A DNA stretch of 64,000 nt from Candidatus Multivoradales bacterium (GCA_965248925.1 CBDFLE010000005.1:1248001-1312000); one strand, 5' to 3'; shown: positions 1-64,000, numbered from the stretch's first letter. Notes: generated by a model not told the origin, from the letters alone. Made by a program: numbers and translations.

Positions 1-9
1 GCTGAGCCC

Positions 10-3000
10 TTGGCCAGTCTCCGAACGGCACAGAGAACCGAGCAGCCGGCTCTCGCGCCGGCCCTCAATGCGGCCGCCAAAGCCGCCGCCGAGCTGCTCG
101 ACACTTACCCGGCCACCCTTGACCGCCCAGTGCTGCGGGCCACCAGCTTGCCCTATCGCCAGCTGCGCCTGCCGGCCCGTCTGCCAGTCACTGAACCGGC
201 GATCGTGCCGAGCTATCTCGATCTCGCCGATCCCGGCTCCACACCTGCCGACTTGGAGCCCAGCGGCGCCGCGCCGCTAGCTGATGAGATTCTCTTGCAG
301 GCTGAAGAGCTGGGCTACGACTATGTGGCGATCTACGAGTTCGTTCGCCACCAGATCGCCACCGAGTGGTACGCCGGCAGCATGAAAGGCGCGCTCGGCA
401 CTCTACGCCAGGGAGCCGGCAACGATGCCGACCAGGCGAGTCTGCTGATCGCCCTCTACCGCGCCAGCGGAGCGGCAGCGCGCTACGTCGGCGGGGTGAT
501 CGAATTGCCGCTGCCCTGGCTCAACACCCAGCTGGGCCTTGACGACGGCACTGCGGTGGCCGACTACTTGGCTCGCGCTGGTATTGCCCACCGGCCAGTG
601 ATTCGCGGCGGTCGTATCGCCGCCTTCGAAGTCGAGCACACCTGGGTCAGCGCTCACGTTCCTTACAGCAATTACCGTGGCTCGGTGGTCGACTTCTCAG
701 GCCGTAGCTGGATCCCGCTGACGCCGGCTCTGGAACCGGTCGAGAGACAGCCGTCCACCGAGGTGCTGGCGGCGATGGGCTTCACGGCCAACGATTTCGT
801 CACCGAGATGCTGAGCGCGGCCCAGCTCGAGACCCCGCTGAGCTTGCTGCGCCAGCGAGTCGAGCAATACCTGCTGGACACCGATGGCGGCACCTACGCC
901 GAGCAACTCGGCTCGGTGACCTCTACCGGCCAACCCCTCGGCCTGCTGCCCAACGGCTTCTATCATCCAGTTCTGGCGGTAACCTTCGAAGACTCCGAGC
1001 TACCGGCGAGCGCCCGCCACCGGCTGCGATTGATCGCCCGCGGCGAGACCACGGCAGGCTCGCCAGCCATCCTCGATCACCAGCTCGACCTACACCAAGC
1101 TCTCGGTCGACGTCTGACTCTGTCCTACGCCCCGGCAACCTCCGACGATCACCTGATTATCAACCTCTGGGGCGGCCTGGCAGAAGTGCCACCCTTCTTG
1201 GTGCGGCTGCGGCCCCAGCTCTATATCGACGGCCGCCGTATCGCCGTCGGCGAGCCGGTGGACGCCGCCAAGCTGCATCGGTTCGAAGCAGTAGTCGAAG
1301 GGCCGTTTGGCAGCCAAGAGATCAGCCAGATCGTCCTATCAGGCGCCTATCACGCCATCGCTGTGGGCGGTCAGCACTTCCAAGCCGTCGAGCTGGCGGA
1401 CAACGACCCAGGCGACGGCGAGCAGCTCGCCGCCCGCCTGCTGAGCGGCCTCGCCTACAGCTATGGTGCCGATTGGGACGCCGCTGAGACCGAGATTGGC
1501 GGCCTCTTAGCCGTGAGCCCGGCACGGCCGCTGCCGGCGCTGGTCATCGCCAGCAACTCCTTGCGCGCCGAATTACTGCTGGGAGTGCCGCAGCGGTTGA
1601 TCTGGGAAGGCGTCACCCTCGACGCCGCGCTGCGCGTCGCTGAACCCGCAGCTCGTGACGGCTCCACCGAAACCGCCGCCGACTGGATGCGCCTGGCGGC
1701 GCTCGAAGGCTCGGCGCTGGAGCAGGCGATTTTCGAAGGACAATTCCAGGTCGCGGCAATCTCGGCCGACAGGGGCCTGGCCCTGGCCCGCGACTCGGGC
1801 ATCGAGGTGCTACGCCTCGACGCTGGCAATCTGACCGCCGAGCTGCCCAGCCTGAACCACCCTCAAACCGTGCGTGACGACGTGGTCGCCCTCATCGCCC
1901 AAGGGCTGACGGTCGAGATCCCCCGCCAGCCGATCTCCGTCAGTGCCTGGACCGGATCGACATGGCGAGCCGAAGATCCAGAGAGCGGCACGGCCGGCTA
2001 CTTCCTCTCCGGCGGCCTGGCCGGTGGCGCCACCGTCGAGGCGCCTGAGAACTGGCTGCTGGGCTTCCTCGCCGATGCCCTGGCCGCGCCCATGTCAGAC
2101 TCCCCCAACACCGATCCTCTCGCTGGCGTCGAGCTACTCGTCGCCGAGGGTACTGACAGCCAGCTCGGCACCGTCGACAGGGTCTATCGTCACCCTCTGG
2201 CGGTGCGCGTGCTCGACGCGGCCGGCCGACCGGTCCAGGGCACCGAAGTCACCTTCTACATCTGGGCTGGCGACGGCCGGCTGCTCGACACCCAGAACCA
2301 AGAATCCACCAGCCTCACCCTACGCAGCGACGCCCGTGGAATGGCCCGCGTCAAGTTACGTTCAGGAAAGCACACCGCGGCTAACCCCCTCTTCCTTCGT
2401 CGCTTCGACAGCGACATCTTCCAAACCCGAGTGCTGGAGAACGTGGTCGAGGCGGTGGCCAGCTCCAGACTCGGCAATCTGGTGCTGCGCCAGCCGATTT
2501 CCTCGGTCGCCTTCCCCCAGGATCCGGCGGCTCTGCGCCGCACCAACCGCGACGACAACCAGGGCACCGACCTCACCGTGCTGCACGGCCTGTGGCAAGA
2601 CACCCTGGCGATCGCCGTCGAGGATCCGCACGGCAACCCAGTGGCCAATCAAGACGTGGCTTTCACCAACACCGTCTTCGTCGCCCCTGGCATCACCTGC
2701 ACCAACGCTCCGCCGGACCCCACCCCAGGTGCCTTCTTCGACGCCTCAATCGACTCGATCACCGGTGGCTTCACCGGCTGCCCGGTCACTACGCCCCGTT
2801 TCGGCGATTGCGGCAGCTCCGATTTGACCCTGAGAACGACCTCCTCGGGTCAGGTCTCGGCCGGTTTCATCGCCGGCCCCAGCGCCATTACCAGCTACCC
2901 GGCAACCGTCAGTTCAGCCGCCTTGCCACCGCTGTCTTACGAGTACAGCATTTCCTTCATCAACAACACGGGCCTCAACCACGACCACTGCGGGCCGCTG

Positions 3001-6000
3001 GCACAGCGCTTCGTGCGCACTTTCGGGTTCTTCGCCGACGCCGCCGGCCAGCCCAGCTCGGCAGTGCGAGCCGGCCAGGTCTACGACCCACCGGTCGGAC
3101 TCGAGGCCCTCGAATGGGTGCCCGAGTGCCAGGGGATAGGGATCGCCGACCCCAGCCCAGGGGGACCGCTGTTCTTCCTGGTCTGCAACGAGCTACGAGG
3201 CGAGTGGCGACCCGCCTATTTCTACCAAGACAACACTCACCCGCTGGCGGTTGAACTGCTGCCCGCCGGCACCACCACGCCGCCACAGATCGACAACCTC
3301 CTCGGCCGCCTCGAGAGCCGGCTGCAAGCCGGCCTCGACCCAGCCTTGCACACTGCTCGGGTGTTGCTACCGGTGCTGCCCAAGAGTCCCTACCTCGACG
3401 ACTTCAATGGCGAAGTCACTGTGCTCGAAACCCCCGAGGACTACCTCGCCGTCGGCCTGCTCGACATTGCCCTCGGACTGATCGCCAACATCGACCAAGA
3501 AATCGGCAGTCTGTGGGGGGTGCAAGCTCAGATCACCAGCTTCGAACCGCCTGTCGTGCCCCTCGACGACGACGGCCTCGCAGCTGAGCCGGTCGCGGTG
3601 AGCTACCAGATCGCGCCGGCCGAGTATCAGCCCACTAGTGCTTTCGTCGAGCTGCTGCGCGACGGCCAACAGGTCGACCTCTTGCGCGGCCAGAGCATCG
3701 CTGGAGAAGGTCTCGCCGAGCTGCCCCGCGGCCTTGAGCTGGGCCTCGACGGTCTGTGGCAGGCCGAGCTGGTGCTCAATCTCGACACTCCGATCGAAGT
3801 ACGCGGCGACCCCGTGCCGGTGCCCCTAGGGCAGCAGCTCTTCGCCGACTACAGCCGCGCCTTGGCGGTGCGCCAGGATGTCGACCTGCTCAACCAGCGA
3901 CGCTGCGCCCAGCCGACCCTCTTCAGCTTTGAGCTCAACCGCCCGGCCGAGGTCACCCTGATCGCCCGCCGGATCGAGAGCGTCGAGACCGACGGCAGCC
4001 TCAACACCGCCGCCGCCATCACCCTGATCGAAGCCGAGATGTTTGCCGACGGCGAGCACGGCGAGCCGATCAGCCCCACCGACCTGCCCCCCGGCGACTA
4101 CCTGATCGAGCTGCGCGGCATCGACGCGGTGGATGGCTACGAGGAGGTCCGCGAGGTCCGGCTGAGTTCCGATTGGGACATCTCCGAAATACTGCCCATC
4201 GGCCATACCTTGGTCCACGGTGTCGACCTTTTCGATGGCCACCTCACCATCAGTAGAACCGATCTCGAAATCCCCGGCCGCGGCATCGGCCTGGCGCTGC
4301 GGCGCACCTATTCGAGCCTGGCGGTGTCGAGCGGCGGCCCCTTCGGCCTGGGCTGGAACCATCGCTACCAGTCGCGAGTCGTGATCACCCCCTGCGGCGA
4401 GGCCATCTTGATCGGCGGCGAGGGCTCGGGCCTGCGTTTCGTCGACGATGGCCAGGGCGGACTACGCCCGCTGCGCGGCTCTCACGGCACCCTGCGGGCC
4501 GACCCGGCTGACGGCGGCTTCGACTTCTTCACCACCTCCGGCAACCGCTTCCACTATCTCTTCTCGGAAGACAGCACCTGGCATTTGGCCTGGACCGAAG
4601 ACCCCAACGGCAACCGCACCACCCTCACCTACATCGCCGGCGCCGATGGCCCCCTGCTGCGTCAAGTCACCGACTCCAGCGGCCGAGCCCTGGTTTTCGA
4701 CTACCGCCAGGCCAGATTTGCTGCCTGGGATGGACCGGTGATCGAGCACATCACCGGCCCTGGCGGCCTGGCGATGAGCTTCGATTACGACCGTTTCGGT
4801 AACCTGATCACCGCCCAGCGCGACAACCAGAGTCGCATCGAGCGCTACACCTACCAGACCCAGCCCAACGCCGGCCTGGAGCTGCGGCCGGTGATGACCT
4901 CGACGACCAATGGTCTCTCAGGCGCCAGCACCCATTACACCTGGCAGAGCGGCGCCGTGGCCATCGAAGCCGGGCTGGCGATCGATGCTCTGCTGGTGGA
5001 CTCGATCACCCACCCCGAGGGCGGCGTCACCACCTTCGACTTCGATCAACAGCTGCTCGGCAACGCCGCCACGCTAGAGCTAGAGACCACCGTCACCGAT
5101 CGCCGCCAGCGGGCCACCACTTACCGCCTCAACCGCTACGGCAGCCCGGTGGTGATCGCCGACCCCCTCGGCCACACCACCCGCAAGACCTGGACCCCCG
5201 ACGACGTGCTGATGCTCAGCCGCACCGACCAGAATGGGGTCGTCACTAGCTTCGAGTACGACCAGCACGGCAACCGGACCACCGAGCGCGTCCAAGTCAC
5301 CGACGAGACCGGCACCCTGGTCACCCGCGAGCGCCTGAGCACTTACTTTTCGCCCTCAGCCTTTATCGCAGAAGGCATCAAAAACCACCTCAAGAGCCAC
5401 ACCGACGGCCGTGGCCACACCACCCAATTTGAGTACGACGCCCAGGGCAATCTGACCCGCCAACACATCACCGTCATCGATGCCGAGGGCGCCGCCTCCA
5501 CCGTCGAGAGCCGCCACACCTACTACTCAAACGGCGACCGCCGCACCACCACCGATGCTCGCAGCCACGCCAGCACCTTCACTTGGGACACTTTCGGCAA
5601 CCCGGCCACCGTGCGCGACCGCGAAAACGGCCTGACCACCTTCGCCTTCGATTCACGAGGCCGCCAGCTCAGTCAGACCGACCCCAACAGCCACACCACC
5701 CGGCTGGCCTACGACGACCTAGACCGCCTGATCCTGCGCACCCTCGCCGACGGCAGCGTAGAGCAGATCCAGCACGACGACATCGCCCGCACCCGCACCC
5801 AGATCGATCCCCGTGGCCACGCCACCCGGACCAGCTTCGATCTAGAAGGCCGGCCCATCGAGATCGTCAACGCCGAGGGCGGTCAGCAGCAGATGGAGTA
5901 CGACCCAGAAGGCAACCTAACGCTAGAGAGCACCGTCTTCGACGCCACCACCCTCCGCCACAACACCCTGCTGGTTTACGACGACGCCGGCCGCCTGATC

Positions 6001-9000
6001 CGTCGCGAACAGCCCGAGGGCCGCACCACAGACCGAGAACTAGACCCAGCCGGCAACGTCCTGCGCCAGACCCTCGCCGACCGCGGCGACCCGAGCTTCA
6101 CCCCCCGCGTCACCGAGACCGACTACGACCGGCTCAACCGCCCCATCGAGACCCGACGCCTGCTCGACGCCGGCTTCATCGCCGGCCAGATCGCCTTCGA
6201 TCTGGAAAACAACCCCGTCCACAGCACCGACCCTCTCGGCCGAGTGACGACGATCACATTCGACGCCCTCGACCGCGAGATCGAGCGCACCGAGCCCGAG
6301 TGGAAAGCCGGCACCCCGAGAGTCAGTCAACGTTTCTGGGACGGCAACGGCAACCTGATCAAGACGGTGCTTTTCAACGAGCCCGAAAACCAGATCCGCG
6401 AGACCACCTACGATCGCCTCAACCGCCCGATCCGCCAGCTCGACGCCACCGGCGAGCTGCGGACGATGGAATACGACCCGGCAGGAAATCTGACTGTCAA
6501 GATCGACCGCCGCGGCCACCGCACCGAGCACCAATACGACGAACGCAACCGCCGCATCAAAACCACCGTCAAGCTCGCCGCTGGCAACGCCATCACCGAA
6601 TTCACCTTCGATCCCTCTAGCAACCTGATCGAGCAGCTCCAGCCCAACCAGAACCGCATCACCCACACCTACGACCCGCTCAATCGCCGTCTGACTAGCA
6701 ACGACCGCGAAGGCCAGCTCAGCCAGACCGGCTACGACGCTCGCAGCGTCCCCATCCGCCAAGAAGACGCCAACGGCAATGTCACCCTCAGCCAGTTCGA
6801 CGGCCTCGGCCGCATGATCCGCCAGGATCTGCCCGAAGACCGCACCGTCCTACAAACCTACGATGTAGCCGGCAACCGCCTAGCCACCACTAACCCCCGC
6901 GGCCACGCCACCACCGCCCGCTTCGACACCCTCGACCGGCAGACCGAAGAACTCTCGTCAGCCCCCTTCAACTACCTGCGACAGATGACCTGGGACGACT
7001 CCGGCAACCTGCTCTCAGAAACTGACCGTCGAGGCAACACCACCGAGTTCACCTACGACGACCTCAACCGCCGCATCACTCGGCTAGAGCCGCCCGTACT
7101 AGTCGACGGCTCCGAAATCCGCTATCAGACCACCTGGACCCACGATGCCGCCGGCAACCAGCTCACCGAGATCGACCCCCGAGGCGTCCTCACCGAGGAC
7201 CGCTGGGACGCCGAGAACCGCCGCACCGACACCCTGCGCGCCAACCTGCTCATCGAGCAGGTTGAGTTTGATGCCGCCGGCAACCGCGCCAAAGTCTGGG
7301 ACGCCAACCGCAACCTCAGCCAATTCGACTACGAAGAACGCCAGCTGCTGAGCACCGAGCGCCGGCCTCTCGGCGCCACCACCACCTTCACCCGCGACAG
7401 CATGGGCGACGTGGTCCGCCGAGTCGACCCGGCCGGCAGCATCACCGAATCCACCTTCGACTTCCGCCGCCGCCAGCTCACCAACACCCGCTTCGGCGAG
7501 GGTAACCGCTCCGAAACCACCACTTTTCCCTACGATTTCCAAGGCAACCGCATCGGCAAATTGCGCCCCGAGGGCAACGCCTGGACCTACCGCTTCGACG
7601 ATGCCCACCGCCTCACAGAAGTGGAAGACCCCGATGGCGACATCACCACCTACCAGCTCGATCAAAACGGTAACCTCATCACCCAGATCGACGCCGCCGG
7701 CCAGCCCACCACTTTCAGCTGGGACGAGCTAGACCGCCGCACCTCAATTACCCGAGCCGATGGTGCCACCGAGACCTTCACCTTCGATGAAAGCAGCAAC
7801 CTCAAGCAACACCGAGACGCCAAAAACCAAATCTTCACCCGTACCTACGACTCTCTCAATCGGGAAATAGCCCTTCAGTACCCCGAAGATCCCACCACCG
7901 ACGACGACCTCGAGCAGATCACCACCACCTGGGACGCCAACGGCAACCGCCTCCGAACCGCCGAGAACTTCGCCCAGAGCGGCATCCTCACCACCACCCA
8001 GACCTGGGACGAATTCGATCGCCTGGCCACCCGAACCGACCGCTGGGGCAACACCCTCACCCATGGCTACGATTTCAACGGAAATCGCCGACTACTCATC
8101 GACCCCGCCGGCATCCCGACCACCTCCACCTTCGACGCCCTCAACCGAGTCGACGCCGTTGGCACTCCCGGTGGAGCCACCACCTACCAATATCTAGCGA
8201 ACGGCCTGCTCAGCCAGATCGACTACCCTAGCGGCACCACCAGCACCTGGGAATACGATCCAGCCAACCGCATCAAAACCATCGATCACCGCCAAGTCAC
8301 CGACCTGATTTCCAGCTTCCAATATCAGTACGATCGCAACTCCAACCGCACTAAGCAGATCGAAACCCACACCGGCCAGCCCGCCGCGACCACCACTTAT
8401 GCCTTCGATCTCGCCGATCGGCTGTCTGTATTCACCTACCCCGAGAAAACAGTCGCCACGACCTACGATGCCGTCGGCAATCGCACTACAGAAGTGGCTG
8501 CCGACACCAGCGCCGCAACGATCACCGATCGCATCTACGCTTATGACAATCGCCACCGATTGGTAACTGTCACCGACCAGCTCGACTCCACCCAGACCGT
8601 CACCTACACCCACGATGCCAACGGTAATCAGATCCGTCGAAACCAAACCGGCCAACAAACCCAGCTGACCTACGACACCCGCGATCAGCTCACCCAGGTC
8701 ATCGAAGCCGCAATCATCCAAAGCACCTACGCCTATGACGCCACCGGGCTCAGGGTACAGAAGCTAACTGCAGAAGGCGAAGCTAGATACGTCTACGATC
8801 AGCAGAGCGTACTGACCCGAGAAGACAGCGACGGAATCACCAAATTCAACTACGGCCCCGACCGTCTGCTCTCAGTCGACGATCCAACAGAAGGCCGCGC
8901 CTACTATCTCCACGACACGCTGGGCAGCGTCGTCGGGCTAGTTACTCCTGCCGGCTCCCTGCTCGCCCGATATCGCTGGGATGCCTGGGGCAACAAGCGC

Positions 9001-10164
9001 GCCTCCGTCGAAACCCAGGCCAACCCCTTCGGATTTACCGGCCACGAGCACGACGACGAAACCGGGCTGATCTACGCCAAGGCGCGGTTCTATGATCCGG
9101 AGCTGGGGCTGTTCCTGAGCAGCGATCCCGTCGAAGGAGATCTTCAGAATCCGCCGAGTCTGCATCGGTATCTGTATGCCTTCCAGAACCCGACCGTCTA
9201 TACCGATCCCGATGGTAGAGAGCCCCTCGGCCTAGACTTTGCGCCTCTGCTCATTCCCGTCCAGGACGCATACCGCCAATCGCTCGCCGGAGAGCCGCGA
9301 TTCCTGACCAATGCAGAATTCGACGCGCTACCCGACGCCGAGCGAGAGCGCAGCATCGACGAAGAGTTCGATCGGCTCATCAATGGTCGTCCCTCCACGC
9401 CTACCGGCACCACCAGCGAGCAAGCCAAGACCCAAGAATCCGGTATTCGTGCGGCCTTCGACAACTTCTTCATCGACCCGTTCAGAAGGCTTGGCGAATC
9501 CGCTCGGCGCACCATTGAGGGCTTCGAAAAGCTAAGCGACCAGGTCTCTACCCGCGACAACCGCGACGAATTCCAGAAAGCCCAAGCAGCATCCCTTGGA
9601 GAAGCCCACGGCGGTGCAACAATCATCGTAGAAGCCAATGGGCAAGCGGGTGTCGTGGCCGAGAACGCTGCCCAGACGGCCCTCGATGCCGAAGAGGCGG
9701 TGGGGCGTCTTGGCATGGCTGGAATCTTCAAAGGCCTTGGGAGACAGCTCTTGAAGAATGGAGTGCGGGAGGGGGCGGAGGAGGGCGCCGAGACTACGGC
9801 AAGGGGAGTAAGGAGCGAAGCTCGTCGACGAGGAGAGCGGTTTGGGAAAAAGTGGAAGCCTAGAGAAGTTGTAGACTGTCCTGCCGGATGCGAAGCCGCT
9901 GCAGTCCAGATTCAAGGCCATGTTGGAGGGAAGGTTGCACGGATCAGGCCCGCAGAAGTTGTCCCGGGAGTCCGCCCACCGACACTTGGCGGCTACAGAA
10001 ACGTTAACCACGGGTGGTCACACCACGAGGTCGTTGTCAAGGAGGGCAGAGTGTACGACGCGTTCACAGGCCACGGAGGTTTGCCGATAGAGGAATACAA
10101 ATCCCAGTGGCAACACACTGCTGTCCCGTTAACTTCCGACGATTACCAGTTGTCTTTCGTCTAG
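10..10164 (+). CDS. Giant Rhs/YD-repeat polymorphic toxin: N-terminal transglutaminase-like domain, Ig-like (Big) domains, DUF6531-like region, YD repeats, Rhs core, C-terminal papain-fold toxin. Probably 5'-partial; native C-terminus displaced by IS4
   Basis: Frame is open from base 1. TGase-like motif GAGNDADQASLLIALYRASG...ARYV...EHTWV. Many YD/'YDxxGRL' repeats. Rhs core PFGFTGHEHDDETGLIYAKARFYDPELGLFLSSDP...NPTVYTDPDG (DPDG at 9205-9216). The tip has lower GC and a C...H...D pattern (GCE / WSHHEVVV / GRVYD). Confidence 0.93.
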   Translation: MASLRTAQRTEQPALAPALNAAAKAAAELLDTYPATLDRPVLRATSLPYRQLRLPARLPVTEPAIVPSYLDLADPGSTPADLEPSGAAPLADEILLQAEELGYDYVAIYEFVRHQIATEWYAGSMKGALGTLRQGAGNDADQASLLIALYRASGAAARYVGGVIELPLPWLNTQLGLDDGTAVADYLARAGIAHRPVIRGGRIAAFEVEHTWVSAHVPYSNYRGSVVDFSGRSWIPLTPALEPVERQPSTEVLAAMGFTANDFVTEMLSAAQLETPLSLLRQRVEQYLLDTDGGTYAEQLGSVTSTGQPLGLLPNGFYHPVLAVTFEDSELPASARHRLRLIARGETTAGSPAILDHQLDLHQALGRRLTLSYAPATSDDHLIINLWGGLAEVPPFLVRLRPQLYIDGRRIAVGEPVDAAKLHRFEAVVEGPFGSQEISQIVLSGAYHAIAVGGQHFQAVELADNDPGDGEQLAARLLSGLAYSYGADWDAAETEIGGLLAVSPARPLPALVIASNSLRAELLLGVPQRLIWEGVTLDAALRVAEPAARDGSTETAADWMRLAALEGSALEQAIFEGQFQVAAISADRGLALARDSGIEVLRLDAGNLTAELPSLNHPQTVRDDVVALIAQGLTVEIPRQPISVSAWTGSTWRAEDPESGTAGYFLSGGLAGGATVEAPENWLLGFLADALAAPMSDSPNTDPLAGVELLVAEGTDSQLGTVDRVYRHPLAVRVLDAAGRPVQGTEVTFYIWAGDGRLLDTQNQESTSLTLRSDARGMARVKLRSGKHTAANPLFLRRFDSDIFQTRVLENVVEAVASSRLGNLVLRQPISSVAFPQDPAALRRTNRDDNQGTDLTVLHGLWQDTLAIAVEDPHGNPVANQDVAFTNTVFVAPGITCTNAPPDPTPGAFFDASIDSITGGFTGCPVTTPRFGDCGSSDLTLRTTSSGQVSAGFIAGPSAITSYPATVSSAALPPLSYEYSISFINNTGLNHDHCGPLAQRFVRTFGFFADAAGQPSSAVRAGQVYDPPVGLEALEWVPECQGIGIADPSPGGPLFFLVCNELRGEWRPAYFYQDNTHPLAVELLPAGTTTPPQIDNLLGRLESRLQAGLDPALHTARVLLPVLPKSPYLDDFNGEVTVLETPEDYLAVGLLDIALGLIANIDQEIGSLWGVQAQITSFEPPVVPLDDDGLAAEPVAVSYQIAPAEYQPTSAFVELLRDGQQVDLLRGQSIAGEGLAELPRGLELGLDGLWQAELVLNLDTPIEVRGDPVPVPLGQQLFADYSRALAVRQDVDLLNQRRCAQPTLFSFELNRPAEVTLIARRIESVETDGSLNTAAAITLIEAEMFADGEHGEPISPTDLPPGDYLIELRGIDAVDGYEEVREVRLSSDWDISEILPIGHTLVHGVDLFDGHLTISRTDLEIPGRGIGLALRRTYSSLAVSSGGPFGLGWNHRYQSRVVITPCGEAILIGGEGSGLRFVDDGQGGLRPLRGSHGTLRADPADGGFDFFTTSGNRFHYLFSEDSTWHLAWTEDPNGNRTTLTYIAGADGPLLRQVTDSSGRALVFDYRQARFAAWDGPVIEHITGPGGLAMSFDYDRFGNLITAQRDNQSRIERYTYQTQPNAGLELRPVMTSTTNGLSGASTHYTWQSGAVAIEAGLAIDALLVDSITHPEGGVTTFDFDQQLLGNAATLELETTVTDRRQRATTYRLNRYGSPVVIADPLGHTTRKTWTPDDVLMLSRTDQNGVVTSFEYDQHGNRTTERVQVTDETGTLVTRERLSTYFSPSAFIAEGIKNHLKSHTDGRGHTTQFEYDAQGNLTRQHITVIDAEGAASTVESRHTYYSNGDRRTTTDARSHASTFTWDTFGNPATVRDRENGLTTFAFDSRGRQLSQTDPNSHTTRLAYDDLDRLILRTLADGSVEQIQHDDIARTRTQIDPRGHATRTSFDLEGRPIEIVNAEGGQQQMEYDPEGNLTLESTVFDATTLRHNTLLVYDDAGRLIRREQPEGRTTDRELDPAGNVLRQTLADRGDPSFTPRVTETDYDRLNRPIETRRLLDAGFIAGQIAFDLENNPVHSTDPLGRVTTITFDALDREIERTEPEWKAGTPRVSQRFWDGNGNLIKTVLFNEPENQIRETTYDRLNRPIRQLDATGELRTMEYDPAGNLTVKIDRRGHRTEHQYDERNRRIKTTVKLAAGNAITEFTFDPSSNLIEQLQPNQNRITHTYDPLNRRLTSNDREGQLSQTGYDARSVPIRQEDANGNVTLSQFDGLGRMIRQDLPEDRTVLQTYDVAGNRLATTNPRGHATTARFDTLDRQTEELSSAPFNYLRQMTWDDSGNLLSETDRRGNTTEFTYDDLNRRITRLEPPVLVDGSEIRYQTTWTHDAAGNQLTEIDPRGVLTEDRWDAENRRTDTLRANLLIEQVEFDAAGNRAKVWDANRNLSQFDYEERQLLSTERRPLGATTTFTRDSMGDVVRRVDPAGSITESTFDFRRRQLTNTRFGEGNRSETTTFPYDFQGNRIGKLRPEGNAWTYRFDDAHRLTEVEDPDGDITTYQLDQNGNLITQIDAAGQPTTFSWDELDRRTSITRADGATETFTFDESSNLKQHRDAKNQIFTRTYDSLNREIALQYPEDPTTDDDLEQITTTWDANGNRLRTAENFAQSGILTTTQTWDEFDRLATRTDRWGNTLTHGYDFNGNRRLLIDPAGIPTTSTFDALNRVDAVGTPGGATTYQYLANGLLSQIDYPSGTTSTWEYDPANRIKTIDHRQVTDLISSFQYQYDRNSNRTKQIETHTGQPAATTTYAFDLADRLSVFTYPEKTVATTYDAVGNRTTEVAADTSAATITDRIYAYDNRHRLVTVTDQLDSTQTVTYTHDANGNQIRRNQTGQQTQLTYDTRDQLTQVIEAAIIQSTYAYDATGLRVQKLTAEGEARYVYDQQSVLTREDSDGITKFNYGPDRLLSVDDPTEGRAYYLHDTLGSVVGLVTPAGSLLARYRWDAWGNKRASVETQANPFGFTGHEHDDETGLIYAKARFYDPELGLFLSSDPVEGDLQNPPSLHRYLYAFQNPTVYTDPDGREPLGLDFAPLLIPVQDAYRQSLAGEPRFLTNAEFDALPDAERERSIDEEFDRLINGRPSTPTGTTSEQAKTQESGIRAAFDNFFIDPFRRLGESARRTIEGFEKLSDQVSTRDNRDEFQKAQAASLGEAHGGATIIVEANGQAGVVAENAAQTALDAEEAVGRLGMAGIFKGLGRQLLKNGVREGAEEGAETTARGVRSEARRRGERFGKKWKPREVVDCPAGCEAAAVQIQGHVGGKVARIRPAEVVPGVRPPTLGGYRNVNHGWSHHEVVVKEGRVYDAFTGHGGLPIEEYKSQWQHTAVPLTSDDYQLSFV

Positions 10165-11388
10165 TCCTGGGATCGGCGGCGGCTCTCGTTTCAAGAGGGC
10201 CATGAGGTCGCGGCGCTCAAAGAGGTTCAATTGAAGGAGGCGCAAGGCCTCCCGTAAACTACTGGAAAGACGGTGCTTGTGCTTGATGAAAGCGAGCAAT
10301 AGGTAGACGCACATGGCGATCCAAAGCTGAGTCAGCACGGCGTTGCGGCTGGTGCCGACGAAAGTCTTGATCTTCAGATTCTGCTTGATCCACTTGAAGA
10401 AGAGTTCAATTTGCCAACGTTCGTGGTAGATATCGGCAATGGTCTGAGGTAACAGGCGGAACAGGTTCGTCAAGAAATAGTAGATCTTGCCGGTCTCAGG
10501 GTCGCGATAGCCTACTCTCCGCAGAGGCATCGGGCAGTCACGACACGCCTTCACACCGGTCCATTCGATCGTTTGGTCGCTCATCAAACCCTTGGAACGA
10601 TTGACTCTTCGACGTTCGGTCACGCGGTACTTGGCCCCGCGCTTCAGACGGGTCACAAAGAAAAGACCCTTCTCGCTCAGCTGACGAAACCAGCTGTAGC
10701 TGTTGTAACCACGATCACAAGCTACGATGCTTCCTCGTGGCAGCGTCAGGCTCTTGCAGCCCGCGATGTCACCTGTTTTTCCATCCGAGATCGCAACGAA
10801 GGCAGGCAAGTAGCCACCGTGATCCAACCCCACATGCAGCTTGATCGCTCCCTTGGTCGTACGAAACTTCGCCCACGGGAATATCGACAGACAAAGGTCT
10901 ATCACCGAGGCGTCAAGCGAGAACAAGCGGTTCTTGAACCGGAACGTATGCTTGGGCGCCACTGCTTGAGCACGGCCCAGAAGTCTCCCAAATAGCTCTT
11001 CAAAAAGGAGATAGGGCTTCTCTTCGTTGATCCGTGCCAAGTTGGATCGCGACAGGACTCGGCAGCCGAGATGGTAGAGCTTGTGCCGCTGCGCTCGTAG
11101 ATTGTCAACGATGTCGCGCAAGCTAGAACGCCCGGACAGCTGGGCCATCATCAGAGCCACCAGCTGCGACCAGCGGCTCGCAGTGCGGAACTGGCGACCG
11201 GCGTGGTGGCGTTTTGCGAGGGCCTCGAATTCATGTCTCGAAATCAGTTGCAGTAGCTGGGCGAAGACGGTGCTATGATGTGCCAAGGCTCAGATCTCCC
11301 TTTGATTCAGCCGTTTAGCGATGACTGATTCTATCAAGACCAGGGAGGTTTGAGCCTATTTTTCTGCGAAGTTAACGGGACAGCAGTG
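10116..11388 (-). mobile_element. IS4-family insertion sequence, 1273 bp
   Basis: Perfect 21-bp terminal IRs CACTGCTGTCCCGTTAACTTC (10116-10136) / GAAGTTAACGGGACAGCAGTG (11368-11388). 9-bp target duplication GTGGCAACA at 10107-10115 and 11389-11397. Confidence 0.96.
10129..11286 (-). CDS. IS4-family DDE transposase (DUF4372-type N-terminus)
   Basis: 385 aa; LDASVIDL, DRGY and Y..RWQIELFFKWIKQNL (YREK-like) motifs. Confidence 0.95.
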   Translation of the reverse strand: MAHHSTVFAQLLQLISRHEFEALAKRHHAGRQFRTASRWSQLVALMMAQLSGRSSLRDIVDNLRAQRHKLYHLGCRVLSRSNLARINEEKPYLLFEELFGRLLGRAQAVAPKHTFRFKNRLFSLDASVIDLCLSIFPWAKFRTTKGAIKLHVGLDHGGYLPAFVAISDGKTGDIAGCKSLTLPRGSIVACDRGYNSYSWFRQLSEKGLFFVTRLKRGAKYRVTERRRVNRSKGLMSDQTIEWTGVKACRDCPMPLRRVGYRDPETGKIYYFLTNLFRLLPQTIADIYHERWQIELFFKWIKQNLKIKTFVGTSRNAVLTQLWIAMCVYLLLAFIKHKHRLSSSLREALRLLQLNLFERRDLMALLKREPPPIPGLDERQLVIVGS

Positions 11389-11425
11389 GTGGCAACATCA
11401 AGATGCAATAGACTTTGGTTTTTAA
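11389..11425 (+). pseudogene. Displaced native 3' end of the Rhs toxin gene
   Basis: Removing the IS and one TSD restores ...EEYKSQWQHQDAIDFGF* with the stop at 11423-11425, 1 nt before the next ATG. Confidence 0.9.
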
Positions 11426-11426
11426 A

Positions 11427-11789
11427 ATGAAGTACGAGAAAACCACTGACAGAATGACGTTCCTGAGATTCGTCAAGAGTCTGCATAGATATACAGGAAT
11501 GTATGTACCTAGCGAAGACTATTCCGGTGTTTCGTCAGCCATCTTGGGGTACGACTTAGCCTCCGGAAATAGCGTGATGGAAGTCTTCAAGGATTGGTTG
11601 GTAGCAAAGCATTCAGCCCCATCAAGTCTAAGTTGGATGTCGGCAGTTCTTCACTTATCTGGACTCCCGATGCAGTCGGGAAATACTCTCACAAGAGACG
11701 AGCAAAACCGCGCCATATCGAAGTTGTTCCAACTACTTTTCGAACATTTAGAAGGGCAAGAGTGCCCCCCCGAGAGGGATGGCAAATGA
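11427..11789 (+). CDS. Putative cognate immunity protein of the Rhs papain-fold toxin (120 aa)
   Basis: ATG directly follows the reconstructed toxin stop; low GC; small helical protein with GMY...GYD...F.DWL...W pattern. Function is inferred from position. Confidence 0.75.
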   Translation: MKYEKTTDRMTFLRFVKSLHRYTGMYVPSEDYSGVSSAILGYDLASGNSVMEVFKDWLVAKHSAPSSLSWMSAVLHLSGLPMQSGNTLTRDEQNRAISKLFQLLFEHLEGQECPPERDGK

Positions 11790-11842
11790 ACAGCAAACTG
11801 GTGAAAGAGCCTCTGCTTGGTGGTTTTCAACCATCTAGAACC

Positions 11843-13113
11843 TGTGCATCGCCAATAAAATACCGACCTGTTTTCTCAACGACTTACAGCCCATAGGCCG
11901 AAACGCATACATCTTGCTTGACGGAGCCCGTCAGGGCATGATCGGCCCATGATCCGAGCTTCCTTGGCTTCCCTCGCTTCCCTATTCCGATCCCGATCTG
12001 ATCCTCGAGAACGCCGCTCTTCGCCAACAGCTCGCGGTTCTTCAGGGCCAGAAGCCGCGCCGCAGAATGCCGACGCTCGGTCGACTCTTCTGGGTCGCTC
12101 GTCGCCGTTTCTGGCCGAGATGCGTGATGCTCTGATTCTGGTGAAGCCCGAGACGGTCGTCCGATGGCATCGGCTCGGCTTCCGTGCCTACTGGACATGG
12201 AAGTCCAAGAAGCGCCGGCCAGGTCGACCGAGGATTGATCCAGAGCTGCGGAAGATCATCCGTCGAATGGCGAACGAGAACCCGACGTGGGGCGCGCCAA
12301 GGGTACACGCAGAGCTTCGGCTACTCGGATTCGATGTCGCTGAAAGGACGGTCTTGCGGTACCTACCGAAGCCGGCCAACCCCGACGCTGTTCGTCGCTG
12401 GATGGTCTTCCTCCGACAGCACCGTAAGGCTCTGGTCGGTATGGACTTCTTCGTGGTCAACACCTTGACGTTTCGGCTGCTTCACGTCCTTTTCATCATC
12501 CACCACGACCGCCGACGAATCGTCCATTAGGCTGTAACCAGATCGCCGAATCTGGACTGGGTTCGGCAGCAATTGCGGCACGCCTTTCCCTACGACACGG
12601 CGCAGGGATTCTTGGTCCTCGATCGTGATCCTCGCTTCTGTTCAGCCATCCTGGACTTCATCAAGGACATTGGTACCAAACCGGTCCGAATTTCGCCTCG
12701 CAGTCCCTGGCAGAATGGAGCCGCGCAGCGATGGGTAGGATCTGTACGTCGAGAGCCCCTCCGCCATGTCATCGTCCTCAACGAAGACCATCTTCGGCGA
12801 CTGCTTGCTGGCTACGTCGCCTACCATCACGATGATCGACCGCACCTTGCTCTCGGAAAGGACTCACCGGCCGGCAGAGAGGTGGAGCGCCCACAAGGCG
12901 AGGGTGCCAAGGTCGTCGCGTTCCCGAGGTGCGATGGGTTGCACCATCGCTATCGTTGGGCTGCAACAGCCTGACTTCCCTGCTCCTTCACAACCCGGTC
13001 CTGCCTCGCCCTTCGAACTCGCGGAGAACTGCGTTCGCCTAAATCGTCGGTGGAGGCGCCATCAGGTAGAATCTCGGCGAAGATCGGGCCGGATTGGGTT
13101 TTGGCGAGGGACA
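11843..13113 (+). mobile_element. IS481-like (integrase-core) element, copy 1, degenerate
   Basis: Ends TGTGCATCGCCAAT... / ...TTTGGCGAGGGACA (imperfect IR, TGT...ACA). Homologous throughout to 18445-19642 + 22177-22243. Confidence 0.75.
11949..12974 (+). pseudogene. Integrase-core (rve) transposase pseudogene
   Basis: Frameshifted near 12000-12110 relative to the copy at 18540. TAG at 12528-12530 where the other copy has TGG. Catalytic E replaced (AAQRWVG). Confidence 0.88.
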
Positions 13114-13275
13114 GGGAACAGGCTCGTTCATGGGGCTACCCTGCCACGTCAGCGGCCAAGTTGACAGTACCCTTTGCCGCCACCAGGCGCTTCCGTCAAG
13201 CAACTACCCTCTGTGCCAATGTAAGTGAGACACTCCCGTACCGATAAATTAGTGAGGGCGTGGAGAGCAAACACC

Positions 13276-13689
13276 ATGGCGAGTCCAAGCCACGAGCTGC
13301 GAGATATGAGTGCTGACCGACCAGATCCCGAGGTAACTGAGAAGGCGAAGCGGCGGCGGTACAGCGCGTCGTACAAGCTGAGCATCGTCCAGGCCGCCGA
13401 CGCCTGTAGCAAAGCCGGCGAGATTGGCGCCCTGCTTCGCCGGGAGGGTCTGTATTCCTCACTCCTATCGAAGTGGCGCCAGCAACGCGATGCCAGTGCT
13501 CTGGCCGGTTTGTCGAAGAAGCGTGGTCGCAAGCGTCGACCGGAATCTGCTGAGGCCCGCCGGGTCGCGGAGCTTGAGCGTGAGAATGCTCGGCTCAAGC
13601 ATCAGCTGTACAAAGCCGAGACGATCATCGATGTCCAAAAAAAACTTTCCCGGCTGCTAGGGATCGAGCCGAGCGAGAGCCAGCCATGA
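13276..13689 (+). CDS. IS3-family transposase OrfA
   Basis: HTH region GEIGALLRREGLYSS and leucine-zipper-like LERENARLKHQL. The A8 run at 13637-13644 has an open -1 frame into OrfB. Confidence 0.9.
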   Translation: MASPSHELRDMSADRPDPEVTEKAKRRRYSASYKLSIVQAADACSKAGEIGALLRREGLYSSLLSKWRQQRDASALAGLSKKRGRKRRPESAEARRVAELERENARLKHQLYKAETIIDVQKKLSRLLGIEPSESQP

Positions 13690-14807
13690 GCGCTGTGGCG
13701 CCGCTGGCCGAGACGGTGGGGGTGCAAGCAGCCTGCGTCGCCTTGGCGGTCCCCAGAGCCACTTTTTATCGCCGCCGTCGGCAGCAGAGCGCAGGGCCGC
13801 AGCTATCAACGCGGCCTCGACCGCCGCTGGCATTGACGCCCGCTGAACGCCAGGAGGTCCTCGATGTGTTGCACTCGGAGCGCTTCGTCGACCGCTCGCC
13901 GCGTCAAGTCTGGGCGGCGCTGCTGGACGAGGATCAGCGCCATATCTGCTCGGTGCGCACCATGTACCGGGTCCTGGAGTCTGAGGGCGAGCTGCGCGAG
14001 CGACGCCGTCAGCGGCGTCATCCCAACTACACCAAGCCCGAACTGCTGGCCACAGGGCCGAACGAGGTGTGGTCGTGGGACATCACCAAGCTCAAGGGCC
14101 CGGTGAAGTGGACCCACTACTACCTTTACGTAATTCTGGACGTCTTCAGCCGCTACATCGTCGGCTGGATGCTCGCCTCCCGCGAGTCCGGAGGACTCGC
14201 CAAGCGGTTGATCGCCGACAGTGTTGAGAAGCAAGGTGTTGAGCGAGATCGACTTACCTTGCACTCGGACCGCGGTTCGAGCATGACATCCAAGCCAGTG
14301 GCTCTACTGCTGGCCGATCTCGGGATGACACGGTCGCTGAACCGGCCCTACACGAGCAACGACAATCCGTTCTCTGAGGCCCAGTTCAAGACGCTCAAGT
14401 ACCATCCGAGCTTTCCCGACCGCTTCGGATCACTGGAAGATGCACGAGCGTTCTGCCGCTCGTTCCTCGGCTGGTACAACACGCAGCACTACCACACAGG
14501 ACTCGGTTTGTTGACGCCAGAGACCGTCCACTACGGCCTCACGGCCTCAGTGCTGGAGCAACGTCGAGAAGTCCTCGCCGCCGCCTCAGCCGCTCATCCA
14601 AGCCGCTTCAAGCGGCGAACGCCGGCTTTGCCGGAGCCCAGTGGCGAGGTCTGGATCAACCCGCCGATCACCACCACCAGCACTGACCCAGCCGATACCG
14701 AGAACGAGGTGACACACCGCGTAGACGACGACGCACCAGGCGAGACACCTGCCTGCGCGCCCTCGTTGAAAGCGATGGTGCCGGAGCCACTACCGATTCC
14801 GTACTAA
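13686..14807 (+). CDS. IS3-family transposase OrfB (DDE integrase core)
   Basis: WSWDIT, HSDRGS and NDNPFSEAQFKTLKY motifs; ATGA overlap with OrfA. Confidence 0.93.
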   Translation: MSAVAPLAETVGVQAACVALAVPRATFYRRRRQQSAGPQLSTRPRPPLALTPAERQEVLDVLHSERFVDRSPRQVWAALLDEDQRHICSVRTMYRVLESEGELRERRRQRRHPNYTKPELLATGPNEVWSWDITKLKGPVKWTHYYLYVILDVFSRYIVGWMLASRESGGLAKRLIADSVEKQGVERDRLTLHSDRGSSMTSKPVALLLADLGMTRSLNRPYTSNDNPFSEAQFKTLKYHPSFPDRFGSLEDARAFCRSFLGWYNTQHYHTGLGLLTPETVHYGLTASVLEQRREVLAAASAAHPSRFKRRTPALPEPSGEVWINPPITTTSTDPADTENEVTHRVDDDAPGETPACAPSLKAMVPEPLPIPY

Positions 14808-15193
14808 TTCCCAGAAGAAAGTGTCTCATTCTCATTGACACATTCCGCTACTCGCCAAGGCCGCTTGATTTCAGCGAGACACGCGAAGGATTTCGGAAGT
14901 AGAGGGTTGACCCCTTCGCGCACTTTTCTCCTGAAATGCGGACTCGCCATGCCGATATGAGGCCTTAGCATTTTAATATGATAACAATTCACCCCCTGGC
15001 AAAGCTCCAATAGGTCGCGACTAAGTCCTTTCCAATCAATTACTTGCGGTCCTGAGCAATCAAGGTGGCATCACAATTGCTTTTCAAAGATTCATCGCAC
15101 TCCCCCATATGGAGTTCTAGACAGGCGGTCCTAGGGGTACTTGTCCCAGGCCTCCTGAAGCTCTCCGAATGATCGGCACAATGGAGAAGGCAA

Positions 15194-18100
15194 TTGAAGA
15201 CATACTTCTTAGTAACTCTCACCACTATTGCGCTATTGGCCTTTGTCAACGACCGGGCTTCAGCTCAAAGCTGCGCCGTTTTCGGCCTTCCCACCGACCT
15301 TCCCGTGGTCGGTGACTGGAACGGTGATGGAACGGATAGCATCGGCATCTACCGCAATACCCATTGGGATGTTGACTACAACGGCAACGCCGTCTGGGAG
15401 GGTGGCGGAATCGATCGATCCTGGGACTTCGGCGAGGCTGGAGACAAACCCGTTGTCGGGGATTGGAACGGCGACGGCAGGGACAATATAGGTGTCTTTC
15501 GCTCGGACGGCTGGTGGCACCTCGACTACAACGGCAACGGCGTTTGGAACGGCTGCGGGGCGGACCGTTGCGCTCAGTTCGGCTTTGGCACCGACCAACC
15601 GGTGGTCGGAGACTGGAACGGCGATGGCAGAGACGATATAGGCATCTTCCGTGACTGGTTATGGGACATCGACCTCAACGGTAGTCTGGGCTGGGAGGGT
15701 CCGCCCCTCGATCGTTCCACGGTCTTCGGCCTGACCGGAGACATCGGCGTGCCCGGAGATTGGAACGGCGACGGCGTGGACGAGATCGCGGTCTACCGTC
15801 CGACGACCTGGTCGCTGGACCTGAACGGCAACGGCCTCTGGGACGGGATACCCCCCGACGGCGCCTTCAACTTCGGGGTCGCGGGCCACCTGCCGGTGGT
15901 CGCTGATTGGGATGGCGACGGGACAGACGAAGCGGGCATGTTCAACGGCGCCCATTGGTATTGGGACGGCTGCTTCCTGCCACCGGTAGCGGCCGACGAC
16001 ACAGCCACGACCGGCGCCGACTCGCCGGTGGAGATCGACGTCGTGGCCAACGATCTCGATCCCGACTTGCTGCCCCTGTCGCTGGCTACGAGCCCCAACC
16101 CGGTGGTGGTCCAGCCGAGCAACGGCACGGCGGTCCGCTCCAGCTCGACGCGCATCCGCTATACCCCCAACGCCGGATTCTCCGGCACGGACAGCTTCCG
16201 CTATCGGGTCACGGCGAGCGATGGAGAGACCGACCAGGCCGACGTTACGGTAACCGTGACCTCCATTCCAGGACCGGACATCACGCTGGTGAACCGCCGC
16301 ACGATCCCCATGACCAGCGCCGTGACGGTGATCGTCCGGGGCCGCAACATGGCCAACGCCATCATCCGAATCCCGGATCCCGAAGACCCGAATCAGGTTG
16401 CCCCAACAGTGCAGAGCATCACGGTCACCCCGGTCGGCAGTCAACATCGATATGACATTGTTTTAGACACTTCGGATCCGCGGACCGAAGGACCCTTCGC
16501 CATTTTCGTCGAGAACGGGGCCGGACCCGCCGGAGGCGCCATCGAGGACGTGCGCGTCGTGCCGAACCGGCCGGTGGTCGACGCCTACACGCCGGCGGTG
16601 GCGGTCGACGGCGCCTCTTACGTACTGATGGCCTCCGGTGCCAACCTGCTGAATGCCAGTGTGCAGTCATCGCATCCCAACATCTCGATCACCGAGCTCG
16701 ACAATTCGGACGACTCGATGCTCACCGGCCTGCTCATCGTCGAGTCCGGCGCCCCTCCGGGCAACTTCAACCTGACCCTGGGCGCCCCCGGCGGCGGTAC
16801 GATCCAGTTGCCCCTCGAGCTGCCCTTCGAGCCGCCCTCCCTACTGGGGTCCCAGAGCGAGCCCACCGGCTATGACCTTACTTCGGGTACGAAGAACCCT
16901 GGTCCCCCGATCTACTTTCAGGCGCCTACTTACCTCACGGGTGGGCTTCCGACGCCTCCGCCGCCGACCGGGAAAAGCGGCTTCGGAAATACTTCAGCCA
17001 AGCTGGGGGGGAGTTGCATCTTCCCGGATACGTTCTATCGCTCCCGGAGTTCAAGCAGCCGATTCGATATCAAAGTGAGCCCGCTAAACCTCGCCGGCAT
17101 GGTGGATCCCGACGTTTTGAAGAATATGGATGTAGGTGAGATTCGGCGCTTAGGGGCCGGAGGCGTCGCCGTCATGGCGAATGTCACCGTCCTGGCCGAG
17201 GTCGCCTACTGCCAGGAGAGTGAGAGATTTACCTTCACCGTCTGCATCGTCGCGAACTTCGGAGCAGAGCTGTTGGGTGGGTCCGGCCTGGTGGAAAGCG
17301 GCATCCAATGCTTTCCCGGCGGCGGTTTCATTCAGACGGAAAATACCACCGGGACGCTCGATTCCTTCGAGATCTCATCGCCACGGCAGTGTACTAAGAT
17401 CCTCCCGCCAGGCCCACCGCCGCCACCGGAAGGCCAAGCGGCTGCCAAGATCGAGCTCGACCAATGCTGTGCCGAGACCGTCACGTACTCCGCTGCGGGC
17501 GTCGCCTTCCAGACGTCGCCCTTCGCTAGGTCCTACAGTGAGCTCGACCGGCCTCTTGCCCTGGCCACGCCCACGTGTGGCGCCGATCAGTACGAGGTCG
17601 AGATACGGGCCTTCATTCCCGTCGACCACATCAACATATTTCCGTTCTCTTGCCAGGAACCCTTCAATCCAAGGGTACACGCGCTGCTCGATGTGGGCGA
17701 TGACCGCGGATTCATGGCGGATCCACCTCTATCCGAGGCAGGGACCAACGGCTTCCGTCTCGAACAGAAGGTTACGGTGATACCGAACGCGGCGGGCTGC
17801 AGCGCTACTTCTGGCTGCCGCAGCAATGGGGAGTTGTTCTTGAGCCGGAGAACCAAACTTGGGCGTACGGATGTCATGGCTGACAATGCCCTCGAAAACT
17901 CTCCAATCAATCAGATAACCATCGCCGACTATGACAGCAATTTCCAGGATTGCTATTTGTGGGATGACAGAGCAACCACTACTCCGAGTACGGATCTGGT
18001 GGTCGTGGACCGGAACGATTCCGACACCGTGATGATCACGATGATCATGGGGGCAGCGAATCCAACTATCCCTCTTGCTCCGGATATCGACTGGCACATG

Positions 18101-18331
18101 AGAATGAGGATCCACGACGACGGTACCTACGAGATCTCAAATACCCATGATTGCTATCCGGCTTACGAGGTCTATATCAACGACCAGCAGGTTTGGGGAT
18201 TCATGCCGACCTTCAACTCGTTCACTCACGTTGGGTGTTGCCTTCCAGGGATAGCCAACGTCACTCATTTCTGCGACGGCACCATTGGCGACCCACCTTG
18301 CTACTTGCGGAATGGGGGTACCTGCCCTTAG
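15194..18331 (+). CDS. Secreted multidomain protein: signal peptide, FG-GAP-like (PVVGDWNGDG) repeats, Ig-like/cadherin-type domain, further Ig-like domains, C-terminal DUF3238-like domain
   Basis: Hydrophobic N-terminus ending ASA. Five GDW[ND]GDG repeats. PPVAADDTAT...YTPNAGFSGTDSFRY Ig domain. C-terminal RAFIP...GDDRGF...AANP..PLAPDID...HDCYPAYEVYIN. Confidence 0.85.
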   Translation: MKTYFLVTLTTIALLAFVNDRASAQSCAVFGLPTDLPVVGDWNGDGTDSIGIYRNTHWDVDYNGNAVWEGGGIDRSWDFGEAGDKPVVGDWNGDGRDNIGVFRSDGWWHLDYNGNGVWNGCGADRCAQFGFGTDQPVVGDWNGDGRDDIGIFRDWLWDIDLNGSLGWEGPPLDRSTVFGLTGDIGVPGDWNGDGVDEIAVYRPTTWSLDLNGNGLWDGIPPDGAFNFGVAGHLPVVADWDGDGTDEAGMFNGAHWYWDGCFLPPVAADDTATTGADSPVEIDVVANDLDPDLLPLSLATSPNPVVVQPSNGTAVRSSSTRIRYTPNAGFSGTDSFRYRVTASDGETDQADVTVTVTSIPGPDITLVNRRTIPMTSAVTVIVRGRNMANAIIRIPDPEDPNQVAPTVQSITVTPVGSQHRYDIVLDTSDPRTEGPFAIFVENGAGPAGGAIEDVRVVPNRPVVDAYTPAVAVDGASYVLMASGANLLNASVQSSHPNISITELDNSDDSMLTGLLIVESGAPPGNFNLTLGAPGGGTIQLPLELPFEPPSLLGSQSEPTGYDLTSGTKNPGPPIYFQAPTYLTGGLPTPPPPTGKSGFGNTSAKLGGSCIFPDTFYRSRSSSSRFDIKVSPLNLAGMVDPDVLKNMDVGEIRRLGAGGVAVMANVTVLAEVAYCQESERFTFTVCIVANFGAELLGGSGLVESGIQCFPGGGFIQTENTTGTLDSFEISSPRQCTKILPPGPPPPPEGQAAAKIELDQCCAETVTYSAAGVAFQTSPFARSYSELDRPLALATPTCGADQYEVEIRAFIPVDHINIFPFSCQEPFNPRVHALLDVGDDRGFMADPPLSEAGTNGFRLEQKVTVIPNAAGCSATSGCRSNGELFLSRRTKLGRTDVMADNALENSPINQITIADYDSNFQDCYLWDDRATTTPSTDLVVVDRNDSDTVMITMIMGAANPTIPLAPDIDWHMRMRIHDDGTYEISNTHDCYPAYEVYINDQQVWGFMPTFNSFTHVGCCLPGIANVTHFCDGTIGDPPCYLRNGGTCP

Positions 18332-18378
18332 CCGGAGCTAGCCGTCGTCACCCACGAGAGGCCGATGGCACGATTCGA

Positions 18379-18414
18379 GGCCCGGCGGGCGGTCATCCCG
18401 CCGTCCGCCGGGCC
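18379..18414 (+). terminator. GC-rich hairpin after the FG-GAP gene
   Basis: GGCCCGGCGGGCGG...CCGTCCGCCGGGCC 14-bp stem (one G-U); weak U tract. Confidence 0.5.
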
Positions 18415-18539
18415 CTTCGGAGGTTCCCCGAGCCCTGGTCGGGTTGTGCCTCGACAACAAAATACCGACCTGTTTTCTCAACGACTGACAGCCCATAGGC
18501 CGAAACGCATACGTCATGCTTGACGGATCCCGTCACGGC

Positions 18540-19571
18540 ATGATCCGCGCTTCCTTGGCGTTCCTCGCTTCTCTACTACGCTCCCGAACGGATCTCGCCC
18601 TCGAGAACGCCGCTCTTCGCCAACCGCTCGCGGTTCTCCAAGGCCAGAAACCACGACGCAGGATGCCGACGCTCGGTCGCCTGTTCTGGGTCGCTCTTCG
18701 CCGCTTCTGGCCGCAATGGCGGGACGCTCTGAATCTGGTGAAGCCCGAGACGGTCGCCCGATGGCATCGCCTCGGCTTCCGTGCCTACTGGACCTGGAAG
18801 TCCAAGAAGCGCCAGCCAGGCCGACCGAGAATTGATCCAGAACTGCGAAAACTCATTCGCAGAATGGCCAGAGAGAACTCAACGTGGAGAGCCCCAAGAA
18901 TCCACGCAGAGCTGCTCTTCCTCGGCTTTGAGGTAGCAGTGCGGACGGTCTTGCGGTACCTACCGAAGCCGACCAACCCTGATGCTGTTCGTCGCTGGAT
19001 GATCTTCCTGCGACAGCACCGGAAGGCACTGGTCGGTATGGACTTCTTCGTGGTCAACACGTTGAGTTTCAGGCTCCTGCATGTCCTCTTCTTCGTCCAC
19101 CACGAACACCGACAGATCGTTCATTGGGCGGTGACACAGCTGCCTACCCAAGAGTGGATTCAGCAGCAGATACGAGTAGCATTCCCCTTCGATACAGCGC
19201 CAGGCTATCTGGTCCTGGATCGGGATCCGTTGTTCAGCCTAGCGATCCGGGACTTCATTCGAGACATTGGCACGAAGCCGGTCAGGATTTCGCCGCGAAG
19301 CCCTTGGCAGAATGGGATTGCCGAATGTTGGGTCGGCTCGATTCGTCGAGGGCTACTCCACCACGTAATAGTCTTGAACGAAGATCATCTTCGGCGACTG
19401 ATTTCAGGCTACGTCGCCTACTACCAGGAAGACCGGCCGCACCTTGCTCTCAGAAAACAAGCACCAGCAGGCCGAGAGGTTGAGCGACCACCGAAAAAGG
19501 GTGCAGAGGTCGCTGCTTTTCTAAGGTGCGATGGGCTTCACCATCGCTATCATTGGGCTCAAGCAGCCTGA
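18540..19571 (+). CDS. Integrase-core (rve) DDE transposase
   Basis: VKPETVARWHR, GRPRID, MDFF, LDRD, SPWQNGIAE and GLHHRY motifs. Confidence 0.88.
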   Translation: MIRASLAFLASLLRSRTDLALENAALRQPLAVLQGQKPRRRMPTLGRLFWVALRRFWPQWRDALNLVKPETVARWHRLGFRAYWTWKSKKRQPGRPRIDPELRKLIRRMARENSTWRAPRIHAELLFLGFEVAVRTVLRYLPKPTNPDAVRRWMIFLRQHRKALVGMDFFVVNTLSFRLLHVLFFVHHEHRQIVHWAVTQLPTQEWIQQQIRVAFPFDTAPGYLVLDRDPLFSLAIRDFIRDIGTKPVRISPRSPWQNGIAECWVGSIRRGLLHHVIVLNEDHLRRLISGYVAYYQEDRPHLALRKQAPAGREVERPPKKGAEVAAFLRCDGLHHRYHWAQAA

Positions 19572-19703
19572 ACCCCCTGCTCTTTCACAACCCGGCCCAG
19601 CCTTGTCCTTCGAATTCGTGGTGAGGTGCGTTCGCCTGAATCCAGACCTCCTGACCTACCCCTCCTAACCCTCTGAAAACACAGGACCGCCCCTCAGAGG
19701 TGG

Positions 19704-20381
19704 TGCGGACCCAAAACTGTCCGCTTTTTTCGGTGCCGAGGCATGATCGAGCATGGCACTGACGAGCGAGCACACCGTCCTGTTCCCAGACCACGCCGGG
19801 GTCCCCGATGGGGTTGTGGTGATCAACGACCGCTGCCGCCTCCAGCAGAGGGGCGGCTATCGGGTGGTGGTGGTCAGCGGCATGCCGCTCGCTCACTTCG
19901 CTGCCGGCGACAGGACAGGCGAGGCCCACGCGATGGTGAGTCTCGTTGAATTGGGCTGGGCACAGCAACGCGAGGTGGCCCTTGCGTTCGCTTGTGATGT
20001 GCGGACTGTGCGCCGGAATCAGCGCCGCTTCGAAGAAGGTGGGCTGGCTGCTCTGGGCCGGCCGCGCGGTTTTCCCCGGGGTCAGTCTCGGGTAGCGCAG
20101 GGCCGCCTGGACGCGGTCAACGGCTGGAAGGCCGAGGGTGTGTCGAATCGCGAGATTGGCCGGCGGCTGGGCATCGATGAGAAGGCCGTTCGCAAGCTCG
20201 CCAAGCGCCTGGGCTGGAAAGAGCGGTCGGTAGTGCAGATGACGATGCCCTTCGAGAGTGCGGACCCAAAACTGTCCGCCTCTGATGAGCAGCAGGTCGA
20301 CGGCCCCCTGAAAACTGCGGATCTTGCGCTCGACGCTGAGGGTGGCGGTGACCCAGCGGCTGCGGACCCAAAACTGTCCGC
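19704..20381. repeat. Three identical 21-bp palindromic motifs TGCGGACCCAAAACTGTCCGC
   Basis: Copies at 19704-19724 (upstream of the ORF), 20259-20279 and 20361-20381 (inside the ORF, encoding ADPKLSA). Dyad GCGGAC-N8-GTCCGC. Confidence 0.9.
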
Positions 20382-22146
20382 TTCTGCGTCCGAGCAAGAT
20401 CAGGTTCCCCTCTCGCTGGACCTCGATCCAGCGGATCGCGCCAGCGATCGGCTGCTGGCGAGGCTGGGATTCCTCGATGATGCGGCGCCGATCTTCGGAG
20501 CGGCGACCCAGCTACCGGGCGCCGGTGCTCTGCTGGCGATTCCCGCCCTGGTGGACAGCGGCGTGCTCTCCATCGCGCAGGAGCTGTACGGCAGCATCGG
20601 GCCGGCCTTCTATGGGCTGCGCACCACTCTGGTAACCCTGCTGCTGATGGCACTGTTGCGGGTCAAGCGACCCGAAGGGCTCAAGGAGCGCTCACCCCGG
20701 CATTTGGGTCAGCTTCTCGGGCTCGACCGAGCGCCGGAAGTGAAAACCTTGCGCAACAAGCTCGCTCGGCTGGCCGCGCATGGCCTGGCCGCGGATCTCG
20801 GTCGCGCCCTCGCTCAGCGCCGGGTCGCCACCAGGGGCCATGCCATGGGCTTCCTCTACGTGGACGGGCATGTGCGCGCCTACCACGGTGGCCGAGAGAT
20901 TCCCAAGACACACGTAGCGCGGATGCGGATCGCGATGCCGGCCACCACCGACTACTGGGTCAACGATGCTGAGAGCGAGCCTCTCTTCGTGGTCCCCACC
21001 GAGGCCAACAAGGGGCTTGCGACGATGCTTCCCCTCATTCTCGAAGAGGTACGAAAGCTACTCGGAGACCGGCGAGTCACCGTCGTCTTCGACCGTGGGG
21101 GTTGGAGCCCGAAGCTGTTTGCGAAGCTCATCGCCAAGAAGTTCGACATCCTCACATACCGAAAGGCCCCCTTTCGTCCGGTGCCGTTGAGCAAGTTCGG
21201 GCAGATCAAGGACACGATCCACGGGCGGAAGCTCGAGTACCTCCTCGCCGATCAGCGTATCTACCTCGAGTATGGCCCGAGGAAGAAGCGCAAGCGGCTG
21301 TACCTGCGCCAGGTCACCCGCCTCTGCGACAACGGCCACCAGACGTCCATCATCACCTCCCGCCGCGACCTCTCCACACTCGAGGTCGCCTACCGCATGT
21401 TCGATCGTTGGAGGCAAGAGAACTTCTTCAAATACCTGCGCGAAGAATTCGCACTCGATGCCCTGGTGGACTATGGCACCGAGCCAGCGGACGCCGCCCG
21501 CGATGTGCCGAATCCCGAGCGCGGCAAGATCAATGCAGAGCTGCGCAAAGCTCACGCACATCTCGAGCAGCTCCGGGCCCACATCGGGATCGCTGCTCTT
21601 GAAAACCGCGAGGATCGGCGGCGCACGATGCGCGGATTCAAGATCGCCAACGCCGCCATCTCCGCCAGGGTCCGGGCAGCGATAGAGCAGATCACCGAAC
21701 TCGAGAACCAGCGCGCGACCCTCCCCGTCCGCGTCCCCGTCCAAGAGGTCGTCGAAGCGGATGTCATCAAGCTGTCCGTCGAGCGCAAGCACCTCACCGA
21801 TATTCTCAAGATGGTCGCCTACCAGGCCGAAGGTGATCTTCTCCGGCTCCTATCACCCCACTACCGCCGCACCGAGCAGGAGGGACGCACCCTGATCCAA
21901 AGCGCTTTCGCGGCCGGCGGCGATATGGAGGTTACCGACACCGTGCTGCTCCTTTCCATCGACCCGCTCAGCTCTCCCCACAAGACGGCGGCGATCGCCG
22001 CCGTCTGCGAAGAACTCAACGCTACCGCCACCCACTTCCCCGGCACCGAGCTACGGATGCGGTTCGCGATCAAGAAGGCGCCACCCCGGAGCCTGGCCTT
22101 CCCAGGGCCTCGGAACACCTCCGGAGAGGCTCAACCGGACATTTGA
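19753..22146 (+). CDS. Large DDE-type transposase (797 aa) with two N-terminal HTH domains
   Basis: HTHs QREVALAFACDVRTVRR and SNREIGRRLGIDEKAVRK. Catalytic-type motifs YVDGH, VFDRGG and RWRQENFFKY. Fills the IR-bounded element. Confidence 0.88.
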   Translation: MALTSEHTVLFPDHAGVPDGVVVINDRCRLQQRGGYRVVVVSGMPLAHFAAGDRTGEAHAMVSLVELGWAQQREVALAFACDVRTVRRNQRRFEEGGLAALGRPRGFPRGQSRVAQGRLDAVNGWKAEGVSNREIGRRLGIDEKAVRKLAKRLGWKERSVVQMTMPFESADPKLSASDEQQVDGPLKTADLALDAEGGGDPAAADPKLSASASEQDQVPLSLDLDPADRASDRLLARLGFLDDAAPIFGAATQLPGAGALLAIPALVDSGVLSIAQELYGSIGPAFYGLRTTLVTLLLMALLRVKRPEGLKERSPRHLGQLLGLDRAPEVKTLRNKLARLAAHGLAADLGRALAQRRVATRGHAMGFLYVDGHVRAYHGGREIPKTHVARMRIAMPATTDYWVNDAESEPLFVVPTEANKGLATMLPLILEEVRKLLGDRRVTVVFDRGGWSPKLFAKLIAKKFDILTYRKAPFRPVPLSKFGQIKDTIHGRKLEYLLADQRIYLEYGPRKKRKRLYLRQVTRLCDNGHQTSIITSRRDLSTLEVAYRMFDRWRQENFFKYLREEFALDALVDYGTEPADAARDVPNPERGKINAELRKAHAHLEQLRAHIGIAALENREDRRRTMRGFKIANAAISARVRAAIEQITELENQRATLPVRVPVQEVVEADVIKLSVERKHLTDILKMVAYQAEGDLLRLLSPHYRRTEQEGRTLIQSAFAAGGDMEVTDTVLLLSIDPLSSPHKTAAIAAVCEELNATATHFPGTELRMRFAIKKAPPRSLAFPGPRNTSGEAQPDI

Positions 22147-23280
22147 GAAAAAGGGTATGTCAGGAGTTCTGGAATCGTTGAGGGAGGCGCCAACAGGTAG
22201 AATCTCGGCGCAGATCGGGCCGGATTGGATCTTGGCGAGGAAGGCCCCTTCTGCATCTTCGGAAGCGGTGTTGGGTTGCTGCCTTGCCTCACTACGCGAC
22301 GTCAACCAGGCGCCGACGATGACCAGAGCCGTTCCAGCGATCGCCGCTGGATGCACCGCCTCTCCAAGAACTACGATACCAAGGGCCACGGCGACGGGTG
22401 CTCCCAGGTAGATGGGCACTGACCCACGGGTGCTCCCTACCCTCCCTACCAGGGCGATCATCATCACGAAGGCGAGACCTGTACCGAGAACTCCCAAGGG
22501 AATCATCGCTAGAAGAGAGTTGGTGTTCCACTGTGAACCGGCCAAGTCCATCACGCCGAAAGGCACCACCACCGCTAGAGAGATGAGCTGAGCCCGGAGC
22601 AACACCGGAAGGGCTCCGTAGCGCTGCTGAAGCGGCACGGCGAGGTTGGCCGCGAGGCCGTAGAGGACGACTGAGAAAGCGATCATGCCGACTCCCAAAG
22701 CAGTAGATCTCGAAGAGATGAGCTGCGGCAAGGCGATAGCGACCACACCGCCGAAACCGACGAAGAGGCCAAGCCTCTGACTTGGACCCGGCAGGCGCCC
22801 GAGCAAGAGCGTGGCCCAGGCGGCGGTGGTCAGCGGCACCGCTCCGTTGATCATCCCTGCGACGGACGAATCGATCCATTGTTGAGCCATGGGAAAGAGA
22901 ACCAGGGGAATGCCCATCCACAGGATCCCCATCAAACCTATGCGGCCCAGGTCCGACCGGTGGACGGGTTTCCGGGCTTGGGGGAAGCACAAGAGCACGG
23001 CAGCACCGAGGAGTACCCGACTCGCGGCGATGACTCCCGGGCGAAGGCCCTCAAGGCCCAAATCGATCCAAAGAAAGGAAGAGCCCCAGATCAGCGCGAT
23101 GCACACCAGAAGTATCCATTCTACCGGGCCAAACGCCGTCGAAAATGTCCCCTCGGCAGTGAGCAGAAGCCGCCGCTGAATTGGCTCCGTCGGCTTCTGG
23201 GGATCACTAGCAGAGACCGCCCTCCGTAAATCTTGGTTCGATTCGATGTTTCCTTCTCGCACGGCGCTTTCCACTTTCAT
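22051..23280 (-). CDS. EamA/DMT-family transporter; C-terminus reads through into IS sequence
   Basis: WGSSF, ten-TM pattern, LGTGLAF and LGE motifs. Bases 22051-22243 of the ORF are IS-derived. Confidence 0.88.
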   Translation of the reverse strand: MKVESAVREGNIESNQDLRRAVSASDPQKPTEPIQRRLLLTAEGTFSTAFGPVEWILLVCIALIWGSSFLWIDLGLEGLRPGVIAASRVLLGAAVLLCFPQARKPVHRSDLGRIGLMGILWMGIPLVLFPMAQQWIDSSVAGMINGAVPLTTAAWATLLLGRLPGPSQRLGLFVGFGGVVAIALPQLISSRSTALGVGMIAFSVVLYGLAANLAVPLQQRYGALPVLLRAQLISLAVVVPFGVMDLAGSQWNTNSLLAMIPLGVLGTGLAFVMMIALVGRVGSTRGSVPIYLGAPVAVALGIVVLGEAVHPAAIAGTALVIVGAWLTSRSEARQQPNTASEDAEGAFLAKIQSGPICAEILPVGASLNDSRTPDIPFFSNVRLSLSGGVPRPWEGQAPGWRLLDREPHP

Positions 23281-23376
23281 CGTTTGTCTTCTCCCCTGGG
23301 TTCGGTTGAAGATTGAGGGCAAGCCGAACTTAAGACAAGCGAAACTTTCTTACGGTTTTCCTGTAGAGTTTCTAAC

Positions 23377-24289
23377 GTGTTAGATCTACAGCGCCTCCGG
23401 ACCCTCCAAGCCGTCTCCCAATACGGCTCCCTCAGCGGAGCCGCCGACGCCCTGTACCTCACCGCTTCGGCGGTGTCCCAGCAGCTGAGCAAGCTGGAAA
23501 CGGAAACCGGCCAAAAGCTCCTGGAACGGCAAGGCCGTGGTATTCGCCTCACAGACGCCGCCTGTCTTTTGGTGAGCCACGCGGATCGAATCCTGTCTCT
23601 GGTGGAACAAGCAGAGGCCGATCTAGAAGAAAAGAAAGGTGGCGTCATCGGTAGCCTGACCCTCGGGGCCTTCGCCACAGCAGCCCGAAGCCTTCTCCCG
23701 AGGACCCTTCGCCAACTTCAGGAAACCTATCCGGGCCTTTCAGTCAGCTTGCGGGAAATGGAGCCTGAGCAGGCCCTTGCCGGCGTCACTCGGGGCACGC
23801 TGGATCTCTCCGTCGTCGTCGCCTGGGCTAACGCCCCCCCTGGAGATCTCGGACCACCTCGCCCAGGAGGTTTTGTTTACTGACTCTGCGGACTTGGCCC
23901 TACCTGCGAGTCATCCCTTGGCGGCGAGGGAATCCGTGCGCCTCGAGGAATTCCAGGATCAAGTCTGGATCAGCTGGCCCCGCGGCTCCATCTGCCACGA
24001 TTGGTTGGTTCTAACCCTCCGCGGCCTAGGCTCCGAACCCAACATCGCCCACACGGCCCTAGAACACGCGACCCAAGTCGCCCTGGTAGAAGCCGGCCTG
24101 GGCGCCGCAGTTCTCCCCCGCCTCGGCCGTAGCCCCTTGCCTAAAGGTGTACACATCGTCCCGGTAACCCCAGCCCTGGAGCGGCAGGTGTTCGCCGTAT
24201 GGCGAAAAGACGCCAGCCGCCGCCCGGCCATCGCCACCCTCGTCGACACCTTGTGCCACCAGGGGAAGAGCTACTGTTCTATGGTCTGA
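23377..24289 (+). pseudogene. LysR-family transcriptional regulator, split by a +1 frameshift in a C7 tract
   Basis: HTH GSLSGAADALYLTASAVSQQLSKLE. The substrate-binding domain continues in another frame after CCCCCCC (23834-23840); C6 would restore the frame. Divergent from EamA. Confidence 0.88.
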
Positions 24290-24365
24290 GGGCTTCGAAA
24301 GCGTCGGGCTCGCCTCTGGTCACGACCCTTCCGCTGCCGTTAGACCTGCATTGGCCCTCGCTTCC

Positions 24366-24617
24366 CTACTCCGCTCCAGAGCCGAGTTCAATGTCCAGCA
24401 TATCCAACCCCCGCCGCTCCGCCTTCTTGGCCATGACGGGTTCGAAAACCCGGGCAAACGCCGCGAGCTGCGCCAGACCTTCCCGGCCAGCATCTGCATG
24501 CTTCAGGGGAATAGCTCCGAAAGCCCGAGTCACCGATACGAGCGCCAGGACAAGCCCGAGATCAGCGTCAGCATCGAGCATGCAACGCTTGCAGACTGGC
24601 TCCTCATCTTGATAGCC
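24366..24617 (-). pseudogene. Truncated small CxxC hypothetical protein
   Basis: Frame reads GYQDEEPVCKRCMLDADADLGLVLAL...QLAAFARVFEPVMAKKAERRGLD...AE*. A homologue lies at 30825-30950 with mostly synonymous differences. Confidence 0.55.
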
Positions 24618-24619
24618 CC

Positions 24620-24853
24620 TTGCAAGCTTTGCTGCAGACTAAGCGGCTACGCCTACCCAAGAACTCCGATGCCGAGGCCTTGGCCCACGAGTTAAGGAAC
24701 TACGAGATCCGCGTGGATGAGAACGCCAACGACCGCTACGGTGCTTTCAAAGTCGGCACTCACGACGATCTAGTCACCGCTCTAGGACTCGCTGTACAAG
24801 ACGATGGGCTCGGGCTGTTAGCGGCTGCGCAAGAGCGCATTTATTCGGTGTAA
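24620..24853 (+). pseudogene. Phage terminase large subunit C-terminal (nuclease) fragment
   Basis: ALAHELRNYE...GTHDDLVTALGLAV resembles the terminase RNase H C-terminal HDDxVxAxALA motif. Confidence 0.6.
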
Positions 24854-25182
24854 TCCGATCCCGGGTGCTGCCCTTGCTCGGGCCGAGCGGTACTTTGGAG
24901 ATACTTGAGATACCCCTGGATATCTCCAAGGCTGTCGAGTTCTCGGATCACCGGCACAAAATAGGCCAGTGATCGGATCTTGGCCAGACTTGGTGCCTCT
25001 GGAGATCGATAGATGCGTCGACCGACTGCAAGGAGAATGGCCGCTCTGATCTGATCGATGGAGACTTTCTGGTGGTGGAGATCTAGAGCGAGCTTGCGGT
25101 CATTGGGTCTTGCCAGAGCAGGGGTCTCGTGTTGCTTGAGATAAGCTCTGAGAACCGCCTGGACGTAGTCGCCCTTGCTCAT
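24841..25182 (-). CDS. Hypothetical protein downstream of istB (IS21-associated accessory ORF)
   Basis: ATGA overlap with the istB stop; [13 protein letters not shown] motif; ends near a candidate TGTAATCC IS end at 24849. Confidence 0.6.
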
Positions 25183-25337
25183 GATGTCTTTGCCTTTCGG
25201 CGCCGCGCGCGGTCTTGTGCCCGCCGTTTCTTCTCCTCTTCCGCTTCTTTACGCCGATAGGAATCGCCTTCGATGGTGACGATCTCGGCGTGATGCACGA
25301 GTCGATCGACGAGGGTGACCACGCAGGTGGCATCGAA
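25179..25337 (-). pseudogene. istB: IS21-family helper ATPase IstB, C-terminal fragment
   Basis: Frame reads [28 protein letters not shown]...*. Confidence 0.8.
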
Positions 25338-25509
25338 CGCAGCTCGCAGAGAAGCTCCGTACAGCGCAAGAGAGTCGTCAAGGCCAACGGTCGTTCTACT
25401 CCGTTCCTGAGAGCAACTCCGAGGTCATTCGCAGCCAGTTCCCTCTGTGCCAATGTAGGTGAGACACTCCCGTACCGATAAATTAGTGAGGGCGTGGAGA
25501 GCAAACACC

Positions 25510-25923
25510 ATGGCGAGTCCAAGCCACGAGCTGCGAGATATGAGTGCTGACCGACCAGATCCCGAGGTAACTGAGAAGGCGAAGCGGCGGCGGTACAGCG
25601 CGTCGTACAAGCTGAGCATCGTCCAGGCCGCCGACGCCTGTAGCAAAGCCGGCGAGATTGGCGCCCTGCTTCGCCGGGAGGGTCTGTATTCCTCACTCCT
25701 ATCGAAGTGGCGCCAGCAACGCGATGCCAGTGCTCTGGCCGGTCTGTCGAAGAAGCGCGGTCGCAAGCGTCGACCGGTCTCTGCCGAGGCCCGCCGCGTC
25801 GCGGAGCTTGAGCGTGAGAATGCCCGGCTCAAGCATCAGCTGTACAAAGCCGAGACGATCATCGATGTCCAAAAAAAACTTTCCCGGCTGCTAGGGATCG
25901 AGCCGAGCGAGAGCCAGCCATGA
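25510..25923 (+). CDS. IS3-family transposase OrfA
   Basis: Same as copy 1 with one substitution; A8 at 25871-25878. Confidence 0.9.
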   Translation: MASPSHELRDMSADRPDPEVTEKAKRRRYSASYKLSIVQAADACSKAGEIGALLRREGLYSSLLSKWRQQRDASALAGLSKKRGRKRRPVSAEARRVAELERENARLKHQLYKAETIIDVQKKLSRLLGIEPSESQP

Positions 25924-27041
25924 GCGCTGTGGCGCCGCTGGCCGAGACGGTGGGGGTGCAAGCAGCCTGCGTCGCCTTGGCGGTCCCCAGAGCCACTTTC
26001 TATCGCCGCCGTCGGCAGCAGAGCGCAGGGCCGCAGCTATCAACGCGGCCTCGACCGCCGCTGGCATTGACGCCCGCTGAACGCCAGGAGGTCCTCGATG
26101 TGTTGCACTCGGAGCGCTTCGTCGACCGCTCGCCGCGTCAAGTCTGGGCGGCGCTGCTGGACGAGGATCAGCGCCATATCTGCTCGGTGCGCACCATGTA
26201 CCGGGTCCTGGAGTCTGAGGGCGAGCTGCGCGAGCGACGCCGTCAGCGGCGTCATCCCAACTACACCAAGCCCGAACTGCTGGCCACAGGGCCGAACGAG
26301 GTGTGGTCGTGGGACATCACCAAGCTCAAGGGCCCGGTGAAGTGGACCCACTACTACCTTTACGTAATTCTGGACGTCTTCAGCCGCTACATCGTCGGCT
26401 GGATGCTCGCCTGCCGCGAGTCCGGAGGGCTCGCGAAGCGGTTGATCGCCGACAGTGTTGAGAAGCAAGGTGTTGAGCGAGATCGACTTACCTTGCACTC
26501 GGACCGCGGTTCGAGCATGACATCCAAGCCAGTGGCTCTACTGCTGGCCGATCTCGGGATGACACGGTCGCTGAACCGGCCCTACACGAGCAACGACAAT
26601 CCGTTCTCTGAGGCCCAGTTCAAGACGCTCAAGTACCATCCGAGCTTTCCCGACCGCTTCGGATCACTGGAAGATGCACGAGCATTCTGCCGCTCGTTCA
26701 TCGGCTGGTACAACACGCAGCACTACCACACAGGACTCGGCTTGTTGACGCCAGAGACCGTCCACTACGGCCTCACGGCCTCAGTACTGGAGCAACGTCG
26801 AGAAGTCCTCGCCGCCGCCTCAGCCGCTCATCCAAGCCGCTTCAAGCGGCGAGCGCCGGCTTTGCCGGAGCCCAGTGACAAGGTCTGGATCAACCCGCCG
26901 ACCACCGCCGCCAGCACTGACCCAGTCGATACCGAGAACGTAGTGACACACCGCGTACACAACGACGCACCAGGCGAGACCCCTGGCTGCGCGCCCTCGC
27001 TGAAAGCGATGGTGCCGGAGCCACTACCGATTCCGTACTAA
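25920..27041 (+). CDS. IS3-family transposase OrfB
   Basis: DDE motifs as in copy 1. Confidence 0.93.
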   Translation: MSAVAPLAETVGVQAACVALAVPRATFYRRRRQQSAGPQLSTRPRPPLALTPAERQEVLDVLHSERFVDRSPRQVWAALLDEDQRHICSVRTMYRVLESEGELRERRRQRRHPNYTKPELLATGPNEVWSWDITKLKGPVKWTHYYLYVILDVFSRYIVGWMLACRESGGLAKRLIADSVEKQGVERDRLTLHSDRGSSMTSKPVALLLADLGMTRSLNRPYTSNDNPFSEAQFKTLKYHPSFPDRFGSLEDARAFCRSFIGWYNTQHYHTGLGLLTPETVHYGLTASVLEQRREVLAAASAAHPSRFKRRAPALPEPSDKVWINPPTTAASTDPVDTENVVTHRVHNDAPGETPGCAPSLKAMVPEPLPIPY

Positions 27042-27081
27042 TTCCCAGAAGAAAGTGTCTCACTTTCATTGACACATTCCG

Positions 27082-27448
27082 GTTGGAGCAGCTCTACCAA
27101 GACGGTGTCACCATCGAGGAAGTGTGGCAGGGAGCTGCCGAAGGCTTTCAAGCAGAAGAGAGCATTGAAGCTGTCGCCAACTACCTGGAATCCGGTCTGC
27201 TCCGTGTGCATCAGTTTCAAACCGAACAGCTCCTGCAAGCCATCGAGCCGGGAGAGTGGAGTGCAGACGCGGTGATCGAACGTGCGTCAGACGCCTGGCG
27301 GCAGGAAGCCTTCGGCGCCTACGGCGAGGTGTTGTGTTGGCTGGTTTATTTGGCCGGTCTGCATCGACCTAGTGAACCGAACGAGCCAGTGGGCTGGGAC
27401 CTACCCATCATCGAAACTGGGATCTTCGGTCCTGCCGGGCGTTGGTGA
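27082..27448 (+). pseudogene. 3' part of a hypothetical gene interrupted by IS3 copy 2
   Basis: Removing the IS joins ...SNSEVIRSQ (to 25440) in frame with LEQLYQDGVTIEEVW... Confidence 0.6.
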
Positions 27449-27573
27449 GCGCAGAACTACCCGCCAGACCTAGCAGCTGTTCAGCCGATGTCGACAGACT
27501 GAAGTCGCCCAGATCCACGAATCGTCGGTGACCCCAAGTCGACCAGTCGTTGCCTCCTCCGACGCTCCGACTG

Positions 27574-28040
27574 CTAGCTCAAGTTGTCAGTATCCTGCCT
27601 CTGCATCAGACAGCTTGCCATACTTGACGTAGAACTGATTCTGAAACAACTCTCCGGGATCGTACTTCGTTTGCTGTCGAAGAATCTACCTGACTGCGGG
27701 TAGGCCTTGGAGAACTGCCCGGGCGTAGCATGAAGGCGATAAGGAAGATAGAACCTTCCTTCGTGCTCGATAGCCGCATTGATCAGTTCACGCGTGAGAG
27801 CTTGCATCCGAGCCTCGTCATCAATGGTCCTGCCCTGGACAAACAGCGGTACGAATGCAGCCATAGGCTGGTCTGCATAACGCAGAAATGTGTCGTTGTC
27901 TTCATTGACCAAATGGACCGTGACATTAAGTAAGTTGGCCCCACTTTGTCGAATGATCCCGCGCATCGCGTCGACAAATCCCGCGAAGTGGTGACGGGGA
28001 ACGAAATACTCATGCAGGATGTCCGTTGACTCCGCCGACC
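27574..28040 (-). pseudogene. FAD-linked oxidoreductase (DprE1/ALO-like) C-terminal fragment
   Basis: DILHEYFVP...LLNVTV...GRFYLPY and, after a frameshift, KYDPGELFQNQFY. N-terminal FAD domain absent. Confidence 0.7.
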
Positions 28041-28096
28041 TATTTTGGAAGACGCCAACGCTCTCGGGTTGCCGACAACATTTCGGAGTCCGACCG

Positions 28097-28522
28097 ATGA
28101 AGAAGACCTTCCCTACCGCCAGCTCTGCGATTCGAATCGGCTCCAGCGAGCCCTACCAGTTCGAGGTCATCTCGACCGCCAACCAGGAGAGGCTCTATGG
28201 CTTCTCGGAAGGGTTCATCAGCCTCGAAGAGGAAGGGGCGAGCTACGCGATCTCCGACGAGTTCGACGGCAAGTTGCCTTACACAAACGGCGGCTACATT
28301 ATCTTTTCCGAACCTGACTCGATAGCACTCACGATCCAGGGCGCCAACCTACTGATGCTGAGCACCGCTGCCCAAGAGCAAACTGCATCGAGCCTGATAC
28401 TGACCGACACAACAGTGTATTTACGGCTGGCAAGGCCTGAGAACGGCGACCCGTGGGGGCTGGAATTTACTCTAAAGTTCTATACCCAGATCAACCAGAT
28501 CGTCCACCGAAACTCTGCTTGA
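28097..28522 (+). CDS. Hypothetical protein
   Basis: GGAG at 28085-28088 before the ATG; no recognisable motif. Confidence 0.4.
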   Translation: MKKTFPTASSAIRIGSSEPYQFEVISTANQERLYGFSEGFISLEEEGASYAISDEFDGKLPYTNGGYIIFSEPDSIALTIQGANLLMLSTAAQEQTASSLILTDTTVYLRLARPENGDPWGLEFTLKFYTQINQIVHRNSA

Positions 28523-28766
28523 GCTAGCAAAGACTGACCACCATCTCTGTCACAACGCATAGTACTGCGGCCGACGCTGGGCTGTGGTCAACGAAAATCG
28601 CTCGGAATCTCGCGGCCTACGGTGGACTCAGAACTTATTGAGGTGTCCGAAAAATCGGGGCAGTCCCAGGAGCGCTGTACGAGGGTCTTGTGGCTACCCG
28701 CGGAGCCCCTTCCAAAAACGCGATCTTCTACAGCGTCGCTGACGACCCGGCGGCGGCCGGCGACCG

Positions 28767-30169
28767 CTATGGAAATGAGAAGAACGGCTCGCCGGTGAGC
28801 TTGGCGACACCCCAGTCCAGGTCGAGCTTGCCGGCCGTTCCCGTATCGACAATGCCCACCATGACTATGCCGCCATCGAGTTGGATCGTCAGGTCGGTAG
28901 CCAGGTCGGTTTTGTGCGCGCCGATGTCGAAGGGCACCAAGGCGAAACCCTGAGACCCGAAGCCCGGATCCAGCGTGCCGTCATCGAGGAGCCGAACGGC
29001 GGCAAAGTCCCGATCCGTCGTCGTATAACTGGCTTCGCCAACGGCGACCAGCTTATTGTTGGCGACCTGTGCCACGGCCCACGCTCGGCTACCGTGTGGA
29101 TAGGGAAAGGAGATCATCTGCCGCCCGTCGGTCGAGAAGCTGGCGTCGAGTGAGCCGCTGGAGGTCAGGCGCGTGAGGGCAAACATCGGATCCGAGGCGC
29201 CTGGCGCCGTCGTCTCGCCTACCAGCAAGATTCGTTGGGATGTGTCGATGGTGACGTCATAGGCAAGTTCGGCGGTCTGCTGTGCTGGGTAGAAGTCGAT
29301 CACCTGTTTGCCGCCAGCGCCGAAGGTCGAGTCTAGAGAGCCGTCGACGTTCAGACGGCTGATGGCGAAATCACGTACGTTGGTGGTTTCGGCGAAACCG
29401 GCCAGCACGACTTTACCGTCGGCTTGAATAGCCGCGGCATGGAGTTGGTCGTCCTTCGAGCTGGCGAGATCGAAGGCAACCAGCGAGTAGCCAAAGGCAC
29501 CGTAGGTCGAGTCTAGACTGCCGTTCGTCAGCAGTCGCAGGGCCAGGAATCGCGATCGGTGCCACCCGGCCACCAAATCGACCCGGCCAAGATTATCTTG
29601 CCGTCGCTCTGTTGCAGGACCTCCTCAGCATATTCGATCGTGCCAGAACCGGAGAGGTAGCTGAGCGTTGCCTTGCCGCCACTGCCGAATGAGGCGTCCA
29701 AACTACCGTCCAGATTCAGGCGCGCGACCATGAAGTCTGATTCATTGTTCGGCCCGGCCTGAGTGCCGCCGGTGACCAGAATCTTGGCGTCACTTTGGAT
29801 GGTCACTGCATTGCAATAGCTCAGACCATAGATCGGGCTGAAATCGACCGTGACCTGACCGTTGGTGCCAAAGTTGGTGTCGACTGAGCCGTCGACCAAG
29901 GTGCGTACCACGGTACAGAAACCGGTCGCCGGATCGGTCGGTGACCAAGAGCGGCCGATGATCACCAGCTTGCCGTCAGCTTGGCTGGTCACCGCCATCG
30001 CTTCGTCGATCGGATGATTGGCCGTATTCCAGGACAGCACTTCCTTGCCACCGGAACCGAAACTCGGATCGAGCTGACCTGTCGGTTGAGCCGACACAGG
30101 CCCTGGGACGATGCAAGTCATGGTCAGGGCTAGGCAGACGGTGAGGGGAGTGGTCGTGGGTCGGGGCAT
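28767..30169 (-). pseudogene. Secreted delta-60-repeat (beta-propeller) protein, frameshifted
   Basis: GGAGG RBS and signal peptide. Repeats LDPSFGSGG/QADGKLV/DGSLD.TFG. One T is missing near 29549 (DRD-SWP instead of DRD-FLALRL). Confidence 0.85.
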
Positions 30170-30824
30170 GTGGGCCTCCTGGTCTACGGTGTCGATCAGC
30201 GGATCAACTCGTGAGTAGACTCTGAAGATTAGGTTTCGCCGCTTTCGCCATGTCGTCGGTGATTAGCACCAGCGCCTGCGTCCAGGCAAGGCTGAAGGTT
30301 GGCGACCAGCTCATCGTCTAAGCCGAAAGTGCCAACCAATTCCGGCCTGCAGGGATCGACCGGATAGGCTTCCCATTCTCTGGAATCGAGAAGAGTGCTG
30401 CCTCCACCTGGGACGGCGAAGGTCTTGTCACCGGTGTCGATACCGAGAAACCGCAAGGAGGCACTGCCTCAGTGCGGCCACCTCCTTCTTTCTGCCAAGG
30501 CTCAGTCACCGCTACTACTTAGGACCTCAGTCTGCCACGCATTCCGTCGACAGAAGCTAAGCTTGAGCACAAAGGGACCCTCTTTGGATCGGCGTGCCAG
30601 CGCCTCCAGTGCGCAGCACCATGGCGACAATCTCGGAGTCCAACAGCAACTTAGGCCTATGTCGTAGAATCCGGCTACGCGGGGTGCTGTTCGCCACAGT
30701 TTCATCCGCCCGTAGCTACAGTGGTCTACCAGTCGTTCGCCGCAGCAAATACATCCTGCCTGATTGCGGCCAAGAGTGCATGACCGAACCATGATCCGCG
30801 CTTCTCTGGATGCCTTCGCTTCTT

Positions 30825-30950
30825 CTACTCCGCATCGGAGTGGCCTTCGATCTGCGCCAAATCCAACCCCCGCCGCTCCGTCTTCTTTGCCATCACATGT
30901 TCAAAGACTCTCGCGAATGCGGCCAGCTGCTCCACACACGCCGCGGCCCA
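30825..30950 (-). pseudogene. Second remnant of the small protein at 24366
   Basis: VEQLAAFARVFEHVMAKKTERRGLDLAQIEGHSDAE*. Confidence 0.55.
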
Positions 30951-30960
30951 ACTCGCGGAG

Positions 30961-31095
30961 TTGGTCGAGGGGACGGCCAAGGAGCAGCTTTCGGCTCACG
31001 GTTTTCTCGACCGGCTCCTTGCGGCCGAACTCGGCGAGCGGAAGGAGCGGCGGATCAAAACCTCGCTACGGCTCTCGGGGCTGCCCACGGGGCAG
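30961..31095 (+). pseudogene. istB: IstB N-terminal fragment
   Basis: FLDRLLAAELGERKERRIKTSLRLSGLP, typical of the IstB N-terminus. Confidence 0.65.
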
Positions 31096-31317
31096 GCCCA
31101 CGGTCGAGCCGGAGTACGAGATCGAGGTTCTATCCGAGGACGACAAGGTAGTGGCACGGGTAGGGAAGCTCCTCGACGTCCGGTGGAAGAACAAGTAGAA
31201 GAGCCCCGCCGCCATTCATCTTCCTGTTCTGGGAACATGCTGGCCTTTCTTCGCGTTTACCCATGACGGCCTTCGAATTAGCCGTCCTAAGAACCAACGA
31301 AGAAGGGACAGCAAGCC

Positions 31318-34300
31318 ATGAATGAACTCAGAAGGACGGCTCGAGACGGCAGAGCCCAAGAACACAGGAACTCCTCTCCCCAGGCCTGGCTCTCTTCGGA
31401 GAGCGCCAGCCGAGCATGGATTCTCGGCATTCTCCTCCTACTCGGCCTCCTCTCGGGCGTCACCGCCGCGGCCGGCAAGGGATCCAACTCACTCTCCGCC
31501 GGGAACGGGGCTTGCGTCTCGGATCTCGACTGCTCTGACGGGATCTTCTGCAATGGCTCGGAAAGCTGTGTGCGGGGCACTTGCGAGCCGGGGCCGGCCC
31601 CGTGCCCGGGAGATTCCTGCAACGAAGGCTTTGGAAGCTGCGGGGTCGGCGAGCCGCCGCGCCTCGAAGCCGGTAGCTTGACGGTCGGCAGCGATCCGGT
31701 GACCGTTCCCCTGGGGGCTGTCTACCGCCAACCGGTGGTGGTCGCTAGTGCTCACTATGACGGCGCCGCGCCACAGCTCTCGACCGTGGTCCGGATCGGC
31801 AGTGTCACCTCGACGAGCTTCCGGATCTGGCTCCAGCCAGCGGCTAATACCCTGCAGCCACCGGCCAGTGAGAGGGTCTCTTATCTGGTAGTGGAAGCCG
31901 GGGCCTGGAGCCTGAACGGATTGGCCTTCGAGGCCCAACGCTTCGTCTCCAGGGTCACGGATGGCATGCGGTTGGGAGGCGAGCGTCGCGCCTTCCTACA
32001 GAGCTATCTGCAGCCGGTGGTCCTCGGACAGGTGATGAGCGCCAACGATCCGCGCTGGTCGGTCTTCTGGGCCGCCGGCTCCACTACCTCGGAGCAGCCC
32101 GCCTGGAATGGTCTCAGGATGGGAAAGACGGTCGGCGAGGATCCACAGGGTTCCCGGCAGCCGGAGGAGATCGGCTTCATCGTCTTCGAGGCCGGCCACG
32201 GGAGCTTTGGCTCGACCGAATTCGAGGCCGGGGTGACCGCCCTGGGGGTGGGCGGTCTCTCTTTTTTGGCTCCCACCGCTCAGTCATTCGCCCAGCCCTT
32301 CCCCGAGGCGCCAGAAGTCATGTTGGTCGGCCTGGCGGGAATAACCGACCCGGAGGGCGGTTGGGCCGAGCTCTATGGGGAGACGGCAAGTGGATTCCAG
32401 GCCTTCGTCGAGGAAGATCAGCTAGGAGACGGCGAGCGCTCCCACGGCCCGGAGCGGGTGGCCTACCTGGCCTTCGACCAGGGCTTTCAGCAGGCGGGTG
32501 CGCCTTTCGAGATTCCCGACGACCCGCCCTTTCCGGATTTGCTGACCGATTACGCGCTGTGCGAGATCGGTGCCGGTGATTTTCAGTTGGGCTGCTCCAG
32601 CAGCGCATATTTCGAGTGTCTGGGTGACGGGATCGATGCCTGTGAGGCCGGCGTCAATCTCTGTGCCGATGAGCTCGAAAGCGTGGCCACGGGCTGCGCT
32701 GGTTGTTTCGGCTCGGGCTGGAGGCTGAGGTCGCCTTTTGCCTTGCTCTCCTGCACTCGTTGCGCCTTCGAGGTCCTCGAATACATCGAATGCCTCGACG
32801 ACGTCTCTTTTCAGCAACGTCTGAAGAACAGCCAGTGCAAGTGTGATTTCTGCGATACCCAGAATCCCACCTGCACCAACCGTTACGACGTCAACCTCGA
32901 GGTCACCGGCCTGCGCTGCGGGGAGGCGGTCGCGGCCAATGTCCTCTGCCAGTCCGACTCGACGCCGGCCACCTTTATGCTGAGCGAAGTCTCACCCACC
33001 TCGAACATCCCGAACTGGTGCTCCGGGCAAGACGATTGGAGCGTCACGATCGGCACGGTCATGGACCTCGCCACCAATACTCCTAAGCGCTCATGCACAC
33101 CGTCTCAGCGGAGCGGCGCCGGTACGACCCATATCCCTTCGGTCACCGCTCGCTTCGATTGCAGTTGCAGCGGTGCCAGCTGTGGCGACTCCGTGCAGCC
33201 GGTAGTCCTGACCGGGAGCGCCTCTTGTATGGCGCCGAACGATTGGTTCAGCCTCGACGTGGAGGTGACCGACCCTTGCGGCCAGCCGGTCGGGCAGAAT
33301 CAGGTGACGGTCACCGAGTCCGACACCTTCTTCCTAGGGATCGATGCGGTGCCGGGCAGCTTGGTAAAGACCACCATCGTCGACAGCTCTGGCGGCTGTT
33401 TCAACGACCCCTTCGATGTGCAAGTTCCCGCGGAAACCACCGGGACCTTCAACGTCACCCACGTCTCCTGTGACAGCTCCTGTGGCGGCGAAGTCGACGT
33501 CAACGTCAGGGTCATGGGCTTCGGTGCGGGACTCGATGGCGGGGTTCAGCTCGAGCTCTTCCTCGACGGGCAGCTGACCAGCACCAACACCTCGGCCCAG
33601 GGCGTTGCCTCTCTAGGGCGGGCCACGACAGGGCAGTCCTACGCGGTTGGGATCAACAATCCCGTGGTCGTGCTGCCAGCCGGTGCCGCGCGGCAGTGCC
33701 AGTACACCGATCTTGCGGGAGGGGTGGTGCCCGGCACTGGCCCCGTGACCCTGGGTCGGGTGGAATGCTCGAAGCTCAACAACGAGCCACCCCCTTGCGA
33801 TGACTGCCCCGACGGCATGCCCGGATCTCCGGCACCCCTACCGCCCCTACCGCTCCCCCCGGGCTCGGACGTGACCTGTGAGCAGGTCTGTCCGCCACCA
33901 CAGGCGACCAGCGTGGAAATCCCCTGTGATCCGTCCCTCTATTGTAACGGCAACGAGCCTTGTTACTGCGAGGCGGTCTCCTACATCTTTCCGCCTTGCT
34001 TCCTGGTATGCACCTCGCAATCCACCGTGATCACGGTCGACACCCCGGACGTGGTCTTCTCCCTGCGCGGTGACCATCCCACCGAGGTCTTGATCGCCAA
34101 TCAGAAGTTGCGGGTCGGTGCCGACACTGTGGACGATGTCGGCCTGAACCAGATCCGTTTGGCCATCGACGACCAGTGGGCCGGCTTCCTCGAGCTCGGA
34201 GGGGCTCAGAGCGCCACCACTTTCCATGAGCTGGACACCAGCCAGCTCGGAGTGGGCACTCACCGCCTGACCGCAGCGGTCTATGACGAGGAAGGCGGCT

Positions 34301-35976
34301 GGACGGCTCTCTACGACAGGGGCTTCGTGGTGCAGCATGCCGCCGACCCTTGTGTCGGAGACGACACCGGGCCGGTGCTCGAGATCGTCAGTCACTCCGA
34401 CGGTCAGCAGATTCCGCCCGGTCAGGTGACCTTGATCACCACCGGCACGGACAGTGGCAGCGGTATCTCCCAGGTCACCTATCTGATCGACGGTGTGGAG
34501 CAGCACAGCGATTCGAGCTCTCCCTACACTTTCAGCAATTGGTGGCCGGGTCCCGGTCAGTACACGGTGACCGCGAGAGGCAGGGACTTCTGCGGCAATC
34601 AGAGCGAGACCTCGATCACCCTGGTGGTGGTCGACCCGAGCGGCTGCACCGGTCAGCCCGAACCCTCGGTGGAGGTGACCAACCTTCAGGATGGTAGCTG
34701 GTTGCCACCGGGTCTCTACCACCTGGAGGCCTCGGCGACCGATCACTCGGGAAGCGGCATCGACCGGGTCGAATTTCAAGTCGGCAGCTTCGACCCCTGG
34801 GTCGATTCGGGGGCTCCCTTCGAGTCGAATGGCTATTGGCTGACCAACCAGGGGCCGGTGCCGATCGAGGTTCGGGTCTGGGATGGCTGTGGCCGAATGG
34901 GCACCGAGAGCCTGACCATTCATATCGAGGAGGACGCTTCCGTCTGCTCCCTCGACACGGCGGACCCATGGACCACCATCGCCTTGCCGGCCCACGGCGA
35001 GACGGTGTCGGAAGGTGCGGTCGAGGTGGTCGCCAATGCCGGCGACGACACCGGGCTCATGGCCGCGACCCTGCAGGTGGACGGGACCGTGCCGGAAGGG
35101 TTCACCATCCTCTCCGCCGATCCGACCGACTATCGATGGACCTGGCAGGCGACTCCCGGGACCCACACTCTCAGGGTCGCGGCCATGGACCAATGCAACA
35201 AAGTGGGCCTCTCGGCGCCCCGAACCGTCACGGTCACCGAGCGACCGACCTGCAACACCGGCGGCACCAAGCTGTGCTTGCTGGGCGGCCGCTTTGAGGT
35301 GACCCTGGACTATCCGGGCGGCAGCGCCAAAGCCCTATCGCGAACCGACAAGAGCGGTGCCCTCTGGTTCAACAATCCCAGCAGCATCGAAGCTCTGGTC
35401 AAGATCCTCGACGGCCGGGCTCAGAACGGGAGCTTCTGGGTCTACCACGGTGCCTTGACCGACCAGGGTTACACCCTGACGGTCAAGGATCTGTGGGAGA
35501 ACCTTACCCGCGTCTACCAGAGCCCGGGAGGGGATCTATGCGGCGGCTCCGACAACCAGGGCTTTCCCTCGTTGATGGATCCACCGGCCGGCCCCCTCGG
35601 TGGGAGCTCAGGAGCCGGAAGCAGCGGCGCCGGGGCCTGTGTGCCGACGCCGAAGCGCCTGTGCCTGAACGGCAAGCGTTTCGCGGCCGAGGTCCGCTAC
35701 CGCAACCCCAGCAATCCCGGTCAGATGCTGAATGCCACCAAGGCCAAGCACAAAGATCGGAGCGGCACCTTCTGGTTCTTCGATCCGGCCAATGAGGAAG
35801 TCGGGGTCAAGATCATTGACGGTTCCGCCCAGAACGGCCACTTCTGGGTGTTGCACGGCGGTGCCACCGACATCCACTACGAGGTGACGGTCACCGACAC
35901 CCAGACCGGCGCAAGCAAGACCTACGTCCAGGCCGCAGGCAGCTATTGCGGCTCTGCCGACACGCAGGCCTTCTAG
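31318..35976 (+). CDS. Large secreted/surface protein: Cys-rich repeats, H-type-lectin-like repeats, several Ig-like (Big) domains, two tandem C-terminal 'LCL..GRF' domains
   Basis: Hydrophobic leader. CSDGIFCNGSESC. Y.QPVV repeats. D.TGP.L...SDG/GSGI..V.F/Y Ig repeats. Duplicated ~105-aa C-terminal domain at 35251-35568 and 35638-35973. Confidence 0.87.
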   Translation: MNELRRTARDGRAQEHRNSSPQAWLSSESASRAWILGILLLLGLLSGVTAAAGKGSNSLSAGNGACVSDLDCSDGIFCNGSESCVRGTCEPGPAPCPGDSCNEGFGSCGVGEPPRLEAGSLTVGSDPVTVPLGAVYRQPVVVASAHYDGAAPQLSTVVRIGSVTSTSFRIWLQPAANTLQPPASERVSYLVVEAGAWSLNGLAFEAQRFVSRVTDGMRLGGERRAFLQSYLQPVVLGQVMSANDPRWSVFWAAGSTTSEQPAWNGLRMGKTVGEDPQGSRQPEEIGFIVFEAGHGSFGSTEFEAGVTALGVGGLSFLAPTAQSFAQPFPEAPEVMLVGLAGITDPEGGWAELYGETASGFQAFVEEDQLGDGERSHGPERVAYLAFDQGFQQAGAPFEIPDDPPFPDLLTDYALCEIGAGDFQLGCSSSAYFECLGDGIDACEAGVNLCADELESVATGCAGCFGSGWRLRSPFALLSCTRCAFEVLEYIECLDDVSFQQRLKNSQCKCDFCDTQNPTCTNRYDVNLEVTGLRCGEAVAANVLCQSDSTPATFMLSEVSPTSNIPNWCSGQDDWSVTIGTVMDLATNTPKRSCTPSQRSGAGTTHIPSVTARFDCSCSGASCGDSVQPVVLTGSASCMAPNDWFSLDVEVTDPCGQPVGQNQVTVTESDTFFLGIDAVPGSLVKTTIVDSSGGCFNDPFDVQVPAETTGTFNVTHVSCDSSCGGEVDVNVRVMGFGAGLDGGVQLELFLDGQLTSTNTSAQGVASLGRATTGQSYAVGINNPVVVLPAGAARQCQYTDLAGGVVPGTGPVTLGRVECSKLNNEPPPCDDCPDGMPGSPAPLPPLPLPPGSDVTCEQVCPPPQATSVEIPCDPSLYCNGNEPCYCEAVSYIFPPCFLVCTSQSTVITVDTPDVVFSLRGDHPTEVLIANQKLRVGADTVDDVGLNQIRLAIDDQWAGFLELGGAQSATTFHELDTSQLGVGTHRLTAAVYDEEGGWTALYDRGFVVQHAADPCVGDDTGPVLEIVSHSDGQQIPPGQVTLITTGTDSGSGISQVTYLIDGVEQHSDSSSPYTFSNWWPGPGQYTVTARGRDFCGNQSETSITLVVVDPSGCTGQPEPSVEVTNLQDGSWLPPGLYHLEASATDHSGSGIDRVEFQVGSFDPWVDSGAPFESNGYWLTNQGPVPIEVRVWDGCGRMGTESLTIHIEEDASVCSLDTADPWTTIALPAHGETVSEGAVEVVANAGDDTGLMAATLQVDGTVPEGFTILSADPTDYRWTWQATPGTHTLRVAAMDQCNKVGLSAPRTVTVTERPTCNTGGTKLCLLGGRFEVTLDYPGGSAKALSRTDKSGALWFNNPSSIEALVKILDGRAQNGSFWVYHGALTDQGYTLTVKDLWENLTRVYQSPGGDLCGGSDNQGFPSLMDPPAGPLGGSSGAGSSGAGACVPTPKRLCLNGKRFAAEVRYRNPSNPGQMLNATKAKHKDRSGTFWFFDPANEEVGVKIIDGSAQNGHFWVLHGGATDIHYEVTVTDTQTGASKTYVQAAGSYCGSADTQAF

Positions 35977-35990
35977 CCGATTCGCCTCTC

Positions 35991-36022
35991 CACCGCGGGC
36001 CGAGAGAGCTCGGCCCGCGGTG
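35991..36022 (+). terminator. Intrinsic terminator-like hairpin
   Basis: CACCGCGGGCCGAG-AGAG-CTCGGCCCGCGGTG perfect 14-bp stem 15 nt after the stop, followed by pyrimidines. Confidence 0.7.
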
Positions 36023-36354
36023 CTTCTCTCCGCGTTTCCCCTCTCCCCCGATCTGGACGTTCCTGACGCCCTCACCCAGCAGCTCGGCCGCAGCTGCGGT
36101 CAGCACCAGCTGGCCACTGCGCCGGACGGTGATCTCGGGGCCTCGATGCTCGCTGGCGGTGCCTTCGTAGAACTCGAAATTGGTTGTGGTCATCGTCTTC
36201 TCCTGTGGTCGGTTGCCGTGTGGCCGGTGGCGCCCGATGCGCTCTCGACCGATGGCCAAGGACTACAAGTAACCACGACGGGGCGTCAACCAGCGCGGGA
36301 CGGATCGTTCAAGGTTGCCTGATACCCTTACCCTGTTCTATTTGCATTTAAGGG

Positions 36355-37500
36355 TCATCCGGGAAATGGAGAGGCGAGCTGGTCATGGAGAAAGAAGAGC
36401 CTGAGCTTGAAGTACTCCATGTCTCGGAATCCATAGGCACTCCTCTTGAGGACCTTGATCTTGTTGTTGATGCCTTCGAGGGGTCCGGATAAGATGCGGT
36501 GACGGAAGTAGCTGAGCAGTCCTGGGCGATGTTTGTCGAGGGTATTGGCGAGCTTCGCGAAGTGGGGATTGTCGATGGCTTTGGCCTGGGTAGTCCAGGC
36601 GTCGAGGAAGTCCTTGCCGTCCTCTTCGTTCGGTAGGTTCCAGAAGAATCGTAGCTCCTCGTTGAGGAGATAGGCTTGGTAGAGGGGCTGGTTCAACTCC
36701 ATGAGAAGGGCGAGGTGCTCCAGGGAGGAGGGCTTGAGCTTCTCTCTTCGGGTTTCGTCGATGGCCTGATTGGCAAGAGCCACGACATGGTAGGGGTCGT
36801 GGACGATGTCGACCTGCTGGCCGAAGACCTGCCGGATTGCCTTGTGGTAGGCCTGGGACATATCGATTGCCACAGCTCGGGGACAAAGGCCTCTACTCTT
36901 GAGCTTCCAGAGGAAGGGCAGCAGGGCCTCGGCGTCCCTTCCGGAGTGAGCATGGAGGATCTGTCCGCTTTCCAGATCCAGCACCACGGTCATGTAGCGG
37001 TGTTCCTTGTGGGTGGCGAACTCGTCGACCGCGAGGTAGCGAACTTTGGAGAGCTTGCGCCGCTTCAGGCGCCTCTGGAGATGGCTCTTGTGGATCTCCT
37101 TGACCAAGTCCCAGCCGACGCCCAGTAGATCGGCGACGGCCTGCAGGGTGGCGATCTGGCACAGCTGGACGACGTAACGCGCGAAGGCCCGCAAATGGCT
37201 TTCTTTGCCCTCGGTGAAGGCGATCGGCTCTCGCCGGGTCTCTCCACATCGCCGACAGTGCTGGCGATGACCATGCAGAACCACAAACTGGGGTCGCCAC
37301 CCCACGGGTAGGGCGAAGAAGGTGCGCTCGAAGCCACCTTCAAGACGCAGATCGTACCAGCGCGCTCCGCACGCTCGGCAGGTGCGCTTGTGGGGAGCGA
37401 GTTCGACATGGTGGTAAACCCATCCGTGGGCGAACTCGGTGCAGCGCTGCACGTATCCGACCAAGCCGAGCGTGTGGTACAAGAAGCTGGTTGTCGCCAT
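36355..37500 (-). CDS. ISL3-family transposase (apparent internal deletion after DETRR)
   Basis: Zn finger CRAC...CRRC; AVDEF, AIDM, DPYHVV and EGINNKIKVLKR.AYGFRD motifs. Confidence 0.9.
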   Translation of the reverse strand: MATTSFLYHTLGLVGYVQRCTEFAHGWVYHHVELAPHKRTCRACGARWYDLRLEGGFERTFFALPVGWRPQFVVLHGHRQHCRRCGETRREPIAFTEGKESHLRAFARYVVQLCQIATLQAVADLLGVGWDLVKEIHKSHLQRRLKRRKLSKVRYLAVDEFATHKEHRYMTVVLDLESGQILHAHSGRDAEALLPFLWKLKSRGLCPRAVAIDMSQAYHKAIRQVFGQQVDIVHDPYHVVALANQAIDETRREKLKPSSLEHLALLMELNQPLYQAYLLNEELRFFWNLPNEEDGKDFLDAWTTQAKAIDNPHFAKLANTLDKHRPGLLSYFRHRILSGPLEGINNKIKVLKRSAYGFRDMEYFKLRLFFLHDQLASPFPG

Positions 37501-37647
37501 GAATCGGTCTCCCTGGGTTGGTTTGAGATACGACCAGGATGATCGACATGGCGACAACTCTCAAATCCCGCGCGCCCTCCTGCTCACAGAATTGCTCAAT
37601 CCGGTGCCTGTGCCCAGCCCTGCTTGGCGGCCTCCAGATCGTCTTGA

Positions 37648-37764
37648 CCCCGTCGCCCACAAGTCTAGGGGCGACAGCGGCTGACCGGGTCAAGGGCGGC
37701 GGAGCCGGCGAAGCGTACCCTTGAGGCGGTCAGCCGCTGTCGCCACACTGGGCCAGCGACGGGG
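37648..37764. repeat. Nested inverted-repeat structure in the ISL3 5' non-coding region
   Basis: Perfect 18-bp stem 37670-37687 / 37727-37744; inner TCAAGGG/CCCTTGA; outer CCCCGTCGC/GCGACGGGG. Confidence 0.8.
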
Positions 37765-37958
37765 CTTGCATGGTCTGGTCTGACGAGTCCGACCAGACCA
37801 TGACCTCCTCATTTCCCGGATGAACCGCATTTCGGGACTGCGAGATGTCGCCTTCAGCAGCGAGCGGCGATGTGACAAGGTAACCGGGACGCGCGCGTCG
37901 ATCGCTCCGGTGGTTTGCGCTGCCGCCCGCGCTCTCACCCATCACTCCACGGGAACCA

Positions 37959-39221
37959 ATGCTCGAAACCATCGAAGCTCTGCTCACTCAGCTCCGCCTG
38001 CCCTTCGGCGGGCGTGCCCTCGGTGCGCTCGCGCTGGCGGCGGCGGTACTGCTGCTTGTGGTCGGCGCGGCGATCTCGTTCTTCGTCGCCAAGAAACTGC
38101 TTCTCCGGATCGTCTCCGCCGCCGTCGCGCGGACCAAAACAGATTGGGACGACCGTCTGCTACGGCACCGGGTTTTCTTCTGGCTGGCCCACCTGGCTCC
38201 CGGCGCCGTGCTCTTCCGCTTGGCGCCGGGAGCGCTCGAAGGCGCCGCGTCGATGGCCGCTGGGATTCGGGCCGCGGCGCAGGTCTACATGGTCGTGGTC
38301 GGGCTGCTCGCCGTCGATGCGCTCTTGAACGCAACCCTCGAGATCTACGACACTTTCCGGGTCTCCCATCAGGTGCACCTCAAAGGTCTCGTCCAGGTCG
38401 CCAAGATCATCCTCTACCTGACGACGCTCTTGATCGTCATCGCGACCCTCTTGGGCAAGTCGCCGATCGTGTTGCTGAGCGGCTTGGGGGTGCTCGCCTC
38501 GGTGCTGATGTTGGTCTTCAAGGACGCGATCCTCGGTTTCGTTGCCGGCATCCAACTATCGACCAACCGCATGCTGTCGAAGGGCGATTGGCTGGAGATG
38601 CCGAGCTACGGTGCCGATGGCGACGTTCTCGAGATCGCGCTGACCACGGTCAAGGTGCAGAACTGGGACATGACGATCACCACAGTTCCGACGTATGCCC
38701 TGATCACCCAGTCATTCAAGAATTGGCGCGGCATGTCGGAGTCCGGCGGCCGGCGGATCAAGCGCTCGATCGCGATCGACATGAGCACGATCAAGCTTTG
38801 TACCGCCGAGATGACCGAGCGCTACTCGAAGATCCGCTATATCGCCGCCTACGTCGAACGCAAGCGGCGTGAGCTCGGTGAGTGGAACGACGCCCAGGGC
38901 ATCGAGGATACGAGTATCGTCAATGGGCGGCACCTGACCAACGTCGGCACATTTCGCGCCTATCTCGTCGCCTACTTGGAGAGTCATCCCGCGATTCACC
39001 AGGAGATGACATTGCTGGTGCGTCAGCTCGCGCCGACGCCGGACGGCCTGCCGATCGAGATCTACTGCTTCACCAACGACCCGGCGTGGGTGCGATATGA
39101 GTCGATCCAGGCCGATATCTTCGACCACATTCTGGCGATCGCCCCGGAGTTCGATCTGCGGGTCTTTCAGCATCCGAGCGGCGGCGATCTCGCAGCTCTC
39201 AAGCCGGTATTGTCAACTTAG
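37959..39221 (+). CDS. Mechanosensitive channel, MscS family (YbdG-like)
   Basis: LVFKDAILGFVAGIQLS, GDWLEMP.YGADGDV, QNWD.TITTVPTY and GGRRIKRS motifs. Confidence 0.93.
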   Translation: MLETIEALLTQLRLPFGGRALGALALAAAVLLLVVGAAISFFVAKKLLLRIVSAAVARTKTDWDDRLLRHRVFFWLAHLAPGAVLFRLAPGALEGAASMAAGIRAAAQVYMVVVGLLAVDALLNATLEIYDTFRVSHQVHLKGLVQVAKIILYLTTLLIVIATLLGKSPIVLLSGLGVLASVLMLVFKDAILGFVAGIQLSTNRMLSKGDWLEMPSYGADGDVLEIALTTVKVQNWDMTITTVPTYALITQSFKNWRGMSESGGRRIKRSIAIDMSTIKLCTAEMTERYSKIRYIAAYVERKRRELGEWNDAQGIEDTSIVNGRHLTNVGTFRAYLVAYLESHPAIHQEMTLLVRQLAPTPDGLPIEIYCFTNDPAWVRYESIQADIFDHILAIAPEFDLRVFQHPSGGDLAALKPVLST

Positions 39222-39826
39222 TCGAGCGCGATCGACGACTGCCCACTTTGCTCCGCCATTTCAAGCCGCCAGCGAGACCTCTGCCCGGTTGTTCGCCCAG
39301 CACCGGATATCGTGGCGAACCACCGGCACTTCCTTTCACGGTGATCACAGCCGTAACTGGTGCGCTTGTTAGTGATCAGGCGACCCTCTCCTTGGCCCTG
39401 TGCCTTCAGTAGCTTACAAAAGAAGCGTTTAGCTGCCCGGCGATCCCTGCAAGCCCCAGACTTGTGCTGACCTCGTGTAACTTGACACTACCTGCCGATG
39501 TACTTCGACCCGGAAACCGGCGACAGCTAGTCTGTCCTCGATCGCAGACCGAAGTGGCTGAAAGAGCGACCCCTCTAGGAATGGCCGCTAGACAAACTGA
39601 GAATACGCCGCAATCCTTGGCAGCCGTGAGGTTAGAGTTGCAAGGGGAGGGTGTGGGGGCGGGACGCCTGCGCGATGAGAGAGAGCAATCTCGCGCCGAC
39701 ATCCCGCCCGGAAGGGGCGTTGGGGCAGGGAGTTTCGGTGCTCCAGGCCGGAGCACCAGGGTGGCGGAAAAATGCAACCGGATGCACCGGCTACATAACT
39801 TCTAGATCTGCTACGAGTGTTGCCGA

Positions 39827-40267
39827 CTAACGACTCGCCAAACGCTGATAGAGGCCTACTTCGAAACCCCTTCTGAGACTGTCGGCGAAAGCTAGGGCCG
39901 GATGCCCGCCGCGCACTTTCTGCAGTCCATACAGTACCCGCTGGGCCTCGCTGATGCGTCGCTGCAAAATCAATGTTTCGGCCAGGAAAGCCCGCGCCTC
40001 GAGGTGCCCTGGCACCGCGCCGAGGACTTTCCAATAGCACCTCTCGGCGGCCCGGTAGCGGCCCTTGGCAAAAGCTCGCAGCCCCTCGATCAATGTCGTC
40101 GTCGAGCGTTCGGAGTTTTGTACCGCGTTGACGGTGGTGTCGTGCCGAGTCTTCGAGATATCGCTGACGGTACTCCGCAAAGCAGTCTCTACCGCTGTGC
40201 TCTCAGGCAGTTGGAACCAGCTACTCCGATTCGGTGTTAGCTCACTCGCGCCGCGGATTGATTCCAT
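39827..40267 (-). CDS. TPR-containing hypothetical protein
   Basis: GLRAFAKGRYRAAERCYWKVL...EARAFLAETL TPR pattern; G-rich RBS; sigma-54 promoter upstream. Confidence 0.65.
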   Translation of the reverse strand: MESIRGASELTPNRSSWFQLPESTAVETALRSTVSDISKTRHDTTVNAVQNSERSTTTLIEGLRAFAKGRYRAAERCYWKVLGAVPGHLEARAFLAETLILQRRISEAQRVLYGLQKVRGGHPALAFADSLRRGFEVGLYQRLASR

Positions 40268-40452
40268 CGGACCCCCTTCGTTATGGTCACAGTAACCGCC
40301 GGACGCCGCCGACCGGATTGGCTGGAGGTCGGGCAACGCCCTGACTCCACGCCCCGCGGCTACTGCTTATCGGCCAACGTCCCGAAGCACCGACCGGGGG
40401 AGAAACCAAAGGTTTCGCCACGATTGCCTCAGGACTTGATGACTCATACCAA

Positions 40453-40469
40453 AGCAAGTGCCATACCAG
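40453..40469 (-). promoter_or_regulatory. Sigma-54 -24/-12 promoter
   Basis: Minus strand CTGGTATGGCACTTGCT (GG-N10-GC). Confidence 0.75.
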
Positions 40470-40485
40470 CCTTGAACTACCGTCT

Positions 40486-40498
40486 TAAGTACTTGATA
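40486..40498 (-). promoter_or_regulatory. IHF site
   Basis: TATCAAGTACTTA is an exact match to WATCAANNNNTTR, located just upstream of the -24 element. Confidence 0.65.
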
Positions 40499-40580
40499 CG
40501 AACAAACTTATGGTCTAGACACAGATCTCAGGAGGGTTCGCTGAAGGAAGAAATCGGGGAATTTTTCCCTGCTCCGAGAA

Positions 40581-41297
40581 TCAGTTGAGAGGCTGGGATA
40601 ACTTGGTATCGATGCGTTTGAGCTGCTCGAGTTCTTCGCGCAAGCGCTCCAACTGCTGCTCGCTCTCGGCCAGCTCCATGGCGCGTACCTTGAACTGGCG
40701 GCTGAGTTGGGTGAGCTGACGATCGAGCAGGTTAATCTCGCGATTCTTGCGCTCTTCGAGTTCGGCCAGACTCTCTTGCAGAGCACGGGAACCCTCGATC
40801 AACCGCTCGATGAACAGAGTGCGGGTTCTGACCGCGCTTCTTAGCCGATCGAGATCTTCGCCGAGGGCCAAGAACAGCTCGGCCGCTGGTCGATACTGGC
40901 TCTCCGGATAGCTATCGATCAGCCGACTGAACCACTCGCCGGCCCGCTGCCACTGCTGCCGACCGGGGGCCAACGCCAGGCTCAATCCGAGGCGGAACAT
41001 CAGCCGATCACCTGCCTCGAGGCTCGCCACAGGTGGCTCTAGGGAGATCTCGTAAGCGGCAGCGGCAGCGGCGAAATCGCGATTGTCGTAGAGCTGGTCG
41101 GCGGGGTTGGCCAGCGGTGCGGTGGTGATACAGCCGGCGATCGCGAGCTGCATGGTCAAGGCAGCAAGGGCTGGGCCGAGTGCGACGCAGCTCTTGCACC
41201 AGCTTTGTGCCAGACCCCCTGCTAAGAATCCAGGCGCGGAAAAATAGCGCTTGTCTGTGCTTCCATCGAGATATCGCCGCCGCTTGCTAACGCTCAT
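40581..41297 (-). CDS. Lipoprotein with TPR-like and coiled-coil regions (QseG/YfhG-like)
   Basis: Lipobox-like LAIAGC; C-terminal coiled coil ending LEQLKRID; overlaps the kinase stop. Confidence 0.7.
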   Translation of the reverse strand: MSVSKRRRYLDGSTDKRYFSAPGFLAGGLAQSWCKSCVALGPALAALTMQLAIAGCITTAPLANPADQLYDNRDFAAAAAAYEISLEPPVASLEAGDRLMFRLGLSLALAPGRQQWQRAGEWFSRLIDSYPESQYRPAAELFLALGEDLDRLRSAVRTRTLFIERLIEGSRALQESLAELEERKNREINLLDRQLTQLSRQFKVRAMELAESEQQLERLREELEQLKRIDTKLSQPLN

Positions 41298-42909
41298 TTC
41301 CGCCTTCTCTCTCTGCTCCACCGGCCGGCTTGGGCGGCCGCGAGGTGGGTGAACCTCCGCTCGGTAGCAGCAGGTGGAACACACTGCCACCGTCTGGATT
41401 GTCGACCACCCAGATCGCCCCGCCGTGGGCATCGACGATCTCGCGGCAGATCGCTAGCCCGAGACCAACGCTGCCTTTTGCCCGCCGGGCGGCCGCCCCA
41501 CCTTGTTGAAACTTCTCGAAAATCCTCACCTTATGCTCATCCGGCACCCCGATACCCCGATCAGCAATGCTGAGCATGGCGAATCCACCAGTACCTAGTT
41601 TGGGCCGCAAACTTGCCGGCACTTCCCTTGGCAACTCGGCACACTGCACTACCCGCACCGCCAGTGGTGCGCCCACGGGTGAGAACTTGAGAGCGTTCTC
41701 AAGCAGGTTTTCGATCACCTGAATCAGCCGATCGCCGTCTAGACGCAGCCGCACCGGCTGCTGGGGCATATCCACCTGCAACTCGATCCGGCGCTCAGCC
41801 AGGCGGGTCTCGAGCTCTACCACCACCAGGCGGGTCAGAGCGACCAGGTCTCGCGGCTTGAGATCCAGCTCCAATCCACCAGCTTCCATATGCGACAAGT
41901 CGAGCAGCTTGGAGATCATCGCCGACAGCCGCCGGCCGCTTTCCAGATTGAGCGTCACCAAGCGACGTTGCTTGGCGGTCAGCGGTCCGGGAATCTGTTC
42001 CAGCAACAGTTGATTGGTCTCGTGCATCGCCGTCAACGGAGTCTTCAACTCGTGGGATACATGGGCCAAGAACTGCTTCTTCATCTGGTCCAGGGCATCG
42101 AGACGCCGCACCATCTTGTTGAACGAGGCCGCCAGGCGGGCGAACTCGTCGCCCCGCGAATCGTCGAGCTGGTAGGTAAACCGTCCCTCGGCCACCGCCC
42201 GAGTGCCAGCGATCAGCCTTTTGAGTGGCTCATTGATCGAGCGAATGGTGACAAAGCCGACCACGAAGGTCATCAGCAAAGCCGCCGCCGCCACGCTCCA
42301 CGAGACGCGGCGGGCTTGGCTGCTGGCGTTGGCCACCAAGCTGGTCTGGTTTTGGATCGCCTGTTTGGTGGCTTGCAAGGCACTGTCGACTCGCCGGCCC
42401 AACAACTCCAAGCGACTGAGTTCGAAGGAACGTTCGAGCTGGTCGAGGCGCCCTATCTCCTCGACCAACTCACCGATCTCTTGCACCGCCGCCGCCGGCA
42501 GGCCACTCTTGAGCTGCTTGACTGAAGGCAGGGACGCGACCTCCATACCGCCGCCCACTTCGCCCTCTTCCCATAACTGCCGCAGCGCCGCCAGCGCCGA
42601 CGCTTCTGCAGGTGAACGAGTCACCGAGTCCAGTCGCGCCAAATGCAGACCGAATTCAGTGCTCAGTTGGGTGAGGCGATCACCGTATACCGGATCGCCG
42701 GTGAGGTAGAGTTTGCGGGTCATTTCAGTGAGTTCACCGACCCGGCTGCGCAAATCCGCCGCGATCGAAGCCGCCTCGAGCTTGGTCTGCGCCAGGTCGC
42801 GGTTAACTCCCACCAGGTAGCGCAGCATTTGCGCATGGTAGGCCAACACGCCGACCAACACCGCCGCCAGCAGCACGGCGCCAGCCACCATCTTGGTCGA
42901 TACTCTCAC
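41287..42909 (-). CDS. HAMP-domain sensor histidine kinase (GlrK/QseE-like)
   Basis: Two TMs, HAMP, SHELKTPL, NLLENALKF, D.G.G and GLGL motifs. Confidence 0.93.
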   Translation of the reverse strand: MRVSTKMVAGAVLLAAVLVGVLAYHAQMLRYLVGVNRDLAQTKLEAASIAADLRSRVGELTEMTRKLYLTGDPVYGDRLTQLSTEFGLHLARLDSVTRSPAEASALAALRQLWEEGEVGGGMEVASLPSVKQLKSGLPAAAVQEIGELVEEIGRLDQLERSFELSRLELLGRRVDSALQATKQAIQNQTSLVANASSQARRVSWSVAAAALLMTFVVGFVTIRSINEPLKRLIAGTRAVAEGRFTYQLDDSRGDEFARLAASFNKMVRRLDALDQMKKQFLAHVSHELKTPLTAMHETNQLLLEQIPGPLTAKQRRLVTLNLESGRRLSAMISKLLDLSHMEAGGLELDLKPRDLVALTRLVVVELETRLAERRIELQVDMPQQPVRLRLDGDRLIQVIENLLENALKFSPVGAPLAVRVVQCAELPREVPASLRPKLGTGGFAMLSIADRGIGVPDEHKVRIFEKFQQGGAAARRAKGSVGLGLAICREIVDAHGGAIWVVDNPDGGSVFHLLLPSGGSPTSRPPKPAGGAEREGGNER

Positions 42910-42927
42910 TCCGTTCTCACTCCCGGC

Positions 42928-44304
42928 TCAGCGCGCCGACTCCGCCACTTTGCCGTAGGCTCTTAGCTTGTTGCGAATGGTCTTGACGTCGAGACCTAGC
43001 TGGCGCGCCGCCTTAGCCTTGTTATTGGCAACCTGTTTGAGCGTCTCTTGAATCACGAATCGCTCAGCCTCGGCCATGGTGACCTTCGGCGGCAGAGTCA
43101 AACGTGTTTGCAGCTCGCCCTGGGAGCTCCACACGAAGGCTGGCAAGTGCTGCTGGGTGATCCAGCCCTTGCCGGCGACAATCACCGCCCGCTCCATGAC
43201 GTTACGCAGTTCCCGCACATTGCCCGGCCAGGGATAGAGCCGCAGCCTCTCTTCGACGATTGGATCCAGTCCCTCGACATTGGCACTATGCTTGCGATTG
43301 AATTCGCCAACGAAATGTTGGGCGAGCAAGGGAATATCATCCAGTCGTTGCCGCAGAGGCGGCAGTGCCACGGTGAAGACATTGAGGCGGTAGTAGAGAT
43401 CCTGCCGCAGACTTCCCTCTTCGACCGCCCGCGGCGGTTCCCGATTGGTCGCCGCCAACAGGCGAACATCGAACTCCATCTCCCGCGCTCCACCAAGACG
43501 CCGCACACGACAATCTTCGAGCACGCGCAAGAACTTTGGCTGCACTGGCAGCGGCATCTCGGCGAATTCATCGAGAAATAAGGTGCCCCGATCGGCGAGT
43601 TCGAACCACCCAGCCTTGGTGGCCACGGCGCCGGTAAAGGCCCCCTTTTCATGCCCGAACAACTCGCTCTCGACCAGTCCTTCGGCGATCGCCGCGGTGT
43701 TGACCGCGATGTAGGGGTGCGGACTGCGGCTGCTCAGCTGATGGATGGTCCTGGCGACCAGTTCTTTGCCGGTGCCGGACTCACCGATGATGATCGCCGA
43801 CGCCTGATTCTTGGCCAGTAACTTGAGGGTCTTGTAGAGCTTGCGCATCGGCCGGCTGATACCGACGATCGGCCCCAGTCCAGCCCGCTGATCGAGGCGC
43901 CGCTGGAGCTGGCGGCTGACGATGCCGCGCTGGTGGTCGTGTAAAGCACTTTCTAACGTGGTCTTGAGCTTGTCGTAGTCCAGCGGTTTGGTCAGAAAAT
44001 CCCTCGCGCCGTACTTCATCGCCCGCACTGCCGCGTCGATCGAACCGTAGGCGGTGATCAGGATCACCACCCGGCGCGAATTCTCTTGCCGCAACCAGCG
44101 CAGCAATTCCAACCCCGAGAAGTCAGGCAACGAGACATCGGTGATCACCACCGCTGGATCGTGGCGCGCGGCCAGGCGCCGAGCCTGCTCGCCGGTTTCG
44201 GCCAGAAGGACCTCGAATCCCCAGGGCTGGAGACGCATTTCCAGCACCTCGCGCATCGCCGCTTCGTCGTCGACAACCAATACTCTGGGCAGCCTGGTGC
44301 TCAT
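42928..44304 (-). CDS. Sigma-54-dependent response regulator (NtrC family: REC-AAA-HTH_8)
   Basis: VVDDE receiver; GESGTGKE; GAFTGA; WPGNVREL; Fis-type HTH. Confidence 0.95.
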   Translation of the reverse strand: MSTRLPRVLVVDDEAAMREVLEMRLQPWGFEVLLAETGEQARRLAARHDPAVVITDVSLPDFSGLELLRWLRQENSRRVVILITAYGSIDAAVRAMKYGARDFLTKPLDYDKLKTTLESALHDHQRGIVSRQLQRRLDQRAGLGPIVGISRPMRKLYKTLKLLAKNQASAIIIGESGTGKELVARTIHQLSSRSPHPYIAVNTAAIAEGLVESELFGHEKGAFTGAVATKAGWFELADRGTLFLDEFAEMPLPVQPKFLRVLEDCRVRRLGGAREMEFDVRLLAATNREPPRAVEEGSLRQDLYYRLNVFTVALPPLRQRLDDIPLLAQHFVGEFNRKHSANVEGLDPIVEERLRLYPWPGNVRELRNVMERAVIVAGKGWITQQHLPAFVWSSQGELQTRLTLPPKVTMAEAERFVIQETLKQVANNKAKAARQLGLDVKTIRNKLRAYGKVAESAR

Positions 44305-44512
44305 CCGACTCGATCCCCCAGTCCATGCCGCCGCTCGAAACTCCGAGCTGCTGAGCCGAAGCCTATGCAACTGGCGGGGATGGATCTGTGGTCGGCTTGC
44401 ATTTGCATATTGCAATTTACCACAGAAAGCTGTCGGCCTACGCGAAGCGCCAGAAGCCGGTGGCTGCCCCCCTCAGCAGCCGCTCCACAGCTGTCGTATA
44501 CTCGGCCCACCG

Positions 44513-45334
44513 ATGTCAGCCTCGTCCCTCCTAGCTGAATCCTCAGCCAACGAACTTGAGCACTCTGCTAACCCGGATCCGCCATTCGATGCGCGCAAGC
44601 CATCGCCCTTGTTGTTGCTCAGCGAAGGACGTGCCCTCTATGAATTGAGCTGGTACTGGCTAGCCCGGCCGATGCTCGACCGGGCCGCTCATGGCGACGG
44701 GCATCCGGTGTTGGTGCTTCCGGGCTTCGTCGCCACTGGGTTGTCAACCCGCCCACTGCGCAGTTTCTTGCGTCAGCATGAGTTTGGCGCCCACTGCTGG
44801 GCTCAGGGACGCAATCTCGGACCGGTTGAAGGACTCGAAGACCGCTTGGAAGAACGCCTAGGGGAACTACACCAGCGCTACGGCCGCAAGGTCAGCCTGG
44901 TCGGCTGGAGCCTCGGCGGTGTTTTTGCCCGCCTGCTCGCCAACCGCGCACCCGACTTGGTGCGTTCGGTCATCACTTTGGGCAGCCCATTCCGAAACGA
45001 CCCCAAGGCTAACCGTAGCTGGCGGCTGATGGAGCTGCTCAGCGGTCAGCGCATCGACCAGGTGCCGACCGAGACCTTTGCGCGGATACGAAACACCCCT
45101 CCGGTGCCAACGACCTCCGTCTACTCGCGCACCGACGGCGTCGCCGCGTGGCGCTGCTGCATCGATCGAGAAGGGCCACAAGCAGAGAACGTCGAGGTCT
45201 CTGGCAGCCATTGTGGCCTGGGGTGGAATCCGCTGGTGCTCTACTTGCTGGCCGATCGACTGGCACAGCCCGAAGGCTCTTGGCAGCGGTTTGAAGCACC
45301 ACGAGCCTTGCGCTGGCTCTACCCCAGTAGCTAG
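44513..45334 (+). CDS. Alpha/beta-hydrolase (esterase/lipase)
   Basis: PVLVLPGF, GWSLGG nucleophile elbow, DGV and SH.G motifs. Confidence 0.88.
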   Translation: MSASSLLAESSANELEHSANPDPPFDARKPSPLLLLSEGRALYELSWYWLARPMLDRAAHGDGHPVLVLPGFVATGLSTRPLRSFLRQHEFGAHCWAQGRNLGPVEGLEDRLEERLGELHQRYGRKVSLVGWSLGGVFARLLANRAPDLVRSVITLGSPFRNDPKANRSWRLMELLSGQRIDQVPTETFARIRNTPPVPTTSVYSRTDGVAAWRCCIDREGPQAENVEVSGSHCGLGWNPLVLYLLADRLAQPEGSWQRFEAPRALRWLYPSS

Positions 45335-45402
45335 GACCAAGTCCGACCAGCATCTCGCAATCACCTGGCGTCGAAGTTGACCCGGCGCCTCCAGGAGCGG
45401 CA

Positions 45403-46824
45403 ATGCAACAGCTCAGCGGACTCGACGCTTCCTTTCTCTACCTCGAGACCGAAAACGCACCGATGCACATCGGTGGAGTCTCGATTCTCGACCCGACAAC
45501 CGAGAACGGCAAGCTCGACTTCGCTGGATTCAGCAAATTCATCGCCAGCCGGCTGCATGTCACTCGCACCTTCCGCCAGCGGTTGGTCGAAGTACCGCTG
45601 AACTTGGGCAAGCCCTATTGGATCGACGATGACCAGTTCGAACTTTCGGCCCATGTCGAGCAAACCCAACTGCCCCACCCCGGCGGCATGCGCGAGCTGT
45701 CGGCGCTGGTCTCCTGGCAGCTGGAGCAACAGCTCGACCGCAAGCGGCCCCTCTGGCACATTCTGTGGGCGTCAGGTATCGACTCCATCGCCGGCATCCC
45801 AAACGGATCCGTGGCGCTGATCAGCAAGGTCCACCACGCCGCGATCGACGGCATGTCGGGAGCGGCGATCTTGGGTGCTCTCTTCGACCTCAGCCCGACG
45901 CCGGCGCCACTACACCCCGCTCCCCCTCTTCGAACCAGCGAGACGCCGAGCAAAGCGCGGTTGTTAGGCCGGGCCTATCGCAACTTGCTGCGCTCGCCGC
46001 TCGCTCTGCGCGGGGCAGCGGGCTCTACTGCCAGCGGCCTGGCAAAGACCGCCAGCGCCCGTTGGGAAAAAGATGTGGAGCCACCACCGATGCCGTTCAG
46101 CGCACCGCGAACGCCGCTCAATGTGCCGGTGGGCAAACGCCGCACCTGGGGCGGCGCCCTGCTCTCGCTGGAGCGCATCAAGAAGCTCAAGAAAGCTGCC
46201 GGCGGCACGGTCAACGACGTTGTCCTCGCCCTCTGCGCCGGTGCCCTGCGACGCCACCTTCTTAACCTCGAAGCGCTGCCTGAGAAGCCGCTGGTGGCCA
46301 TGGTGCCGGTGTCCGTTCGGGACGATTCGGAGCGCGGCACGATGGGCAACCAGGTGTCAGCCATGTTGGTTTCTCTGGCGACGGATGTGGCAGATCCTCT
46401 GCCGCGCCTGCGCGCCATCCACCAAGGCACCCGCCGCTCCAAAACCTTCCACAAAGCGATCGGTGCTCGCACCTTGACCGAGGTCTCAAATTTCATTCCC
46501 TTCTCTCTCGCTGGCCTCGCCGCCAGGCTCTATAGCCGCAGCCGCCTCGCCGACCGCCACCGGCCCTTGTTCAACCTGGTGATTACCAATGTGCCCGGTC
46601 CGCAAGCGCCCCTCTATGTTCATGGCGCCCGCCTGCTGGCCCATGTCGGCATGGCGCCGATCTTCGATGGGATGGGCTTGATCCTGCCGATCTTCAGCTA
46701 CGCTGGTCAGCTGGCCATCGGCGTTACCTCGTGCCCCGAAGTAATCTCGGATCCGGAGCGCTTCGCCAGCTACTTGAAAGAAGAGCTCAAAGACCTCGAA
46801 AACGCTGTTCTCAGCACCGCGTAG
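45403..46824 (+). CDS. Wax ester synthase/diacylglycerol acyltransferase (WS/DGAT)
   Basis: LDASFLYLE..PMH, LDRKRPLW, catalytic HHAAIDG, TVNDVVLA and NLVITNVPGP motifs. Confidence 0.95.
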   Translation: MQQLSGLDASFLYLETENAPMHIGGVSILDPTTENGKLDFAGFSKFIASRLHVTRTFRQRLVEVPLNLGKPYWIDDDQFELSAHVEQTQLPHPGGMRELSALVSWQLEQQLDRKRPLWHILWASGIDSIAGIPNGSVALISKVHHAAIDGMSGAAILGALFDLSPTPAPLHPAPPLRTSETPSKARLLGRAYRNLLRSPLALRGAAGSTASGLAKTASARWEKDVEPPPMPFSAPRTPLNVPVGKRRTWGGALLSLERIKKLKKAAGGTVNDVVLALCAGALRRHLLNLEALPEKPLVAMVPVSVRDDSERGTMGNQVSAMLVSLATDVADPLPRLRAIHQGTRRSKTFHKAIGARTLTEVSNFIPFSLAGLAARLYSRSRLADRHRPLFNLVITNVPGPQAPLYVHGARLLAHVGMAPIFDGMGLILPIFSYAGQLAIGVTSCPEVISDPERFASYLKEELKDLENAVLSTA

Positions 46825-47003
46825 CCCGCAGCGGTTCCTGCTGAACCAGCACCCGAATCACCTCAATCTGCGTCTTTCGCCGCTGCCGAGGTCGGCAGCG
46901 AGCGAAGATTTCTCGCCCCAGCAGAGAGCCGCCTGGAACTAGAGCCCCTATGGTAGAAACGGATTGGAGGTCTGTATCTTTAGGGCCCCGGAAGGCACCA
47001 TTG

Positions 47004-48041
47004 ATGGCAAAAAGATCACCGATTCGGCCGCTCGAACTTCCTGATCTCGTCGGCAATACGCCGCTACTACACCTGGACCGAGTTCTCGGTAAACTACCCT
47101 TTCGCCTCTACGGCAAATTCGAAGGCGCCAACGCTACTGGCAGCAGCAAGGATCGGCCCGCTTCGGAAGTGATCGAGCGCGCCTTCGAGCGCGGAGAAAT
47201 CAATCGAGAAACCACCATCATAGAATCGAGTTCCGGCAACATGGGCATCGCCCTAGCTCAGGTTTGCTCGCGCCATGGTCTCAGATTTATCTGCGTTGTC
47301 GACCCCAAGATCACCGGCCAGAGCCTAGCTCTGCTCAGAGCCTACGGCGCCGAGATAGAGATGGTGCCGGCGCCGGATGCAAAGAGCGGAGAATTCCTGA
47401 TCGCCCGACTCGAGCGGATCGACGAGATGCTGGTCGAGATTCCCAACAGCTACTGGACTCGCCAATACTCCAATCCCGACAATCCAAGGGCACATTTCCG
47501 CACCATGCAGGAGATCTCAGAAGGGCTGGATGGACAAGTGGACTATCTGTTCATCGCCACCGGATCGTGTGGCACGATCCGCGGTTGTGCTGACTACATC
47601 GCTGACAACCATCTCGAAACTCGACTGGTGGCCGTCGACGCGGTCGGTAGTGTAATCTACGGTGGTGAGCGGACCCAGCGACTAATTCCGGGCTTCGGCT
47701 CAGCCAAGCGGCCGAAAATTTTCCGCGAAGACATGGCGGATGGTTTCGTCAAGATCGACGACCAAGAGAGTGTTATCGGCTGCCATTGGTTGGTGCAACG
47801 AGAAGCAATTCTCGGCGGCGGCTCTTCAGGCGCGGTAATTATGGCGATCGACAGAATGCAGCAGCAAATCCGGCCCGATACCAACGTCGTCGCCCTGCTG
47901 CCAGATCGCGGAGACCGTTACCTGGATACGATTTATTCGGTAGACTGGGTCAAGGAACACTTCGGCGACATTTCCCATTTTTGGGAGACAAGTCGGCGAG
48001 TTCCTGCTCAACTACTGGCCAGCCCAGTACCACTCCAATGA
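47004..48041 (+). CDS. sbnA: 2,3-diaminopropionate biosynthesis PLP enzyme SbnA
   Basis: CysK-like fold (GSSKDR, ESSSGNMG) with SbnA-type CVVDPK, RLIPG and DRYLDTIY..W motifs; sbnB homologue nearby. Confidence 0.85.
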   Translation: MAKRSPIRPLELPDLVGNTPLLHLDRVLGKLPFRLYGKFEGANATGSSKDRPASEVIERAFERGEINRETTIIESSSGNMGIALAQVCSRHGLRFICVVDPKITGQSLALLRAYGAEIEMVPAPDAKSGEFLIARLERIDEMLVEIPNSYWTRQYSNPDNPRAHFRTMQEISEGLDGQVDYLFIATGSCGTIRGCADYIADNHLETRLVAVDAVGSVIYGGERTQRLIPGFGSAKRPKIFREDMADGFVKIDDQESVIGCHWLVQREAILGGGSSGAVIMAIDRMQQQIRPDTNVVALLPDRGDRYLDTIYSVDWVKEHFGDISHFWETSRRVPAQLLASPVPLQ

Positions 48042-48084
48042 ACTAACTCAGCCCAATGGACTCAATCGCGGAGATGCACAGATC

Positions 48085-48546
48085 ATGAAACTCGGAGACG
48101 TATTGCGGAAAGAGAGGCAGAAAGCCTCGCTTTCTACCCAGGAAGTAGCTCAAAAAATGAGCCTAGCGACCGATGCGTACGAAGAAATTGAAGCTGGCGA
48201 CTCAGATGCCGAGGTCTGGGGACCGCGCCTAGCTTTGATCGCCATCGAACTCGAAACTCCAACCTCGCGTCTCCTCGCCACCAGCGGTCGCGCCGCCGAC
48301 ACCGTCCAGGGCCAGGCTGGTGGACTCATCAAAGGACATCGAGAGAGGCGCGAGAAGAGCATTGAGCAACTTGCAGCTGCTTTAGAAATAACCACCGACG
48401 ACTATACTCAAATCGAGGCCGGTGAGTCTCCGCTAGAGACCTTAGGCCCGCAGCTACTAGCCTTTTCAGAAGCTATTGAACAGCCGGTCTTCAATCTCTT
48501 CTATCCCTGCGGCCTACCATTCCAAGAGCTGGACGACTATCCCTGA
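48085..48546 (+). CDS. Tandem XRE/HTH_3-domain protein
   Basis: Two internal repeats: G..L...R...S..EVA......Y..IEAG.S..E..GP.L. Confidence 0.82.
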   Translation: MKLGDVLRKERQKASLSTQEVAQKMSLATDAYEEIEAGDSDAEVWGPRLALIAIELETPTSRLLATSGRAADTVQGQAGGLIKGHRERREKSIEQLAAALEITTDDYTQIEAGESPLETLGPQLLAFSEAIEQPVFNLFYPCGLPFQELDDYP

Positions 48547-48572
48547 GCCTTCCCCCCCCCTCAGCAGCTCCG

Positions 48573-48602
48573 CGCGCGGTTCACCAAGTGGCGAGCCGCG
48601 CG
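48573..48602. terminator. Hairpin between the convergent XRE and sbnB genes
   Basis: CGCGCGGTTCACC...GGCGAGCCGCGCG imperfect stem. Confidence 0.45.
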
Positions 48603-48624
48603 TTGCCGCCTCCTCGCTCGTGCC

Positions 48625-49653
48625 TCAGTCGCGGGCAGTCCAAGGAGCCGGTAGGAACCCACGCAGACGGGTGCCAACCCCCTCCTCCTCGGCCAAACGC
48701 ACGGCCAAACCGCCGACCGCCAGATCCAACACCCCCAAACCAAAGGGGCTAAAGACCACTGCGCGCTCGCTGTCGGAACGGGCTGGTTGATTGCCGAGCA
48801 GGATGTCAGCCAGCGGACAGCGGACAAAGTCGCGATGGCCGACCTCAGTCTCGGTGAGATGTATCGAAGTGCCAGCTCTCGCCACATGATCGAGATCGTC
48901 GACTACGTTGTCAGCTGCCAGAATCGCCCGCGGAGCCAAATCGCGCAAAGAAATATGTAGCACCACTCCACCAGCAGCCATCGGAGAAAGGTCGTCTAGG
49001 TAGGGAGCACCAGCTGTCGTAGCGAAAGACACCAGAGAGCGCCCAGCGAGCAGCTGCTCCATGCTGGGCACCTGCTCGATCTCGACCTCACCCAGACTGC
49101 GGCGGCAATGGTCGACAAATTGCTTCGCCCGTTCGTCGGACAGATCGAAAACGAGAACCCTCTCCAGACCGCTGAGGGCAGACCGCAGAAACCGCAGAAT
49201 TTCGAAATTTATCAGGCCACATCCCACCAAGGCAACACTCTCCACGCGACGGCCATCAAGCAACACCCGCGCCGCCAAAGCCGCGCTCGCGGCGGTCCGC
49301 TTGGAGCTGACAATCGAAGCTTCCAATAGTGCCTCGGGATGCCCCGTGCGAGCCGAGTTCAGCGCCATCAACGCTGAGGCCCTGTCAAGTCCTGAGGTGA
49401 TGTTGCCTGGGAACGAAGATATCCACTTCATCCCCGCCAGATCGTAGTCTCCGCCCAAGAAGGCCGGCAGGCATATGATCCTGTTCGCAGGTTCCTCGGG
49501 GAAACGTAGGAAGCTCGAATGAGGCAGAGAGCTAGCGCCTTGACGATGCAACCTGTAGGCGGCGGCGACTTCATCGAGAATCTGCGTCTCTCGGTCTCTC
49601 AACAGAGAGAAAATCTCGTCACCCCTTAGGATCAACAAATGGTCATCAGTCAA
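48625..49653 (-). CDS. sbnB: 2,3-diaminopropionate biosynthesis protein SbnB (ornithine cyclodeaminase family)
   Basis: LPHSSFLRFP..NRII.LPA, KWISSFPGN, RTAASAALAA, GCGLINFE, LHISLRDL and FSPFGLGVLD motifs. Confidence 0.92.
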   Translation of the reverse strand: MTDDHLLILRGDEIFSLLRDRETQILDEVAAAYRLHRQGASSLPHSSFLRFPEEPANRIICLPAFLGGDYDLAGMKWISSFPGNITSGLDRASALMALNSARTGHPEALLEASIVSSKRTAASAALAARVLLDGRRVESVALVGCGLINFEILRFLRSALSGLERVLVFDLSDERAKQFVDHCRRSLGEVEIEQVPSMEQLLAGRSLVSFATTAGAPYLDDLSPMAAGGVVLHISLRDLAPRAILAADNVVDDLDHVARAGTSIHLTETEVGHRDFVRCPLADILLGNQPARSDSERAVVFSPFGLGVLDLAVGGLAVRLAEEEGVGTRLRGFLPAPWTARD

Positions 49654-50009
49654 TAGCTCAACCTCAGAGCATAAAGCCGCCTGAACGACAAAACGCCCAA
49701 TTTACAGTGAATTCTCTATCAAACACCCACAATCTCGGCATCGTCTTCACCGATCCAAATTGCTGGCAGATGTCTGACCGCTAGCTCTCTACGTCTGCGA
49801 CCGGGCCTCGACCGCCGAAGTCAAAGTCCGACCCCCGCATTATGTCGTCAGGCACTTGCCCGCAAATTCTAACACACCACCACCAACCGAAGTGAACTGC
49901 TCTGTACCGTCGAGCGGAGCTGAAGACAGATAACGCATCTAAACCTGTACAAGGTAGATTGTTAAACTTAGTCACTTCACAAGAGCCTCTTATCGACAGC
50001 TAGACAAAA

Positions 50010-50064
50010 GATAGAAACTGTTCTATCGCTACTCGTTGACAGAGTAAGATGCCTCATCTATTCT
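50010..50064 (+). promoter_or_regulatory. Sigma-70 promoter with an upstream palindrome
   Basis: TTGACA (50036-50041), 17-bp spacer, TATTCT (50059-50064). Dyad GATAGAA-ACTG-TTCTATC at 50010-50027. Confidence 0.65.
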
Positions 50065-50625
50065 TCCCCCACACCAAAGCCTTGGGGTGGTCATTCAACT
50101 CCAGGCGAGTAGGGGACCAAAACTTGATCAGACTAAATCCAGACTAGAGTCAGCTATTCGAGAACTCGCCAAACTGAGTTCTTGGTGTCAGCCTACGTGC
50201 TAGTGGTCGGCAATAGCGACCTACAATCCATCCTCCAGGAACCGCTTAGGGGGCCTGGAAAGCGTGGAGCGCGCCTACCAGCCGGAAGCCTGCAAAACCT
50301 TTTTGGTAAGTAGTCGAACAGGATACCGCTGTCTACTTGCAGCTCTCTTGGGAGCTTGGGCCAGATCATCGGCCCGAGTCAGCTCACTTTCTTTCACAGA
50401 CGGTAACCAGAGCGAATGAAATCCGCAACCTGGGCTTCACCGGGAGAATTGCGCGCGCCAGAAGGAGTGTCTAAATGCAACGCCTGCCGCCTTGACAGTC
50501 CACCATCGATAGACTTTTCATCACGAGATAGCAGCAACTTTTTGCATACGTTTAACTACACTTCAAACGAGTTCCTAATCGAACCCGAATTCAACCGTCC
50601 CCATCCTTATTGAGGAAATCATTCC

Positions 50626-50799
50626 ATGTCGATCAACACCTTCCGCCAGAACCTACTCAACAATGAGTCATCCAGCCCCATGAACCACGCCTTGGTCAAG
50701 CTGCAGAATGTCTCGAATCCCGCCGACTTACTGAGCAAGTCGAGCGTCGACTTTTTCCAGTGGCAGCCGTGGAATCCCGACGCCGAGACCAATATCTGA
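50626..50799 (+). CDS. ComX-like precursor peptide 1 (57 aa): MSINTFRQNLLNNESSSPMNHALVKLQNVSNPADLLSKSSVDFFQWQPWNPDAETNI
   Basis: GAGGA RBS at 50612-50616; below the ORF-track cutoff; paralogous to 55319-55498; upstream of the ComQ-like gene. Confidence 0.85.
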   Translation: MSINTFRQNLLNNESSSPMNHALVKLQNVSNPADLLSKSSVDFFQWQPWNPDAETNI

Positions 50800-50818
50800 C
50801 CGGGTCCCACCCCACCAA

Positions 50819-50843
50819 GCTGCCGCCGTCCAGTGGCGGCAGC
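50819..50843 (+). terminator. GC hairpin after peptide 1 (mRNA stabiliser or partial terminator)
   Basis: GCTGCCGCC-N7-GGCGGCAGC perfect 9-bp stem; no U tract. Confidence 0.55.
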
Positions 50844-51025
50844 GCCCGACCTTCCGATTGAGATCGCTGCTGATCACACCCAGCGCTCGCTGCTGCCGCG
50901 GCCCAGCCAGGACTTGCCAGGATCCGTTATTGCTCCCTATAATGGCCGCCTCCAGACCATGGCCACCCCCGGTAGGAAACCAGAAAGCTAGCAGGGGAAG
51001 GAGCCCAAAAAGTATCGGAGCGGCG

Positions 51026-52000
51026 ATGATTCTTGATAGCCAGAGCGTGCTCGAGAAGATCCAAGACCGGTTATTGAACTGCTCTCAGATCCACGGCTGG
51101 CCAGAGATGGTCGAGCTGATCAATCGCCCGGTGACGACTGCCGCGACACCGTGTTGGGAGTATCCACTGATCGCCGCCGAAGCCGTTGGCGGAAGAATGG
51201 ACGAAGCGATACCCGCAGCAACCACGATTTTCTCTCTTTTACAGAGCATCCACCTTGTTGACGACATTATAGACCACGACCCGCGCGGCCTTTTTCGGCA
51301 ACTAGGAGAGGGCAACGTGGCCAACATCGCGCTCGCATTCCAAGCGATCGCGGCGACAGTCTTGGTCGATCTCCCACTACCAGCCAAAGTTATTGCCGAA
51401 GCCCAAGCCTGCGTCGCTGAGGTCGCCCTCAATACAGCTGCTGGGCAACGCCTCGACGCCCTCGAGATCACCGACGAGGCAACTTACTGGCGGGCAGCCC
51501 TGGCTAAGACACCGCCCCTATTTGGCGGCGCGTTGAAGCTCGGGGCACTACTCGCCGGAGCCGAATCGAAAATCTGCTCCCAACTTGAAGACCTGGGGCA
51601 GCCGATTGGCAAGATCGTCCAACTCAGTGATGACCTACGGGACGCCATGGAAAGCCCGGCAAACGCAGACTGGCAAGGCCGCGGCAATAACTTGGCGATC
51701 TTATACGCCACGACAGCAGACTACCCAGAACGGCAGCTCTTCGAAGATCTCCTGCCGCGGGTCGGGGCCGAGCCAGAAGCGCTGACTGAAGCGCAAGGAA
51801 TTCTGGTGCGCAGCGGCGCGGTGAGTTATTGCGCCTTCCATATGATCGAGACCTACCGTGTTGGCAACAACCTGGTCGCCGCGACAGGTCTGGCCAACAG
51901 CAAGTCCATTACCGACCTGCTGGACCACTTGACTCTACCCCTGAAGAGTCTATTGGAGGCTGTAGGGGTCGATACCGCGGCGGAGCTCTTCGAGCCATGA
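51026..52000 (+). CDS. ComQ-like isoprenoid-synthase-fold enzyme (putative peptide tryptophan prenyltransferase)
   Basis: GGAG RBS. FARM DDIIDHD, GQRLD, KT and second motif QLSDDLRD. Lacks the GGKRxR and post-FARM RRG motifs of chain-elongating synthases. Confidence 0.8.
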   Translation: MILDSQSVLEKIQDRLLNCSQIHGWPEMVELINRPVTTAATPCWEYPLIAAEAVGGRMDEAIPAATTIFSLLQSIHLVDDIIDHDPRGLFRQLGEGNVANIALAFQAIAATVLVDLPLPAKVIAEAQACVAEVALNTAAGQRLDALEITDEATYWRAALAKTPPLFGGALKLGALLAGAESKICSQLEDLGQPIGKIVQLSDDLRDAMESPANADWQGRGNNLAILYATTADYPERQLFEDLLPRVGAEPEALTEAQGILVRSGAVSYCAFHMIETYRVGNNLVAATGLANSKSITDLLDHLTLPLKSLLEAVGVDTAAELFEP

Positions 52001-54912
52001 GGCTGCCGACCCAAAGCCTGACCCAGAATCGCCTTGGCAATGCAGTCTGCGTACTACTCTCTTTCCTGATTCTCACTACTTGCCTATTCTATTCCTACAA
52101 CTTCCTCAAGCGACCGAATTTCGGTTTCTTACTCTACCCCTACACTTGGGCCGTGGACCGAATTACCGAGCCTTGCCATGCGCCGACCGGTTGTCTGGAA
52201 CTGGGCGACCAGGTCCTGCAGATCGGCGACACCCGCTTCGGGACTTTTCGCAACAGTCGTTCCAGTCGGCTCTACAACTCTTTCAAAGTGGGTCAATCGG
52301 TAGACTTCGTTATTCTCCGCAATGATCAACAGATGACTGTTGCAGTCCAAGTGCTGCCCGGCACCCGGGCTGGAGCGCTCGACAACTTCTTAGCTTTCTT
52401 CTTTCCACTGATCTTCTGGTTAACCGGCAGCATCGCCATAGTCTTTCTGCGGCCGCGGGACGAGCGCTGGCTACTCCTAGTCGCCTTCTGGTACGACGTC
52501 GCTCTTTGGACGGCTTCTGGATTCGTCTCGGCGACTCAGATGTCCTACTCGTCAGTCGTTTTCAATTTCTCGATATGGCTCTTTATCCCGTTGATTATTC
52601 ACCTTCACCTGATCCTGCCAAATAGTATTCTGCCACGAATCGACCGCTGGATTCTACCTCCCCTCTACCTCGCCACCTTGACCTTGCTGATTCTCGACCA
52701 ACTTTACTTACTCGAGCGCTCAGTGAACCTGCAGTTGTGGCTGATCTCGATCGGTACCTCGCTGGTATTGTTGGCATCGCGTTACTTCCGCCAAGTCCAA
52801 ATGGCCAGTCGAGTGGCGAGCCGCCTTATGGCTTTTGGTGTCGCCATCGGCTTGGGCCCATTTGTGATCACCCTTTACATCACTCTCTTTCTCAACTTGC
52901 TACCAAAATACAACCGGCTTCTCGATGGCGTCGCGATGCTCGTGGTACCGATCTGGCCAATGTCCTACCTCTACGCAATCTACAAACTGGGACGAAGCAA
53001 GTTCGAGTTCCGTGCCAATCGCTTACTTACTTCCTATGGATTCTTCTCAGCCTACATTGCTCTCTTCGTTGCCACCTACTTCGTCCTCTACTACTTCGTC
53101 GACGACAATTGGCCGGGAATGACCGAGGACCCGGTAATCTTCAGCCTGCTGACTTCCGCTTTATTTGTTGCCCTCGGGCCAACCCTTCGCAATCGCTTCC
53201 AGCAACTTGTAGATCGCAATATCTTTGGTATCAGGTATCGGCCCGAAGCGCTAGTTAGTGGATTCGCAGAGCGCATCCCGACTTCCTTCAATCGCGAAAT
53301 CCTGAAACACCTAATCGTCACCGAGATCTTGCCTACCTTGCTGATCCGACAATCATGTCTATACCTCTTCGACGAGGAAGATCCAACTCCCCTCTACATC
53401 CAGGATCTTCCCTCACACCTGATCGCCCGGCCTCTGGACCGGGAACAGTTAGCTCAGCTGCTGACGTCCTCGGGCCGACATCTTAAGCGAGAGACTCAGG
53501 CCGGGCCGATGTCCTGGATCCGACTGGTGATACCGCTTTCAATCGCCGACCGCTACATCGGAGTCTGGCTCTTCGGCCGGCGTGACCCGGACGACTTTTA
53601 CCCAGAGAGTGACATCAGCCTGTTGCGCAACCTTGCCAACCAAATCGCCCCGGTTACAGAACATGTGCGACTGGTGGAGGCGGCACAACAAGAGATCGAG
53701 GAGAACCGGCGGCTACAAAATCAGCTGGTACAATCTCAGAAAATGGAGGCTGTCGGTCGGCTTTCTGCCGGCATCGCCCACGACTTCAACAACCTGTTGT
53801 CGGTCATTATCGGCTATTCCGATTTGCTGCTGGCTCGGTTTCGTGGGCAGCGTCCAATCCAAGAATACGTGTCCGACATTCGAGATGCCGGCAAGCGTGC
53901 TTCAGTGCTAACCAAGCAGCTGTTGACCTTCAGTCGCCAACAGGCCGTCGAGGCCCAGGTAGTCGACCTCAACCGAGTGATCTCCGAGGTCGAGAGTCTC
54001 CTCAGCCGGGCCATCAGCGGAGATATCGAGCTAAAGGTCGAGTTGGGCAGTTCGGAATACTTGGTGATGGTCGATCCGGGTCAAATTGAGCAGGTGCTGC
54101 TCAACCTAGCAGTGAATGCCAGTGATGCCATGCCCAATGGCGGAGTCCTTGCCGTTAGCACCGATCGAGGTGATCAGACTGCCTGGGGCAATGATCTCAA
54201 TTTGCCCACCAATGACTTTGTTCACCTATCTGTTGCCGACAGTGGTTGCGGTATTCCGAACTCTGCTTTGGAGCATATCTTCGAGCCCTTCTTCACCACT
54301 AAGGACATTGGAAAGGGCACCGGACTCGGGTTGTCAATGGTCTATGGCATTATCAGTCAAAGTGATGGCTATATTTTCGTCGACAGTCGGGTTGCCAGAC
54401 GAACTGGAGGCCAGGTCGACGATCAATCCTACTCCGGCACTAGATTTGACATTTATCTGCCGCTGACTACCGAGAAAATCTCGGCCCCTCTCAACGTTCC
54501 AGAAGAGCCGACTGATCAACCCTCTGGAATTGGCACCATTCTAGTGGTCGAAGATAACGATATAGTTCGTAAAGTCACTTGCGAAATCCTACGCGACTGC
54601 GGATATCAGGTTATCGAGGCCAGTGACGGGAAATTGGCTCTAAGAGTATTCGAGCAGCACACTGGCCACATCGATCTACTATTGACTGATGTGGTGATGC
54701 CGGCCATTAGAGGCCCAGAGCTCGCTCGACGACTACTGCTGATGGCTCCTTCTCTACGGGTGATCCTGATGTCTGGCTACAACGACGAGTCTATGATTGA
54801 AGGCGGCGTTAGCACCTCTTGGCCGATGATTCGCAAGCCCTTCTCCCCGGCATCCCTTTGTCGGGAGATTCACGCCCAACTCGATTCCGGGTCCTCGCCA
54901 GCCAGCAAGTAG
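51997..54912 (+). CDS. ComP-like membrane sensor hybrid histidine kinase (TM-PDZ-~9TM-GAF-HisKA-HATPase-REC)
   Basis: ATGA overlap with the upstream gene. PDZ-like [11 protein letters not shown]...V.F.ILR. About 10 hydrophobic segments. [34 protein letters not shown] and LLLTDVVMP motifs. Confidence 0.9.
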
Positions 54913-55318
54913 CTCGCAAAGAAAATTGTATTTTCTATATATCTATTGCTAAACCACTGACCCCAGTTTGACCTCGACTGAGCAACCGCGGGGGGCCATT
55001 TAGCGCCCCCTCTAGATAATTCACCCGCCTGCACAAAACCGGGGAATACACTCGGCTCTCATACCTATTGTTAGATGCGTATGGCAGGGTGCTGTTTGGC
55101 CTGACCGCCTGCGAGGCGCTCATCCATACTGTGCGGAGTTGCCCCCTAACGTAAGTTCGCAAGCGAGAGGGAAATTTCTTCTGAAAGGAGAATAGAGATG
55201 CCCTGTGCACCCCACTGACTAGCTCGAGAAGTCAAACTCGCCGAGTCGTCGTACCAGACTCCGACATCCTCCTGCTGCCCGTTCTGGCAGATTCACAACT
55301 AGTTTCAGGAGACCAGCC

Positions 55319-55498
55319 ATGACGATCAAAGCATTTCCTTCGATGCTTCGCCTAGAAGGCCATCCGCAACCGCTGTGGAGGGCATTGAGAAGTCTCACTC
55401 GGAGCAAACTCGAACCGGGCGAGGTGTCCATGCGGTTCCTGAGTTGGGAGCCTTGGGTGCCTGGGCTTGGGGATGAGACCGGAGCAAGTCCGGCTTGA
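55319..55498 (+). CDS. ComX-like precursor peptide 2 (59 aa): MTIKAFPSMLRLEGHPQPLWRALRSLTRSKLEPGEVSMRFLSWEPWVPGLGDETGASPA
   Basis: AGGAGA RBS at 55307-55312; below the ORF-track cutoff; shares the leader pattern and F..W.PW.P core with peptide 1. Confidence 0.82.
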   Translation: MTIKAFPSMLRLEGHPQPLWRALRSLTRSKLEPGEVSMRFLSWEPWVPGLGDETGASPA

Positions 55499-55582
55499 GG
55501 ACCTCTGGGCGATTGAAACCAGTCTCGTGTCGTTTTCGCCTGGCCTCGTCTTGTCACCACCACCGGCTGCAGGGCGAGGCTT

Positions 55583-57481
55583 CTAGTCCGCCGTTGCTGG
55601 CGGGTCTCGCAGACGATCTGCCAGCCCCGAGCTTCGCAAGGCTGGACTTTCTATCGCGAACCGGAGAATCTCTCGACTGGCAAAGATCTGTACTTTGCTA
55701 CGCGCCCGGGTCAGCGCGGTATAAAGTAACTGCCGGGAAAGCACTGGAGAGATTTCCACCGGCAGTACAATCGCCACCTCTTGGTGTTCTGATCCTTGGC
55801 TCTTGTGCACGCTCGAGGCCAGCGCCGATTCATGTGCTGGCAGCCACGAGGGAGCCACTTCGCGGACTCCATCGGCGGCTGCAAAGTAGGCTTGAGGACC
55901 GCGCTGCGGATGACTGGCAATGACCCCAAAATCCCCGTTGTAGAGTTCTTGGCGGTAGTCGTTGCGGGTGAGGATCAGAGGCCGCCCTTCATAATGCCCA
56001 CCGGCCAGGCGCTGTAAACCCTGCGCAGAGTCCAAGTGCCGCTCAATTGCTGAGTCCACTGCCAGCGCGCCGAGGGCGCCATGGCGATGGGCGCAGAGAA
56101 TGCGGAACTGCTCTAGCAACTCGAGCTTGGCGAGCGGGTCTGAAAGCTCTAGCAGCTGGCGCCAGTTTCTCAGCGCCCGAGTGATTAACTGGACAGGCAC
56201 CTTGCCGCCGGCGGGAGGCTCGATTCTCTGCAACACTTCTTGCCCCGGCTGCTCAAGCAACTGTAATGCTCGCTCGACCTTGCCAAGTCTGACGGCGGTT
56301 GCTAGTTCCTCGATCAGGCCGCCAGCGCTGTAGCGGTAGCTGTGTTGCAGAGTAACTATTGAGTCGCCGATAGCGGCGCTGTCATGGTCCCGATTCTCGG
56401 TCACCGAGTCTGGCTCGGCGGGCTTCAGGCTTTGCTGCGCGACTTCTTCGATATCCTGCCTCAGGCGGGTCGAGAAGCTGGCAGGTGCGGTACAGATATC
56501 GGCCAGAACCGCGCCCGCCTCTACCGCCGCAAGCTGGTCTGGGTCGCCTAATAGGATGCAGCGGGCGGTCTTGGGCAGGGCGCCTAGGAGCCGGCTCATC
56601 AGCGCCAGATCAACCATCGAGGCCTCGTCGAGCACTACCAGATCCGCTAGCAACGGCCGCCCTGGGCCATGTCTAAAGTGGCTTGTACTACCGCCTACAG
56701 ATCCCAGGGCACGATGCACAGTCGAGGCATTCTCGGCTATCCCAGCAATCACCTCCGGCACCACGTCGAGCTGTTGTTTGGCCTGGCGGATCGACTGTCC
56801 AAGCCGTGCCGCCGCCTTGCCGGTTGGCGCCAGCAAGAGAGTGCGCGGCGGCGGCTCACCGGCCGCCAATGCCTGCTCGCTGAGGAGAGTCAGAATCTTC
56901 ACCACCGTGGTGGTCTTGCCGGTGCCAGGGCCACCGGTAATAACGCACAGTCGCCGGAGGACGGCGATGGCCGACGCGACTCGCTGCCAATCGATCGCCA
57001 CGGTCGAGTTCTTAATAAAGAGGCGTTCCAGGCCGTCGCAGAGCAAATCTCGGTCGACTGCCGGCGGCGGCCCCCCGGCTAGCAGATGAAGGCTCTCTGC
57101 AAGGTCTTCTTGATGCCGCCAGTAGCGGTGAAGATAGAGCCTGCCACGGCGATCGAGGATCAAGGGCCGACTCGGCGAGCGCTCTGCTGACGCCGCGGCA
57201 TCGACCAACGGACTGGCGGCCAGCAGCTCCCGCCAACGCCTTGCCGGTGGCCAACTGCGATCTTCGGTGGAATCCTCAGGGCTGCTCGCCGGTGGCGTCA
57301 GCACCCAGCGTTCAAGATCCAAACACGAGTGCCCGCGCCTGAGTTGGCGAGCGGTCAGGGCCACCGCCAACAGCACTTCGGCACGCTCCTCGTTGGCCAG
57401 GCGACCCAGGGTGTGGGCCAGCTGCTCGTCCAAGGCGCCCAACTCGCCGGCTGCCCGCAGCTCTTCGAGAGTCGGTGTCAC
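55583..57481 (-). CDS. recD: Exodeoxyribonuclease V alpha subunit
   Basis: LYLHRYW, GGPGTGKTT, APTGKAAARL, DEASMVD and HKSQGSE motifs; GTGA overlap with recB. Confidence 0.96.
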   Translation of the reverse strand: MTPTLEELRAAGELGALDEQLAHTLGRLANEERAEVLLAVALTARQLRRGHSCLDLERWVLTPPASSPEDSTEDRSWPPARRWRELLAASPLVDAAASAERSPSRPLILDRRGRLYLHRYWRHQEDLAESLHLLAGGPPPAVDRDLLCDGLERLFIKNSTVAIDWQRVASAIAVLRRLCVITGGPGTGKTTTVVKILTLLSEQALAAGEPPPRTLLLAPTGKAAARLGQSIRQAKQQLDVVPEVIAGIAENASTVHRALGSVGGSTSHFRHGPGRPLLADLVVLDEASMVDLALMSRLLGALPKTARCILLGDPDQLAAVEAGAVLADICTAPASFSTRLRQDIEEVAQQSLKPAEPDSVTENRDHDSAAIGDSIVTLQHSYRYSAGGLIEELATAVRLGKVERALQLLEQPGQEVLQRIEPPAGGKVPVQLITRALRNWRQLLELSDPLAKLELLEQFRILCAHRHGALGALAVDSAIERHLDSAQGLQRLAGGHYEGRPLILTRNDYRQELYNGDFGVIASHPQRGPQAYFAAADGVREVAPSWLPAHESALASSVHKSQGSEHQEVAIVLPVEISPVLSRQLLYTALTRARSKVQIFASREILRFAIESPALRSSGLADRLRDPPATAD

Positions 57482-60400
57482 TCGCCCTCTCCAACTGCCA
57501 GATCGGGCACCCCGAGGAGCTGGCTGAGGTCTTCGATCAGTTGCGCTGAGGGTAGATCTTGGAAGATGCCGCAAGCCGGCGGGTGATGCTGCCCCACCCC
57601 TCGCAGGAAAAGGTAGATGGCACCACCGAAACTCTGCCGATAACTGTAGCCCGGCTGGCGTAGACGCAGATAGCGATCCACCGCCAGGACGTAGAGGTGG
57701 TATTGCAGAAAGTAGTGGTGCTCAGCCATGGCGGTCGTCAATCTGGCCGGCAGATAGTCCTGGGGTCGCGACCCCAGGTGATTGGATTTGTAGTCAAGCA
57801 CGAACCAGCGGCCATCCTGCTCGAAAACCAAGTCGACAAATCCACGTAAGTAACCACAGAGAGGCGCGAAATCAAGCCGGGCCAGCCGCTGGTAATAGTT
57901 CGGTGCCATCGCCGGCGCCTGGTGTCGCGCGAAGAGTTCGGCTAACTGGTCAGCGACCAACTCAGGCCTATTTCTGGCCGCTGCGGCTGGCAGAGTGAAA
58001 GGCATCTCGACCAGTCGCCGCTCGGCCTGGCACAGTTGGACCGTGCGACCAGCAACCGCGATCGGTAGTTGCAATGCCGCCTCTATCGCAGAGCTTAGAA
58101 TCCCGCCCCAACTGGAATCGAGGCCGAACCGCGCCAGGGCCTCGGCGGTGGTACGCCGCACTTGCTGCTGGTCGGCCGAAGGTTCGAGAAGCTCGAAGAT
58201 CTGATGCACCATATTTCCCGGCTGGCGGCCTGCGGGCAGAGGATCGAGCAGGATCCTCCGCTCCTCGACCGCTGGCGCCAGCAGCGGCGGCCGAGCGCCG
58301 GGCAAGGCGTCGGCCAGATTGTCAGCGCCGTCGAGATCGCGCCCTTCATCGAGGGGCGAACTCTCTGCCCCTCGAACCATCGCCGAAAAACTCGACCAGC
58401 GCCACGGCAAAGATGCCCGGCGCCGAATCTGACGCGGTCGCAGCTCGGCCTCTGTAGGCAGCCGATGCTCAGCGCGATAGCGACTCGCCGGGCGCTCGTC
58501 AATGGGTTGGATTTGCAACCCCACTGCGGCCAGATCAGCAAGCTGCTGCAACTCGAGCCAACGCCCTTCCTCGGACAGGGTCCGCAGACGGTCGCCCGTC
58601 GTGCTCCGCAAGGCCGCCGGATCCTGCTCCGCGGCGGCGGCTGGCAAGGGATGCAGCAGATAACCCAGAGCGCTCTTGTGAGCATCTTGAAAGGCACCCC
58701 AAACCAGCGTGCAACCGTGGCGGGCGCGGGTCAGAGCAACATAAACCAGACGTAATTCCTCGGCAAAATCCTCTTCCGCTGCTTGCTGCCGATGGTGATC
58801 TATCCGCGAGGAGCCCAAGTCCAATTTGCCGCGGTAGCCATCGCTGGGATCGTGAAACCGCACCCAAGGCCGCGACGGCTCGAAATGATCCCAGAGGAAA
58901 GGACAGTAGACCAGCGGGTATTCGAGCCCTTTGCTCTTGTGCACTGTCACCAGCTGCACCGCATGGGCGTCGCTCTCCAGGCGAATCTGCGCCACTTCGT
59001 GGGCTAATGCCCCTCCCCCACTCCCAGCGCGCAGGCGGGCCAACCAGCGCAGCAAGACCTCGGCACTTCCGCCATAGCGCAGCGCCAGGCTGTCGACCAG
59101 CTCGCCGAGGTGACTCCAATTGGTCAAGCGTCGCTCTCCGTCGGCCAGAGCGAGCAAGCGGGCCATGCGCCGCGGATCGTCCAGCATGCGGCGCAGAGCG
59201 GCGAGCATGCCCCGCGCTCTCCACGCTTCCGACCAGCTGGCGAAACGCTGCTGCCAAGCCGCCCAGACATCCTGCTGGCCGGTCAATGCGTGCAGTTCAC
59301 TGGCCGTGCAGCCGATCAAATCAGTCGCCAGAGCGGCCCGCAGAACCCGTGGGTCGCGGGGATTGGCCAGTGCTCGCAAGATCAACTCCAGCTCGGCGGC
59401 TTCGGCAGTCTCGAAGACGCTGCTATCGCCGTGCAGAACACTCGGTACGCCGAGTCCACGCAGAGCCGCTTGCATTGCTGCTGCCTGGGCATTGGTACGG
59501 CAGAGAACAGCCATGTCGCCAGGCACTACCGGCAGTTCGCCGAGGTGGGTGGCACCCTCGAGGCGGCGGCGGATATCCGCCGCCACGACTCGCGGCAGGC
59601 GCTGTCGAGCAGCGGTCTTGGAAATCGGCTTTCCAGGCTTGCCTCCCAGCGAGCCGCTACCCGCCCACAGCACCCGCAAAGGCTGCCGCCAGTCACCGGT
59701 GGCGTCCGCCGCCAAGGTGCTGTGCAGCAGATCTTCGGCCGCCGGTCGCGGGGCGACCTGATCGAAAGCAATACCAGCGAACAAAAAGGGACGCGAGCAG
59801 CGGCCGAAAAGGGTGCCCAGAGCTGCCAGCAGACCGGGATCGGAACGCCAGTTGACATCCAAGGTGTGCACCGCTCGCGCATCCCGCCGAGCGCTGAGAT
59901 AGGCAAAGACGTCAGCGCCGCGAAAGGCGTAAATGGCCTGTTTGGGGTCGCCGACCAGGAGCAAGGTCGGCGGCTGGGCGGCGGTCGCCGCGCCGGTCCC
60001 CAGGTAGATGCGGCGGAAAATCCTATATTGCAACGAGTCAGTATCTTGAAATTCGTCGATCAATGCCGCCGGATAGCGCCCTCTGAGCTGGGCCGCCAAA
60101 CGGCCACCGGCGGCACGATCGAGCGCTTGATCGAGGCCGAGGAGGAGGTCGTCGAAACCCTGGCTGCCGCGGGCTGCTTGCCGCCCTGGCAATTCCTGCC
60201 GAGCCCAGTCGACAAGTTCTAATTGCAAGGTCAGCGCTTGCTCTTCGAGTTGGCTAGTGAGTTCGAGATCCGCATCGATAAGTTCGGCACAGGCCTCAAA
60301 GAGGGGGTGCCGTGGCGTTGGTTTCCCCTTCTTGGTTCCCTTCTCTAAGGCCGCTGGGCTGAGCTTGGCAAGGTCCTGGTGGTAGCGCCCGGGCTGGGCC

Positions 60401-61200
60401 GGGGTGGCCAGCCGATCGAGTGCCGGCAGCAGGGTCTTGGTGATCGTCGCTCGGCGATAGAGGTTACGGTTGAGGGCTGGCGAGTCGAGAAGCAGGGCTT
60501 TGACTTCTCCGCCGGAGGCCCGCCATAGCTCATTCAGACGTTGCCGTGCGCTGTGCCAGCGACCGGCATCCAATGCCGCGGCCGGCCTTTCCTCGCCAGC
60601 CGGCAAGAGCTGCAACCGGGGAGCTGACAGTGCCCGGCTAGCCAACCGCGCCAGGAGTTGCGGGTCAATTCCCCGAGCGGCCAAGAAACGCACCAACAGA
60701 GGATCGGCGCCATGCACTTGCCGCACCCAAAAGTCTTCCGCCAACTCGGTGATGATCGGCCGCGAATCGGTCGGCAGCGGATCGACAAACGACACCCCGC
60801 TCTCGAATGCAGAATCCTGCAACACCCGATGGCAGAAACCATGGATGGTGTAAATCGCCGCTTCGTCGAACTCGCGCACCGCCTGCACCAGGCGAACGCG
60901 ATCCTCTGCCGCCGACTTCTGGCGCCGCTCCAGGTAGCGATCGAAAACCTCTTCACCCGTCAGCTGCCCGCTGTCCAGAGCAGCGATCACTTGGCGCAAA
61001 CGTTGGCGCACCTGATCGCGCAATTCAGCCGTCGCCGCCTGGGTGAAGGTCACCACCAGGACCTGGCCAACCTTGAGCCGACGCTCTAGCAACAAGCGCA
61101 GAAAGAGGGCCGTCAGACTGTAGGTCTTGCCAGTGCCGGCGCTGGCTTGCAACAGCTGAACACCTTCGAGTTCCACCGCCAGCGGGTCGAAGGTCTTCAC
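57478..61200 (-). CDS. recB: Exodeoxyribonuclease V beta subunit
   Basis: ASAGTGKT, DEFQDTD, VGDPKQAIYAFRGAD and HKSKGLEY motifs; nuclease GFVDLVF...DYKSN. Confidence 0.97.
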   Translation of the reverse strand: MKTFDPLAVELEGVQLLQASAGTGKTYSLTALFLRLLLERRLKVGQVLVVTFTQAATAELRDQVRQRLRQVIAALDSGQLTGEEVFDRYLERRQKSAAEDRVRLVQAVREFDEAAIYTIHGFCHRVLQDSAFESGVSFVDPLPTDSRPIITELAEDFWVRQVHGADPLLVRFLAARGIDPQLLARLASRALSAPRLQLLPAGEERPAAALDAGRWHSARQRLNELWRASGGEVKALLLDSPALNRNLYRRATITKTLLPALDRLATPAQPGRYHQDLAKLSPAALEKGTKKGKPTPRHPLFEACAELIDADLELTSQLEEQALTLQLELVDWARQELPGRQAARGSQGFDDLLLGLDQALDRAAGGRLAAQLRGRYPAALIDEFQDTDSLQYRIFRRIYLGTGAATAAQPPTLLLVGDPKQAIYAFRGADVFAYLSARRDARAVHTLDVNWRSDPGLLAALGTLFGRCSRPFLFAGIAFDQVAPRPAAEDLLHSTLAADATGDWRQPLRVLWAGSGSLGGKPGKPISKTAARQRLPRVVAADIRRRLEGATHLGELPVVPGDMAVLCRTNAQAAAMQAALRGLGVPSVLHGDSSVFETAEAAELELILRALANPRDPRVLRAALATDLIGCTASELHALTGQQDVWAAWQQRFASWSEAWRARGMLAALRRMLDDPRRMARLLALADGERRLTNWSHLGELVDSLALRYGGSAEVLLRWLARLRAGSGGGALAHEVAQIRLESDAHAVQLVTVHKSKGLEYPLVYCPFLWDHFEPSRPWVRFHDPSDGYRGKLDLGSSRIDHHRQQAAEEDFAEELRLVYVALTRARHGCTLVWGAFQDAHKSALGYLLHPLPAAAAEQDPAALRSTTGDRLRTLSEEGRWLELQQLADLAAVGLQIQPIDERPASRYRAEHRLPTEAELRPRQIRRRASLPWRWSSFSAMVRGAESSPLDEGRDLDGADNLADALPGARPPLLAPAVEERRILLDPLPAGRQPGNMVHQIFELLEPSADQQQVRRTTAEALARFGLDSSWGGILSSAIEAALQLPIAVAGRTVQLCQAERRLVEMPFTLPAAAARNRPELVADQLAELFARHQAPAMAPNYYQRLARLDFAPLCGYLRGFVDLVFEQDGRWFVLDYKSNHLGSRPQDYLPARLTTAMAEHHYFLQYHLYVLAVDRYLRLRQPGYSYRQSFGGAIYLFLRGVGQHHPPACGIFQDLPSAQLIEDLSQLLGVPDLAVGEGE

Positions 61201-64000
61201 GGTGCAACCTCGCGGTGTTGCATCAAGGGGCCAAAGACAGTCGACGAAGCCGCCGTGAAGGAGGTTTGGCGAAGGTCTTCTTCGGCGGCGCCATTCAGCT
61301 GCAGTGGGTAGCTATCACGCAGCGGATCGAGATCACCGAAGAGGCGTCGTATTTCGGGCTGATCGAGTTCAGAAGAAGAACGAAAACGCCCCCGCAGCTT
61401 GCTCTTGGCGACCTGCAGAGCGGCAGCCCGCCGCGGCTCGTCGGGCGCCTCACCAAGCCTGGCGACGTAGGCGGCGGAGGCTTCGGCAAAAAGTAGCAAC
61501 GGCCAGCGTTGGCCTAGCACCCACAGATCTAGCAGTTCAACCAAGAGCCGGGCAGGGTCCTCAGGCGGAGCGAAGCGAAGCACCTCGGCGGCGCCACTTC
61601 CGCCGCGACCGATGAGCACGCTGGGCTGCGCCCCCAAGGCCCAATTCAGCGCCAAATGACGAATCCACAGACCGAGTTGGGCGGCGGCATGAAGGCGGCC
61701 GAAGCGCACTTCGACCAAGGCCGCCGGCCAGCGATCATCAAACCGCCCCTGCAGCAAGAACCGACGGTTGGCACCTTGCAGCTCGCCGCGAATGGCCGCT
61801 GTAGTAAAGCGCTCGCCGCCGCACCAGGGGGCAGCGGCCGCGGCAAGACCGTCGATCTCTTGGCGCAGACTGTCGAAGATTGTCTGCCCAGCCACTCCGG
61901 GGGGTAACTCACCGGCCGCGCGCAGCAAGTCGTAGGCCCCTTCCAACGAGTCGCCAGCCAGTCGCCAATCGAGTAGACGCTGGCCCACTCGCCAACCTTC
62001 CAAACCGACCAGATCGAGGGGCTCACGGTCTGCGGGCAGATCCCCGTCCGCACTTAGCTGAAGGCCCAGGCGCTGCTCCAAGAAAGCCCGCCAGGGACGC
62101 CGGTAGAAACGCACCAGGTCGTCGAGCTCGAGCTCGACCGGGCTCTCGGCCGCAGCTTCCAGAGCGCTGTCGAGAAATCGGGGCTGGCTTTCATTCTGCT
62201 CACCCAGCGCCCGCGCACCCGCCGCCGCCGCGGCACGAAAACTCCACAGCTCTTCGCTATCGGTGGACGAGAAATAGCGCTGATCAAAAGGCTGTAGCGG
62301 ATGTTCGATCAGCAGCTGGCGGCGCAGAACGGCGGCAGTGGCATCCGTGGTGCGATCCTCTGCTGCGGCGGCGGGCACAAACGACTCGGTCAAACAATCG
62401 AGCAACTCGCCAACCAGCACGCTGGGCGGCAGCTCACTGCCATCGCGGGGAGAGTGGCCAGTGTAGCTGATCAACAGCCGATCGCGGGCCGAGAGCACCG
62501 CTTCGAGCAGCAGATAGCGATCCTCTTCGCGGCGTGAACGATCGCCAGGCCGTGGCTCGGTGACCAGCAGATCAAAGCCGGGTCGGCGATCGAGTCGCGG
62601 ATAGGCGCCGTCGTTCATGCCGGTCAGACACACCACCCGGAAAGGCAAGGTGCGCATCGGCACCAGTTCACAGAAAGTCACTCCCCCTTCGAGAAAACCG
62701 CTGGCCGGCGCCCGCTCCGCGAGCAGGGGTGCCAGCGCCTCGACCCAGGACGCCAATTCCAGCCGCTGATCAAAACCAGCCTGCGCGGCAGTCGCGGTGA
62801 GTTCGATCAGAGCGGCCCGCAGCAGCTCATGCTCAGCGCCAACCTGGTCATCCAGCGCCAGTAAGCGATCCAAGGCACCGAGGAGCAGCTCCGACCAGCC
62901 TTCGGGAGACCGCGGAGTCCGCGCCTGGCGGTGAATTCTGAGCAGGCTCTCCAGCCATTCGCTGAGCCGGCCGAGGGACTCACCGGCAGAACCTTCGATG
63001 TCGTCGAAAGGCAGCACACCGGCAAAGCACTGCTTCCCCTCGCCGACCATGGCAAAACCCAGCAGCAGGCGATCGATCGTGAAACGCCAGGTGTTGGCCC
63101 CGTCCGCCGGCTGGCCGAGGGCCTGGCGATGGTCGCTGTCGGCCCCCCACCGAACCCCCGCACGGCTGAACCAATGGCGCAGATCTTCGAGCTCATCAGC
63201 CGCCAAGCCACAGCGGGCGCGGACCGGCTCGCGGGCGATGAAATCGAGCACCTCACCAGCCCCCAACCGCCCGCCGAGGAGCTGCAACAGCGCCAGGAAC
63301 GCCTCGATCACCGGATGGCCGGAAGCTAGACCGCGATCCGCCACCCGATAAGCGATACGCGGCTCCTCGGCGGCACCGAAGACCGCTTCGACAAAGGGGG
63401 CGTATGCGCCGATATCCGGCGTCATCACCAGCACATCGCGGGGCTCCAGAGTGGCGTCGTCTTGCAACAGGCCGGCCAGCTGGTCGTGCAGCACCTCGAG
63501 TTCGCGCAGCGGTCCGTAGCAGCTGTGCAGGCGAATCGAGTCGTCACCGAAAGCGATCTGCAGGGGCACGCACTCCCGCCCATCGCCTCGACCCGCTTGA
63601 CCGACTCGGCGGTGGCGCAGATTCAAGATGTCGGACTGCAAGGCGTGCAGGGCCGTATCGGTTCCTGGATCGCGATATAGATCGAGGTCGGCCTCGCGCA
63701 TTCCCTCGATCCCTTCGAGCACCCATTGGAAATCACGCCCCAAACGGCCCCAGGAGGCCAACAGCGGGTTGCCCTCGTCCAGATGCAACTGGTCGGCAGT
63801 GGCCGGCCGGTGGCCAAACAGACTCAGTTGGCGACCGATGTCGCGCCGAGAACGAATATCGGCAAAAAACTCCCGCGACGGGCTCAGCACGAAGAGGTGC
63901 AGGTCCAGGTGTCTAGCTAATGCAGCGAGAATCTCGACATAGAGGGGCGGAAGCGCGCTCAGGCCAAAGAGTGAAACCCGCTCCGGCAAGCCCGGCAGCG
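61197..64000 (-). CDS. recC: Exodeoxyribonuclease V gamma subunit (5'-partial, runs off the window edge)
   Basis: NPLLASWG..GRDF, RELEVLHD, PMRTLPFRVVCL.GMN and HPLQPF motifs. Confidence 0.96.
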   Translation of the reverse strand, partial: LPGLPERVSLFGLSALPPLYVEILAALARHLDLHLFVLSPSREFFADIRSRRDIGRQLSLFGHRPATADQLHLDEGNPLLASWGRLGRDFQWVLEGIEGMREADLDLYRDPGTDTALHALQSDILNLRHRRVGQAGRGDGRECVPLQIAFGDDSIRLHSCYGPLRELEVLHDQLAGLLQDDATLEPRDVLVMTPDIGAYAPFVEAVFGAAEEPRIAYRVADRGLASGHPVIEAFLALLQLLGGRLGAGEVLDFIAREPVRARCGLAADELEDLRHWFSRAGVRWGADSDHRQALGQPADGANTWRFTIDRLLLGFAMVGEGKQCFAGVLPFDDIEGSAGESLGRLSEWLESLLRIHRQARTPRSPEGWSELLLGALDRLLALDDQVGAEHELLRAALIELTATAAQAGFDQRLELASWVEALAPLLAERAPASGFLEGGVTFCELVPMRTLPFRVVCLTGMNDGAYPRLDRRPGFDLLVTEPRPGDRSRREEDRYLLLEAVLSARDRLLISYTGHSPRDGSELPPSVLVGELLDCLTESFVPAAAAEDRTTDATAAVLRRQLLIEHPLQPFDQRYFSSTDSEELWSFRAAAAAGARALGEQNESQPRFLDSALEAAAESPVELELDDLVRFYRRPWRAFLEQRLGLQLSADGDLPADREPLDLVGLEGWRVGQRLLDWRLAGDSLEGAYDLLRAAGELPPGVAGQTIFDSLRQEIDGLAAAAAPWCGGERFTTAAIRGELQGANRRFLLQGRFDDRWPAALVEVRFGRLHAAAQLGLWIRHLALNWALGAQPSVLIGRGGSGAAEVLRFAPPEDPARLLVELLDLWVLGQRWPLLLFAEASAAYVARLGEAPDEPRRAAALQVAKSKLRGRFRSSSELDQPEIRRLFGDLDPLRDSYPLQLNGAAEEDLRQTSFTAASSTVFGPLMQHREVAP

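Follow-up and report, generated by a model that had tools for sequence, protein, structure and literature searches.

A probable second precursor gene in a candidate Trp-prenylated peptide signal cassette of a Candidatus Multivoradales genome

The window analysed in this study is a stretch of 64,000 nucleotides from Candidatus Multivoradales bacterium (GCA_965248925.1 CBDFLE010000005.1:1248001-1312000), in which a cassette on the + strand is formed, in this order, by a short precursor gene (pep1), a gene for a polyprenyl-synthase-like enzyme, a sensor kinase gene and a second short precursor gene (pep2). The genes and the elements between them are the following, in window coordinates.

50626..50799, + strand: pep1, a 57 aa precursor, upstream of the polyprenyl-synthase-like gene
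50819..50843, + strand: GC-rich hairpin right after pep1, with a 9-10 bp stem and a 5-7 nt loop
50914..50943, + strand: sigma-70-like promoter match, TTGCCA-18-TATAAT (11/12), 5' of the enzyme gene
51026..52000, + strand: trans-isoprenyl-diphosphate-synthase-like enzyme (324 aa), with its true start at the ATG at 51026
51997..54912, + strand: hybrid sensor histidine kinase (971 aa), assigned by Pfam domains and hydropathy
55307..55311, + strand: Shine-Dalgarno-like AGGAG, 7 nt 5' of the pep2 ATG
55319..55498, + strand: pep2, a 59 aa precursor and paralogue of pep1 with an ATG start, the ORF under study
55542..55581, + strand: imperfect long hairpin, not significant, in the gap that separates pep2 from the stop of the convergent recD

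The ORF at 55319-55498 was found as an earlier note on this DNA had placed it, with 59 aa, an ATG and the AGGAG motif 7 nt upstream. It is separated from the stop of the hybrid kinase gene by a spacer of 406 nt and is convergent with recD and recB. The translated peptide shows a leader of the form M-T-I-K-A-F ... P-L-W-R-A-L-R-S-L, a W-E-P-W core and a 13-residue tail with a final Ala; in pep1, where GAGGAA stands 8 nt ahead of the ATG, the leader reads M-S-I-N-T-F ... A-L-V-K-L, the core is W-Q-P-W and the tail has 8 residues. The GC content by codon position is 0.43/0.36/0.83 in pep1 and flat in pep2 (0.60/0.57/0.58), which thus gives no compositional coding signal; GC3 in the neighbouring genes is 0.62-0.67. 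An antisense ORF of 114 aa (window 55219-55563, - strand) overlaps pep2 and, having neither a family match nor a codon-position signal, is probably spurious. The identical pep2 sequence is already recorded in the protein databases as a called protein, without any other member in its cluster. No close orthologue was detected among 5.8 billion proteins, where the window's own protein was the sole match, nor in metagenome contigs by two scans with pep2 and the enzyme as queries, and a search of the ESM Atlas with pep2 gave no usable match. One contig, probably from the source assembly itself, contains the stretch without any difference, and another shares with it only two identical 151-nt pieces in the enzyme/kinase region, so that no variants of pep2 were seen.

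The 71-nt stretch containing the hairpin after pep1 folds with a minimum free energy of -27.7 kcal/mol (z -2.2), and 4 of 200 shuffles fold equally well; placed between the genes for precursor and enzyme, this element may act as an attenuator or a stabiliser. For the hairpin 3' of pep2 the folding z is -1.15, with 28 of 200 shuffles folding equally well, so that no significant terminator was found after pep2. The sigma-70-like sites are consensus matches only, four being found in comparison with 2.5 expected in shuffles, and the + strand of the 406-nt spacer before pep2 contains none. The Rfam scan of 49000-56000 returned a sub-threshold chance match only, and the tRNA scan of 40000-64000 found none. 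The G+C content of the cassette is 0.49-0.59, versus 0.62-0.67 in the flanks, which suggests that the cassette may have been acquired or relocated. The dip spans the entire cassette (about 49600-55400), between a gene of the ornithine-cyclodeaminase family and recD, and its regional minimum (0.49-0.52) is reached upstream of pep1, in a stretch of ~970 bp poor in ORFs (window 49654-50625) that carries a promoter-like site at 50036-50064. No gene for an exporter, a leader peptidase or other protease, immunity or a transporter was found in the cassette; the host organism presumably has two membranes.

In order to establish the kinship of the two peptides we compared them with each other and with the peptides of relatives. 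The ungapped comparison of the translations confirms the shared residues M1, I3, F6, L10, P18, A22, L23 and L26 given in the earlier note, together with the cores SVDFFQWQPWNP and SMRFLSWEPWVP, whose last Trp is followed by 8 and 13 residues, respectively. BLASTP aligns pep1 and pep2 with an E of 2e-5 at 28% identity. A first HMM, built from 19 peptides of relatives and containing neither window peptide, was run against the 8-Mb genome, read as 173,771 stop-to-stop segments; the top rank goes to pep1 (E 8e-19) and the next to pep2 (E 0.02), with all other segments at E of at least 0.9. The claim that the likeness of the two peptides goes beyond chance is thus upheld. A broader HMM, made from 119 peptides that come mostly from other, more distant lineages, detects pep1 genome-wide at E 1.3e-6 and places pep2 third at E 0.27. 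When pep2 was shuffled 20,000 times with its composition preserved, the real score was never attained under either HMM. Furthermore, the HMM alignment of pep2 begins at the ATG and is colinear through W-x-x-W, and the BLASTP alignments of pep2 with family members are full-length and colinear, with a best E of 4e-5. Because the score under the broader HMM is weak, the sequence evidence for pep2 would by itself be rated as moderate, and it becomes strong only when the location at 406 nt from the cassette is added. No repeat at the DNA level links the pep1 and pep2 regions, and a recent duplication is ruled out; the two genes are therefore ancient paralogues of one family. We regard it as nearly certain that pep2 is a true homologue of the peptide family, and as fairly probable that it is a functional precursor.

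The peptides belong to a previously uncatalogued family of Trp-bearing precursors whose genes accompany those of a sensor kinase and a prenyltransferase-like enzyme. That pep1 and pep2 define a new family, as had been proposed, is borne out: they are homologous members of it, no relevant Pfam or NCBIfam model matches any of 119 family members, and neither window peptide has a Pfam match at E<=0.01. Family peptides are about 50-75 aa long, and their genes adjoin one for a polyprenyl-synthase-like enzyme and another for a hybrid histidine kinase of the multi-pass type. A conserved leader of ~30 residues and the W-x-x-W core are joined by a variable linker, and the tail after the core varies as well, the signature being M-x-I-x-x-F ... 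L-F-x-A-L-R-x-L plus the W-x-x-W core. The leader start is present in 143 of the 150 top representatives and W-x-x-W in 147; the family motif is therefore W-x-x-W, and the FxxWxPWxP core that the earlier note had generalised from two sequences has to be given up in this role. Neither the Phe three residues before W-x-x-W nor the Pro inside it is conserved family-wide, and both are local traits of the pair in this genome. In an alignment of 119 sequences, with pep2 numbering, F6 and W46 do not vary at all, and conservation reaches at least 90% at M1, L23 and W43; the start codons of these 119 unique peptides are ATG in 117 cases and GTG in two. A profile search of 1.84 billion protein representatives gave 420 clusters at E<=1e-3 and 135 at E<=1e-10, the matched proteins being nearly all 46-125 aa long.

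The acidic tail described beforehand is indeed net acidic, but it is not a fixed module, since 1-80 residues (median 13), rich in Ala, Pro, Gly and Ser, follow the last W-x-x-W. Of 140 representatives, 79 end in Ala, versus a share of Ala of 19% among tail residues overall, and 99 end in A, V, I or L. Codon-level purifying selection, expected by the earlier note, is seen in the family, where the pooled dN/dS is 0.25 (Nei-Gojobori, 13 non-overlapping equal-length gene pairs), and pep2 itself is without a close orthologue for such a comparison. More distant family pairs give values of 0.12-0.33. In the closest ones (the peptide genes of loci L066/L071 and L074/L086) the values are 0.7-1.4, from three pairs with very few changes, and may reflect signal diversification or noise. 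Some Myxococcota precursors (L103:5712-5975, L105:5455-5976 and L121:5718-5990), including that of Plesiocystis pacifica SIR-1, have 3-4 W-x-x-W cores per peptide and no adjacent kinase homologue; one of their cores, ATWEPWVPA, is close to that of pep2.

Of 61 related genomes (the window's own included), 23 have homologues of the enzyme, as do 17 of 23 genomes from the window organism's own family. Across an even phylum-wide sample the enzyme is found in only five of 401 genomes, again with the window's own, and the system is therefore patchy and lineage-restricted. Six-frame reading of the relatives' loci revealed, adjoining the enzyme gene, small ORFs with an M-[ST]-I-x-x-F start, an A-L-R-x-L stretch and two Trp as W-x-x-W at or near the C-terminus; ORFs with leader and W-x-x-W stand beside the enzyme gene in 18 of 25 such loci. 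A conserved upstream cluster, of a '360-aa protein', was dropped as an Arg/Ala/Gly-rich shadow frame. A scan with one genome per species retrieved 102 relatives of the enzyme, from which 79 loci were kept, mostly from MAGs labelled Thermoanaerobaculia, Holophagales or Acidobacteriota; the others come from Ca. Entotheonella TSY1 (L080), Plesiocystis pacifica, Aureisphaera galaxeae and two more Myxococcota/'Deltaproteobacteria' MAGs. The earlier note had staked its proposal on conservation in related genomes, and at E<=1e-3 at least one precursor is present in 73 of the 79 loci and at least two in 47. Three of the six loci left without a peptide (L080, L105 and L130) show peptides at weaker E or by eye. 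In four loci (L042, L043, L036 and L049) the enzyme is present, with or without the kinase, and no W-x-x-W peptide could be detected over a distance of about 1 kb; the enzymes there may have other substrates, or substrates encoded elsewhere.

When the peptide is written as x, the enzyme as Q and the sensor half of the kinase as K, the norm of the family among the 79 loci is the order xQxK (35 loci), followed by xQK (17), xQ (6), xQxQK (4; L076, L096, L098 and L113, where the peptide-enzyme pair is duplicated in tandem), Q (4), xQx (3), xxQK (3) and QK (2), and five further orders occur in one locus each. In L082/L030 the order is rearranged to x-K-Q-K, a second kinase being present. The order of the window, with a peptide after the kinase, is rare and recurs in four relatives (L040/L119, L045, L029/L099 and L047), all belonging to the taxonomic family of the window organism. 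Their spacers are similar, of about 300-430 nt, and each of their post-kinase peptide genes has a Shine-Dalgarno-like motif before the start. The residue after the second Trp is aliphatic in all five post-kinase peptides (V, L, L, L and I); at the same site the other position classes have mainly Pro, Thr, Ser, Asp or Ala.

The enzyme matches the Pfam family polyprenyl_synt (PF00348) with an E of 4.3e-15, and its matches to the NCBIfam synthase models stay at or below 60 bits, against cut-offs of 275-600. An alignment of 19 homologues shows the invariant residues D80, D81 and D84 (DDxxD) as well as Q200, D203, D204 and D207 (Q-x-x-DDxxD). The LGGKRLRP segment and the GK-T region of the housekeeping synthase of the same genome are missing from the enzyme, and in the profile alignment to GGPP synthases a two-residue stretch with the first Arg of R-R-G is deleted. 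We take the missing segments to be the diphosphate/IPP-binding elements of trans-isoprenyl synthases, and their loss would fit a transferase without chain elongation. The best profile matches in the PDB are ordinary GGPP synthases (E 1.5e-17), ahead of 9v4g ('prenyltransferase', E 2.3e-13). A cross-linking of the Trp residues, as exemplified by darobactin, was rejected, since there is no radical-SAM or P450 gene in the cassette. By analogy with ComQ the enzyme is a candidate peptide Trp prenyltransferase. The characterised trans-IDS-like peptide prenyltransferases, as reviewed in 2026 in the relevant part of PMC13290415 (ComQ, the P domain of ChrPC and PalQ), all target Trp.

The start of the kinase gene overlaps the stop of the enzyme gene (ATGA), and the kinase thus appears to be translationally coupled to the enzyme. 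Hydropathy places the first transmembrane segment at residues 13-31, followed by a loop of 96 residues and at least seven more hydrophobic segments up to about residue 397; after these come GAF, HisKA (PF00512), HATPase and REC domains. The sensor half lies beside the enzyme gene in 66 of the 79 loci, with 36-43% identity across loci. The loop (residues 32-127, window 52090-52380), the first extracytoplasmic one of the kinase, looks PDZ-like: a profile from 28 homologues was compared with the PDB, and all 60 matches listed are PDZ proteins, the best one (E 9e-5) being the PDZ tandem of an RseP-type protease. Pfam PDZ_2 matches the loop itself at E 2.8e-4 with 21.6 bits, under its cut-off of 27 bits, and three Pfam PDZ families give 6, 5 and 2 matches (13 in total) among the 28 loop homologues. 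PDZ domains typically bind C-termini. The presence of a PDZ-like loop together with tails ending in Ala suggests as a hypothesis that the peptide tail may be read by the sensor, and not merely trimmed. Upstream of the peptide system, in 60 of the 79 loci, there is a same-strand gene for a REC-EAL protein, that is, a response regulator with a c-di-GMP phosphodiesterase (for example L127:1129-2358, on the same strand, among loci L053-L131), which suggests c-di-GMP turnover as the usual output in the related loci. No REC-EAL gene is found beside the cassette of the window.

The comparison with Bacillus ComX made in the earlier note would hold for function only, and it fails for family features, those specific to ComX, ComQ and ComP not being found here. 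The locus features and census of ComQXPA are taken from the part of PMC4008528 that deals with them. As in Bacillus subtilis ComQ-ComX-ComP, a small precursor with Trp near its C-terminus is encoded next to an enzyme of the polyprenyl_synt family, and a multi-pass sensor kinase follows on the same strand with overlapping genes. The comQXPA locus consists of four same-strand genes in the order Q-X-P-A, whereas the order here is X-Q-P-X and the family norm is X-Q-X-P; no ComA-type regulator is adjacent to the cassette. The functional definition of ComX in that part of PMC4008528 is a precursor of 52-73 aa with Trp 5-10 residues from the C-terminus. Both window peptides (57 and 59 aa) lie within this length range, and with 8 residues after its last Trp pep1 also lies inside the interval of 5-10, pep2 with 13 being outside, as is the family median of 13. 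Unlike ComX, these peptides have two Trp (W-x-x-W) with 8-13 residues after the last one, and none of the 119 family peptides matches Pfam ComX (PF05952).

The enzyme shares with the ComQ family (IPR033965) the polyprenyl_synt superfamily and the first motif DDxxD. ComQ and StheQ carry a pseudo second Asp-rich motif, NDxxx, according to the sections of bioRxiv 10.64898/2026.08.29.745113 covered here, whereas the present enzyme keeps the canonical Q-x-x-D-D-x-x-D, so that by the pseudo-motif criterion its family would not be counted within ComQ. In the corresponding part of PMC4008528, ComP is described as a multi-pass sensor with a HisKA_3 (PF07730) core; the kinase of the window is likewise multi-pass, with at least eight hydrophobic segments, but it is a HisKA-type (PF00512) hybrid with PDZ-like, GAF and REC parts, and PF07730 is not among its listed matches. 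The phylum here is Acidobacteriota and not Firmicutes, outside which the 2014 census, as given in that part of PMC4008528, recorded no comQXPA.

Other systems resemble the cassette in part. Paenibacillus alvei PalP-PalX-PalQ likewise groups three genes, for a histidine kinase, a precursor and a Trp prenyltransferase of the trans-IDS-like type, in which PalX has an NHLP-type (nitrile-hydratase-like) leader and a C-terminal Trp, as stated in the sections of PMC10853753 on this cluster; the activity of PalQ is lost when the peptide extends past the Trp, according to the passage on it in PMC13290415. In contrast to PalX, none of the 119 family leaders matches NHLP or another Pfam or NCBIfam leader family, the Trp residues are internal in most members and C-terminal in few, and a second precursor is usual. 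In Sphaerobacter thermophilus a ComQ-like enzyme outside Firmicutes, StheQ, is accompanied by the adjacent precursor StheX (~69 aa), prenylated on a Trp near the C-terminus; it differs from the present cassette in that there is only one precursor, modified at one Trp site that is the second residue from the C-terminus, and no pairing with a kinase is mentioned in the sections covered (bioRxiv 10.64898/2026.08.29.745113). The P domain of ChrPC is also trans-IDS-like and modifies an internal Trp of a ribosomal peptide (Hubrich et al. 2024, as cited in part of PMC13290415), but ChrPC is fused to a terpene cyclase domain, of which neither a domain nor a gene is found in the cassette. Our literature search, with supplements and Hubrich 2024 outside its scope, yielded no paper that ties ComQ-like systems to Acidobacteriota or to Gram-negative phyla. 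The 2026 preprint presents, in the sections covered, the Chloroflexi enzyme-peptide pair as the first extension beyond Firmicutes (bioRxiv 10.64898/2026.08.29.745113).

The best reading of the cassette, drawn from analogy, is a Trp-prenylated peptide signal that would be ComQ/ComX/ComP-like by function and not by family membership. On balance we favour the view that pep2 is genuine and provides the second precursor of a peptide-signal cassette working like Bacillus ComQ-ComX-ComP, and we infer that its peptides are prenylated on Trp, exported and sensed by the kinase. In this mechanism the enzyme would bind the leader and prenylate one or both core Trp, after which the leader would be removed and the lipopeptide would leave the cell. 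The multi-pass hybrid kinase would then sense the lipopeptide; the prenyl-Trp may act at the membrane domain of the kinase and the C-terminus ending in Ala may bind the PDZ-like periplasmic loop. The output would pass via the REC domain to the REC-EAL protein that is adjacent in most of the related loci. Two non-identical precursors per locus are the rule, and the pep1 and pep2 products thus probably differ in their role, either as two signals or as a signal and a modulator. Much more tentatively, it is possible, although we remain rather doubtful, that a widespread two-precursor system of Trp-prenylated pheromones operates in diderms (Acidobacteriota, Myxococcota, Bacteroidota and Ca. Entotheonella), in which a trans-IDS-like enzyme with both canonical Asp-rich motifs that lipidates the W-x-x-W core, an Ala tail gripped by PDZ, a contact of prenyl-Trp with the membrane and c-di-GMP breakdown via REC-EAL would be combined with two ligands, for example an agonist and a modulator.

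Several features of pep2 would also fit a true homologue that decays or stays silent, as a paralogue left after the rearrangement of a peptide-enzyme-peptide-kinase operon from which pep1 alone is used. These are the flat GC by codon position, the weak score under the broader HMM, the spacer without a promoter-like site on the + strand, the lack of a significant terminator and of any orthologue by which constraint could be seen. We consider such a silent paralogue unlikely, as the frame is intact with its ATG and AGGAG at 7 nt, the peptide keeps M1, F6, L23, W43 and W46, which are all the invariant or near-invariant positions, intact post-kinase peptide genes with Shine-Dalgarno-like motifs occur in four other genomes, and two precursors per locus are the norm of the family (47 of 79).

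The peptides might instead be precursors of prenylated RiPP products, such as a two-component membrane-active lipopeptide, with a kinase that only regulates or senses production. Pairs of differing precursors do resemble two-component bacteriocins, the 3-4 cores in the Myxococcota precursors (L103, L105 and L121) are typical of RiPP product multiplication, one locus (L080) belongs to Ca. Entotheonella, a producer-rich lineage, and antiSMASH had initially marked the PalQ cluster itself as a RiPP cluster, as reported in that part of PMC10853753. The dedicated multi-pass kinase in 66 of 79 loci and the upstream REC-EAL gene in 60 of 79, however, constitute a signalling wiring as in ComQXP and PalQXP, and the cassette has no gene for immunity, a transporter or a protease, which makes this explanation improbable in our judgement.

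A further reading, very improbable in our view, takes the enzyme for an ordinary isoprenyl diphosphate synthase, with small proteins that stay unmodified and act inside the cell as partners or regulators of the kinase. The two canonical Asp-rich motifs with the Gln before the second one, the chain-elongating synthases as best PDB and NCBIfam matches, and the lack of a signal sequence in the peptides are in agreement with this idea, but the enzyme lacks the GGKRLRP and GK-T regions of the housekeeping synthase, its NCBIfam matches fall far under the cut-offs (at most 60 bits vs 275-600), and it co-occurs strictly with peptides in whose core nothing but two Trp is invariant, Trp being, according to the corresponding part of PMC13290415, the one residue that trans-IDS-like peptide prenyltransferases are known to target. 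That ORF 55319-55498 is a chance open frame resembling pep1 by coincidence is extremely improbable, since against its shortness, the missing compositional coding signal and the overlapping 114-aa antisense ORF stand the rank 2 of 173,771 under an independent HMM within 410 nt of the cassette, the 20,000 shuffles that do not match its score and the full-length colinear alignment from the ATG.

Signalling by prenylated-Trp peptides has so far been regarded as a speciality of Firmicutes. If the signalling interpretation of the cassette is true, the same logic would exist in the abundant, mostly uncultured soil Acidobacteriota and in other Gram-negative phyla, with its own leader, a double-Trp core, paired precursors, a PDZ-like kinase loop and a likely c-di-GMP output as distinctive traits. 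For the chemistry of peptide lipidation it would supply natural pairs of enzyme and substrate by the hundred, and it would offer a testable handle on cell-cell signalling in Acidobacteriota, where hardly any is known. What appears to be new here, as judged from sequence, is the uncatalogued precursor family, Trp-prenylated peptide signalling itself being already known. No model of the family is available to gene callers or in curated libraries, and the profile of leader and W-x-x-W could be applied directly to annotation.

The locus of Aureisphaera galaxeae (Flavobacteriaceae) shows a different arrangement, in which three tandem precursors with WDMW, WDPW and WTVW cores (L130:5238-5916) stand before the enzyme gene and a membrane-anchored Trans_reg_C (ToxR/CadC-like) regulator (L130:4554-5174) takes the place of the kinase.
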